NCBI GenBank assembly: GCA_041600695.1
Contig: JBFIJP010000003.1
Location: 1 to 34,707 of the forward strand
Origin: Thermoplasmatota archaeon
Lineage (GTDB): Archaea > Thermoplasmatota > E2 > JACPAO01 > JAHFTW01
Length of the DNA: 34,707 nt
Reading direction: 5' to 3'
Shown here: positions 1 to 34,707 of the stretch, one piece after another
Numbering within the stretch: the stretch's first letter is position 1
Layout of the letters: each line of letters begins with the position of its first letter
Translations under genes and position numbers: made by a program
Notes under the pieces: generated by a model
Told to the model about the DNA's origin: nothing
Databases searched by the model: none
Seen by the model: the letters and a program-made list of their open reading frames with translations, nothing else

Positions 1-188
1 CCCGGCTACTGGGCCTAGGCAGGGGGCGAACGATGAACAACGGGTGACCTTCGGCAGGACTTGGGTGCTAGCCATTTTTGGTAAGCAAGAATTGAGCCTT
101 CCCCTCGTGTGCGTCCGGCCACCCGTCGAGGATGTCGCGTGGGAGTTGCGCCTATTGAAGTCTTGGGGTCGGCCGGCCACCACGGTGA

Positions 189-644
189 GCGGCCTCCGTT
201 GACGCTGACACCTGCGCACCCGGCAGCGATTGCTTACGCCGCTTCAATGACAGGGACGTGGTTCTGATGCTTGTGCACCAATCGCATCCCGGATCATCCG
301 TCGCGCGCGCATTTGATCGCGGAGTGAATGCCGTGCAACTCCGGGGGTACGCGGCAATGCAGACCAAGAACGTCGATGCCACCCGAGAGTACCGGCTGGG
401 AGCCCACGAATTGGGTCATCTCTTTGCCGGCGACCACGACCTAGCTGGCGCCGCCAGCTATGGGTGGTGCTACGGACTCTACGTTCAACGGTACACGCTG
501 ATGAAAGACTCGGCCCTCTGCCGGGTCAACCAATTCACCGGCTGGGCCAACAGCTACAACATCCATCACAATGCCTACCGAATTCGATGGTGCGTGGATT
601 ACAACGGATTCTGTGACGAAGTAAATGTACCCGATATTGACTAG
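189..644 (+). pseudogene. 5'-truncated paralogue (catalytic C-terminal part) of the metzincin peptidase at 1491-2753
   Basis: Translation aligns by eye with the C-terminus of 1491-2753 (RDVVL..MQTxNVDATREYxLxAHExGH..YTxMKDSAxCRVN..RIRWCVDxNxxCDExxVPD). There is an in-frame TGA at 186-188, and no signal peptide or prodomain upstream. Zinc motif is HELGHLFAGDHD. Confidence 0.75.
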
Positions 645-652
645 CGTGCATC

Positions 653-1057
653 ATGTCCACGACTACCCGCCGCCCATGGTCGCTAGCGGCATTCCTCGTG
701 CTAGCGAATGCCGTGGCCGGTTGCCTAACCGATTGTCCATTCCCCCAGCCTTGGGAGATCAAGATCCACAACTCTTCGGCCGAAGACGCAACCGTTCACA
801 TGCTTATCGAGGATATGGCCGGCAACGTCGTGCTGAACGCGACTATCTTCGTGGAAGGCAGCACTGGCCCGCACCATCCCTCGGGCCAGGCGACCGCGCC
901 GGCTACGACGTTCGAAGACGGCAATCGGTACCGCATCTTCGTTGAGGCCTCGGATGGGCGGGCGGATGCAGGGGCGTTTTACGCGGACTGCAGCGAGGGG
1001 CGCCCAGACATCATCCTCGCCGATGACCGCATCAGCATCGGCTACGACGCCGTGTGA
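653..1057 (+). CDS. small lipoprotein of unknown function, paralogue of 2766-3161
   Basis: Signal peptide with lipobox-like AVAGC; shares DCxFPQPWEI and ADCSxGxPxIxxxDDxISIGYxxV with 2766-3161. Confidence 0.8.
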   Translation: MSTTTRRPWSLAAFLVLANAVAGCLTDCPFPQPWEIKIHNSSAEDATVHMLIEDMAGNVVLNATIFVEGSTGPHHPSGQATAPATTFEDGNRYRIFVEASDGRADAGAFYADCSEGRPDIILADDRISIGYDAV

Positions 1058-1094
1058 CGCGGTGCCTGGCGCCGGAGCCCGCCGGGATTCGCGT

Positions 1095-1363
1095 CTAGGC
1101 AGCCGCGGCCGTGTCCCGGGAAGCCTTCGCGCTGCGAGCCCGCCGCTCTTCCCGACTCGGCACCTTCACGTCCCGCACGAGCCCGAGAGCCCGCAGGACG
1201 ACGAGGATGTACCGTCCGATGTCGAATTGGTACCAGCGGTGTCCAAGGTAGGCGCTGTTGGGGAAGGCGTGGTGGTTGTTGTGCCAGCCTTCGCCGAATC
1301 CCAGGACGCCGAAGATGGCGTTGTTGCGGGCCACGTCCGGGGAGGCGTAGGGGCGGGTGCCCC
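1095..1363 (-). pseudogene. orphan 3' fragment of the acyl-CoA desaturase gene (third His box and C-terminus)
   Basis: GTRPY...GEGWHNNHHAFP...SREERRARSAKA is nearly identical to the end of 3210-4154; homology stops abruptly at about 1363. Confidence 0.85.
1126..1363. repeat. ~240 bp direct repeat, copy 1 (copy 2 at 3241-3478)
   Basis: Near-identical DNA; about 1135-1241 matches 3250-3356 exactly by eye, with mismatches increasing towards the ends. Confidence 0.9.
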
Positions 1364-1458
1364 TTGGTGAGTCCAGCCCTTCCACCAGGCAAGGCCGGTG
1401 GGTGAACAGGTGTGCGTATCAGCTCCAACTAGAACAGGCCTCGGCGTGTTCGCCGCCA

Positions 1459-1477
1459 TTCAATACCGGGGGGGGGG
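1459..1477 (+). promoter_or_regulatory. putative TATA-like box (TTCAATA) followed by a G10 tract upstream of the peptidase
   Basis: TTCAATA at 1459-1465 lies 25 nt before ATG 1491; ten G at 1468-1477. Confidence 0.5.
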
Positions 1478-1490
1478 CGTTCCACACTTC

Positions 1491-2753
1491 ATGGCCACTC
1501 TGCGCCAAATCCTTCCGCTAGCCATCGCGTGTCTCCTGTCTCTGTCCCCGTTGCTGGGCGTCGCCGGCCAAGGCGACGAACCCCCGGACTACTTCGACTC
1601 AACGGCGGCGCAAATGCAAAAACCAGATGTTCCAATGCCAGATCCCACGTATGTGGCAGCTTGGCTGGACCCCGCATCCATCCTAGCCGACGCCTTGGAT
1701 GGCGAACTAACGTTCGCCATCGGAAGCAATTCCTTCACATTTTCAGCCACCGAAGTCGAGCTATTTGCCCCCGGATGGCGTGCCATCAGGACCGACGACG
1801 AAGGTACGATCGTTGAAGAAACAGACGAGGCTGACATCCATCCCTTCAGACTGACGACCTCGGATTTTCCAGACCTGATTTCATCACTGACCGTCGGCCC
1901 CGGATTCATCGGAGCCAACCTTTCTCCCAACCCGTGCACTACTCTTTCTCTAGAAACCGTCGAATCCGCCGAAGAGCTAGTCAAGGTCAACGTCGCGATT
2001 TGGGGCCCGCCGGTGGAAACCCCTTGCGTGGACGCACTGCCCGCCAGACCGGGACAATCGGGTGGAGCGGCTGGCCAAGGCGCGGCCGATCCGCCGGACG
2101 GACCTTCGGCGGCATCGCATACGATCAGCTATATCGAGATCTTGATAGATGGCGACCACAATTTCTACGAAGCCCATCCTTCGACCTGGGCCAGCTACCA
2201 GGTTAATTTGATCAACACGGCTCAGAACCAGATTTACAGCCCCGACTTGAACGTTCAGTTCTTGATTACGTACCAGTTCGTCGGGCGTGCCATTGGCACC
2301 GACACTGCGTGCGGCGCACGAGAACAGACCGCGGACTTCTGGAGGCAATATCCCGGCTATCATCGTGATGTGGTTCTTTTGCTCGCAGACCAGCCCTTTA
2401 CGACCGGATCGGTAGGTTGCGCTTGGTTCCGCGGGGTCGCAGACCCAATCCAAGACGCGTATGCCGTCATGCAAACATGGAACGTGGACGCCACACGTGA
2501 GTACAAGCTTGCAGCCCACGAGGTTGGACACGTTTTCGGCGGGCATCATGACGCAGCCATATCTGTCGGAGCTGGCTGGTGCTACCTCGGATATTGGACC
2601 CACTACACAATCATGAAGGATTCCGCCACCTGTCGCGTCAACTCGTTTAGCGGATGGACGTACAGCTACAACGACTACCACAACTCCCACCGCATTCGTT
2701 GGTGCGTAGACTTCAACTACCTTTGCGACGAGTTCCACGTGCCAGACCTCTAG
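1491..2753 (+). CDS. secreted zinc metallopeptidase, metzincin clan (M12B/reprolysin-like)
   Basis: Signal peptide (MATLRQILPLAIACLLSLSPLLGVAG), acidic prodomain, IEILIDGD strand, HEVGHVFGGHHD = HExxHxxGxxHD, Met-turn TIMK. Confidence 0.85.
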   Translation: MATLRQILPLAIACLLSLSPLLGVAGQGDEPPDYFDSTAAQMQKPDVPMPDPTYVAAWLDPASILADALDGELTFAIGSNSFTFSATEVELFAPGWRAIRTDDEGTIVEETDEADIHPFRLTTSDFPDLISSLTVGPGFIGANLSPNPCTTLSLETVESAEELVKVNVAIWGPPVETPCVDALPARPGQSGGAAGQGAADPPDGPSAASHTISYIEILIDGDHNFYEAHPSTWASYQVNLINTAQNQIYSPDLNVQFLITYQFVGRAIGTDTACGAREQTADFWRQYPGYHRDVVLLLADQPFTTGSVGCAWFRGVADPIQDAYAVMQTWNVDATREYKLAAHEVGHVFGGHHDAAISVGAGWCYLGYWTHYTIMKDSATCRVNSFSGWTYSYNDYHNSHRIRWCVDFNYLCDEFHVPDL

Positions 2754-2765
2754 GGACGTCTCCGT

Positions 2766-3161
2766 ATGAAACCCAGAAGTGCATGCCCCGTGATCGTCGC
2801 CTTGCTCCTGGCGGCCACCCCGGGGTGCTTTGAGGACTGTGCGTTCCCGCAGCCATGGGAGATTCGGATCACGAACCTCGTTCCCCAGGAGCAAGTGCTG
2901 TCTTTGCAAGCGACCGACTCGACAGGCACAATTGTGTGGATAGCTAACGTGACTGTTCCCGCCCAACGTTTCGACCCGGGGCCACCGGGTAAGGCCTCGG
3001 CGCCGCCACTGCACCTCGAGGAAGGCGAGCGGTACATTCTGACGGTCAGTGCGTCCGGCGGACGGACGGCCGAAGGGCCGATGCGGGCGGATTGCAGCCA
3101 CGGCCTGCCCGGCATCACGGTATCCGACGATGCCATTTCGATCGGCTATAATGTGGTCTAA
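2766..3161 (+). CDS. small lipoprotein of unknown function
   Basis: Lipobox-like LLAATPGC; starts 12 nt after the peptidase stop; paralogue of 653-1057. Confidence 0.8.
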   Translation: MKPRSACPVIVALLLAATPGCFEDCAFPQPWEIRITNLVPQEQVLSLQATDSTGTIVWIANVTVPAQRFDPGPPGKASAPPLHLEEGERYILTVSASGGRTAEGPMRADCSHGLPGITVSDDAISIGYNVV

Positions 3162-3209
3162 CCCGCACGGTGGCGAGATGTGGTTGACCCCAGGAATTCG
3201 CGCGGGCGG

Positions 3210-4154
3210 CTAGCCGCTCGCCGTCGTCCCGGCGGCAGCTTTCGCGCTCCGAGCCCGCCGCTCTTCCCGACTCGGCACCTTCACGTCCCGCACGAGCCCG
3301 AGAGCCCGCAGGACGACGAGGATGTACCGTCCGATGTCGAATTGGTACCAGCGGTGGCCGAGGTAGGCGCTGTTGGGGAAGGCGTGGTGGTTGTTGTGCC
3401 AGCCTTCGCCGAAGCCCAGGACGCCGAAGATGACGTTGTTGCGAGCCACATCGGGGCTCCGGTAGGGGCGGGTGCCCCAGGTGTGGCAGATGCTGTTGAT
3501 ACTCCACGTGACGTGGTGCATGACGAAGACGCGCACGACGCCGCCCCAGAGGACCGCCTGCCAGAAGGCACCCCAGGTGCCCATGACTGCCAGCCCGATG
3601 AGGCCGGGCACAATGAACGAGAGGACGATCCACAGCAGTTGGGTGCGTTCGAGGAATCGGACGATGGGGTCCTGCATGAGCTTGGCGTGGGCGGGGCCCT
3701 TGTGGACCAGGTTGCCCTTGGGCAGCCAGCCGAAGTGGGCGTGCCAGAACCCTTCGAGGGGGCTGTGGGGGTCGCCGGGCTGGTCGGCTCGGGCGTGGTG
3801 GCGTCGGTGGGTGGCGGCCCAGGCGGCGGGTCCGCCTTGTAGCGCGGTGACGCCCATCAGGAGCAGGACGAAGCGGACGGGTGCGCTGGCTTTGTAGGCG
3901 CCGTGGGCGAGGAGCCGGTGGAAGCCCAGGGTGATGCCGATGCCTGCGGTGGCCCACAGAGAGAAGAGCAAACCTAGATCGAGCCAGCTGACGTGACTGC
4001 CCCAAAGGCGGACGATGGCGAAGATGGTCAGGGCGAAGGGGATCATGGCCGCCAGGGTGACGGTGATCTTGTGGCCGAGGTGACGGCCGATGAAGGGGTA
4101 CGCGGCGTCCACGGCGTCAGGCCGGGCGTCGTTCGCGTTGGTTGATTCAGACAT
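3210..4154 (-). CDS. delta-9 type acyl-CoA/acyl-lipid fatty acid desaturase
   Basis: Three His boxes (GFHRLLAH, WAATHRRHH, GEGWHNNHH), DPHSP motif, INSICH, transmembrane segments. Confidence 0.93.
   Translation of the reverse strand: MSESTNANDARPDAVDAAYPFIGRHLGHKITVTLAAMIPFALTIFAIVRLWGSHVSWLDLGLLFSLWATAGIGITLGFHRLLAHGAYKASAPVRFVLLLMGVTALQGGPAAWAATHRRHHARADQPGDPHSPLEGFWHAHFGWLPKGNLVHKGPAHAKLMQDPIVRFLERTQLLWIVLSFIVPGLIGLAVMGTWGAFWQAVLWGGVVRVFVMHHVTWSINSICHTWGTRPYRSPDVARNNVIFGVLGFGEGWHNNHHAFPNSAYLGHRWYQFDIGRYILVVLRALGLVRDVKVPSREERRARSAKAAAGTTASG
3241..3478. repeat. ~240 bp direct repeat, copy 2 (inside the intact desaturase 3' end)
   Basis: Matches 1126-1363. Confidence 0.9.
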
Positions 4155-4312
4155 GTTGGACCTCTAGTTGGTGTCGTTTTGGAAGCAAGCGCCTCACGGC
4201 GCACTGCTTTCACCTTAGAAGCACTGAAACGTGGGGGTACCATAAACCCTGTAGTGGAACACGCAACGCCAGGTTGTTCAGCCTGCATCCAGGTGTTCCC
4301 GGAGATACCAGC

Positions 4313-4801
4313 ATGCCCGACCAGACACCCACGGCGGGGCTCAGCAACGCACAGCTCATCGAACGCCTCGACGGCTTTCTTGATCAACTCGCCGAAGGAC
4401 ACCGCAAAACGATGGAGGAAGTCGCCTCCTGGCTGGAGGAGCACGGCAGCCTCGATGACGAAATCCGCACCAACGTGGAGGCGCTCAATCCACTTTTCCA
4501 GAAGTGGAGCTTCGAGATCTGCTTCCTTATCCGGCTGCGGGAACGAATCCGCTTCAATGAACTGAAGGAACAACTGGGCGGCATTGGCAGCCGCACACTC
4601 AGCCAGCGCCTCAAGGAACTGGAGGCGCAGGGACTGGTCAAGCGCGAGGCATTCGCCGAAGTCCCGGTCCGCGTCGAGTACAGCCTAACGCCCAAGGGCC
4701 TCCGCTTTGGCGACCTAATCATGCCCGTCATCGCGCACCTGCGCATCTGGGACATTCGGCATCGGCCCGCAAGGGACCCGGGCCCCCGGGCGAGCCCATA
4801 A
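4313..4801 (+). CDS. HxlR-family winged-helix transcriptional regulator
   Basis: KWS...RFNELKEQLGGIGSRTLSQRLKELEAQGLVKREAFAEVPVRVEYSLTPKG; divergent from the desaturase; ATG at 4313. Confidence 0.9.
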   Translation: MPDQTPTAGLSNAQLIERLDGFLDQLAEGHRKTMEEVASWLEEHGSLDDEIRTNVEALNPLFQKWSFEICFLIRLRERIRFNELKEQLGGIGSRTLSQRLKELEAQGLVKREAFAEVPVRVEYSLTPKGLRFGDLIMPVIAHLRIWDIRHRPARDPGPRASP

Positions 4802-4826
4802 CGCCACCCGGGCCCCAGTTCTCCGG

Positions 4827-6362
4827 GTGACTGGGTGGACGGTCGTTCAGGCGCTCGGTTGTGTGGTCGCCATGGTGGCATCCGGCAGCCTCGGAGCCCC
4901 TGGGCCGGGGCCCTCTGCCGCCTCCCCGCCTGCACGCGCGACCGCCGCCGGAGAAGCGGAGGTCAGCCCGATGCTGGCTTTTTCGTCCTACCTCGGCGGG
5001 TCGGACCGTGAGGAGTTCTTCAAGGGCCTCGCCGTCGACGCCGAGGGCTACATTTACCTCGCCGGCGGCACCCACAGCACCGACTACCCCGTGGCTGCCG
5101 CGTTGCAGGAGGAGCACGCGAGCCCCGGGGTCGAACAGGACATCGTCATCACCAAGCTCACCCCTGACGGCCAGTCAATCGTGTATTCCACCTACCTGGG
5201 GGGCAGCGACCGCGACTATGCCGTCGACATTGACGTTGACGCGGCTGGCAACGTCTACATCGTCGGCAAGACCGACTCGGCTGACTTTCCGGCCGTACGC
5301 CCCATCCAGGATGGGCTTGGCAGCACCGACAGCCCGGATGCTTTCTACGCCAAGCTCGACGCGTCCGGCGAATTTCTTCACTTCTCCTCCATCCTGGGCG
5401 GCGACGAGTACGACATCCTGACCGGCGTCGCCGCCGACAGCCGGGGTGGAATGACCTTCGTTGGCAAGACCCGCTCAACGGACCTTCCCACCACCCGGCG
5501 GGTCCTGCAACCCGAACTCGGCGGAGCTACCGACGCGTTTGCCGGACGCGTCCTGCGCGACGGCACCCTGCGCTACCTGACCTACCTGGGAGGGTCGGGG
5601 TACGACTACGCCCAGGCAATCGACCTGGACGCGCGCGGGCACGCCGTCATCGTGGGGCCCACCAGCAGCCGCGATTTTCCCGTCGTGGCCGGTGCATTCC
5701 AGACCGAAATCCCCACGGCGGGAGGGCCGGCCCAGGACTCCGGTTTCATTACCCACCTGCACCGCAGCGGACGCAGCCTGCTGGCCAGCACCTACTACGG
5801 CGGCAGCAGTGAGGACACGCTCCGGGGCGTCGACATCGGCGCCGATGGCAGCATCTACGTCGTCGGGGACACCAACTCGACCGACCTGAGCGTCCCCGGC
5901 GGCCAGGCCCCGGACGGCGACCGCGACGCCTTCGTAGCCCGGTTCGACGCGCAGGGATCGCTCGCATGGGCTACGGCGTTTGGCGGCAGCGGCCGCGAGT
6001 TCGGCCACGACCTGGCCGTCGGCCCGGCCGGGGAGGTGTACGTCATCGGGCAGACGCGGTCCACGGACCTGCCCGTCGCCAACGCCCCCCAAGGGGCACC
6101 CGCGGGCCTCGACGATGCTTTCCTGGTCGCCCTCGCCGCAGACGGGGCCGTGCAGTGGGCAACCTACCTGGGCGGGTCAGGAATGGACGAGGGCCGGGAG
6201 ATCGCGGCCAACCCGTCGGGGTCAAGCCTGCACGTTGCCGGATTGACGCGGTCCACAGACTTTCCCCTCGCCGACCCCCTCCTGGACCCCTACAGCGGCG
6301 TGCGCCGACCCCGCAACGTCGGCGACGCCTTCGTCGCCAGCCTAGATGTCCACACACCCTAG
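4827..6362 (+). CDS. secreted SBBP (beta-propeller repeat) protein
   Basis: Repeated (Y/F)STYLGGSxxD...GxxYxxGxTxSxDFP units; hydrophobic N-terminus; start uncertain. Confidence 0.88.
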   Translation: MTGWTVVQALGCVVAMVASGSLGAPGPGPSAASPPARATAAGEAEVSPMLAFSSYLGGSDREEFFKGLAVDAEGYIYLAGGTHSTDYPVAAALQEEHASPGVEQDIVITKLTPDGQSIVYSTYLGGSDRDYAVDIDVDAAGNVYIVGKTDSADFPAVRPIQDGLGSTDSPDAFYAKLDASGEFLHFSSILGGDEYDILTGVAADSRGGMTFVGKTRSTDLPTTRRVLQPELGGATDAFAGRVLRDGTLRYLTYLGGSGYDYAQAIDLDARGHAVIVGPTSSRDFPVVAGAFQTEIPTAGGPAQDSGFITHLHRSGRSLLASTYYGGSSEDTLRGVDIGADGSIYVVGDTNSTDLSVPGGQAPDGDRDAFVARFDAQGSLAWATAFGGSGREFGHDLAVGPAGEVYVIGQTRSTDLPVANAPQGAPAGLDDAFLVALAADGAVQWATYLGGSGMDEGREIAANPSGSSLHVAGLTRSTDFPLADPLLDPYSGVRRPRNVGDAFVASLDVHTP

Positions 6363-6485
6363 CCTGGCACCACCGAGCTCGTGAACCGGCGCGTCGGCTG
6401 ACCTCGCGCGGCGCAGCCGACCACCATTGAGCAGGACCTTGGCGACCGGCAACGCCTTTGAAGAGGGACTACCGGTAGGGGCCAC

Positions 6486-8585
6486 GTGGATCGATTGCAG
6501 CGGCTCGCCGTGGGGCTTGTGCTCCTGATGGCGCCCGTCATCCTGGCCGTTCCCGGCGAGGCACATTTGCCGGCGACGCCCGGCCTGGCGCCAACCGGGG
6601 CCGTCACCTTCGAACCGAATCGCGGCCAGGCGCCCGATGACGTTCTCTTTGTTGCCCGCACGCCCAACGGAATCGCACATGTTCTGGCGTCCGGCATCCG
6701 GCTGGGGCTGGAGGGCGAGCCCCTCAACATCCGATTCGACAACGGCCACGCCCGCAGCGCAGTTGGCGAAGACGCCACAGCTACGCTGGTCCATTCGTTG
6801 CGGGGCCAGGACCCGGACGCCTGGACCCACCTGCGCGTCTTCCAATCGGTCCTCTTGGAGGACGTGTACTCGGGCATCGACGTTCGACTGCGCGACGGGG
6901 GCGGACGCATCGAATACGACTTCATTGTGGCCCCTGGCGCGGACCCGGACGAGGCCGTTGTGCGCTTCGGCCCCAACGCAGCGCTCCGCCTGAGCGCCGG
7001 CAGCGGCGACCTGCAAATCCATGTCGCCGGCGGCACCGTCACCCAGGCGGCCCCCGTGGCCTACCAAGAAGATGCCAACGGCCAACTCGCCTTGGTGGAC
7101 GCAGCGTTCAAGCTATTGGGCAGCCAGCGCGTGGGCGTCCAGTTGGGCCCGCACGACCCGGCCAAGACGCTGGTCATCGATCCCGTGGTCGACTTCTCAA
7201 GCTACCTCGGGGGCTCCATCCGGGAAGATTTCTACAAGGGCCTCGCCGTCGACGACGACGGCTACATCTACATGGTGGGCGGCACCCGGAGTTCCGACTT
7301 TCCCACCTCACAGCCGCTCCAGCCGGACCACGGCAGCCCGGAGAGCGCGCTGGATGTGTTCATCACGAAGTTGACCCCGGACGGAAGCAGCGTCGTCTAC
7401 TCGACGTTCCTGGGTGGCAACGACCGGGATTACGCCGTCGATGTCGACATCGATGCGGCGGGCAATGTTTACGTCGTGGGCAAAACCGCCTCCCCTGACT
7501 TCCCGCTCGTGGCACCGACACAGGGCGCCATTGGGAGCCTCGACTGGCCCGATGGTTTCTACGCCAAGCTGGATGCATCCGGGGCGTTCCTGCACTACTC
7601 GTCGTACCTGGGCGGCAGCGACTACGACATCGTGACCGGCGTCGCGGCCGAGTCCCGGGGCGGCATGAGCATCGTGGGCAAGACCCGATCGACCGACGTT
7701 GCAACCACGGCGCGGGCGATGCAGCGCGACATGGCGGGGCATACGGATGCCCTCGCCGCCCGGGTCACCGCCGACGGCGAGCTTCGGTTCCTGACATATC
7801 TGGGGGGCAACGGCTATGACTATGCCCAGGCCGTGGTGCTGGACAAACGGGGACACATGATCCTCGTGGGCCCCAGCGGCAGCCCTGATTTCCCTGTCAG
7901 CCAGGGCGCGTTCCAGGAGGAATTGTCCCAAGACGGCGAGGTCCGCCAGGATTCCGGCTTCATCACGCGCCTCCACCGATCGGGAAGGGGAATCCTACAG
8001 AGTACCTTCTTCGGGGGAACCGATACGGATTTCCTGCGCGGCGTGGACCTTGACGCCCGTGGAAACATCTACGTTGTCGGTGACACCAATTCCACCGACC
8101 TGCCCGTTCTGGGCGGCCCCCAGCAGGCCCTCGCGGGCAGCCGCGATGCGTTTGCCGCGCGCCTGACGCGAAACCTGCAACCCGTATGGTCCACGTATCT
8201 GGGCGGCTCCGAAGCCGACTTCGGGTACGACCTTGCCGTCGGCGCCAACGGCCTGGTTCACATCGTTGGCCAGACCCGGTCCGTGGACCTGCCCGTGGTT
8301 GCGGCCGCGCAGCGGCAGCCGGCGGGCCTCGACGAAGCCTTCGTGGGCACCCTTGACACCCAGTCATCCCGCATCAGGTGGCTGACCTACGTCGGTGGCT
8401 CCGGCATTGACGAAGGCAAGGAGGTTGTCTTGGCACCAGACGGACGGCTGCATGTCGCAGGACTCACCCGCTCCACTGACTTCCCGCTGGTTTCGGCCCT
8501 CATGGACCCCTACCGGGATGACGCCCGGGCGCGCAACCAGGGCGATGCGTTCCTCGCCACCTTCGACCTTCAAAGGGAAGGCTAG
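6486..8585 (+). CDS. secreted SBBP repeat protein with the N-terminal domain typical of this family (FEPNRGQ...YSGID...IEYDFIVAPGADP...LVIDP)
   Basis: Signal peptide, family N-terminal motifs, then SBBP repeats collinear with 4827-6362. Confidence 0.9.
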   Translation: MDRLQRLAVGLVLLMAPVILAVPGEAHLPATPGLAPTGAVTFEPNRGQAPDDVLFVARTPNGIAHVLASGIRLGLEGEPLNIRFDNGHARSAVGEDATATLVHSLRGQDPDAWTHLRVFQSVLLEDVYSGIDVRLRDGGGRIEYDFIVAPGADPDEAVVRFGPNAALRLSAGSGDLQIHVAGGTVTQAAPVAYQEDANGQLALVDAAFKLLGSQRVGVQLGPHDPAKTLVIDPVVDFSSYLGGSIREDFYKGLAVDDDGYIYMVGGTRSSDFPTSQPLQPDHGSPESALDVFITKLTPDGSSVVYSTFLGGNDRDYAVDVDIDAAGNVYVVGKTASPDFPLVAPTQGAIGSLDWPDGFYAKLDASGAFLHYSSYLGGSDYDIVTGVAAESRGGMSIVGKTRSTDVATTARAMQRDMAGHTDALAARVTADGELRFLTYLGGNGYDYAQAVVLDKRGHMILVGPSGSPDFPVSQGAFQEELSQDGEVRQDSGFITRLHRSGRGILQSTFFGGTDTDFLRGVDLDARGNIYVVGDTNSTDLPVLGGPQQALAGSRDAFAARLTRNLQPVWSTYLGGSEADFGYDLAVGANGLVHIVGQTRSVDLPVVAAAQRQPAGLDEAFVGTLDTQSSRIRWLTYVGGSGIDEGKEVVLAPDGRLHVAGLTRSTDFPLVSALMDPYRDDARARNQGDAFLATFDLQREG

Positions 8586-8635
8586 AGACGCGGGGTGCGA
8601 CGGCCACCGGGGTACCGGGGGCCGCCGCGTTTCTA
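8583..8635. terminator. imperfect inverted repeat between convergent genes
   Basis: TAGAGACGCGG...CCGCGTTTCTA outer stem with inner GGCCACCGG/CCGGGGGCC stem; includes both stop codons. Confidence 0.5.
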
Positions 8636-11497
8636 CTTCCGCTGCGCCTTGTTGCTTCCGCTCATGGCGTAACGGGCCCGGAACTCCATGTTGGTGATGG
8701 GGCTCTGCCGGTCCGGTGCCGGCGGACCCGTTGGCCCCGTGGTGCCTGCCGGGATCGTTGGCCCTTCGCTGACGAAGATGGGTCTCGATGAAGCCACGAC
8801 ACGCGGAAGCGTCGGCTCCTCGGGAGGCGAATCGATGGATTTCGTCCCGGCTGCGCCACCGCCGCCGCCACCGCCACCGCCGCCGCCACCGCCGCCGCCG
8901 CCGCCACCGCCGCCGCCGCCGCCACCGCCACCGCCGCCGCCACCGCCACCGCCGCCCCCTCCAGCTGCCGCGAGCACATCGATCACTTGGCTGGTCGTGT
9001 TGGTGGCGCCCTCGTTGTCCGTTACCCGGAGCTGGATGGTGTAGGATCCTGCTGACGGGAACTCGACCGTCAGCCGATCGGCACCCGGCCGGTCGATGAC
9101 GGTCACGTTCGATGCGTCCGAGGTGTTCCCGATGAGGAAGCGCCACTGGAATCGGGTCACGTTGCCATCCAGGTCGTGGCTTGCGGAGGCATTCAAGTGG
9201 CACGTGAGCGCGAGGCATTCCACATCGAACCTTGCCACTGGCGCCGCATTCCCGGTTTCGTTGGCATCCCCTCCGTCTCCGCCGTCTCCGCCGTCTCCGC
9301 CGTCCCCTCCGTCTCCGCCGTCTCCGTCAGCACAGGGGCCTTCGGTGTCGCCGTGCCGGTAGTGACCACCTGCGGAAGGCGCCGGAACCGTCACAGTTTG
9401 CTGGCGGTGGCTGCCGGGTCGGTGGCAAAGGGTCACGTCGCCGTCGTCACTGCCATCTCCGCCGTCGCCTCCGTCACCTCCGTCTCCGCCGTCACCTCCG
9501 TCTCCGCCGTCACCTCCGTCTCCGCCGTCACCTCCGTCTCCGCCGTCGCCTTCGGGGCAGGGTCCCTCGGTGTCGCCGTGCCCGTAATGGCCGCCAGCGG
9601 CGGGCCCGGGCACGGTCATGGTTTGCTCCTGGTCGGTGCCGGGTCGGTGGCAAAGGGTCACGTCGCCGTCGTCACTGCCGTCTCCGCCGTCGCCACCGTC
9701 TCCGCCGTCGCCTCCGTCGCCACCGTCTCCGCCGTCGCCTCCGTCGCCACCGTCTCCGTCGTCGCCCCCGTCACTGCCGTCTCCGCCGTCACTGCCATCT
9801 CCGCCGTCTCCGCCGTCTCCGCCGTCACTGCCGTTTCCGCCGTCACTGCCATCTCCGCCGTCACCGCCGTCGCCTTCGGGGCAGGGTCCCTCGGTGTCGC
9901 CGTGGCCGTAATGGCCGCCAGCGGCGGGCCCGGGCACGATCATGGTTTGCTCCTGGTCGGTGCCGGGTCGGTGGCAAAGGGTCACGTCGCCGCCGTCGCC
10001 GCCGTCACCGCCGTCGCCTTCGGGGCAGGGTCCCTCGGTGTCGCCGTGGCCGTAATGGCCGCTAGCGGCGGGCCCGGGTACGGTCATGGTTTGTTCCTGG
10101 TCGGTGCCAGGCTTGTGGCAAACCGTCACTTCGCCGTCGTCACTGCCGTCTCCGCCGTCTCCGCCGTCGCCTCCCCCGCCACCGTCTCCGTCGTCGCCGT
10201 CTCCGTCGTCGCCGCCGTCACTGCCATCTCCGCCGTCGCCTCCCCCGCCACCGTCTCCGTCGTCGCCGCCGTCACTGCCATCTCCGCCGTCGCCTCCGTC
10301 ACTGCCGTCTCCGCCGTCGCCTCCGTCACTGCCATCTCCGCCGTCACCTCCGTCTCCGCCGTCACCTCCGTCTCCGCCGTCACCTCCGTCTCCGCCACCA
10401 GCTCCGCCACCACCGCTTCCTGCGTCTCCATCACCCCCGGGGACGGCGCACGGGCCCTCGGCATCACCATGTCCAAGGTGACCCGGCACCGCCTGCGCTG
10501 GCACATCCATCGTGGATTCAGCCGGCGTCCCCGGCTTGTGACAAATCGTGATCCAGACAACACCTCGCCCACCTTGGCCCTCAAAAAAGACACCTTCCAG
10601 ACCGTCTTCAACCCAACCGCCAGAGCCTACAGGGTCACCTACATTCGCTGCCCCCCAGTGCCCCCCTGCCAGCGCCAGGGCCATTGCGCCGGTCGCCAGG
10701 GACGCAGGCGCACGGGGGCCTGCCAGCGGGGAAACGTTTGTTGGAACCAGGGCCAGCAGAGGGGCCAGCAGGGCCGTTGCAAGCAAGATGACGATGCCTA
10801 CGGCCGCAGCCCTCTGAACGGGCTCTTCCCACGCATGCCTCTGGCGGGGGCGCCACCTGCTTTGCCAGACACCATGCGCGATGACGCTTCGGTCCAGGCG
10901 TTGCCTAGCCTCGGCCTGCTCCTGTGCCCGGGCCTCCTCGGCGTCCAGGGGAGGCAAGCCCCACTGGGTCGCGTCCAGGTGGCCTGCCCGCACCAGCTTT
11001 TCCACATGGTGCCGGAACTCGAAGCGGGACATGCCGAGCGCTTGAGCCAGCCACTTCTCCTCGCTGGGATCGACGCCGTTCCAGGCTGGCGTTGCCGCAT
11101 TCTGCGCCGCCAGTTGGGGATGACCGCGCCATTGGGCGGCGTCCAGAAGGCCTTCCTTGACGAAGTCGTCGATGATTGCGCGCAGTTCGCGGGTCGGGAT
11201 GCCCAGAAGCAGTGCCAAGTCCTGTTGCTCCTCGGCATCCAGTGGCGCGTCCAACTCTTCGTCGCCGTCGGCGGCGCCGTCGCTTGCGGGGTTCTTCAGG
11301 AGGGCTCGCCATTCGTGAGGATCCAGCAGGGCGTCACGCCAGACGCCAGCACCGGGGGTGCCTTCGACGGCGCCAACCTCCCGGCCTCCCGACGCGGAAG
11401 GCCGGGGGGGCCGTACAATGCCCCGGGACCGGGCTGCAAGCTCAAACGAAACGGACGCCAGCACTCGACGGCCACGGCGCCAATCATCCTGCGGCAC
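8633..11497 (-). CDS. large membrane-anchored surface protein: two HTH-like repeats, TM helix, five CH(K/R)PG..GHxxHGD..GPC modules, GGD linkers, PKD domain, poly-Gly
   Basis: Long ORF with a clear modular structure; PKD signature APVARF...LNASASHDLDGNVTRFQWRF...GSYTIQLRVTDNEGAT; start codon uncertain. Confidence 0.8.
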   Translation of the reverse strand: MPQDDWRRGRRVLASVSFELAARSRGIVRPPRPSASGGREVGAVEGTPGAGVWRDALLDPHEWRALLKNPASDGAADGDEELDAPLDAEEQQDLALLLGIPTRELRAIIDDFVKEGLLDAAQWRGHPQLAAQNAATPAWNGVDPSEEKWLAQALGMSRFEFRHHVEKLVRAGHLDATQWGLPPLDAEEARAQEQAEARQRLDRSVIAHGVWQSRWRPRQRHAWEEPVQRAAAVGIVILLATALLAPLLALVPTNVSPLAGPRAPASLATGAMALALAGGHWGAANVGDPVGSGGWVEDGLEGVFFEGQGGRGVVWITICHKPGTPAESTMDVPAQAVPGHLGHGDAEGPCAVPGGDGDAGSGGGGAGGGDGGDGGDGGDGGDGGDGGDGSDGGDGGDGSDGGDGGDGSDGGDDGDGGGGGDGGDGSDGGDDGDGDDGDGGGGGDGGDGGDGSDDGEVTVCHKPGTDQEQTMTVPGPAASGHYGHGDTEGPCPEGDGGDGGDGGDVTLCHRPGTDQEQTMIVPGPAAGGHYGHGDTEGPCPEGDGGDGGDGSDGGNGSDGGDGGDGGDGSDGGDGSDGGDDGDGGDGGDGGDGGDGGDGGDGGDGGDGSDDGDVTLCHRPGTDQEQTMTVPGPAAGGHYGHGDTEGPCPEGDGGDGGDGGDGGDGGDGGDGGDGGDGGDGGDGSDDGDVTLCHRPGSHRQQTVTVPAPSAGGHYRHGDTEGPCADGDGGDGGDGGDGGDGGDGGDANETGNAAPVARFDVECLALTCHLNASASHDLDGNVTRFQWRFLIGNTSDASNVTVIDRPGADRLTVEFPSAGSYTIQLRVTDNEGATNTTSQVIDVLAAAGGGGGGGGGGGGGGGGGGGGGGGGGGGGGGGGGGGGAAGTKSIDSPPEEPTLPRVVASSRPIFVSEGPTIPAGTTGPTGPPAPDRQSPITNMEFRARYAMSGSNKAQRK
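8855..8962 (-). repeat. 36-codon poly-glycine tract (GGC/GGT trinucleotide repeat)
   Basis: (gcc/acc)n on the + strand, 108 nt, in frame. Confidence 0.9.
9268..10410 (-). repeat. 9-bp-unit coding tandem repeats (GGD/GSD)n interleaved with ~105 bp Cys/His module repeats
   Basis: Runs of ccgtctccg/ccgtcacct variants; near-identical modules at about 9330-9437, 9557-9662, 9881-9985 and 10025-10130, plus a diverged one at about 10449-10553. Confidence 0.9.
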
Positions 11498-11958
11498 AAG
11501 TCCACATCAACCACCGCGCCCTAAGTCGGACGCTATCTTGCACCATGTCCGGCAGTGGGCGCGGTGCGAGCCGGGGACCGGCGGGTGGGACCACGCTGGT
11601 CACACGTTGCTTGCGGCAGCAAGGGCGGCAAGACAGTGGGAACACCGGGGCCAGCGGCGGCTGAGGAAACGTCAGCCCCCGCCCCAGCGTTCAGCGGGGA
11701 AGGACGCCGGACGGTGCTCGGAGGCACATGCGCCCATTGCCGCCTGCCATGGCGCCCCGCGGCGGGAGCTCCGGGCTAGGCCCTCCGGCTGACCCGTTTC
11801 CCCGCGCCCGGCAGGCATCGGGCATCGCCGGGGCCTTGTCCTGATGCGGTCTGGCCCGCCGGCGGGCGGCGCAATCTGGGCAACCTGGACCCCCGGGCGG
11901 GATGGAGTGGGCGCCCCGCCCCTACAGCGCACGGGGCGCGCTGGCCCTGGGGGTAACG

Positions 11959-13521
11959 CTAGCCGGGCAGCCTGATCCGATGGGCTTCGAGAACCACATC
12001 CACGCTGCGAAGCCCATCCCGGGCCTCCTTGGGGATGGACCCGTCCACCTCGATGACGGCGACGGCGGTCCCGTCCTCCTTGTGGCGGGCAAGGCTCACG
12101 GACGCCACGTTCACATCGGATTCGGCCAGGATCGACGTAATCTTGGCCAGCACGCCGGGGACATCCTTGTGGCGCGTGAAAAGCATGCGTCCGCGGGGCC
12201 TGAAGTCCACATCGTAGGCGTCGAAGCTGGTCACCCGGGCGCCGTAATGGGGCGTGTACGTGCCCTCGATGACCGTCTCGCCGGCGCGGGTGCGAAATTG
12301 CAGGCGCAGATAGCTTGGGTCCTGTTCGGGCAGGGACCGGATGGCGACGGTCCAGCCCTTTTCCAGGGCGAGACCCGGCGCGTTGATCGCGTTGACTGGC
12401 GCCTCGCTGGCCACCTGGAGGGCGCCCACCAGCGAATGCACCTTCAGGGCCTCGATGTCAAGCCCGTCGCTGGCCGCCACCGTGAGTTGCTCCAGGGGAT
12501 TGACCAGGGTTTGCACGGCGAAGCCGGCGAGGGCCTCGGCGAGCCCCGTCCAGGGGCGCATCTCGTCGCTCACTGCCGCCTGTGCGTTGACTGCCAGACC
12601 GGCGTCGCCCGTCTGGAGGAAGGCCAGCGTGCGCTCGATGGCCTGGGTGGCGGCCTTCAACTGTGCCTCCTTGGTGCTTGCACCGAGGTGGGGAGCAGCC
12701 ACTACCTTGGGGTGCTTGGCCAGCCGCCAGTCCGTGGGGGGCTCCGAGGCCCAGACATCCAGTCCAGCCGCGTGCACCCGACCACCGTCCAATGCCGCCA
12801 GAAGGGCTTCTTCGTCCAGGAGGCCGCCACGGGCTGCGTTGACCACAATGGCCCCCGGCTTGATTCGTGCCAGCCGGTCGGCGTCCAGCAGGTTCTTCGT
12901 CTGGGGGGTGAGGGGTGTGTGGAAGCTGACGAAGTCGGCGCGCTCGACGCCAGCGTCAACCTCAACCCACTCCACGCCGAAGCTCTTGGCGGTGTCGTGG
13001 CTGACGTAGGGGTCGTAACCGATGACGGTCATTTCGAACGCCTGTGCCCGGCGGGCCATCATGCGCCCGATGCGGCCCAGGCCAACGATGAAGATGGTCT
13101 TGCCAGCCAGTTCGACGCCCTTGAGGCGCTTGCGGGCCCAGTCCTCGTTCTTCATCGCCGCGTCCGCCTCCGGCGTGCGTCGCGCGGCGGCCAGCATCAG
13201 GGCCCAAGCCTGCTCGGCGGCGCTGGTGATGTTGCCCGTGGGGGCGTTGAAGACCGCAACACCGTGGGCGGTCGCGGCCTCCAGGTCAACGTTGTCAACG
13301 CCCACGCCAGCGCGTCCGATGGCCCGCAGTTTGCCCGCCTTGGCCAGATCCTCCGCCGTGACTCGGGTGCCACTTCGCACGATCCACGCCTCGGCGTTGG
13401 CGATGGCGCCAGCGGAGCGGGCGGCGTCGGGGTTGTCGAAGGTCTCGACATCGTGCCCTGCGTCGCGCAGTTGGGCGAGCCCCTCCGGCGCAAGAGGATC
13501 GGTGACGATGATACGGGCCAT
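11959..13521 (-). CDS. serA: D-3-phosphoglycerate dehydrogenase (long form with ASB/ACT domains)
   Basis: IVRSGT, IGRAGVGVDNVD, GLGRIG, VNAARGG, PHLGASTKEAQ, and C-terminal ACT (HKDVPGVLAKI); start MARIIVTDP at 13521. Confidence 0.95.
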   Translation of the reverse strand: MARIIVTDPLAPEGLAQLRDAGHDVETFDNPDAARSAGAIANAEAWIVRSGTRVTAEDLAKAGKLRAIGRAGVGVDNVDLEAATAHGVAVFNAPTGNITSAAEQAWALMLAAARRTPEADAAMKNEDWARKRLKGVELAGKTIFIVGLGRIGRMMARRAQAFEMTVIGYDPYVSHDTAKSFGVEWVEVDAGVERADFVSFHTPLTPQTKNLLDADRLARIKPGAIVVNAARGGLLDEEALLAALDGGRVHAAGLDVWASEPPTDWRLAKHPKVVAAPHLGASTKEAQLKAATQAIERTLAFLQTGDAGLAVNAQAAVSDEMRPWTGLAEALAGFAVQTLVNPLEQLTVAASDGLDIEALKVHSLVGALQVASEAPVNAINAPGLALEKGWTVAIRSLPEQDPSYLRLQFRTRAGETVIEGTYTPHYGARVTSFDAYDVDFRPRGRMLFTRHKDVPGVLAKITSILAESDVNVASVSLARHKEDGTAVAVIEVDGSIPKEARDGLRSVDVVLEAHRIRLPG

Positions 13522-13588
13522 TTGCGGCCGCCGAGCCCGGCGCCCTGCAAAAGCCGTCCGGTGATGAAAATCCGGCCAGAGCGCGCCT

Positions 13589-15331
13589 CTATCCCTGTCG
13601 CAAGGCGCCGCTAAGCTCTTCCAGGCGGCGCCGGGCGGTATCGTCGGGCGCTCCCTCGGAGAGCGTGGCCTGGCATAGCTCGAGGGCTGCGTCGGGGCGA
13701 CCCAGGCGGCCGAGGCACATTGCCCGCTTCCAGGCCACGTCCGCCACACGGCCATCGTCGCCCACCTGGGCAAACAGCGCCTCGGCGGCCTCGTAGAGGT
13801 CCATGGCTCGGGGATAGTCGGCACGGTGGAACCAGATGTCTGCCTTCTCATCCTGAATCAGGCCCCACGTCCGGGCGCTGGCCACTTTGGCCTCGTCGAA
13901 CAAATCGAGGGTGTCCATGTACAGGTTCTGGTAGCCCGCGTCGATCAGGTCGAATTCCCGCAAATCGAGGTTTTCCTCCAACAGTTTCAGCACGCGGTCC
14001 CGCTGGTCGGCGGCCAGCATGTGATGCATGGCCTCCAGACGACCCTCCAGGGTGCCTTTGCCAAGGTAGTGGTCGGCAAGTTTGCTGTGCAACCGTGCCT
14101 TGTCGTGCAAGAGACTGTAGAAGAAATTGCGAATGATTTCGTGCAGGGCGTATTCGTGGTCGAGGGCCTGGACCAGCAGCCGCCTTCGCAGCCGCAGAAG
14201 GACGCCCTGCGGGTTGCGGGACGACATCGCCAGGACATCAGCGTGCGTGAAGCTGCCCCGGAAGAGGCTCGCCAGGCCGAGGACGCGGCGCTCGTCGTCT
14301 TCCAGATGACCGTAGATTTCCCGCAGAAGGTACTCCTCCAGGTCCCGTTCCGGAACGCCGTCCAGCATGGCTTCGGCGTCTCCGCCTGCGGCCTTGACCG
14401 CTTCCACGAAGAGATTGAGGGCGAGGGGATGGCCGCCTACCTCGCTGCGCAGGCGAGGTAAGAGGTGCTCCGGGAGGGGCAGTTCCTTGCGCTGCAGGAA
14501 TTCGCCCACGGCGTCGTCGTCTAGGCCGCGCAATTCAAGCAGTCGTACATGCCCGGCCGACGGGTTGTGGGCTGGCCGTTCGCGCGCCCCGACGACCAGC
14601 CTTCCGTGCCTCACGTGGTGGATGGCGTCGGTGAGGAAATCCTTGACCACCGGGTCTTCGATCTTGTGCACATCGTCCAAAACGACGGTGACGCTGGTCA
14701 GGTCGAGGGCCTCCAGGAGCAGGGCCCTCTTGTCCGCCGCGTCCGCCCCCTGCTCGACAGCCTCCAGGAGCTGGGTGTGGCCGTTTTGGGCGAGGAACAA
14801 GCCCAACCGGTTGGCGAGCCAGTTGAGGGACTCGACTCCCCGGAAGCTATGCCAGAAGACCGGATCGGCGCCGCGGGAGCGGGCAAATGTGGCCAGCAGG
14901 GAGGTCTTGCCGATGCCGGGCATGCCTTCGACGATCGCAACCGGGCGGTCGCCCTTGAGGCCCTCGAGTTCGACCGCGCGTCCGACGAATTCCTCCGGTT
15001 CAGGCAGGTGCATGACCAACCGCTGGACACCAGCATGCACGACCCGGCCCGAGCCCCGTTCATGCAGATCGACGCGAATCCCCTCGGCTGCGATGGTGAC
15101 CTCGACGCGGTCGGCCACCAGTTGGTACAGCTTGACGTTCTTGCCGATGTAACTCCACTGGCTGGATACCAGATCCAATTTTTCCATCTGACGCAGCCGC
15201 CGCGCTACCTCGGTTTCCGCCAGCGACAGCAAGTCAGCGATCTTGCGCGGATACGTGGGTTCGACCGTGAGGAGGTTCAGGATGTCCTGGTTCGTGCGGT
15301 TGGCGAGAACCTTCAGGAGTTCCTCGACCAT
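13589..15331 (-). CDS. ArsR-type HTH + STAND/NB-ARC-like ATPase + TPR transcriptional regulator
   Basis: N-terminal LKVLANRTNQDILNLL..YPRKIADLL HTH; Walker A GMPGIGKT; Walker B VVLDDVH; GxP motif GGHPLAL; LHEIIR; C-terminal TPR-like helices. Confidence 0.85.
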   Translation of the reverse strand: MVEELLKVLANRTNQDILNLLTVEPTYPRKIADLLSLAETEVARRLRQMEKLDLVSSQWSYIGKNVKLYQLVADRVEVTIAAEGIRVDLHERGSGRVVHAGVQRLVMHLPEPEEFVGRAVELEGLKGDRPVAIVEGMPGIGKTSLLATFARSRGADPVFWHSFRGVESLNWLANRLGLFLAQNGHTQLLEAVEQGADAADKRALLLEALDLTSVTVVLDDVHKIEDPVVKDFLTDAIHHVRHGRLVVGARERPAHNPSAGHVRLLELRGLDDDAVGEFLQRKELPLPEHLLPRLRSEVGGHPLALNLFVEAVKAAGGDAEAMLDGVPERDLEEYLLREIYGHLEDDERRVLGLASLFRGSFTHADVLAMSSRNPQGVLLRLRRRLLVQALDHEYALHEIIRNFFYSLLHDKARLHSKLADHYLGKGTLEGRLEAMHHMLAADQRDRVLKLLEENLDLREFDLIDAGYQNLYMDTLDLFDEAKVASARTWGLIQDEKADIWFHRADYPRAMDLYEAAEALFAQVGDDGRVADVAWKRAMCLGRLGRPDAALELCQATLSEGAPDDTARRRLEELSGALRQG

Positions 15332-15400
15332 TGTCCGTGAGACCGGGTGGCGGTGCTTCAAGGCGTCGGTGCATCGTCGGCTGTTGGGAGCCCGGCGGCT

Positions 15401-16168
15401 TCAGGGTCGCCGTGGGTTGGCGGGCGGCTGGGCTTGCGCCGGGTTGCGCACGATGCGGACCACGGTACGCTTGCCTGGCTGGGGCGTCGGCGTGGCTGAC
15501 TGAACGCCTCGGCCGGAGGGGCCTGCGGGTGCGTCGGCGCGTGGGGCCGCCGCCAAGGGAGGCGTCGGCTGGCGCGCCACGGCAAGGCTTGTCGTCTCTT
15601 CTGGCAGGGCGTGGCCGGCCCACCCAATGGCAACGACGGCGGCGAACCCGAGGTAGACGGCTGGCTGCCAGGAAACCACGTTCATTCCCACCAGTGTGCC
15701 CAATGAGTTGTGGAAACCAACGATGAACGCGGAGGTAGCCAGAGCAACGAAGACGGCACCAGCGCGCCAAATGGTGCGCGTTGCCGGCGTGGGCCCTGCT
15801 GCCTGGACCATGCGCGCGGTGAGTAACAGCAGGATGCCCACCGCCGCCAAGGGATGGGAAAAGAACATGACGGCGCGCCAGAAATAGAAGTAGCCGGGCA
15901 GCGAGTCGGGTCCCGCGCCTTCGGCGGAGGCTTCCGTCTCGTCCGCGCCGCCGCCGGTGTAAGTGTTGGCCCACCAATCCTCGTTGTCTCCTTGTGGGTC
16001 GGATTCGACGTAGTGAACGCCCCACGGGTAGACATCCAGGCTGAGTACGCTGGCTCCGAGCGCGTTGAAGCCGAGGCCGAACCAGGGAAGGAATTGCGCT
16101 AGGACGAGCACGGCCAGTGCGATGTCGCGGACCGGCTGGCGTGTTCGTGGGTCTGGTGCGGCCTCCAT
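15401..16168 (-). CDS. hypothetical membrane protein (about 4 TM segments)
   Basis: Hydrophobic segments, FLPWF motif, Pro/Ala-rich tail; co-oriented with its neighbours. Confidence 0.7.
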   Translation of the reverse strand: MEAAPDPRTRQPVRDIALAVLVLAQFLPWFGLGFNALGASVLSLDVYPWGVHYVESDPQGDNEDWWANTYTGGGADETEASAEGAGPDSLPGYFYFWRAVMFFSHPLAAVGILLLLTARMVQAAGPTPATRTIWRAGAVFVALATSAFIVGFHNSLGTLVGMNVVSWQPAVYLGFAAVVAIGWAGHALPEETTSLAVARQPTPPLAAAPRADAPAGPSGRGVQSATPTPQPGKRTVVRIVRNPAQAQPPANPRRP

Positions 16169-16218
16169 GGACTCCAGGTACCAGGGCCGGGCCTCTTCAT
16201 GTTTTCTCGGCTGCCCGG

Positions 16219-17406
16219 CTACGCCGCCTCGGCGCCAAGCTCGACCGCGGGCAGCGGTATGCGCTCAACCTCAAGCCGGTCGGCGGTGGGGTAGACTTCG
16301 CTGATCCAGCCAGTCAGTCCCAGCACCTCGAACTGTTGCTCTTCGGCGAGCACTTCGGCGACCGACGGCGCCGTTTCGATGCGGCCGTCGATGACCACCA
16401 GCCAGTCGGCGGGCACTTCGTAGTCCTCCCGCAGGCGTTCGGCCAGTTCGCCGGGGCGGCCGTCGGCGGGAACGAGCACGCCGTACAGCAGCGTGCCCTC
16501 CTCGGATTGCTCTTCAAACGGCCGGGCGACGTTGCCGGCGCGGCGGCGTAGGCGTTGCATGAGCTGGATGGCGTCCTTGTAGGGACTGGAACAGAAGTGG
16601 ACCGAGAAATCCCCGCGGGGGCCGCCGTGGTCCGCCTTCCAGGCCGCGAGGACGGTGGCGGCCGTTTCACGGCTGCCGGCGACGCACTGGCTCTCGTCGT
16701 TGCGCAATTCGAAGCCGCGCCCCCGGAGTGCCTTCACGTTGGGGTCGGAAAACTCCAATTCGTTCATGTTGAGGCCGTGGGCGCCGACCGCCTCCAGGTA
16801 GCGGGCTAGTGCCAGAATTTCAGCCTGCTTGTCCGGCACGCAGGGAATTTCAACCATCGTTGTCAGGCCCACGCGGATGGCCTCCCGGATGGCGGCGTCA
16901 TGCCACGAGTTGGGCATGTCCGCGTATTCGGCCAGTTCCGGATGGAAGCGAATCTCATCCAGGCCAGCTTCCTTCAGGCGGGCAATCCAGGCGGTATCGA
17001 ACTCGCAACTGGTGTAGAGGTGGAGATGGAAATCGGGCCCGAAGTGGGCCTTCATGCGTCGGCACAGATCAACGACCCGGTCGGGTACCACCATGGGGTC
17101 CCCGCCGGTGATCCCGGCCCCCTTCGCATCGATCAGTTCCGCCTCGTCGATCATGGCAGCCCAATCCCCGATGTGCACCGGGCGCTCGTTGGCGTACACC
17201 ACGTCCCTGTACATTTTGTCCCGCGAAACGGGGCAGTAAAAGCACTCCTTGTCGCACAAGCCGGTCACGAACAGGACCAGCTTGGCGCCCTCCCGGCACT
17301 GCATGCAGCCCACTGGCAGGACCCCAAGGTGGCGGCTGCCGGCGTATTTTTCGCTCGCCGTCGGTCGCACGACCGGAAGTTCGGGGCCGCCAAGGGGATG
17401 GGCCAT
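16219..17406 (-). CDS. radical SAM protein, archaeal uncharacterised (COG2108-like) family
   Basis: LPVGCMQCREGAKLVLFVTGLCDKECFYCP (CxxxCxxC), ITGGDP, HLHLYT, LDEIRFHP, NMNELEFS; TTTCATA box at 17428-17434 on the minus strand. Confidence 0.9.
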   Translation of the reverse strand: MAHPLGGPELPVVRPTASEKYAGSRHLGVLPVGCMQCREGAKLVLFVTGLCDKECFYCPVSRDKMYRDVVYANERPVHIGDWAAMIDEAELIDAKGAGITGGDPMVVPDRVVDLCRRMKAHFGPDFHLHLYTSCEFDTAWIARLKEAGLDEIRFHPELAEYADMPNSWHDAAIREAIRVGLTTMVEIPCVPDKQAEILALARYLEAVGAHGLNMNELEFSDPNVKALRGRGFELRNDESQCVAGSRETAATVLAAWKADHGGPRGDFSVHFCSSPYKDAIQLMQRLRRRAGNVARPFEEQSEEGTLLYGVLVPADGRPGELAERLREDYEVPADWLVVIDGRIETAPSVAEVLAEEQQFEVLGLTGWISEVYPTADRLEVERIPLPAVELGAEAA

Positions 17407-17627
17407 GGTGGTTCCGACGGGACCGGCTATGAAAGGGTTGTGTGGCGGGTGGCGCAGGGCTCCTCCGCGCCCCACGGGGGCCGGCTGTTTGCCTCCCAGG
17501 TCGCCAAGCCTGGGCCGAAACGTCCTCCGTCGCCAGGTCGGGGGCATGGGAGGCTCCCGCACCGTGGGGCCACGACTGGGCCGGGCCGGCGCCATTTTTT
17601 TATGTTCATTGTGCGATGCAACTTGCC

Positions 17628-18071
17628 ATGCGTCGCGCGGTCCTGATGGTATCGCTGCTTGCCTTCGGCGTGTTTTCTGCCCCCGCCGCGGCGATGGCCA
17701 TCGCCGAATACAGCGGTAACCTCCTGCTGGGCATTGACTACTACGAAGACTACTACGGGTGCCGGTTCCGTTCCCGCTGCGCGGACATGACCGACATCGG
17801 CCTGCACGACATCGACATCCGTGACGGGTTGGCGCGGGCCCCGCCGGGCGTCCAGGTACGCTTCGACCTGGGAGATACCGGCGACTATCACGGCGCCCAG
17901 TTCAGCGAGTGGAAGGTGTGCCAATACAATCAATACGACCAGTTGCTCCAGTGCGCCTTCGGCCAGCAAAACGGCGCATTCGGGCGAGTCCACCCCGACA
18001 CAACGGGAATGCGGGTCATCCTGCTGCAGGGCGTTGCCCGGGAATACACGATGTTCCTCTGGCATTTCTGA
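17628..18071 (+). CDS. hypothetical secreted protein
   Basis: Signal peptide MRRAVLMVSLLAFGVFSAPAAA; protein-like composition with 4 Cys. Confidence 0.7.
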   Translation: MRRAVLMVSLLAFGVFSAPAAAMAIAEYSGNLLLGIDYYEDYYGCRFRSRCADMTDIGLHDIDIRDGLARAPPGVQVRFDLGDTGDYHGAQFSEWKVCQYNQYDQLLQCAFGQQNGAFGRVHPDTTGMRVILLQGVAREYTMFLWHF

Positions 18072-18278
18072 GGCACGCTGCTGGCCCCCCCCCTGAGCCG
18101 GGCATGAGGGAGTTTAGCAGGTGGGGGGCAGCTGGTTCTGGGGTTCGCACATGAGCAGCTTGATGTGCACGGGCTCCACGGTGCCGCAGGCTGGGCTGGA
18201 CTCCGTTCCAGGGCGACCCCTTACCGGCCCGGCGCCCCGAACGCAACGTGTTTGCCCCGCACGCGCCTGCTTGTCGTG

Positions 18279-19250
18279 ATGGACCCGGAAATCCGCCTGG
18301 GCATCAGCGCTTGCCTGCTGGGCCAGCGGGTCCGGTTCGATGGTACCCACAAGCGGGACGACTTTCTGACCGACACACTGGGGCCACACGTCACGTGGGT
18401 GCCGGTCTGCCCCGAGGAGGAGGTGGGGATGGGCACGCCACGGGAGGCGGTCCGACTGGTGGGGGCCCCTGGCGACGAGCCGCGGATGGTGGGCTTCAAC
18501 AGTGGCGATGACTGGACCCATCGGATGAACAAGTACAGCGCCTCGCGGGTGGCCAAGCTGCGCGGGGAGGCGTTGCACGGTTACGTCTTCAAGAAGGACA
18601 GTCCCTCTTGTGGCCTGTTTCGCGTCAAGATTCACAACGGCGACGGGCCGCCGCGCCGCGATGGGCGTGGCTTGTTCGCGGCGACCCTCACCGAGGCGTT
18701 CCCGCTGCTGCCAGTGGAGGAAGAGGGGCGCCTGCGGGACCCAGGGCTGCGCGAACACTTCCTTGACCGCGTGTTTGCCTACGCGCGCTGGACCGGGTTT
18801 CTGGAAACCAATCCCAAGCCGGCGGATCTGGTGTCGTTCCATGCGAACCACAAGGCGACCCTGATGGCCCACGAGCCCGACGCGGTGGCCCGCCTGGGCC
18901 GGCTCGTGGCGCAGGCTGGCGTTGCCGCACGGGAGCCGGCCGCATGGGCGGACCTGCTGGACCATTACGCCGCCGGGTTCCTGGAGGCCCTAGGCACCGC
19001 CGCCACGGCCAGTCGGCACGCCAATGTGCTGTGGCACCTGGCCGGCTACCTGCGCGACCACGCCACGGACGGGGACAGGCAGGAACTGGATGGCGTCATC
19101 GAACAATACCGCGACGGCCTCGTTCCCCTGGTTGTCCCCATGACGCTGCTGCGCCACCACGTTCGCCGGGCGGATGTGGCCCCGTGGCTGCGCGACCAGA
19201 CGTACCTGAACCCCTACCCTCGCGAGCTTCGCCTGCGCAACCACGTGTAA
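18279..19250 (+). CDS. DUF523/DUF1722 (YbgA-like, 2-thiouracil desulfurase family) protein
   Basis: GISACLLGQRVRFDG, PVCPE..GMGTPRE, KKDSPSCG, PVEEEGRL, QTYLNPYPRELRLRNHV. Confidence 0.9.
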   Translation: MDPEIRLGISACLLGQRVRFDGTHKRDDFLTDTLGPHVTWVPVCPEEEVGMGTPREAVRLVGAPGDEPRMVGFNSGDDWTHRMNKYSASRVAKLRGEALHGYVFKKDSPSCGLFRVKIHNGDGPPRRDGRGLFAATLTEAFPLLPVEEEGRLRDPGLREHFLDRVFAYARWTGFLETNPKPADLVSFHANHKATLMAHEPDAVARLGRLVAQAGVAAREPAAWADLLDHYAAGFLEALGTAATASRHANVLWHLAGYLRDHATDGDRQELDGVIEQYRDGLVPLVVPMTLLRHHVRRADVAPWLRDQTYLNPYPRELRLRNHV

Positions 19251-19299
19251 GCAAGCCCGCAGCGCAAGCCCTTCACGGCCAGTGCCGGGTCTGGGTGTC

Positions 19300-20742
19300 G
19301 TGCGGGTTCTCGTGACAGGTGCCACAGGCTACGTGGGCGGACGGCTGGTTCCCCGACTGCTGGAACAGGGCCACAAGGTGCGGGTGCTGGTTCGTGACCC
19401 GTCCCGCGTGGCAGGCCGATCCTGGTCCAACCAGGTGGAGGTGGTCAGGGGTGATCTGCTCGACCGTGACAGCCTCAAGGGTTGCGCTGAAGGCTGCGGC
19501 GCTGCGTACTACCTGGTGCACGCCATGGGCGCCGGGTCGGGCTTTGCTGACCGAGACATTCGAGCCGCGTCCAACTTCGTCGCGGTCGCCCCGCACCTGA
19601 CCCACTGCATCTACCTAGGCGGCCTGATGCCCGCAGCGGCTCCCAGCGAGCATCTGCGCAGCCGTGCCGAAACCGGCGAGGTGCTGGCCAGCCGGCTGCC
19701 CACGACAGAATTTCGCGCGGGGCCCATTGTTGGCAGCGGCTCCCTGTCCTTCGAGATGGTTCGGTACCTGACCGAACGGCTGCCGGTCATGGTGGCCCCG
19801 CGCTGGATTGACAACCAAATCCAGCCCATTGCAATTCGCGACATCCTGGATTATCTCGTCGCCGCCCTGAGCATGGGGCCCAGCGGCATCATTGAGGTCG
19901 GCGGGGAGCGCCTGACGTTTCGTGACATGATGCTGGGTTACGCCGCCGAACGCAAGCTCGCCCGCCGCATCGTCCCCGTGCCGGTGCTGACCCCCCACCT
20001 GTCGGGACTGTGGGTCCAGTTGGTGACTCCCATCCCGAACCGCTCGGCGATTCCCCTGATCCAGGGCATCACGGAACCCCTGGTCGCCAACCCCGAGCGG
20101 GCCCGCGCCCTGTTTCCAGACATCCATCCGATGCCCTACCGGCAGGCGGTCCGGCGGGCCTTGGCCAAGGTCGACGCCGGAGAAGTGGAGACCCAGTGGA
20201 GCGGCGCCTTGGCCGGCCATCCGGCCCATGTGCTGGAGGAGCGCGAGGGGCTGGTCCGCGAGGTCCGGAGCCGCCATGTCGCCGCGCCCCCCGAGGTCGT
20301 CTACCATGTCATCGCGTCACTTGGCGGCAACACGGGTTGGCTGGCCTGGAACTGGGCCTGGACGCTGCGGGGCCGCATGGACCGCGTCGTCGGCGGGCCG
20401 GGTCTGCGCAGGGGAAGGCGACATCCCCACGACTTGCGTCCCGGTGAAGCGGTCGATTTCTGGCGGGTGGAAGCCGCCGAGCCGCCGCGGCTGCTGCGCC
20501 TGAGGGCAGAAATGAAACTGCCGGGCCGTGCCTGGCTGCAATGGGAACTGGAGGCCGACGAAGGGGGCACCCGGCTGGATCAGGTAGCCCTTTTTGCACC
20601 CAAGGGCCTGGCGGGCCACCTGTACTGGAATGCCCTCCACCCCGTCCACGGTCGCATCTTCAGCGACTTGGCCCTGGCCGTTGCCCAGACGGCAGAGAAG
20701 GACGCCCGGAAGGCCGCCACGGCCGGCCATACGGCTAAATAA
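19300..20742 (+). CDS. atypical SDR/NAD(P)-binding oxidoreductase with C-terminal DUF2867 (YbjT-like)
   Basis: VLVTGATGYVGGRL, YYLVH, GSGSLSFEM, DFWRVE, LRLRAEMKLPG. Confidence 0.9.
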   Translation: MRVLVTGATGYVGGRLVPRLLEQGHKVRVLVRDPSRVAGRSWSNQVEVVRGDLLDRDSLKGCAEGCGAAYYLVHAMGAGSGFADRDIRAASNFVAVAPHLTHCIYLGGLMPAAAPSEHLRSRAETGEVLASRLPTTEFRAGPIVGSGSLSFEMVRYLTERLPVMVAPRWIDNQIQPIAIRDILDYLVAALSMGPSGIIEVGGERLTFRDMMLGYAAERKLARRIVPVPVLTPHLSGLWVQLVTPIPNRSAIPLIQGITEPLVANPERARALFPDIHPMPYRQAVRRALAKVDAGEVETQWSGALAGHPAHVLEEREGLVREVRSRHVAAPPEVVYHVIASLGGNTGWLAWNWAWTLRGRMDRVVGGPGLRRGRRHPHDLRPGEAVDFWRVEAAEPPRLLRLRAEMKLPGRAWLQWELEADEGGTRLDQVALFAPKGLAGHLYWNALHPVHGRIFSDLALAVAQTAEKDARKAATAGHTAK

Positions 20743-20825
20743 GGCACCCTCGTCGGCCGCCTTGGACCTGGATCCTGGCGATCGTTACGACGCCACCGTC
20801 CGGGCCCGCAATTTGAGGTCTATCC

Positions 20826-21281
20826 ATGGCACGTATGCACGCTCGCCGCCGAGGCTCGTCCGGTTCCGACCGCCCCATCCGGGATGAGGCCCCCTCCTGG
20901 GTCGCTGTCCTCCCCCGTGAGGTCGAGGCCAAGGTCGTCGAACTCGCCAAGGCCGGCGTCCAGCCCGCCGTCATCGGCGTCCAGCTGCGCGACAGCATGG
21001 GTGTCCCGGACGTCAAGCAGTTGACCGGCAAGAGGGTCACCGAGATCATTGCCGAGAACAACCTGTCCCCCAACGTCCCCCAGGACCTCAAGAACCTGAT
21101 CAACCGCGCCATCAGCCTGATGGAGCACGTGCAGACCCACCGCAAGGACCTGCACAACCGCCGCGGCCTGGAGCTCATCGAGGCCCGCATCCGCCGCCTG
21201 GCGAAGTACTACAAGCGCACCGGTGCCCTGGCTGCGAACTGGAAGTACACGCGCGGTGGCGCTAGGCTGTTGGTGGACTAA
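20826..21281 (+). CDS. rps15: 30S ribosomal protein S15 (archaeal uS15/S13e type)
   Basis: MARMHARRRGSSGS, IGVQLRDSMGVPDVK, KDLHNRRGLELIEARIRRLAKYYK, WKY; 151 aa. Confidence 0.97.
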   Translation: MARMHARRRGSSGSDRPIRDEAPSWVAVLPREVEAKVVELAKAGVQPAVIGVQLRDSMGVPDVKQLTGKRVTEIIAENNLSPNVPQDLKNLINRAISLMEHVQTHRKDLHNRRGLELIEARIRRLAKYYKRTGALAANWKYTRGGARLLVD

Positions 21282-21304
21282 GCCCGAAGGGCTTCGTCCA
21301 ACAG
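21267..21304 (+). terminator. bulged hairpin overlapping the rps15 stop codon
   Basis: CTGT-tgg-TGGAC-t-AAGCCC-gaa-GGGCTT-c-GTCCA-ACAG. Confidence 0.5.
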
Positions 21305-21420
21305 GCAATTGACGCCAACGGGACCGCGGGTTGCTTGCGGCCCGTGCTCCCGGTCGCGCCGCGGCCCGCCTTTCCTTTTTCCTCGATCCCTTTTCATCAT
21401 CGATCCTTGCCGAGTCAGCG

Positions 21421-22800
21421 ATGAGCCTCCACGATGCGGCCGAACGCGCCGCCGCCGTCATCCGCGCCATGCCCCCGGGCACCCGCTGGTTTCTCGCCAC
21501 CGACGTCGATGCCGACGGGCTGGCGGCGGCCGCGGTCATGGCCAAGGCGCTGCATCGGGCGGGGTACGGGTACACGGTGCGCGCCAGCCGGGACAAGAGT
21601 CTGGAGGGGCTCCTGTCGGTGCTCGACCAGGCGGCCGACGGGTATGTGTACCTGGACAAGGCGTCGGCCCACGCGGCGGCGATCGCCGAGCGCGGCGCCC
21701 AAGGCGAGCCCGGGCGGCCGATCCTGATCATCGACCATCACAACCTGCCCCGAAAGGAATTCGGGACCCACTCTGGCCCCGTGGTGATGGTCAATCCCCG
21801 GGCCGAAGGGCTCGACGGCAGCCAGGACGCCTGCGCCAGCACGACGGCGCTTGCCGTGGCGCTGGCGCTTGGTGGTGAGCGCAACCTGGATCTCGGGCCC
21901 AGCTCGCTGGTGGGCGCCATCGGTGATTGGCAGCACGTTCGCGGCTGGCAGGGTTGGAACGCCGAGATCGTTGAACGGTGCCTGGCCGTGGGGCATTTGG
22001 TTGAGAAGCCGGCGCCGCGGCTGGGGGGCGGCCCTCTGGCATCCGCCGTTGCTCGTTACAAGCATGTTCCCGTGGAGGGGCTCACCGGGGACATCGCCGG
22101 GGCGGCGGCGTTCCTTGAGGCCCTGAAAATCAACCCGGAGGATTCCATCGATAGCCTTGATGACGATGGCTTGACGCGGCTGATGAGCGCGCTGGCAGCG
22201 CGGCAGTTGGCGGCGGGGGCTTCCACGGAGGATGTGCTTCGGCTGGTGGGTGCCCTGCAGATGCATGCCCAGTTGCAACTCAGCCTGAGGGCCATCTTTG
22301 GCATCGTTGACGCCTGCGGCCGGGAGGGGCGGTCGGGCCTCGGGTTGGCGTTCCTGATGGGCGATCGGGAGGCAGCGCGTGGCGCACGCAGCGTGTATTC
22401 TGATTACCGCCGGGCCATCCGCGCGGGTCTGCTTCGCCTCCAGGCGCAGGGCACCACGCGGCTGCGGGCTTTGCAGTGGGCGTGGACCGACCGGCCCGAA
22501 TACACGGGGATGGTGGCAGGTTTGGGCATCAATCATGTCCTGGCGGACGTGTCGGTGCCCGTCATCATGTTGGCTAGGCGGGAGGATGGCCAGGTGCAGG
22601 TGAGCCACCGTGGCGAGGCCCACATGGTGGATGCCGGCTTGGATCTCGGGGCGGCCGTGGCGCCGGCGGCGCACGCGGTGGGTGGCGAAGGAGGTGGCCA
22701 CCCGGTGGCCGCGGGGGCCGTGATCCCTGAAGCGGGCGTCGATGCGTACCTGGCTGCACTTGATGCGGCGCTGGTGGCGCAAGGCTACGCCGCGGGGTAG
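21421..22800 (+). CDS. DHH/DHHA1 family phosphoesterase (archaeal RecJ-like nuclease)
   Basis: DVDADG, YLD, IIDHH, GAIGD, GGGHPVAAG; typical position downstream of rps15. Confidence 0.9.
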   Translation: MSLHDAAERAAAVIRAMPPGTRWFLATDVDADGLAAAAVMAKALHRAGYGYTVRASRDKSLEGLLSVLDQAADGYVYLDKASAHAAAIAERGAQGEPGRPILIIDHHNLPRKEFGTHSGPVVMVNPRAEGLDGSQDACASTTALAVALALGGERNLDLGPSSLVGAIGDWQHVRGWQGWNAEIVERCLAVGHLVEKPAPRLGGGPLASAVARYKHVPVEGLTGDIAGAAAFLEALKINPEDSIDSLDDDGLTRLMSALAARQLAAGASTEDVLRLVGALQMHAQLQLSLRAIFGIVDACGREGRSGLGLAFLMGDREAARGARSVYSDYRRAIRAGLLRLQAQGTTRLRALQWAWTDRPEYTGMVAGLGINHVLADVSVPVIMLARREDGQVQVSHRGEAHMVDAGLDLGAAVAPAAHAVGGEGGGHPVAAGAVIPEAGVDAYLAALDAALVAQGYAAG

Positions 22801-22896
22801 CTTCGCGGCCGCGTAGGTTCGGGGCGGCGGGGTAGGTTAGCGGCGCCGCGGCCGGTCCACACAACCGTTTTGGAGGCCATCGGGTGTGCCCCCCGC

Positions 22897-24285
22897 ATGA
22901 AGATTCACCGTGCTACCTGCCTGGTCCCCCTGATCATCGCAATTCTTGCCGGTTGCATTGGAAATGATACTACCGCGCCCGACGCCGTCGACCCTGCCCG
23001 TGATCCCGCATCCCCCCACTTCAGGCCGAATGTGGTCGTGGCGCTGCTGGACAGCGGCATCAACCCCTATCACGCCGAATTCGCCGAGCACTATGAAGTG
23101 GACGACCCGGCGCAGTACATTCCCGGCTACCCCGGCGCCGAGGTGCTGGACTTGTCGCCGTGGACGGCTGGGAGCTTCAACCGCGACGACGCCGACGAAG
23201 AGGTGTGGTCCAACACGCGGGCGGAAACCCTGTACCGGGTCGCCGGTTCGAAAATCGTGGGGCTCATCTCGTTCTTGGGCGACGGCGGGTTGCCCGGGGG
23301 CGGCCATGGGACCATGACGGCGAGCCGGGCGGCGGCCAACACCATCTCGGTGGGCGGCAACGCGACGCGCCTCGTGGTGATTCAGGGCACCAGCCTGGAG
23401 GCCATCCGGTGGGCTGCGGACCAGGACTGGATTGACATCATCAGCATCAGCAGCGGCATCAGCCTAGGCGGGGTGGCGCCTGGCGCCGCAAACGCCCACA
23501 ACCAGGCGGGCATCGAGGCGTTCCAGTACGCAGCCCACCGCAAGCCGATGTTTGCCTCCAGCGGCAACGGCTTGGGCAACGTCGGCGTGGCGGGTTTCCC
23601 GGCATGGACTCGCGGCCCCAGCGGCGCTCCCGATGTGATCAGCGTTGGCGCCAACGAGAACGGTCGCATGACGGTGTGGCACAACTTCCACCCCTACATC
23701 GTCGGCGACGGGTGCGCGAATCCCCGGGCCAGGGACGACTCTGCCGAGGCGGTCAGCGATTCGGGGGGAGGGACCAGCAGTGCGACGCCGTTTAGCGCTG
23801 GGACCGGCGCGGCCATTTTGCTGGAGGCCCGCTACCTGTTGGGGGATGGCCATGTGGGGCCCCGCGTGGCCGACAACGCCGTGGACTCGTTCACGGGTTG
23901 GGACAGCCTCAGTCCGGCTGACGGCCGCATTATCCTTGCCATGGGTGACCCCGGTTTGCGTGATATCACGACCGGGCCGCTGGCCGACGGCGTGTTCACC
24001 CAGCAGGAATTCAAGGATGTGCTGTACCACACGGCCCTCAGCGAGGGTTCGGAGGATGCGTCGGATGGCGAACCATGCAGCACGATCTACGCAGGCACCG
24101 TTGACGGGGACGACGTGCCCTACGAGGCGCGTGTCCAGTACCAGGGTTATGGCGAAGTCAACGCCGACGCCGCCGACGTGGCCAAGCAGGTCCTGCGGGG
24201 CGAAGTGGAACTGCCCGTGCGGCCGGAGGACGACGCGTGGTACGAGCGCTATCACGGGTTCAGGACTGCAACGTACCTTGGCTAG
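22897..24285 (+). CDS. S8 subtilase-family serine peptidase, lipoprotein
   Basis: Lipobox ILAGC; catalytic triad VALLDSG / GHGT / GTSSATP; oxyanion SSGNG. Confidence 0.85.
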   Translation: MKIHRATCLVPLIIAILAGCIGNDTTAPDAVDPARDPASPHFRPNVVVALLDSGINPYHAEFAEHYEVDDPAQYIPGYPGAEVLDLSPWTAGSFNRDDADEEVWSNTRAETLYRVAGSKIVGLISFLGDGGLPGGGHGTMTASRAAANTISVGGNATRLVVIQGTSLEAIRWAADQDWIDIISISSGISLGGVAPGAANAHNQAGIEAFQYAAHRKPMFASSGNGLGNVGVAGFPAWTRGPSGAPDVISVGANENGRMTVWHNFHPYIVGDGCANPRARDDSAEAVSDSGGGTSSATPFSAGTGAAILLEARYLLGDGHVGPRVADNAVDSFTGWDSLSPADGRIILAMGDPGLRDITTGPLADGVFTQQEFKDVLYHTALSEGSEDASDGEPCSTIYAGTVDGDDVPYEARVQYQGYGEVNADAADVAKQVLRGEVELPVRPEDDAWYERYHGFRTATYLG

Positions 24286-24407
24286 GCGGGGACCCCGCCC
24301 GAGATGGCCGCCATGACCGCCGTGACGCCAGCGGCCGGAGGTCTCACTGGGTCGAAGACCCGGGGCTCGAGTTGGACGACGACATTCACGCGGCCACCGG
24401 ACCGGGC

Positions 24408-24459
24408 CGTGGTGCGTCTCCGTGCTGCGTCTCCGTGCTGCGTCTCCGTGGTGCGTCAC
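24408..24459. repeat. 4 x 13 bp intergenic tandem repeat CGTG(G/C)TGCGTC(T/A)C
   Basis: Units start at 24408, 24421, 24434 and 24447. Confidence 0.85.
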
Positions 24460-24513
24460 CGGCCATGGGGCGCAGGGCGCGCCCTTCAAGCAGAGAGAAT
24501 CCGTGGCGGCACC

Positions 24514-24759
24514 GTGGTCAACCACGGCACCCTCCGCATCGCCTTCCCCAGCACGGCCGAGGCCAGCGATGCGGCCGCAGCACTAGCCCCCGACGACGAC
24601 GGGGCCATCCAGCACCACACGGAGGGCCAGCTCCTCATTATCCAGGCCGAGAGTGCCTCCATCATGGGACTCCTGCGCAGTCTGGATGACGCGCTGACGT
24701 GCCTTCGGGTCTTGGAGGGCGCTGACGAGCAGGCGGTAGCCGAACGACGGCGACCCTAG
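24514..24759 (+). CDS. pcc1: KEOPS complex subunit Pcc1
   Basis: About 80 aa; LRIAFPS..A...AAALAPD...LLIIQAES...LLRSLDDALTCL pattern; syntenic with rps15/DHH; GTG start inferred. Confidence 0.75.
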   Translation: MVNHGTLRIAFPSTAEASDAAAALAPDDDGAIQHHTEGQLLIIQAESASIMGLLRSLDDALTCLRVLEGADEQAVAERRRP

Positions 24760-24787
24760 CGGCGGGCGCCTGGCGGGCGTGGTCCTG

Positions 24788-25609
24788 CTAGGGAAGCCGG
24801 ATGAAGCTGTCTGTGAAGGCGCCGTCGATGACGCTCAGGAGGTAGGCCTGCGCCCTGGCGGAGCCCACGATCTGTTCGGCAACACTGCCCGGGGCCAGCT
24901 CCACGTACCCTGCGCCGCCGTAGGCGGCGCCGGCCGACGTATTGGTGTACCAGATGGCGTGGCCGGCGTCCCCCGGCTGGTACTCGGTGAAGTCACCGGC
25001 GAAGGTGGTCGGCGCCAGGCCGGCCCCGGCGATCCGGAAAGCACCCACATCGTCCATGCGGAACGACATGTCCATGGCGAGGCCAACGGGCGTCGTCGCC
25101 CACGGGTCAAGGCTCACTCCGCCTGCGTGAACGGGCAGGCCGGCTGCGCCCAGGACCTCCCGGCGCTCGTCGTCGGGCACCAAGGTGTCCCACTTGTAGA
25201 AGGTGAGGGACGCCTTGGGGCCGGTGGCGTTGGCTGGCGCCTCGACGCCGGTCCAGATGCTGCCGTACGTGATGTCCGCGATGGTACCGTTGAGGCCTTC
25301 GCCCGCGGCGCACGAGAAGGCCTCGATGCCAAGGATCCCTTCCATGCGCGGGTCCGGGGGCAGCATGGCCCGGATGGCGTCGGGCACGGCCGCGGTGAAC
25401 CCTTCGGCGAGGTGTGGCTGCACGGCGTCGGCGGGAACGGGCACAATCGCGATGGCCATCTGGCAATCGCTGAGGCCCCATGCAAGCTCCTGGACGGCCG
25501 GCGCGGCGTGTCCGCCGATGGTTTGCGCGTCGTCGGGTTCATCCTCGCTGATGCAGCCTGCCAGCAATGCCAGGGCAAGGATGCTGGGCATCATCCACCG
25601 GAAAGTCAT
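24788..25609 (-). CDS. hypothetical lipoprotein
   Basis: Lipobox LALLAGC; paralogous motifs shared with 25713-26540. Confidence 0.8.
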   Translation of the reverse strand: MTFRWMMPSILALALLAGCISEDEPDDAQTIGGHAAPAVQELAWGLSDCQMAIAIVPVPADAVQPHLAEGFTAAVPDAIRAMLPPDPRMEGILGIEAFSCAAGEGLNGTIADITYGSIWTGVEAPANATGPKASLTFYKWDTLVPDDERREVLGAAGLPVHAGGVSLDPWATTPVGLAMDMSFRMDDVGAFRIAGAGLAPTTFAGDFTEYQPGDAGHAIWYTNTSAGAAYGGAGYVELAPGSVAEQIVGSARAQAYLLSVIDGAFTDSFIRLP

Positions 25610-25712
25610 GCATCGAGACGAGCGCCGCGCGGCCATGAACGTTTGGGCCACCGGCCGGCTGGGGCGACGCGGGGAACAAAAAGCCTTGAGCATGGAGTGC
25701 GTGGAAATCAAC

Positions 25713-26540
25713 ATGCACCGATGGGCCGCTTGCGTGACGCTTGCATCTCTCCTGTTGGCGGGTTGCAGCAGCCCCGCCTCCGATCTTGATGACAACCTGG
25801 CTGCCGGAGCTCCCGACGCAGCCCCGCCAGTCGTGGATGCCTTCTCCATGCCCGTTTCCGCGTCCGACTGCCTGGAGCTGGGCGTCGTCATCCTGGTCAG
25901 CATGGCCCATGCCCAATCCCAGCTTCCGGAAGGCTTCGTGGCCGCCGACGCGCAGGCCTTCTTTGGCTCACCCACCCCCTTCAACCGCGCCGCGGTGTTC
26001 CTGACCAACACCCGCTGTGACACGACCGATCTCGCCGAGGCCGGCCTGACGGAGGCCCTGGTAGGCATCACCATCGAGGACCCCGGATTGCCCGCCAACG
26101 GAACCGCCACGGTCCACTTCTACGAACCTGCCCGTGGAACCGACACACCCGCCATGCGGCTCTTGATGGACCGCGTCGGCTGGGCCACGCAGGCGGACTC
26201 CATTCAATCCACCGCGGCCTTCGTGCCCCTCGTTCAGGGCTCCGGCGTCGTGAGCAACAACGGCACCGCCGTCTACGACATGGCCGTTCGCGCGTCCCCC
26301 ATGCCAGCCACCTTCAGCGGCACCTACCGTTGGTGGCAGCAGACCCCCCTCGGAGTGGGCTTGTTTGATTACACGCTGAGCGTCGACGGCTACATCGGTC
26401 ACGCCACGTGCAACATCGCCCCCGGCGCGGTGGCAGCCAGGGCCGCTGGTACCACCACCTGCACGGACGCCAACTCGGTCGGAGTCATTGCCCCGGGCCT
26501 CTCCTTCGAAGGCGGCTTCCAGTGGCTTGGGCTGGTGTAG
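25713..26540 (+). CDS. hypothetical lipoprotein, divergent paralogue of 24788-25609
   Basis: Lipobox LLLAGC; shared SDC, L(A/P)EGF, TF(A/S)G and APGxVA motifs. Confidence 0.8.
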   Translation: MHRWAACVTLASLLLAGCSSPASDLDDNLAAGAPDAAPPVVDAFSMPVSASDCLELGVVILVSMAHAQSQLPEGFVAADAQAFFGSPTPFNRAAVFLTNTRCDTTDLAEAGLTEALVGITIEDPGLPANGTATVHFYEPARGTDTPAMRLLMDRVGWATQADSIQSTAAFVPLVQGSGVVSNNGTAVYDMAVRASPMPATFSGTYRWWQQTPLGVGLFDYTLSVDGYIGHATCNIAPGAVAARAAGTTTCTDANSVGVIAPGLSFEGGFQWLGLV

Positions 26541-26621
26541 GCGGCCAGCCAGGCTGACCGGGCCCGCGGCGCCCCGCCGAGGACAGCCGTTAAACGAGCC
26601 CTCCGAGTGGGCGGCCCAGCC

Positions 26622-28457
26622 ATGCTGGACATCAAGCTCTTGCGCGAAACGCCCGAAGTGGTCAAAGCCGACCTGCGCAAGCGCGGGTGGGATCCAGCCC
26701 TGGTAGATCACTTCATCAAATGGGACAACACCTGGCGTGCCGCATCCACAGAAATCAATGAAGCCCGGGCGGAGAGGAACGCCGTGGCCAAGGCTTATGG
26801 TCCTTTAATGGGCCGTTTCAAAAAGTTTGACAACTTGGCAACCGCTCTTCAGGCGAACATATCCGTCGTGAATAGCTACCTCCAATTCAACAAGGAAGCC
26901 GGGCCCGTGGCGAGATGGCTAATGGCAAACCGAAAGCGACGTGCGGCGATGCTGGCTGCCGTGGATTTCTGCGTTGCATTCGCCCGCGTCGGTGAAGCCG
27001 CGAAGGCCTACGATGAGCAGTTTCACCAGTTCTTCCAGGCGGTGGGAAAGGACCGCGGCGTGGCCTTGCAGCGCTCGGACGACGGTTTGTTTGCTAGCCT
27101 AGACGAAAAACTTGAGCACGCAGAAACGCTGCGCCTGAATTGCGTCGACTATGCGTCAATCAAAAAACCGACCGAGGAACAAATAAATCGTCACATACAA
27201 AATATCCTTTCCAGTCCGCTGTGGCCTGCCGACGATCTTTGGACGCTCATTTCAGAAATCCGTGCTCGCCACGATGCGCCCCACGACCTTGCAAGTTCCA
27301 CGACTGCGCGTGTAAAGGACCTGGATAGAACACTTGCAGAGTCGCAGCGTGAGTGGTGGGCCATCCGGCGACGCCTTCCAAACATCATGCACGACTCTGT
27401 GCCTGTGGGGAAGGATGATCGTGACAATGTGCCGATTAAGTTCGAAGGAACCGCCCGCGTGCACGATTTCCCGGCGGTCAGCCACGTGGACCTCCTCGAA
27501 AGCCTTGACGTGGCGGATCTCGAACGCGCTGCCCGCGCCGCAGGGGCGCGGTTCGTCTACCTGAAGGGCGACTTGGTTCTCCTGGCCAAGGCGCTGGAGT
27601 TCTTCGCGCTCACCAAGCTGACCGGCAAGGGTTTCACCCCCGTAGAACCGCCGTTCATGCTGCGCCGGGAGGCCATCGAGGGAGCCGTGGACCTGTCCGA
27701 CTTCGAGGACGTGATCTACAAGGTCGAGGCCGGGGCGGGGGCTGGAAAAGACGATGCCCCGGAGCTGTTCCTGATCGCCACCAGCGAGCACCCTCTGGCG
27801 GCGCTGCACATGGGCGAGATCTTCGAGGACGCCCAGCTTCCCCTGCGCTACGCTGGCGTTAGCCCGTGCTTCCGCAAGGAGGCCGGCGCCCACGGCAAAG
27901 ACACCAAGGGCATCTTTCGGGTCCACCAGTTCAGCAAGGTCGAGCAATTCGTTTACTGTACGGCTGAGGACTCCTGGGCCATCCACGAGGAACTCATTGC
28001 CAACGCCGAGGAGATTTACCGGGAACTCGGCATTCCGTACCGCGTCGTCAACATCTGTACCGGCGATCTGGGCACCGTGGCGGCCAAGAAATACGACATC
28101 GAGGCGTGGATGCCGGTGCAGGGCGCCTACCGCGAGGTGGTGAGTTGCTCCAACTGCACCGACTACCAGGCTCGGCGCTACAATACCCGCCACCGCAAAG
28201 CCCCGGGCGAGCCCACATCGTTCGTTCACACCCTCAACTCGACGGCGGTCGCGGTCCAGCGCACACTCGTGGCCATCCTGGAGAACTTCCAGCAAGCCGA
28301 TGGTTCGGTGATGATTCCCGAGCCGCTGCGCCAGTACCTGGGTGGCCGTGACCGGATCCGTCCCGCCGTGGCCCCCCGGGCCGCTGAGCCCGACGAGGCG
28401 GCCGGTGAGCCGGAAGCAGTTGCTCAAGCCTCCAAGCCCGCACCGCCTTCATCCTAG
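26622..28457 (+). CDS. serS: serine--tRNA ligase (canonical type) with a large in-frame insertion in the N-terminal coiled-coil arm
   Basis: MLDIKLLRE, LPNIMHDSVPVG, LIATSEHPL, motif 2 FRKEAGAHGKDTKGIFRVHQFSKVE, EVVSCSNCTDYQARR, motif 3 TLNSTAVAVQRT. Confidence 0.96.
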   Translation: MLDIKLLRETPEVVKADLRKRGWDPALVDHFIKWDNTWRAASTEINEARAERNAVAKAYGPLMGRFKKFDNLATALQANISVVNSYLQFNKEAGPVARWLMANRKRRAAMLAAVDFCVAFARVGEAAKAYDEQFHQFFQAVGKDRGVALQRSDDGLFASLDEKLEHAETLRLNCVDYASIKKPTEEQINRHIQNILSSPLWPADDLWTLISEIRARHDAPHDLASSTTARVKDLDRTLAESQREWWAIRRRLPNIMHDSVPVGKDDRDNVPIKFEGTARVHDFPAVSHVDLLESLDVADLERAARAAGARFVYLKGDLVLLAKALEFFALTKLTGKGFTPVEPPFMLRREAIEGAVDLSDFEDVIYKVEAGAGAGKDDAPELFLIATSEHPLAALHMGEIFEDAQLPLRYAGVSPCFRKEAGAHGKDTKGIFRVHQFSKVEQFVYCTAEDSWAIHEELIANAEEIYRELGIPYRVVNICTGDLGTVAAKKYDIEAWMPVQGAYREVVSCSNCTDYQARRYNTRHRKAPGEPTSFVHTLNSTAVAVQRTLVAILENFQQADGSVMIPEPLRQYLGGRDRIRPAVAPRAAEPDEAAGEPEAVAQASKPAPPSS

Positions 28458-28672
28458 CCCGCGGCATCACGGCCGGTACCCGCGGGGGGCCCACGTCGGC
28501 GCCTGCTTCCGGCTTGCAACGTCCCGCGTGCAGCCTCGGGGTTGCCCCACGCACCCCGCTCCCAGCGTTGCGCAGGCGCCAGCCGGCGGGTGCAAGTGAG
28601 GCCACGATCGGGGTTCTAGTGAAGGAACGTGATGATTGCCCCAGCCGACCTGGTTCGGCGTGAGGATTGAAC

Positions 28673-29203
28673 ATGAACAAACACACGATCGCATGGACTA
28701 CCGTCGCTTTCTTGGCGGCGACGCTCGTTCCGGCGGCTCCCGCGGCTGCCGATGGAATCGACGGCGATTGCCGCGGCTATGATGTCTTTGGACTGGAAGT
28801 TGGCGGCGGCTTGCCGACCACGGGCCTCCTGCGCCTCGCTTGCCTCTCGGCACGCGCAGAATGCATCGACGACGATGTGGGCGAGGTTTGCAGGGCCGGG
28901 GCCGGGGTTACCTCCATCATTGGCGCTGGTTTCTGCCACCGCCCGGCAGGACCCCTGCCGCCACCGGCCGCTGCCGCCTGTGGCGGTGCCCTCGACACAG
29001 CCGGCGCTCTGCTGGCCTTCACGGGATGCACGGATACGGTCCCGGTGGGCGACCACCGAATCGTGCCGGGTGGATTTGCAAGGGTGCGCCAGACCGACGA
29101 TGGCATCATCGTGATCCAGGTGGTCGCCGACTGCGGCCAATGGGATGGTCAATGCACCTTCACGGTCCTGCCCGACGGACGCACCCTGCAAAGTTGCAAC
29201 TAG
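28673..29203 (+). CDS. hypothetical Cys-rich secreted protein
   Basis: Signal peptide ending PAAA; 10 Cys in the mature part. Confidence 0.7.
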   Translation: MNKHTIAWTTVAFLAATLVPAAPAAADGIDGDCRGYDVFGLEVGGGLPTTGLLRLACLSARAECIDDDVGEVCRAGAGVTSIIGAGFCHRPAGPLPPPAAAACGGALDTAGALLAFTGCTDTVPVGDHRIVPGGFARVRQTDDGIIVIQVVADCGQWDGQCTFTVLPDGRTLQSCN

Positions 29204-29387
29204 AAACCGCTGCGGGCAACGGCGCAACCCCCGCCCGCGCCCCGGTTGGCATTTCTCCTTCGCCTTCCATCTCTGGCTTTTTGTCGGGCCCTATCGGATT
29301 CGTGGGTCGGGTGCGGGTACGGCTCGGGGCGCTGGCCGACGCTGGGTTCAGGAATTCGGCGCCGGTGCCGATCGGGGCCGCGGAGGC

Positions 29388-29861
29388 TCAGGACCGGGAG
29401 CCCAAGTCGCGCCGCATCGGCTTGTTGCGCTCGAACAACTCAAGCTCCTGGAGGTACCGCCGTCGCTTGACGAGGGCTGCCTTGACGGCATCAAGGACGT
29501 GCGCCTCGTTGAACGGCTTGACGAAGAAATTCTGGATTTCGGCTTCCTCGAGCGCTCGGGTGGCCGCGGCCAGTTGCGGGTAGGCGGTCATCAGGATGCG
29601 GGGTACACCGGGCTTGAGTTCACGCGCCTGCGTCAGGAATTCAAGCCCATCCATGCCGGGCATCTTGTAGTCCGACAGGACCACATCGATGTCCTCTGCG
29701 GCGAGGATTTTGAGGCCCGCGGCGCCCGATGTTGCAGTGCGGATCTGCGCGCCTTGCATGCTTGATTCAAACAGGCTGGCGAGGCCGTCGAGGATATCCT
29801 GTTCGTCGTCAATGATCAGGATGGAGTCGACGCGCGGGCGCAGGTCGCTAAGCTTGGACAT
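29388..29861 (-). CDS. single-domain response regulator (receiver)
   Basis: ILIIDDE, VVLSDYKMPGMDG, ILMTAY, FVKPF. Confidence 0.92.
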   Translation of the reverse strand: MSKLSDLRPRVDSILIIDDEQDILDGLASLFESSMQGAQIRTATSGAAGLKILAAEDIDVVLSDYKMPGMDGLEFLTQARELKPGVPRILMTAYPQLAAATRALEEAEIQNFFVKPFNEAHVLDAVKAALVKRRRYLQELELFERNKPMRRDLGSRS

Positions 29862-29961
29862 GATGCCTCGGTGGCGGGGCCAAGGGAACTTGTCCCCGGC
29901 CTTGTCTTTAAACCCTCGGCCAGGGGGGCGTCGCTTGCTTCTGGGAACCACCCGGCCGCGG

Positions 29962-30010
29962 GGCCGCCAGGCTGGTGAGGCCGCTAGGCTGGTGAGGCCG
30001 CCCAGGTGGA
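29962..30010. repeat. 17 bp tandem repeat GGCCGCYAGGCTGGTGA, two copies plus a degenerate third
   Basis: Units start at 29962, 29979 and 29996. Confidence 0.7.
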
Positions 30011-30036
30011 AACGGTCCAGGCCCGATCGATGGCCT

Positions 30037-30906
30037 TCAGATCATGGCCCGGAGGCGCTTGACCCGCTCCTCGGTGGACGGGTGGGTGCTGAACATCTTG
30101 CTCATCGCACCGCCCCGGAAGGGGTTGACGATGAACAGGCTCGCCGTGGACACGTTGGCGTCCCGATCGGACAGGGGGTGGCCCTTGGCGATGTGCTCCA
30201 TCTTCTCCAGGGCCTGGGCAAGCGCCCAGGGTTTGCCACTGATCTGGGCGCCAACGGCGTCCGCCTTGAATTCACGCTGGCGGCTGATGGCCATCTGCAC
30301 GACGATGGCCACGATGGGAGCCAGGATCATGAACGCCACACCGAGCACCATGGTCACCGGGTTGCGGTTCTCGCCGCCGCCACCGAACAGGGCACCCCAG
30401 AACAACATGCGCGCCGCGAAGGTGATGGCGCCAGCAACGGTGGCCGCGAGGCTCATGATGAGCATGTCGCGGTCCTTGATGTGGGCAATCTCGTGAGCCA
30501 TGACGCCCTCCAGTTCGTCGTCGTTGAGCATCCGCATGATGCCCTCCGTGGCTGCGACAACGGCGTGCTTGGGGTTGCGGCCAGTGGCAAAGGCGTTGGG
30601 GACAGCCATCGGAATGATGGCAACCTGGGGCATGGGTAGCCCAGCCTGGCGGCGCACCCGGTCAACGATGGCGTAGAGGCGGGGGGCCTCGTTGGGGCCC
30701 ACGATCTTCGCCTTGTAGCTCCACAGGACGAACTTGTGGCTCCAGAAGTACATGCCCAGGTTCAACGCCGCGGCAAACAAGCCGAAGAGAACCATGGCGC
30801 TGATCGGGTCGTTGGCATAGCCGTAACCTGCCAACACCCAACCCCCGATCATGAACAGGCCAGTCAGGCCTCCCATTAGCAGCACGGTGCGAAAGGAGCT
30901 TCCCAT
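30037..30906 (-). CDS. htpX: zinc metalloprotease HtpX (M48)
   Basis: PNAFATGRNP, ELEGVMAHEIAH, ISRQREFKAD, FSTHPSTEERV. Confidence 0.95.
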   Translation of the reverse strand: MGSSFRTVLLMGGLTGLFMIGGWVLAGYGYANDPISAMVLFGLFAAALNLGMYFWSHKFVLWSYKAKIVGPNEAPRLYAIVDRVRRQAGLPMPQVAIIPMAVPNAFATGRNPKHAVVAATEGIMRMLNDDELEGVMAHEIAHIKDRDMLIMSLAATVAGAITFAARMLFWGALFGGGGENRNPVTMVLGVAFMILAPIVAIVVQMAISRQREFKADAVGAQISGKPWALAQALEKMEHIAKGHPLSDRDANVSTASLFIVNPFRGGAMSKMFSTHPSTEERVKRLRAMI

Positions 30907-30935
30907 GGAGGACACGCTCCGGCGTGAGCATGCGG

Positions 30936-30942
30936 ATAAAAA
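30936..30942 (-). promoter_or_regulatory. archaeal TATA box of htpX
   Basis: TTTTTAT about 30 nt upstream of ATG 30906 in GC-rich surroundings. Confidence 0.6.
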
Positions 30943-30967
30943 GGCCTTGCGGAGGCATCGCTCGTGG

Positions 30968-31360
30968 CTAGGTGGTGCGGTGGGCGCGGCCGGGCAGGAA
31001 ACGCTCCAGTGCTTCGAGAACGGCCTTGGGCTCCGGTCGGCGCAGCCAGCGTGCAGGGGGCTGATCGCAACTGTCCGGGTGCGCGGCGCTGCACAAGACG
31101 AGGCGGGGCACGCCCCGCAGGAGTCCGCCGGCGTCATCCAGGAAGTCCACGCCGCCGCCGTCGGGCAGGTGTTCGTTGACCACCACCACGTCCACGGGCC
31201 GGTCCTCCAGCAACTGGATGGCCTCGCGCCCGGTGGCCGCGGACCACACCATGAGGTCATCGAGGTGCGCCGACAAGTAGTCCGTCAGGGTTTGCCTGGC
31301 CCCGGCTTCTCCCTCGACGACGAGCACCGCGTTCGGGTTGCCGGGGGCGGACAGAAGCAT
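30968..31360 (-). CDS. degenerate (pseudo-)receiver domain protein
   Basis: Receiver-like pattern VLVVEGE..AATGREAIQLL..VDVVVVNEHLPDGGG; the phosphoacceptor Asp position holds Asn. Confidence 0.65.
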   Translation of the reverse strand: MLLSAPGNPNAVLVVEGEAGARQTLTDYLSAHLDDLMVWSAATGREAIQLLEDRPVDVVVVNEHLPDGGGVDFLDDAGGLLRGVPRLVLCSAAHPDSCDQPPARWLRRPEPKAVLEALERFLPGRAHRTT

Positions 31361-31503
31361 GGTGCGCCGTACAATCCCCAAGTTACCAAAGGTGTGCCGG
31401 AAGGGGCATCATGGTGACAAGGTGGTTTCCTCCCCCAGCGTACAAGGTTAGGTCTTGGGGGGCGTACAAGTGCACGGTGCCACGCGGCCGAGTGGCGGCG
31501 AGC

Positions 31504-33702
31504 ATGCCAGCCGAGGCACGGGACTCTGCCGGATTTCGACTCGTCGTGGTCATCTTCACCGGGCTATCCTACGCGGCCCTTGGCACGCCCGGCGCCCGAC
31601 CCTGGATGGCCGTCGGGTTGCTGGGGGTAGGGGCGGCGTATGCGTTGCTGTGGTTGCTTCCCGCCTGGCGCTCCGTGGCGTGGCGTCAGCCAGCGGTGTC
31701 GGCTGCCGCCGATGGCTTGCTCATCCTGGTATGGGTGCAGGTTACGGGCGGGTTTGGGTCGCCTTTCTTCGTGCTTTGGTTCGTGGCTGCTGCCAGTCTG
31801 CTGGGCTGGAACTGGAGGCCGGCGGTTCTTGCAAGCGGAGCCTTTGCCTCCAGCTATCTGCTGCTTTTGGCGTTGCGAGGTGAGCTGCTTTCCAACGCAG
31901 CACCCGCCTTGGCACGTGCCGGCTTTATCGTGTTGGTGGCCGGTTTGGCTGGCCGCTGGGTGGCGGGGCCATCGGAGGCATCGCCGCTGCGCCTGCCGCG
32001 GACGCTGCGGCGGCTGGGCGCTGAAACCACCACGACCGGCGTGGCCCATGTGGTGGTCGGTGCCGCGGCTACCCTTCCGGGGGCGCGCGCAGCCGCGCTG
32101 CACCTCGCGCCGGTGGATGACCTTCGCACGGGCTTGGGGCCGCTGCGTTGTGCTGCCGCCCACGAATTGGCGCCCGGCGCCGAGCAGGCCCTGGCCCGGC
32201 TGTACTGGAACCGCCGCGAACGGGGCCTGGACGGATTCCGGCTGCTGGCGGCGCCAGGAGCGGAGCCGGACTTGGACGAGGCGGCGGCCGGCTGGGTCCT
32301 GGGGGTGCCTGTACACGAGGCGGAGCACGTGGTCGGTGTCCTCAGCATGGTTTTCGGCGCGCATGAACCGGACGCCGCCACGGTGGACGAACTGGAAACC
32401 CTGGCCACGATGGCGGCCGCAGCGATCCTGCGGGTGCGCACGCGGCGCGCCCTGGAGGAGCAGAAGGCACAATTCCAGCGGCTTTCGGAGGCAGCGCTTG
32501 AGGGCGTGGCGATCGTGGACGGCGGCCGGGTGGTCGAAGCCAATGCAGCGTTTTCGTCCCTGTTCGGGTACGCGCCCGAACAAATCGTTGGGGCGGACAT
32601 CCTTGACCTAGTGGAGGTGACGGGTCGGGGTGATCTGGCCAAGCTGCTGGCCGAGGGGGCGGGAGTCCCCCTGCGCCTGCCCGGCCAGGCCCGCGACGGC
32701 AGCCGGCTGCCCATCGAAGTCGTGGCCCGGGAATACCCGTACCAGCGGCACCGGGCGAGTGTTCTGGCGGTCCGGGACCTGACCGACCGCCTGCGCGCAG
32801 AGGCCGATCGGAAAGCCGCCGAGGAGCGACAGCGGGAAGTGGAACGATTGCAGGAAATCAGCCGCTTCCGCAGCAACCTCCTGAACGCGGCCAGCCACGA
32901 GTTGAAGACGCCCATCACCCCCCTGAAGCTGCAACTCCACCTGCTCAAGTCCGGCCGCCTGGGGGAACTGGCACCTCGCCAGGAGCGCGCCGTGGGCATC
33001 CTGGACCGAAACCTGAGCCGGCTCGAACAACTCGTGTCGGACGTTCTGGATGTGGCCCACCTGGAGAGTGGCAGGCTCATCCTGCGCAGCCGTCCCCTGG
33101 ACCTGAACCCCATGATCTTCGAGGCGGTGGAAACCTTCGACGAGGGTGCGCGCGAGGCCGGCGTCACGCTGGACGCCCACCTGCACGGCAGCATCTGGGT
33201 CAAGGCCGACCCGAGCCGCATCAGCCAGGTGCTCAACAACCTGCTCTCCAATGCGCTCAAGTTCACGCCTCGCGGCGGCCGCATCCTGGTGCGCAGTGGC
33301 CTGGCCGACGGAGAGGAGGGGCTTGATGCCTGGGTGCGCGTGGAGGACACCGGGATTGGCCTGGCGCCGGACCAGATCAAGCGGCTGTTCCAGCCCTTCA
33401 GCCAGGTCCATGACATGATGCAAACCAGTCAGCCCGGCACAGGCCTGGGCCTCTACATTTCCCGCGGCATCGTGGAACGGCACGGCGGCGTCATCGCCTG
33501 CGAGAGCGGCGGCCGGGGCCTGGGCACCACGTTTCGGTTCACGCTTCCCCGGGCCAGCGCAGAACCGCCGCCTGCGGGGCCCGCGCAACCGGCATCCGCG
33601 CCGCTGGTGGAGAGTGCTGTGCGGGCGTCTGGGTCACGGGTCTCGGAAGGCGCCCGCCCCGGTTGGCGAGGGGACTCGGAAGGGCCGCGGCCGCCTGCCT
33701 GA
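31504..33702 (+). CDS. membrane sensor histidine kinase (TM region, GAF-like, PAS, HisKA, HATPase)
   Basis: H-box ASHELKTPIT, N-box QVLNNLLSNALKFT, G1 VEDTGIG, F-box LFQPF, G2 GTGLGL; PAS ANAAFSSLFGY. Confidence 0.93.
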   Translation: MPAEARDSAGFRLVVVIFTGLSYAALGTPGARPWMAVGLLGVGAAYALLWLLPAWRSVAWRQPAVSAAADGLLILVWVQVTGGFGSPFFVLWFVAAASLLGWNWRPAVLASGAFASSYLLLLALRGELLSNAAPALARAGFIVLVAGLAGRWVAGPSEASPLRLPRTLRRLGAETTTTGVAHVVVGAAATLPGARAAALHLAPVDDLRTGLGPLRCAAAHELAPGAEQALARLYWNRRERGLDGFRLLAAPGAEPDLDEAAAGWVLGVPVHEAEHVVGVLSMVFGAHEPDAATVDELETLATMAAAAILRVRTRRALEEQKAQFQRLSEAALEGVAIVDGGRVVEANAAFSSLFGYAPEQIVGADILDLVEVTGRGDLAKLLAEGAGVPLRLPGQARDGSRLPIEVVAREYPYQRHRASVLAVRDLTDRLRAEADRKAAEERQREVERLQEISRFRSNLLNAASHELKTPITPLKLQLHLLKSGRLGELAPRQERAVGILDRNLSRLEQLVSDVLDVAHLESGRLILRSRPLDLNPMIFEAVETFDEGAREAGVTLDAHLHGSIWVKADPSRISQVLNNLLSNALKFTPRGGRILVRSGLADGEEGLDAWVRVEDTGIGLAPDQIKRLFQPFSQVHDMMQTSQPGTGLGLYISRGIVERHGGVIACESGGRGLGTTFRFTLPRASAEPPPAGPAQPASAPLVESAVRASGSRVSEGARPGWRGDSEGPRPPA

Positions 33703-33759
33703 ACGCAGCGCCCGGCCGGGGCGGGGAGCCCTTATCCGAGAGGATGCCAGGTGTCAGGC

Positions 33760-34314
33760 ATGGCCCACGTGCCGTTGCCTGACGCCGACACAACTGCGGG
33801 CCACGCCCGGGAAGTCCTGCTGGGGGCCGAGCGCCGCTGGGGGTTCGCACCCAACATCGTCCGCGCGCTGGCGCTGTGCCCCGACATCCTTGCAGCAGAG
33901 GACCAGTGGTCCAGGGCGGTCATGTATGGTGGCCGGCTGCCGCGCCACCTCAAGGAGGCCGTGGCGACGGTAGTCAGCAGCGTCAACAGAACGCCGTATT
34001 GCATCGCCAGCCACGCCATGGCGGCGCGCCGGGAGGGGCTGGCACCGCAGCGCGTGGAGGCATGCCAGGCCCTGCACCTGGAGGAGTTCCCCGAGGCTGA
34101 GCGGGCGGCACTCGACTTCGCCCGCCGGGCCGCCGCCGATGCCCACGCCATCACTGCCCGCGATGTGGAGGCCCTGCGCGCGCATTATGACCCGGAGCAG
34201 GTGGTGGAGTTGGCTGCCGTCGTGGCCAGCTTCATGATGTACAACACCTTCGTGACGGTGCTGGGCATCGAGTTGGAGCCGGTTCACGCAGCGGGGTCCA
34301 CCGACGCGGGGTAG
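33760..34314 (+). CDS. AhpD/carboxymuconolactone decarboxylase family (peroxidase-related) protein
   Basis: WGFAPNIVRAL, LKEAVATVVSSVNRTPYCIASH, ERAALDFA, QVVEL...FMMYNTF. Confidence 0.85.
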   Translation: MAHVPLPDADTTAGHAREVLLGAERRWGFAPNIVRALALCPDILAAEDQWSRAVMYGGRLPRHLKEAVATVVSSVNRTPYCIASHAMAARREGLAPQRVEACQALHLEEFPEAERAALDFARRAAADAHAITARDVEALRAHYDPEQVVELAAVVASFMMYNTFVTVLGIELEPVHAAGSTDAG

Positions 34315-34358
34315 CCCGGACGCCCCATGGCACCGGCCCGGCGCTGGCCGGCAGCCGG

Positions 34359-34707
34359 TCAGGCGACCGGCGGAGACGATGCATCGGCCGTGGCCTGGGC
34401 GGCCGCCGACGAGGCCGCCGTGGTTGTCCGCTTGCGGGCGAAGTAGGCGGGAAGGCCCAGGGCCACCAGCCCGGACCCCAAGAGCGCATACGGCCGCTGC
34501 TCCGCCTGGCCGAGCATGCTGAACACAATGAACGTCGATACCAGCAGAAACAGGAGGGGTACGACCGGGTACAGTGGTGTGCGAAACGGCCGCTCCAGGT
34601 CGGGGGCGCGGCGCCGCAGGCGCAGGTAGGCCACTGTCGTCAGGGCATAGAAGGCCCACTGGATGAAGACCACCATGTACACGAGGCTCGCGTACAGTCC
34701 CGTCGTC
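34359..34707 (-). CDS. APC-family amino acid permease, C-terminal part (runs off the window)
   Basis: LRRRAPDLERPFRTPLYPVVPLLF...GLPAY signature. Confidence 0.85.
   Translation of the reverse strand, partial: TTGLYASLVYMVVFIQWAFYALTTVAYLRLRRRAPDLERPFRTPLYPVVPLLFLLVSTFIVFSMLGQAEQRPYALLGSGLVALGLPAYFARKRTTTAASSAAAQATADASSPPVA

Follow-up and report, generated by a model that had tools for sequence, protein, structure and literature searches.

How did two strongly diverged versions of one gene pair come to lie side by side against a single conserved desaturase gene? The question is raised by the window analysed here, the entire 34,707-nt contig C3 of a 589-contig Thermoplasmatota MAG (G000). The host organism of the stacked cassettes is a marine archaeon. 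The first-pass annotation had described a unit of peptidase, lipoprotein and desaturase 3' end that occurs twice, and all ORFs were found at the positions it claimed (Table 1); the distal peptidase is a C-terminal remnant, while the lipoprotein next to it is intact. On balance we lean toward the reading that two anciently diverged alleles of a protease-lipoprotein operon, with the lipoprotein a predicted inhibitor, were displaced and stacked by recombination.

Layout of the locus

Table 1. Features at the left end of the window (positions in nt; strand relative to the window).
Feature	Position	Strand	Remarks
Left flank	1..190		conserved; downstream of a PIN (VapC-like) gene located on contig C149
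Peptidase allele 1 remnant	246..644	+	ORF 258-644; homology from about 246-252
Lipoprotein 1	653..1057	+	134-aa ORF, intact, orphan partner
Putatively displaced desaturase 3' fragment	1095..1363	-	ORF 1095-1385; homology to full gene ends at 1363; distal repeat copy
Recently exchanged inner cassette block	1339..3254		99.8% identity between G000 and congeneric species G001
Putative illegitimate junction	1363..1364		desaturase interior fused to upstream region of peptidase 2
G10 homopolymer	1468..1477	+	14 nt upstream of likely peptidase 2 start codon
Peptidase 2, full length	1491..2753	+	420 aa from ATG at 1491; whole ORF 1398-2753
Lipoprotein 2	2766..3161	+	131-aa ORF
Full-length fatty-acid desaturase	3210..4154	-	convergent with cassettes; Pfam FA_desaturase E 2e-18

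The gap between peptidase stop and lipoprotein is 8 nt in cassette 1 and 12 nt in cassette 2, and the sense strand of 1364-3209 carries the two cassette genes only. The desaturase 3' ends form a direct repeat of 273 nt (1091-1363 and 3206-3478, spacing 2115 nt) with 93% identity (BLAST E 6e-106). The distal copy comprises the last ~88 codons and the stop of the gene, with 92% amino acid identity over 87 aa (residues 227-313 of the full desaturase), and homology breaks off abruptly at 1363/1364.

At its left end the window shares 141 nt with contig C149 (positions 1-141 of both, reversed), and positions 26-190 are 92% identical to contig C255 of the congeneric genome G001; the two are divergent afterwards, synteny with G001 stopping at ~190. 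This boundary is spanned with 0 mismatches by a contig of run X1 (1-282) and one of run X2 (1-1164). More units had been thought worth seeking to the left, but the window starts at a contig end, the overlapping C149 holds, apart from the PIN gene, unrelated genes only, and a tblastn search of the 589-contig genome gave no other cassette copy.

Support for the junction

The structure might be suspected of being a strain chimera, with two allelic haplotypes of one locus wrongly joined during assembly at the conserved desaturase 3' end: the distal unit is terminal in its contig, which closes in a 141-nt graph overlap, and several haplotypes occur within the sample. However, the junction sits at the edge of the repeat rather than inside it, where desaturase interior meets unique sequence, and in the alignment the two copies match exactly over stretches of no more than about 108 nt, less than the 141 nt of the overlap. 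Moreover, the identical junction is present in a second MAG (G001, contig C154, where the desaturase side extends over 236 nt) and again in contigs assembled separately for three of the four contig-level runs (X1-X4), one with G001-specific variants; the two MAGs and four runs come from one study, as contigs rather than raw reads, and may not be independent. A Logan contig of run X4 covers 1302-3287 with 62 nt on the desaturase side, and Logan contigs of X1 (1334-1476) and X3 (1334-2810), which carry distal-specific letters, have 30 nt there, one short of the 31-letter bridging rule; among the contigs listed, run X2 gave none that bridges the junction. The depths of distal and proximal cassettes match in X1 (16/16.6), X2 (6.41/7.3) and X3 (5.68/6.33). 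The check on junction support that the first-pass annotation had called for thus came out in favor of the junction; its recurrence in the second MAG and in per-run contigs makes a chimera unlikely, and we regard that explanation as barely credible.

Divergence of the cassettes and of the desaturase repeat

Divergence along the unit is far from uniform. Sliding identity between the cassettes is 0.5-0.73 in the peptidase part, 0.37-0.62 in the lipoprotein part and 0.97-1.0 in the desaturase core (about 1139-1330). The proteins are 57-58% (peptidase, over 127-129 aa) and 42% (lipoprotein, over 119 aa) identical, and pS is 0.84 and 0.67, respectively, against 0.116-0.136 for the desaturase fragment. 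These sequence measures make the split between the peptidase copies, and that between the lipoprotein copies, ancient, with saturated synonymous sites, and the uneven divergence along the unit excludes a simple local duplication, as the first-pass annotation had argued. Its description of the desaturase piece as almost identical holds for the core (97-100%), but the last ~15 codons with the 3' tail and 12 nt by the junction (1335-1346) are strongly diverged. Each cassette bears its own desaturase C-terminal tail, which suggests that the cassettes are alleles that each once adjoined a desaturase gene.

In G000, codons 9-78 of the fragment differ from the full desaturase by 6 synonymous and 1 non-synonymous changes (binomial P 0.0012 under neutrality). 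That nearly all differences are synonymous points to an origin of the fragment from a once-functional allele, rather than from duplication in situ followed by decay. The G001 distal fragment differs from its own full desaturase by 3.5 synonymous and 3.5 non-synonymous changes, so that this signature is present in G000 only. Desaturase copies are closer within a genome (dS 0.13-0.15 in G000, 0.06 in G001) than orthologues across genomes (0.19-0.24), which indicates, from substitution counts, concerted evolution or repeated recombination acting on the 3' copies. At 1342-1346 the G000 distal copy is G001-like and the proximal copy is G002-like. The site patterns of the copies fit a single Campbell-type crossover in neither direction, and they may stem from a double crossover or later gene conversion.

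The desaturase gene was found in all 32 family genomes searched. The peptidase occurs in 4 of 41 relatives, including G000 itself, and in 2 of 301 genomes of the phylum; in G001 it is at the same locus, and weak matches in G002 and G007 sit on other contigs. In G002, the third species of the genus, the order is SBBP-HxlR-desaturase and then an oxidoreductase, the cassette being absent there. In a sample of 22 other family genomes no match lies near the desaturase gene (the weak G007 match, again, is on another contig).

These observations bear on an ancient tandem duplication in situ, after which the full desaturase would have kept the fragment alike by gene conversion as peptidase and lipoprotein rapidly drew apart. 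Gene conversion would give desaturase copies that are closer within a genome than across genomes, and the junction is common to both genomes, which suggests that it arose once. However, saturated pS values of 0.84 and 0.67, set against a genus-level desaturase dS of only 0.33, would make the duplication older than the genus, yet no cassette adjoins the desaturase in G002 or the other family genomes. A separate functional history is also indicated by the desaturase tails specific to each cassette and, in G000, by the 6:1 excess of synonymous changes. We consider such a duplication improbable.

Exchange of the inner cassette between species

Between 1339 and 3254, 1913 of 1916 positions are identical in G000 and G001 (the differences being an indel at 1468 and changes at 2673 and 3249), where a divergence of 11% would predict ~211 differences. 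The adjoining flanks are 92.4% (1128-1338) and 89.0% (3255-4154) identical, and other flanks 83.6%, 87.7% and 84.3%. Such a block of 99.8% identity amid flanks of 84-92% shows a recent inter-species exchange of the inner cassette, which took in the junction, peptidase 2, lipoprotein 2 and the last ~15 desaturase codons. The limits of the block show both crossovers of this exchange to lie inside the desaturase repeats, and the two desaturase 3' copies now to serve as homology arms. What this amounts to is protease-lipoprotein gene pairs swapped between genomes by recombination.

Direct repeats of a gene 3' end around an insert are also the classical footprint of gene-end integration, and the cassette moves as one unit between species. 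The 2115-nt unit might accordingly be read as a site-specifically integrated element with the desaturase 3' end as att and an integrase acting in trans. Nevertheless, Pfam recognized no integrase among the scanned ORFs, in or beside the unit, and there is no tRNA, in agreement with the integrase-free character first proposed. Unlike att cores, the repeats are long (269 nt) and only 93% identical, with differences spread throughout, and the exchange ends at unequal depths in them (1339 and 3254), a pattern expected of homologous crossovers. An integrated element therefore seems highly improbable.

Peptidases, lipoproteins and their predicted complex

Peptidase 2, a putatively secreted zinc enzyme, combines a signal peptide and an N-terminal domain with a catalytic domain of the adamalysin/reprolysin-like (M12B) type, in which HEVGHVFGGHHD and YTIMKDS occur (Pfam Reprolysin_5, E 1.3e-16, 61.9 bits, cut-off 27). 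Its profile matches snake-venom and ADAM metalloproteinases in the PDB (best E 4.7e-10), and its N-terminal 208 aa gave no Pfam match and no known family. We infer the start at 1491 because an indel in G001 disrupts the upstream part of the ORF; the homopolymer at 1468-1477 has 10 G in G000 and 9 in G001 and run X4. All that is left of peptidase 1 is the C-terminal ~130 aa, which include the zinc motif HELGHLFAGDHD and a Met-turn region, YTLMKDS; the signal peptide and the N-terminal half of the catalytic domain are missing. The remnant aligns with residues 323-451 of the full peptidase ORF at 58% identity and scores 23.2 bits against Reprolysin_5, under the cut-off of 27. Truncated in G000, peptidase 1 is absent altogether in G001, with different breakpoints, and a peptidase-1-type allele of run X4 reaches upstream beyond the G000 remnant by at least 69 nt.

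Lipoprotein 1 has a signal peptide with lipobox Cys24, and lipoprotein 2 a lipobox with Cys21. Three haplotypes of lipoprotein 1 were found (G000, G001:C172 and X4/P0002). Its mature part has 98% nucleotide identity to G001:C172, where the signal peptide differs, and is retained in G001 although the peptidase 1 remnant is gone. Between G000 and P0002, from another run, dN/dS is about 0.2 (8.2 non-synonymous versus 11.8 synonymous); by this measure the orphan lipoprotein 1 is under purifying selection.

The lipoprotein 2 model is all-beta with eight strands (mean pLDDT 77); its fold matches are generic beta-sandwiches at Z 8-9, a range rated common, and the fold search recognized no known inhibitor family. 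A model of the peptidase 2-lipoprotein 2 complex reached an ipSAE of 0.83, the best of three controls 0.00; in the benchmark 51 of 78 solved complexes scored that high, as did 2 of 108 mismatched pairs. At least 77% of contacts recur between runs, with partner pLDDT at least 87. In the model, the lipoprotein C-terminal GYNVV packs on peptidase strand 97-105 and the zinc histidines H139 and H145 (numbered on the modelled chain), the interface taking in both of these zinc ligands and the cleft strand TGSVGCAWF. Lipoprotein 2 is thus predicted to be a binding partner or inhibitor of peptidase 2, with its C-terminal tail in the active-site cleft. Between alleles, interface residues were not significantly more variable than the rest, either in the peptidase (8/18 identical vs 67/111 elsewhere, P 0.30) or in the lipoprotein (10/23 vs 37/88, P 1.0).

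Origin of the stack

Under the recombination-driven stacking that we favor, donor DNA from a relative, with the order peptidase 2, lipoprotein 2, desaturase, would have entered a genome with the order peptidase 1, lipoprotein 1, desaturase. One crossover would be homologous, in or beyond the desaturase, and the other end would join illegitimately within the resident desaturase at 1363/1364, either by homology-facilitated illegitimate recombination or by an unequal event of equivalent effect. This would displace the older cassette outward, along with 269 nt from the 3' end of the former desaturase, and peptidase 1 would later be truncated and lipoprotein 1 left intact, so that two operon alleles end up stacked between the conserved desaturase and a variable flank. 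The capture through the desaturase 3' end that was first suggested fits the exchange block, which recombined inside the repeats, but not the founding junction, which would be an illegitimate join within the desaturase; the homologous crossover of the original stacking may lie further right than the 3' end. The parental single-cassette haplotype (full peptidase 1, lipoprotein 1, full desaturase) was not seen in the two MAGs and four runs. An apparent joint in X4 (1346 to 3462), considered as this haplotype, is explained by G001-type desaturase sequence.

Comparison with orphan immunity arrays

The first-pass annotation had gone further and likened the locus to the orphan arrays of polymorphic toxin loci. 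In its strongest form this would be an allele-stacking system that is both selected and recurrent, the archaeal equivalent of orphan toxin-immunity arrays, with repeated capture of peptidases that attack competitors' surfaces and of lipoproteins that confer immunity. The predicted tight complex at the active site, the cassette sweeping across species and the longer X4 allele would suit such a system, for which PMC5361080, documenting the stacking process for T6SS effector-immunity modules, offers a precedent; on the process and the protease-inhibitor design, this source and PMC9890683 are cited. However, there are two units only, with nothing beyond one orphan in two genomes and four runs, and the cassette is missing from the desaturase locus in G002 and the 22 other family genomes, which does not bear out a dedicated system. 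Two features set the locus apart from polymorphic-toxin orphans: the remnant precedes the active gene instead of following it, and the homology is shared through the neighbouring desaturase rather than the peptidase gene. Neither PADLOC nor Pfam recognized a conflict-system domain, and the target, toxicity and secretion roles would be putative, by analogy. A selected, recurrent system of this kind is in our view rather unlikely.

What stands of the likeness is the displacement and stacking of cassettes, the predicted complex and the retention of an orphan lipoprotein under purifying selection, in three haplotypes, where its peptidase is truncated or absent. As a cognate inhibitor, the lipoprotein would shield the producer's own surface, and lipoprotein 1 may have been kept because it still protects against neighbours' peptidase 1, or for another function of its own.

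Two diverged cassettes beside copies of a desaturase 3' end

At this locus, one old allele of a protease-partner operon is stacked on another; we take the finding to be genuine and of greater interest than a simple duplication. The gene order rests on an ORF map and Pfam searches of the entire contig C3 of the source metagenome-assembled genome G000 (589 contigs, 86% complete).

Genes at the locus in window coordinates
Feature	Position	Strand	Basis
Peptidase 1 remnant, reprolysin-like C-terminal, 128 aa	258-644 (homology from about 246)	+	ORF map/Pfam
Lipoprotein 1, 134 aa, no family	653-1057	+	ORF map
Fatty-acid desaturase fragment, last ~88 codons	1095-1363	−	ORF map/Pfam
Peptidase 2, full	ORF 1398-2753	+	ORF map/Pfam
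Lipoprotein 2, 131 aa	2766-3161	+	ORF map
Full desaturase	3210-4154	−	ORF map/Pfam
HxlR regulator and SBBP beta-propeller proteins	right of 4154		

The desaturase end forms a direct repeat (1091-1363 and 3206-3478; spacing 2115 nt) that is 93% identical over 263 nt (E 6e-106), with differences scattered along it. Sliding-window comparison gives identities of 0.97-1.0 for the desaturase core (about 1139-1330), 0.5-0.73 for the peptidase part and 0.37-0.62 for the lipoprotein part, and protein identity between copies is 92% for the desaturase fragment, 57-58% for the peptidases and 42% for the lipoproteins. Synonymous sites are saturated between the peptidase and lipoprotein pairs (pS 0.84 and 0.67), as against a pS of 0.116-0.136 between the desaturase fragment and the full gene. 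These values bear out the first-pass annotation, which had described two units with a near-identical desaturase piece and strongly diverged peptidases and lipoproteins; near identity holds for the core, but the last ~15 codons with the 3' tail and the 12 nt beside the junction are strongly diverged, and each cassette carries its own desaturase tail. The same annotation had inferred an allele-stacking system and advised a look to the left for more units. A dedicated system is not borne out, and only two units are seen: the window starts at a contig end; contig C149, which shares the first 141 nt, carries a PIN gene along with unrelated ones; and tblastn of the genome returned no other copy.

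An assembly chimera at the 1363/1364 junction is unlikely. The junction sits at the edge of the repeat, not within it, and the longest exact run common to the two copies is ~108 nt as read from the alignment, shorter than the 141-nt contig overlaps. It recurs in a second species of the genus, G001, whose contig C154 has 236 nt to the desaturase side of it, and in assembled contigs from public metagenome runs. The contig from run X4 covers 1302-3287 and bears G001-specific variants, and those from X1 (1334-1476) and X3 (1334-2810) include distal-specific letters in a desaturase-side stretch of 30 nt, one below our 31-letter rule for junction support. No junction-bridging contig was among those listed for X2, one of whose contigs covers 1-1164 with 0 mismatches. 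Depth of the distal and proximal cassettes is 16 and 16.6 in X1, 6.41 and 7.3 in X2, and 5.68 and 6.33 in X3. All four runs are marine metagenomes from one study and the support consists of contigs rather than raw reads, so that its independence is limited, the more so as G001 is perhaps from the same campaign.

Origin of the second cassette

How did the two alleles come to lie side by side? Between the G000 desaturase fragment and the full gene, codons 9-78 differ by six synonymous changes and one non-synonymous change, where neutral decay would give ~75% non-synonymous (binomial P 0.0012), which indicates that the divergence built up while the fragment belonged to a working desaturase in another lineage. 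This 6:1 excess, the cassette-specific tails, the saturated cassette genes and the fact that the genus's third species, G002, lacks the cassette together favor capture of a second allele over duplication in situ. Capture of a variant cassette had been proposed from the outset, with the desaturase 3' end as the anchor of the founding event; the capture itself is favored, but for the anchor we can only infer that role.

Among relatives, the desaturase 3' flank carries the cassette in G001 and lacks it in G002, where the order is SBBP-HxlR-desaturase, then a pyridine-nucleotide-disulphide oxidoreductase, then a methyltransferase. At 18 desaturase loci inspected by eye (G002 and other genera), the convergent neighbor is a methyltransferase as in G002 in six and a secreted 337-480-aa protein in three, the remaining nine having another neighbor or too short a flank. 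A search of 41 relatives, G000 counted, detected the peptidase in 4, and a search of the phylum in 2 of 301 genomes; among the relatives other than G000 it lies at the desaturase locus in G001 only, and weak matches in G002 and G007 are on other contigs. Small desaturase fragments in G044 and G045 had been candidates for displaced pieces and prove to be 551-564-nt contigs or contig ends.

The simplest mechanism for the stacking would be homology-facilitated illegitimate recombination, in which a homologous end and a non-homologous join lead to insertion, with resident sequence partly duplicated or deleted, as outlined in the available text of PMC3240628 and of PMC5361080, which cites de Vries & Wackernagel 2002 and Prudhomme et al. 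2002. Incoming DNA, running from an upstream region through peptidase 2 and lipoprotein 2 into a desaturase, would have paired with the resident desaturase or with sequence to its right, and its other end would have joined illegitimately at 1363, within the resident desaturase. What is observed is an abrupt junction at 1363/1364 with a collinear desaturase to the right. In those sources the process is described experimentally for transformable bacteria and E. coli conjugation, whereas here it would be read from a footprint in an uncultured archaeon. Site-specific integration is argued against by three observations: Pfam gave no integrase or recombinase in the unit or the neighbors scanned, in keeping with the integrase-free character first claimed for the locus (the sense strand of 1364-3209 holds the peptidase and lipoprotein genes only); no tRNA was found; and exact att-core direct repeats are absent, the repeats being 93% identical over 263 nt with scattered differences.

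Exchange of the inner cassette between species

Aligned to the window, G001:C154 is a mosaic. Block 1339-3254, which extends from the final 25 nt of the fragment over the junction, both cassette genes (peptidase 2 and lipoprotein 2) and the intergenic spacer and takes in the final ~15 desaturase codons, matches at 1913 of 1916 positions, the three differences being a G-tract indel at 1468 and changes at 2673 and 3249; at 11% divergence about 211 would be expected. Outside the block, identity between G000 and G001 is 92.4% in the distal desaturase fragment (1128-1338), 89.0% in the rest of the desaturase, 83.6% in the spacer, 87.7% in HxlR and 84.3% in the SBBP gene. A near-identical block between diverged flanks indicates that the two species exchanged the inner cassette very recently, or that a third passed it to both. 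The crossovers on its two sides fall inside the two desaturase 3' copies, and on these alignments the inner cassette is evidently moving between species by way of the duplicated desaturase arms. dS between the desaturase copies within a genome is 0.13-0.15 in G000 and 0.06 in G001, against 0.19-0.24 for orthologous copies across genomes.

A single Campbell-type crossover of a circular cassette was weighed against the site patterns. At 1342-1346, the distal copy of G000 is G001-like and its proximal copy G002-like, and such a crossover misfits the patterns in both donor/recipient directions. As we read them, they call for either a double crossover into a tandem that already existed or gene conversion at a later stage. 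A joint from 1346 to 3462 in run X4 had also been considered as a single-cassette haplotype, and is explained by a G001-type desaturase with distal-type letters at 1342-1346.

The G-tract is a homopolymer at 1468-1477 that precedes the probable start codon of peptidase 2 (ATG, 1491) by 14 nt, with 10 G in the window and 9 G in G001 and run X4. It could be prone to slippage that alters promoter-to-start spacing (or the frame, given an upstream start).

The outer side and the orphan lipoprotein

The outer allele has decayed to an orphan partner gene. What lies outward of it varies: the peptidase 1 remnant meets the flank of a PIN gene at about 190-245 in G000, whereas in G001 the same flank runs on differently, into a 51-aa C-terminal fragment of a diverged PIN and then other genes. 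The fragment (59% identity, E 4e-17) is a second displaced 3' remnant in the genus, lying at the G000/G001 synteny break (window about 190). On the G001 contig concerned (C255), the intact PIN (VapC-like) gene occupies 264-683 and the downstream fragment of the diverged allele about 1040-1190.

Lipoprotein 1 of G001 is at the end of another contig (C172, 1439-1624, against window 653-843). Its mature part is 98% identical in nucleotides to window 718-843 and its signal peptide is completely different, which places a recombination breakpoint at the lipobox codons. No peptidase remnant lies upstream of it on C172, which there encodes a 154-aa membrane protein and a lipoprotein and, further upstream by coordinates, a methyltransferase neighborhood. 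A third haplotype, from run X4, covers 264-1172 at 95% identity, and the 69 nt upstream of 264 read as peptidase (GYPNYHRDVV, against YPGYHRDVV in peptidase 2), so a longer, possibly full, peptidase-1-type gene is present in the population. Its lipoprotein (P0002) differs from lipoprotein 1 at 7 of 134 residues and is reproduced exactly when the 20 listed X4 variants are applied to the window; dN of 0.027 against dS of 0.131 indicates purifying selection on the orphan.

The peptidase and its predicted partner

To judge from profile matches, the peptidase is an adamalysin/reprolysin-like metzincin (MEROPS M12B). Pfam Reprolysin_5, 3, 4 and 2 all score above their own cut-offs (for Reprolysin_5, 61.9 bits against 27 on peptidase 2; the remnant alone, at 23.2 bits, is below), and the profile matches in the PDB are snake-venom and ADAM catalytic domains (best E 4.7e-10). 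ATG 1491 is the probable start of peptidase 2 and leads into a signal peptide; the part of the ORF before it is disrupted in relatives by a 1-nt indel. The HExxHxxGxxH(D) zinc-binding motif reads HEVGHVFGGHHD in peptidase 2 and HELGHLFAGDHD in the remnant, where Ala takes the Gly position and Gly follows one residue later. Across seven family members the H, E, H and H of the motif are invariant and the Gly is moved one position in most; in the same seven-sequence alignment a candidate Met-turn (YTIMKDS or YTLMKDS, by sequence position only) has invariant T and M. The family shares with M12B the motif HExxHxxGxxHD, the conserved Met and the profile match, but differs in being rare and prokaryotic, with its own ~200-aa N-terminal domain and the motif Gly mostly one position off. 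A search of 1.84 billion sequences found 104 representatives of it at E <= 1e-3, of which 11 reach E <= 1e-10. For the full peptidase, AlphaFold gave a poor model (mean pLDDT 44). Word-based homolog searches returned the window's own proteins and one lipoprotein 1 variant, nothing else; a scan of metagenome contigs with the peptidase C-terminus gave 65 pattern matches and no relative, and a scan of genome contigs the G001 contig only. A distant paralog lies elsewhere in the source genome (C289, 1204-1725; 448-aa ORF, E 4e-14 to the family profile).

The lipoprotein genes (131-134 aa, with signal peptide and lipobox Cys) share the strand of the peptidase gene and begin 8-12 nt beyond its stop, and each pair is presumably co-transcribed as one operon. 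Pfam, a word search and PADLOC recognized no family for them. Lipoprotein 2 is modeled as an eight-stranded all-beta domain (mean pLDDT 77) whose best PDB fold matches (the PepT2 extracellular domain, PUD-1/2, TssJ and transthyretin) are generic, their Z of 8-9 being a level commonly reached; no potempin was among the matches listed. Protein-atlas scores for it are 0.79-0.83, all below 0.9, and serve as leads only.

Modeled as a complex, the catalytic domain of peptidase 2 and mature lipoprotein 2 reached an ipSAE of 0.83, against 0.00 for the best of three controls; 51 of 78 solved complexes attain that mark, as do 2 of 108 mismatched pairs. Separate runs agree in at least 77% of contacts, and partner pLDDT is at least 87. 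The model supports binding between the two proteins. In it, the last residues of the lipoprotein, GYNVV (within a conserved ISIGYxxV tail), lie along the cleft strand TGSVGCAWF (97-105) and against the zinc ligands H139 and H145, a placement which suggests that the C-terminal tail may block the active site in a product-like manner. Extra variability of the predicted interface residues between alleles was not significant (P 0.30 and 1.0). In the literature we found no Thermoplasmatota metalloprotease with a lipoprotein inhibitor.

Comparison with known systems

The locus is best classed with two known kinds, displacement/orphan arrays formed by one-sided homologous recombination and protease-lipoprotein inhibitor pairs; what is new is the uncultured archaeal host and the protein families. 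As the available sections of Kirchberger et al. 2017 (PMC5361080) describe, an incoming effector-immunity module in Vibrio cholerae T6SS clusters displaces the older one, whose effector is lost or truncated, sometimes with its 3' end left, and whose partner stays intact; modules near-identical to those of other strains are taken there as horizontally acquired, and a homologous anchor in a conserved neighboring region with an illegitimate join is proposed for these orphan arrays and for Rhs loci. Set beside that account, the older archaeal two-gene module would likewise have been displaced, with a truncated peptidase and an intact partner gene. It differs in that the archaeon is without a T6SS, the 'effector' is a predicted Sec-type secreted adamalysin-like peptidase and putative toxin, the presumed anchor, a desaturase, is an unrelated gene of housekeeping type with a 269-nt piece duplicated, and the one orphan sits on the side away from it.

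The first-pass annotation had also likened the locus to orphan toxin-immunity arrays. In Rhs/CDI loci, such modules consist of a C-terminal catalytic fragment and an intact partner beside a full-length diverged paralog, according to the parts of Zhang et al. 2012 (PMC3482391) and PMC5361080 that were at hand. The likeness holds for this anatomy, as remnant 246-644 is followed by intact lipoprotein 653-1057, the putative toxin and immunity roles coming from the complex model of the other allele pair. It does not extend to position or recombination region as those parts give them: fragment and full gene have no N-terminal delivery region in common, the remnant lies upstream of the full gene, and the recombination homology is outside the toxin gene, in the desaturase. 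The peptidase copies (58% aa identity) have no conserved nucleotide stretch between them, near-identical DNA being confined to the neighboring desaturase, and neither PADLOC nor Pfam gave a conflict-system domain.

A second comparison is with the KLIKK-peptidases and potempins of Tannerella forsythia, in which, in the available text of Ksiazek et al. 2022 (PMC9890683), a linked lipoprotein of 98-132 residues blocks the active-site cleft and shields the producer's surface. Our 131-134-aa all-beta lipobox lipoproteins are likewise linked to a peptidase and predicted to lie in its cleft, but, on the same text, the gene order is reversed (lipoprotein downstream), the host is an archaeon, and the predicted contact is by the C-terminal tail rather than by loops. 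No sequence relation or clear fold relation to potempins was found. In the serralysin-type pair AprA-AprI (Inh), too, the gene of a metzincin adjoins that of a small beta-protein inhibitor, which reaches into the zinc site with a terminal segment; these inhibitors are periplasmic, use their N-terminus, are not known to be lipoproteins and target a different metzincin family. The predicted complex resembles this pair in having a metzincin gene beside that of a small beta-protein with a terminal segment at the zinc site, and would differ in that the partner is a lipoprotein, contacts by its C-terminus and faces another metzincin family.

It would be tempting to see here a conflict between strains of uncultured marine Thermoplasmatota, in which secreted adamalysin-like peptidases attack the envelopes of neighbors, the tail of the cognate lipoprotein plugs the active site on the producer, polymorphic cassettes sweep species through the desaturase arms and orphan immunity lipoproteins remain, as an archaeal analog, independent of secretion systems, of polymorphic toxin/orphan immunity arrays. 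We regard this scenario as rather unlikely. If our reading of the locus holds, it would hint that the orphan-immunity logic of bacterial contact-dependent weapons may extend to freely secreted archaeal proteases. The locus would also offer a concrete, datable footprint of cassette displacement and inter-species exchange by plain homologous recombination in uncultured archaea, lineages in which mechanisms of gene flow have so far mostly been inferred, and a new rare protease/lipoprotein partner family whose mode of inhibition would be the lodging of a C-terminal tail in the cleft of a metzincin, a point open to direct biochemical testing on recombinant proteins.

Other features of the window and genome

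Beside the locus, 4827-11497 holds a cluster of secreted or surface proteins of large size, namely a PKD-domain protein of 954 aa and a pair of SBBP beta-propeller proteins, one of them with DUF7948; G000/G001 identity in this region is only 70-88%. The source genome measures 4.23 Mb in its 589 contigs, against 3.0-3.2 Mb for its two congeners at similar completeness, and additional strain or accessory sequence may be present in the bin despite a reported contamination of 0.08%. Further along the window, a 616-aa seryl-tRNA synthetase ORF (26607-28457) has its N-terminal domain (6-71) and class II core (371-561) ~300 residues apart, an unusually long separation for this enzyme.

Follow-up and report, generated by a model that had tools for sequence, protein, structure and literature searches.

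Does an in-frame stretch of about 150 to 170 extra codons in the arm of a seryl-tRNA synthetase (SerRS) stay in the working enzyme, is it removed from the message or the protein, or was it joined there by the assembly? How a protein can read the shape of a tRNA is classically illustrated by the SerRS arm, and the question is raised by the one serS gene in the window, a 34,707-nt stretch of DNA from a marine Thermoplasmatota MAG (genome G000). No other copy of serS was found in this genome.

The serS gene and its extra in-frame stretch

The translated SerRS (Table 1) begins at a MLDI motif that is identical in the relatives; an alternative upstream GTG at position 26607 would give a protein of 616 aa. 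With the TIGR00414 serS equivalog model the product scored 491.3 bits (cut-off, 301.65), with the match in two stretches, which identified it as a canonical SerRS, and Pfam tRNA-synt_2b (PF00587) identified a class II core at aa 371 to 561 (E 7e-44). Matches to SerRS chains in the PDB reached down to E 9e-131, the value for the canonical archaeal/eukaryal-type enzyme of P. horikoshii (2dq0), which has the same helical N-terminal arm and class II core and whose alignment covers the entire core and the beginning of the arm (VIA Z 19.1). The other known SerRS form, the methanogen type (NF002120; 2cim and 3w3s), has a different, larger N-terminal tRNA-binding domain and is found in the other orders of the organism's class; for the protein studied here, NF002120 gave 14.4 bits (E 0.011) versus a cut-off of 611, and it had no match in G000. 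Compared to the ortholog from the same genus (G002), the first 25 residues were 100% identical (86 to 93% at the nucleotide level), and the catalytic core was 84 to 98% identical, region by region. Residues 585 to 611 in the C-terminal tail had AF2 pLDDT values below 50. The SerRS proteins of the relatives are 430 to 456 aa long.

Table 1. Positions in the window of serS and of the parts distinguished within it
Feature	Position	Strand	Basis or content
serS gene	26622..28457	+	ORF list and translation; 611 aa, stop included; ATG common to all relatives
Conserved 5' end, first ~25 residues, same-genus-like	26622..26689	+	Identity to G002
Diverged low-GC3 arm tract	26690..27470	+	Insert plus ~110 nt and ~160 nt of canonical arm/linker at its two sides
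Insert proper (P0002, 171 aa)	26799..27311	+	Alignment with 8 relatives, profile breaks, open frame, AF2 helices
Class II catalytic domain, conserved	27471..28361	+	Identity to G002, dN, PDB SerRS matches
C-terminal tail, Pro/Ala/Glu-rich, ~30 aa past the ends of most relatives	28362..28454	+	Translation

The N-terminal antiparallel helical arm was not of standard length. Its base was present, with the invariant residues R49, R52, N53, R250, P253, and N254 kept in register. Since the catalytic domain and the arm base including these residues are intact, the enzyme should, judged from its sequence, still charge tRNA-Ser. The ERN motif (starting at 26772) and the LPN motif (starting at 27375) were 201 codons apart, versus ∼52 in a same-genus ortholog (L003), close to the values of about 200 and 50 given in a preliminary description of this DNA. 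Measured from residue 21 to LPN, the arm comprised 231 codons, versus exactly 83 in all 16 canonical relatives, and ∼170 of its residues had no counterpart in the 29 matched PDB sequences. The canonical hairpin tip of ∼22 residues is lost here, and the net gain counted after that loss was 148 codons (about 148 to 150).

As the preliminary description had proposed, the borders of the insert were placed by alignment with relatives, and they coincided with breaks in the profile matches: Pfam Seryl_tRNA_N (PF02403) matched aa 6 to 71 only (profile positions 1 to 66 of 108), the TIGR00414 match picked up again at aa 232 (profile position 81), and the alignment with 2dq0 broke at the identical place. 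The frame of the insert contained no stop codon, whereas the remaining five frames had 5 to 6 each, and a fully open frame arose in only 15 of 20,000 shuffles, which argues for translation. Its GC content by codon position (GC1, 0.62; GC2, 0.42; GC3, 0.61) followed a coding-like pattern.

Misassembly, named in the preliminary description as something that would undo its case, was checked with the Logan contigs of four runs, which belong to one study and for which two samples may be the source, so their support is not fully independent. The contigs covered positions 26420 to 27619 (X1), 26654 to 27800 (X2), 26654 to 27190 (X3), and 26791 to 27528 (X4). They bridged the junctions without a joint, those of all four runs showed no difference inside 26799 to 27311, and none represented a variant lacking the insert; every junction of the diverged tract (see below) was spanned in at least one run with 0 to 1 differences. 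The X2 and X3 contigs break at 26649 to 26654, where depth doubles, and the conserved 5' end of serS is common to the serS of another organism, as might be expected of a chimera in which the serS ends of one strain were joined to an unrelated middle. However, the X1 and X2 contigs bridge the tract junctions, and the middle, too, is SerRS arm sequence whose invariant residues are in register, so that we regard a chimera as extremely improbable.

Composition and divergence of the arm

Recounting confirmed the compositional anomaly exactly as first described, with 26/60 GC at 27181 to 27240 and 43/60 at 27841 to 27900, and also the excess of A/T-ending codons between about 26700 and 27450 (96 of 250 codons in 26700 to 27449, versus 58 of 335 after and 6 of 31 before). 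GC3 was lower in the insert than in the core (0.80), and with a GC content of 55.2% the insert ranked in the bottom 1.3% when 39,592 windows of 513 nt were sampled from the genome (genome GC, 65.6%). The odd tract was wider than the insert, however, extending over ∼780 nt with a GC content of 55.6%. Nucleotide identity to G002 was 45 to 60% inside this tract versus 76 to 93% beyond it, and amino acid identity was 42% at aa 26 to 64 and 32 to 53% at aa 236 to 290, far below that of the core. Likewise, dN was 0.51 to 0.56 in the arm flanks versus 0.06 to 0.08 in the core, which is under strong purifying selection (pS 0.50 to 0.58). The arm differed from the core in GC3 by −0.22 in this genome and by −0.38 in G010, the second carrier of an insert (see below), while the 16 canonical relatives lay within −0.15 to +0.12. 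Since the diverged tract is wider than the insert, the event concerns the whole arm and was no clean insertion at the hairpin. We infer from these comparisons that, once the lineage had separated from its sister species, the arm was either remodelled or brought in as a single unit.

In a screen of the genome for low-GC3 islands, serS ranked 15 of 1340 long frames. Seven other internal islands were judged by reading their translated segments (three look like real proteins and four like wrong-frame Arg/Pro-rich frames), and no obvious insert was seen in them, so that the similar inserts in other genes for which a scan had been suggested did not turn up among these islands.

Occurrence and origin of the insert

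Among 30 relatives with a match, the two matched parts of SerRS were at most 120 nt apart in 28; of the other two, G005 is cut by a contig end and G010, a genome of another genus, contains an insert of equal size at the same site (arm of 234 codons; net gain, 151 codons), also with an open frame. The public gene call of G010 starts within its insert, so the N-terminal domain is lost from the annotated protein. Both same-genus genomes were without the insert, none of the order's 37 other genomes gave a match to it, and within the best 120 protein clusters it was present only in this protein and that of G010. Long open frames in other members of the phylum proved to be upstream read-through before canonical arms at all 7 loci with a recognised serS (8 fetched).

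The inserts of G000 and G010 showed no significant similarity by BLASTP (E 71) or by local score (z 0.76, reached by 108 of 500 shuffles), whereas their global score stood out (z 3.84, reached by none of 500 shuffles). The G010 insert is either a homologue that has diverged very far or one that arose in parallel. No homologue of the insert was detectable among 5.8 billion or 1.84 billion proteins: a search with aa 60 to 240 recovered only the protein itself among 748 candidates, and one with aa 50 to 270 of the G010 protein only that genome's own N-truncated gene call among 766. The one phmmer match among 1.84 billion representatives (E 1.4e-4), a CHAT/AAA/TPR_12 repeat protein matched in 15 stretches, was read as helical-repeat noise. 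The ESM Atlas gave no usable match to the insert, and metagenome scans yielded 124 (P0002) and 67 (P0003) pattern matches, none of which was confirmed. Within its own genome the insert had neither a paralogue (best other match, E 0.27) nor copies detected by blastn or tblastx. Internal duplication or an origin from the arm was also rejected, with all local scores within those of shuffles and no repeat in the insert.

For the flanks, no outside donor was seen; 133 of 401 genomes of the phylum matched, the best all belonging to the organism's own family, as did the best matches of the downstream flank (52 to 71%). In a tree of the flanks, which left out P0091, P0101, and P0102 (N-truncated) as well as P0006 (the full translation being used instead), G000 paired with G010 with a support of 0.82. 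Both form long branches, and because they have no private residues in common the pairing was read as long-branch attraction. The insert is an orphan, and an addition of this kind was seen in only one other known relative.

Predicted structure and explanations of the extra residues

AF2 placed helices at residues 26 to 92, 104 to 141, 155 to 178, 185 to 196, and 204 to 251 (611-aa numbering), with pLDDT values of 73 to 89 for the insert helices and 59 to 66 for the loops; pTM was only 0.44, and effectively one of the 18 rows of the alignment covered the insert. Residues 55 to 226 of the model aligned to four-helix bundles, 8w6e (Z 12.9, 156 residues, rmsd 3.6), 6y07 (Z 12.7), 6egc (Z 11.7), and 1z23 (Z 11.1). 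Designed bundles aligned over 143 to 156 residues (rmsd 3.6 to 3.7; Z 11.7 to 12.9), and Z values under ∼13 are common for helical bundles. The model predicts that the insert turns a simple hairpin tip into a generic four-helix bundle of ∼150 residues, giving an arm that would be nearly tripled in length and capped by a new bundle. The outgoing and returning arm helices would each be lengthened by ∼30 residues, and two further helices would pack against them. The first two helices are basic (net +4, with an RKRR run) and the other half is acidic (net −6). For the G010 insert, AF2 gave a helical prediction with pLDDT values of 35 to 50 and no confident fold.

We consider it probable that serS encodes one continuous SerRS, whose extra ∼150 residues are translated, retained, and form an accessory surface on a working enzyme. 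The bundle would project past the arm segment that recognises the variable arm of the tRNA; most likely it is an added surface, which might touch the tRNA at its elbow or variable arm or bind a partner. Of the three tRNA-Ser genes found, two have ordinary variable arms, and no co-varying tRNA change was seen; a search for the odd tRNA-Ser(GCT) in five relatives gave one partial match only. Of the three options in the preliminary description, an accessory domain altering tRNA recognition or partner binding is the best supported as far as the accessory domain goes, by the open frame and the predicted helical bundle, with altered recognition or binding as a possible effect.

Unlikely, in our judgment, is that the insert is a tolerated passenger, that is, new or foreign coding sequence at the arm tip, the structurally most permissive site of SerRS, nearly neutral and without a function of its own. 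Such a passenger would fit an orphan that is very rare among relatives, the GC3 of 0.2 to 0.4 below the core in both carriers, as weak codon selection would give, and the divergence of the two inserts beyond recognition. An engineered fusion of SerRS with the dynein microtubule-binding domain (PDB 3err), in which a foreign, coiled-coil-borne domain presumably sits at the SerRS arm tip, was still crystallised as a SerRS; that protein is man-made, with an unrelated domain as the graft. A passenger is harder to reconcile with a frame open over 171 codons, with helices that are predicted confidently and pack as a bundle in the model, and with near-equal net gains in two genera. Moreover, the flanking arm residues have changed strongly too, a change that a mere passenger sitting at a free tip would have no need of.

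That the insert is an exchangeable SerRS module, a fast-evolving four-helix-bundle cap moved between lineages by recombination within serS and giving the enzyme a second job, we regard as unlikely. The second job might be to provide a docking site for the ribosome, a tRNA-modifying enzyme, or a further synthetase, or to change the set of long-variable-arm tRNAs that the enzyme accepts.

A hypervariable shield, meaning a fast-changing surface selected to evade a viral or toxin factor that targets the SerRS arm, had been proposed as well and seems very unlikely. The arm, insert and flanks together, evolves 7 to 9 times faster in dN than the core, and the two inserts have diverged beyond recognition, but only this deep divergence from G010 fits fast evolution. 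On short timescales the idea found no support, the insert being invariant in the contigs of all four runs. Furthermore, dN/dS of the flanks was below 1 (dN about 0.5; pS 0.69 to 0.82), no diversity-generating element or repeat was found, and we know of no antagonist of the SerRS arm.

The insert length is a multiple of three and the host is an archaeon, and the third option had been an intervening sequence with bulge-helix-bulge junctions, which the archaeal splicing endonuclease would excise from the mRNA to leave a canonical SerRS. A scan for strict hBHBh' motifs gave 8 in-frame candidates versus 4.35 ± 2.3 in 300 shuffles. One of them had 3-bp outer and inner helices (0.58 expected by chance), but cutting at its sites (after 26741 and after 27395) would take out the entire arm together with the invariant ERN and LPN motifs. 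No convincing motif was seen, and Rfam (E up to 1) gave no match. Of the six frames only the coding one is open, for which an intron would have no need, and the G010 insert is open too; with the ∼22-residue canonical tip missing, a normal arm could not be regained by any cut inside the insert. RNA splicing can hence hardly account for the stretch. An intein, or another element spliced out of the protein, might come to mind for extra in-frame sequence inside a conserved essential gene, but the chance of this is negligible. The absence of intein termini (a Cys/Ser/Thr start and an HN-Cys/Ser/Thr end) and of LAGLIDADG and HNH motifs noted at the outset was upheld by translation, alignment, and Pfam, which up to E 1 gave no match to these or to Hint or intein families with either the complete protein or the insert by itself. 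Moreover, the prediction is all-helical without a beta-rich Hint fold, and the site is a solvent-exposed hairpin rather than a catalytic motif.

Comparison with known synthetase additions

The retained accessory surface that we favour has partial parallels. Human cytosolic SerRS carries Insertion I (G75 to N97) in its tRNA-binding domain, an addition of the higher-eukaryote lineage that is described as communicating with the active site and contributing to DNA binding (PMC10817482). It is likewise a lineage-specific addition in the tRNA-binding arm, but comprises 23 residues, versus ∼150 to 170 here, and belongs to a different lineage. No similarity of the insert to human G75 to N97 was found; the alignments with human SerRS chains span aa 241 to 598 only, starting at 241 to 245. 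In cyanobacteria, aminoacyl-tRNA synthetases such as a membrane-anchored ValRS sporadically carry an extra domain that reportedly lets the enzyme interact with a new partner in the cell while charging is not abolished (PMC4893482). Those insertions are in other enzymes and their domain is membrane-spanning, whereas a soluble helical bundle is predicted here. The cyanobacterial domain, CAAD, had no Pfam match in this protein.

Arm length is invariant to the single codon in the 16 canonical relatives compared, and the enlarged arm offers a natural test of how much of the arm tRNA-Ser recognition needs, and it could serve as a natural scaffold on which to graft domains at the arm tip. Such forms can escape annotation, as the gene call of G010 illustrates. 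Even if the insert were a neutral passenger, it would still gauge the permissiveness of the arm tip, and if it were an exchangeable module, it would be the first natural prokaryotic case of a large functional domain grafted onto the SerRS arm tip. It may also be an instance in which, within a genus, a synthetase has acquired a new accessory domain, either arisen there or swapped in.

Enlarged arm of the seryl-tRNA synthetase

The window contains a single serS gene, on the forward strand, whose product scored 491 bits against the canonical profile TIGR00414 (cutoff, 301.65) in a match split into two stretches, the second beginning at residue 232 (profile position 81). The closest solved structure, P. 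horikoshii SerRS (2dq0; E = 9e-131), aligned as the same two pieces. The invariant arm-base motifs ERN and LPN, placed about 200 codons apart in the preliminary description, were separated by 201 codons, compared with ∼52 in the same-genus ortholog. Arm length between residue 21 and LPN was 231 codons here, 234 in G010 (a genome of another genus), and exactly 83 in all 16 canonical relatives. The foreign composition claimed for this stretch was likewise borne out: GC counts of 26/60 (27181-27240) and 43/60 (27841-27900) were correct, and A/T-ending codons made up 96/250 in 26700-27449 versus 58/335 downstream. GC3 was 0.61 in the insert and 0.80 in the core. At 55.2% GC, the insert fell within the lowest 1.3% of 513-nt windows (genome GC, 65.6%).

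The insert frame contained no stops, the remaining five frames had 5 to 6 each, and an open frame arose in just 15 of 20,000 shuffles of its 513 nt. GC by codon position followed the pattern of coding regions, and the G010 insert was likewise open. By these sequence measures, the insert is coding. An intervening element removed at the RNA level, as proposed earlier, is unlikely: a scan for strict bulge-helix-bulge pairs linking both junctions in frame gave 8 candidates versus 4.35 ± 2.3 in shuffles, and the sole candidate with 3-bp flanking helices would remove the invariant ERN and LPN. Rfam gave no match at E up to 1. Relatives conserve a canonical hairpin tip of ∼22 residues that this protein lacks, so that excising any part of the insert could not bring back a normal arm. 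No intein signature was seen, as already noted from the missing termini: no Hint, intein, or homing-endonuclease family matched at E up to 1, and splice residues were missing at the borders. An assembly artifact was contradicted by separately built per-run contigs of four marine metagenome runs (X1 to X4; all from one study, and two of the samples may be the source of the assembly), which covered the region, junctions included, at ≥99% identity with no joint. These contigs were interrupted near 26650, where the conserved serS 5' end is common to another organism; X1 bridged this point.

Coordinates of serS, its arm, supporting contigs, and neighboring or related features
Feature	Position	Strand	Remark
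serS	26622-28457	+	ATG start common to all relatives; 611 aa
Alternative serS start	26607	+	GTG, upstream; 616 aa
Seryl_tRNA_N (Pfam)	aa 6-71	+	Profile positions 1-66 of 108 only
Class II core (Pfam)	aa 371-561	+
ERN; LPN	26772; 27375	+
Insert	about 26799-27311	+
Diverged tract	about 26690-27470	+	Nucleotide identity to same-genus ortholog down from 86-93% to 45-60%; GC3 lowered (ortholog arm, 0.77-0.93)
Identity to G002 (same genus), 616-aa numbering	aa 1-25		100%
	aa 26-64		42%
	aa 236-260		32%
	aa 261-290		53%
	beyond aa 290		84-98%
Predicted helices, 611-aa numbering	aa 26-92, 95-100, 104-141, 155-178, 185-196, 204-251
C-terminal tail	28362-28454	+	∼30 residues, Pro/Ala/Glu-rich; absent in most relatives; predicted disordered (pLDDT <50)
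Loop after VEAG motif	∼27730-27780	+	Short form here
Long open frame	24788-26110	-	Upstream of serS
Long open frame	25203-26540	+	Upstream of serS; overlaps the preceding
SBBP beta-propeller repeat protein	4719-6359	+	Large
SBBP beta-propeller repeat protein	6462-8582	+	Large; adjacent; also DUF7948
X1	26420-27619		One contig
X2	26654-27800		One contig
X3	26654-27190
X4	26791-27528
serS of G010	L002:908-2671 (G010:C219)		Public call, 403 aa
tRNA-Ser(GCT)	G000:C38:10280-10379 (L023:51-150)	-	100 bases (ARAGORN)

Genes near serS include those for an archaeal-type ribosomal protein S15 and phosphoglycerate dehydrogenase, and the close relatives are listed in the sources as Thermoplasmatota archaea. 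The two overlapping frames upstream of serS had no Pfam match, and their region did not resemble the locus of the same-genus genome; since each has a lipobox-like signal (a hydrophobic run ending in AGC), they have the look of lipoprotein genes transcribed divergently. The genome bin measures 4.23 Mb (completeness, 86%; contamination, 0.08%); genomes of the same genus have 3.0 to 3.2 Mb and those of the rest of the family 1.3 to 2.8 Mb.

Distribution and origin of the insert

Canonical-type serS matches were found in 31 of 41 genomes spanning the organism's own genome, genus, family, order, and class. Of 30 matching relatives, 28, among them both same-genus genomes, had N-terminal and core matches separated by no more than 120 nt; in one (G005), serS was cut by a contig end, and G010, from the same family, matched end to end (58% over 582 codons). 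The arms of the two same-genus genomes are canonical, and an insert of similar size was found in G010. The public G010 call begins at a Met within the insert, and the annotation loses the N-terminal domain. Among the best 120 protein clusters of 5.8 billion proteins, the extra arm length occurred only in this protein and that of G010; a 566-aa cluster entry was an upstream overcall with a normal arm. Open frames of at least 560 aa were present in 3 of 132 other genomes of the phylum matching the downstream flank, all three with normal arms. No relative of the insert was found in collections of 5.8 and 1.84 billion proteins, the ESM Atlas, order genomes, metagenome scans, or its own genome, which holds no other copy; a single weak match to a TPR repeat protein was read as helical noise, and internal duplication was ruled out by search. 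A crude genome screen for in-frame low-GC3 islands revealed no genome-wide habit of such inserts. The arm enlargement is real, rare, and orphan.

SerRS type is divided within the class, between the order of this organism and other orders (G031, G032, G035, G036, and G039). The canonical type was present in 30/30 relatives searched in the order, whereas none of five near-complete genomes of other orders exceeded the TIGR00414 cutoff (best, 41 bits). Four of four tested carried a full-length methanogen-type SerRS (NF002120; 469 to 528 bits, below the strict cutoff of 611), a type not found in the present genome. No publication on this split surfaced in a literature search. Some family members (proteins P0101 and P0068) have a different extra stretch, 25 to 35 residues rich in Pro/Ala/Ser, in the catalytic domain, within the surface loop that follows its conserved VEAG motif.

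Judged from the diverged tract, the event affected more of the gene than the insert itself. dN was 0.51 to 0.56 in the flank and 0.06 to 0.08 in the core, and pS was 0.69 to 0.82 and 0.50 to 0.58, respectively. Two explanations remain: import of the arm as a single module, by recombination, from a lower-GC relative outside the sampled set, or remodeling in place after insertion. Family members with serS GC3 of 0.64 to 0.71 exist, in keeping with import; the best hits of the downstream flank still come from this family, giving no sign of a distant donor. With synonymous sites almost saturated in the core as well, dS cannot choose between the two.

That the inserts of this genome and G010 are related is about evenly balanced. 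They occupy the same site, with net gains of 148 and 151 codons, and their helices are predicted to break at comparable points. Their global alignment score exceeded all 500 shuffles (z = 3.84); the local score was not above shuffles, BLASTP gave E = 71, 16 of 105 aligned positions were identical, and pLDDT in the G010 insert was just 35 to 50. A tree of flanking arm residues grouped the two (support, 0.82) on long branches (0.80 and 0.59; median, 0.115). Nine nonconsensus residues common to both are all present in other sequences too, and other sequences have 10 to 13 in common with this protein.

Predicted structure and possible role

AlphaFold2, run with 18 aligned rows of which effectively one represents the insert, predicted arm helices each longer by roughly 30 residues, with two extra helices packed on them. 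pLDDT was 73 to 89 in insert helices and 59 to 66 in loops, and, oddly, lower in parts of the core (pTM, 0.44). The top rows of an all-against-all structural search were SerRS structures (2dq0; Z = 19.1). Residues 55 to 226 alone matched four-helix bundles (8w6e, Z = 12.9, 156 residues, rmsd 3.6; 6y07, Z = 12.7; 6egc, Z = 11.7; p130Cas serine-rich domain, Z = 11.1), a match of shape and not of kinship, such Z values being common for helical bundles. The predicted bundle starts with two basic helices (net +4), which carry an RKRR run, and continues with acidic ones (net -6).

In the T. thermophilus complex, the SerRS arm touches the variable arm and elbow of the tRNA, and the dynein/SerRS fusion structure presumably represents a graft on the SerRS arm. 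Two of three tRNA-Ser genes have 85 to 86 bases and ordinary variable arms. The variable-arm stem of tRNA-Ser(GCT) is unusually long, about 7 bp with several mismatches; this gene may hold an intron instead, and no counterpart was retrieved from five relatives. Sporadic domain insertions are known in other synthetases. One example is the membrane-anchored ValRS of cyanobacteria (PMC4893482); SerRS of higher eukaryotes carries Insertion I, of 23 residues, in the arm, as well as terminal extensions (PMC10817482), and the consulted passages of that review make no mention of a large arm-tip domain. A full-text literature search, with subscription journals mostly outside it, turned up no description of an insert like this one in archaeal SerRS.

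Constraint on the catalytic domain is strong, the invariant arm-base residues are retained, and no second serS was found in the 86%-complete genome. We infer that the enzyme would still serve translation and that its predicted four-helix bundle would provide an accessory surface, which might contact tRNA or a partner. The main rival, that the insert is a neutral passenger tolerated where the enzyme is permissive, appears rather improbable.
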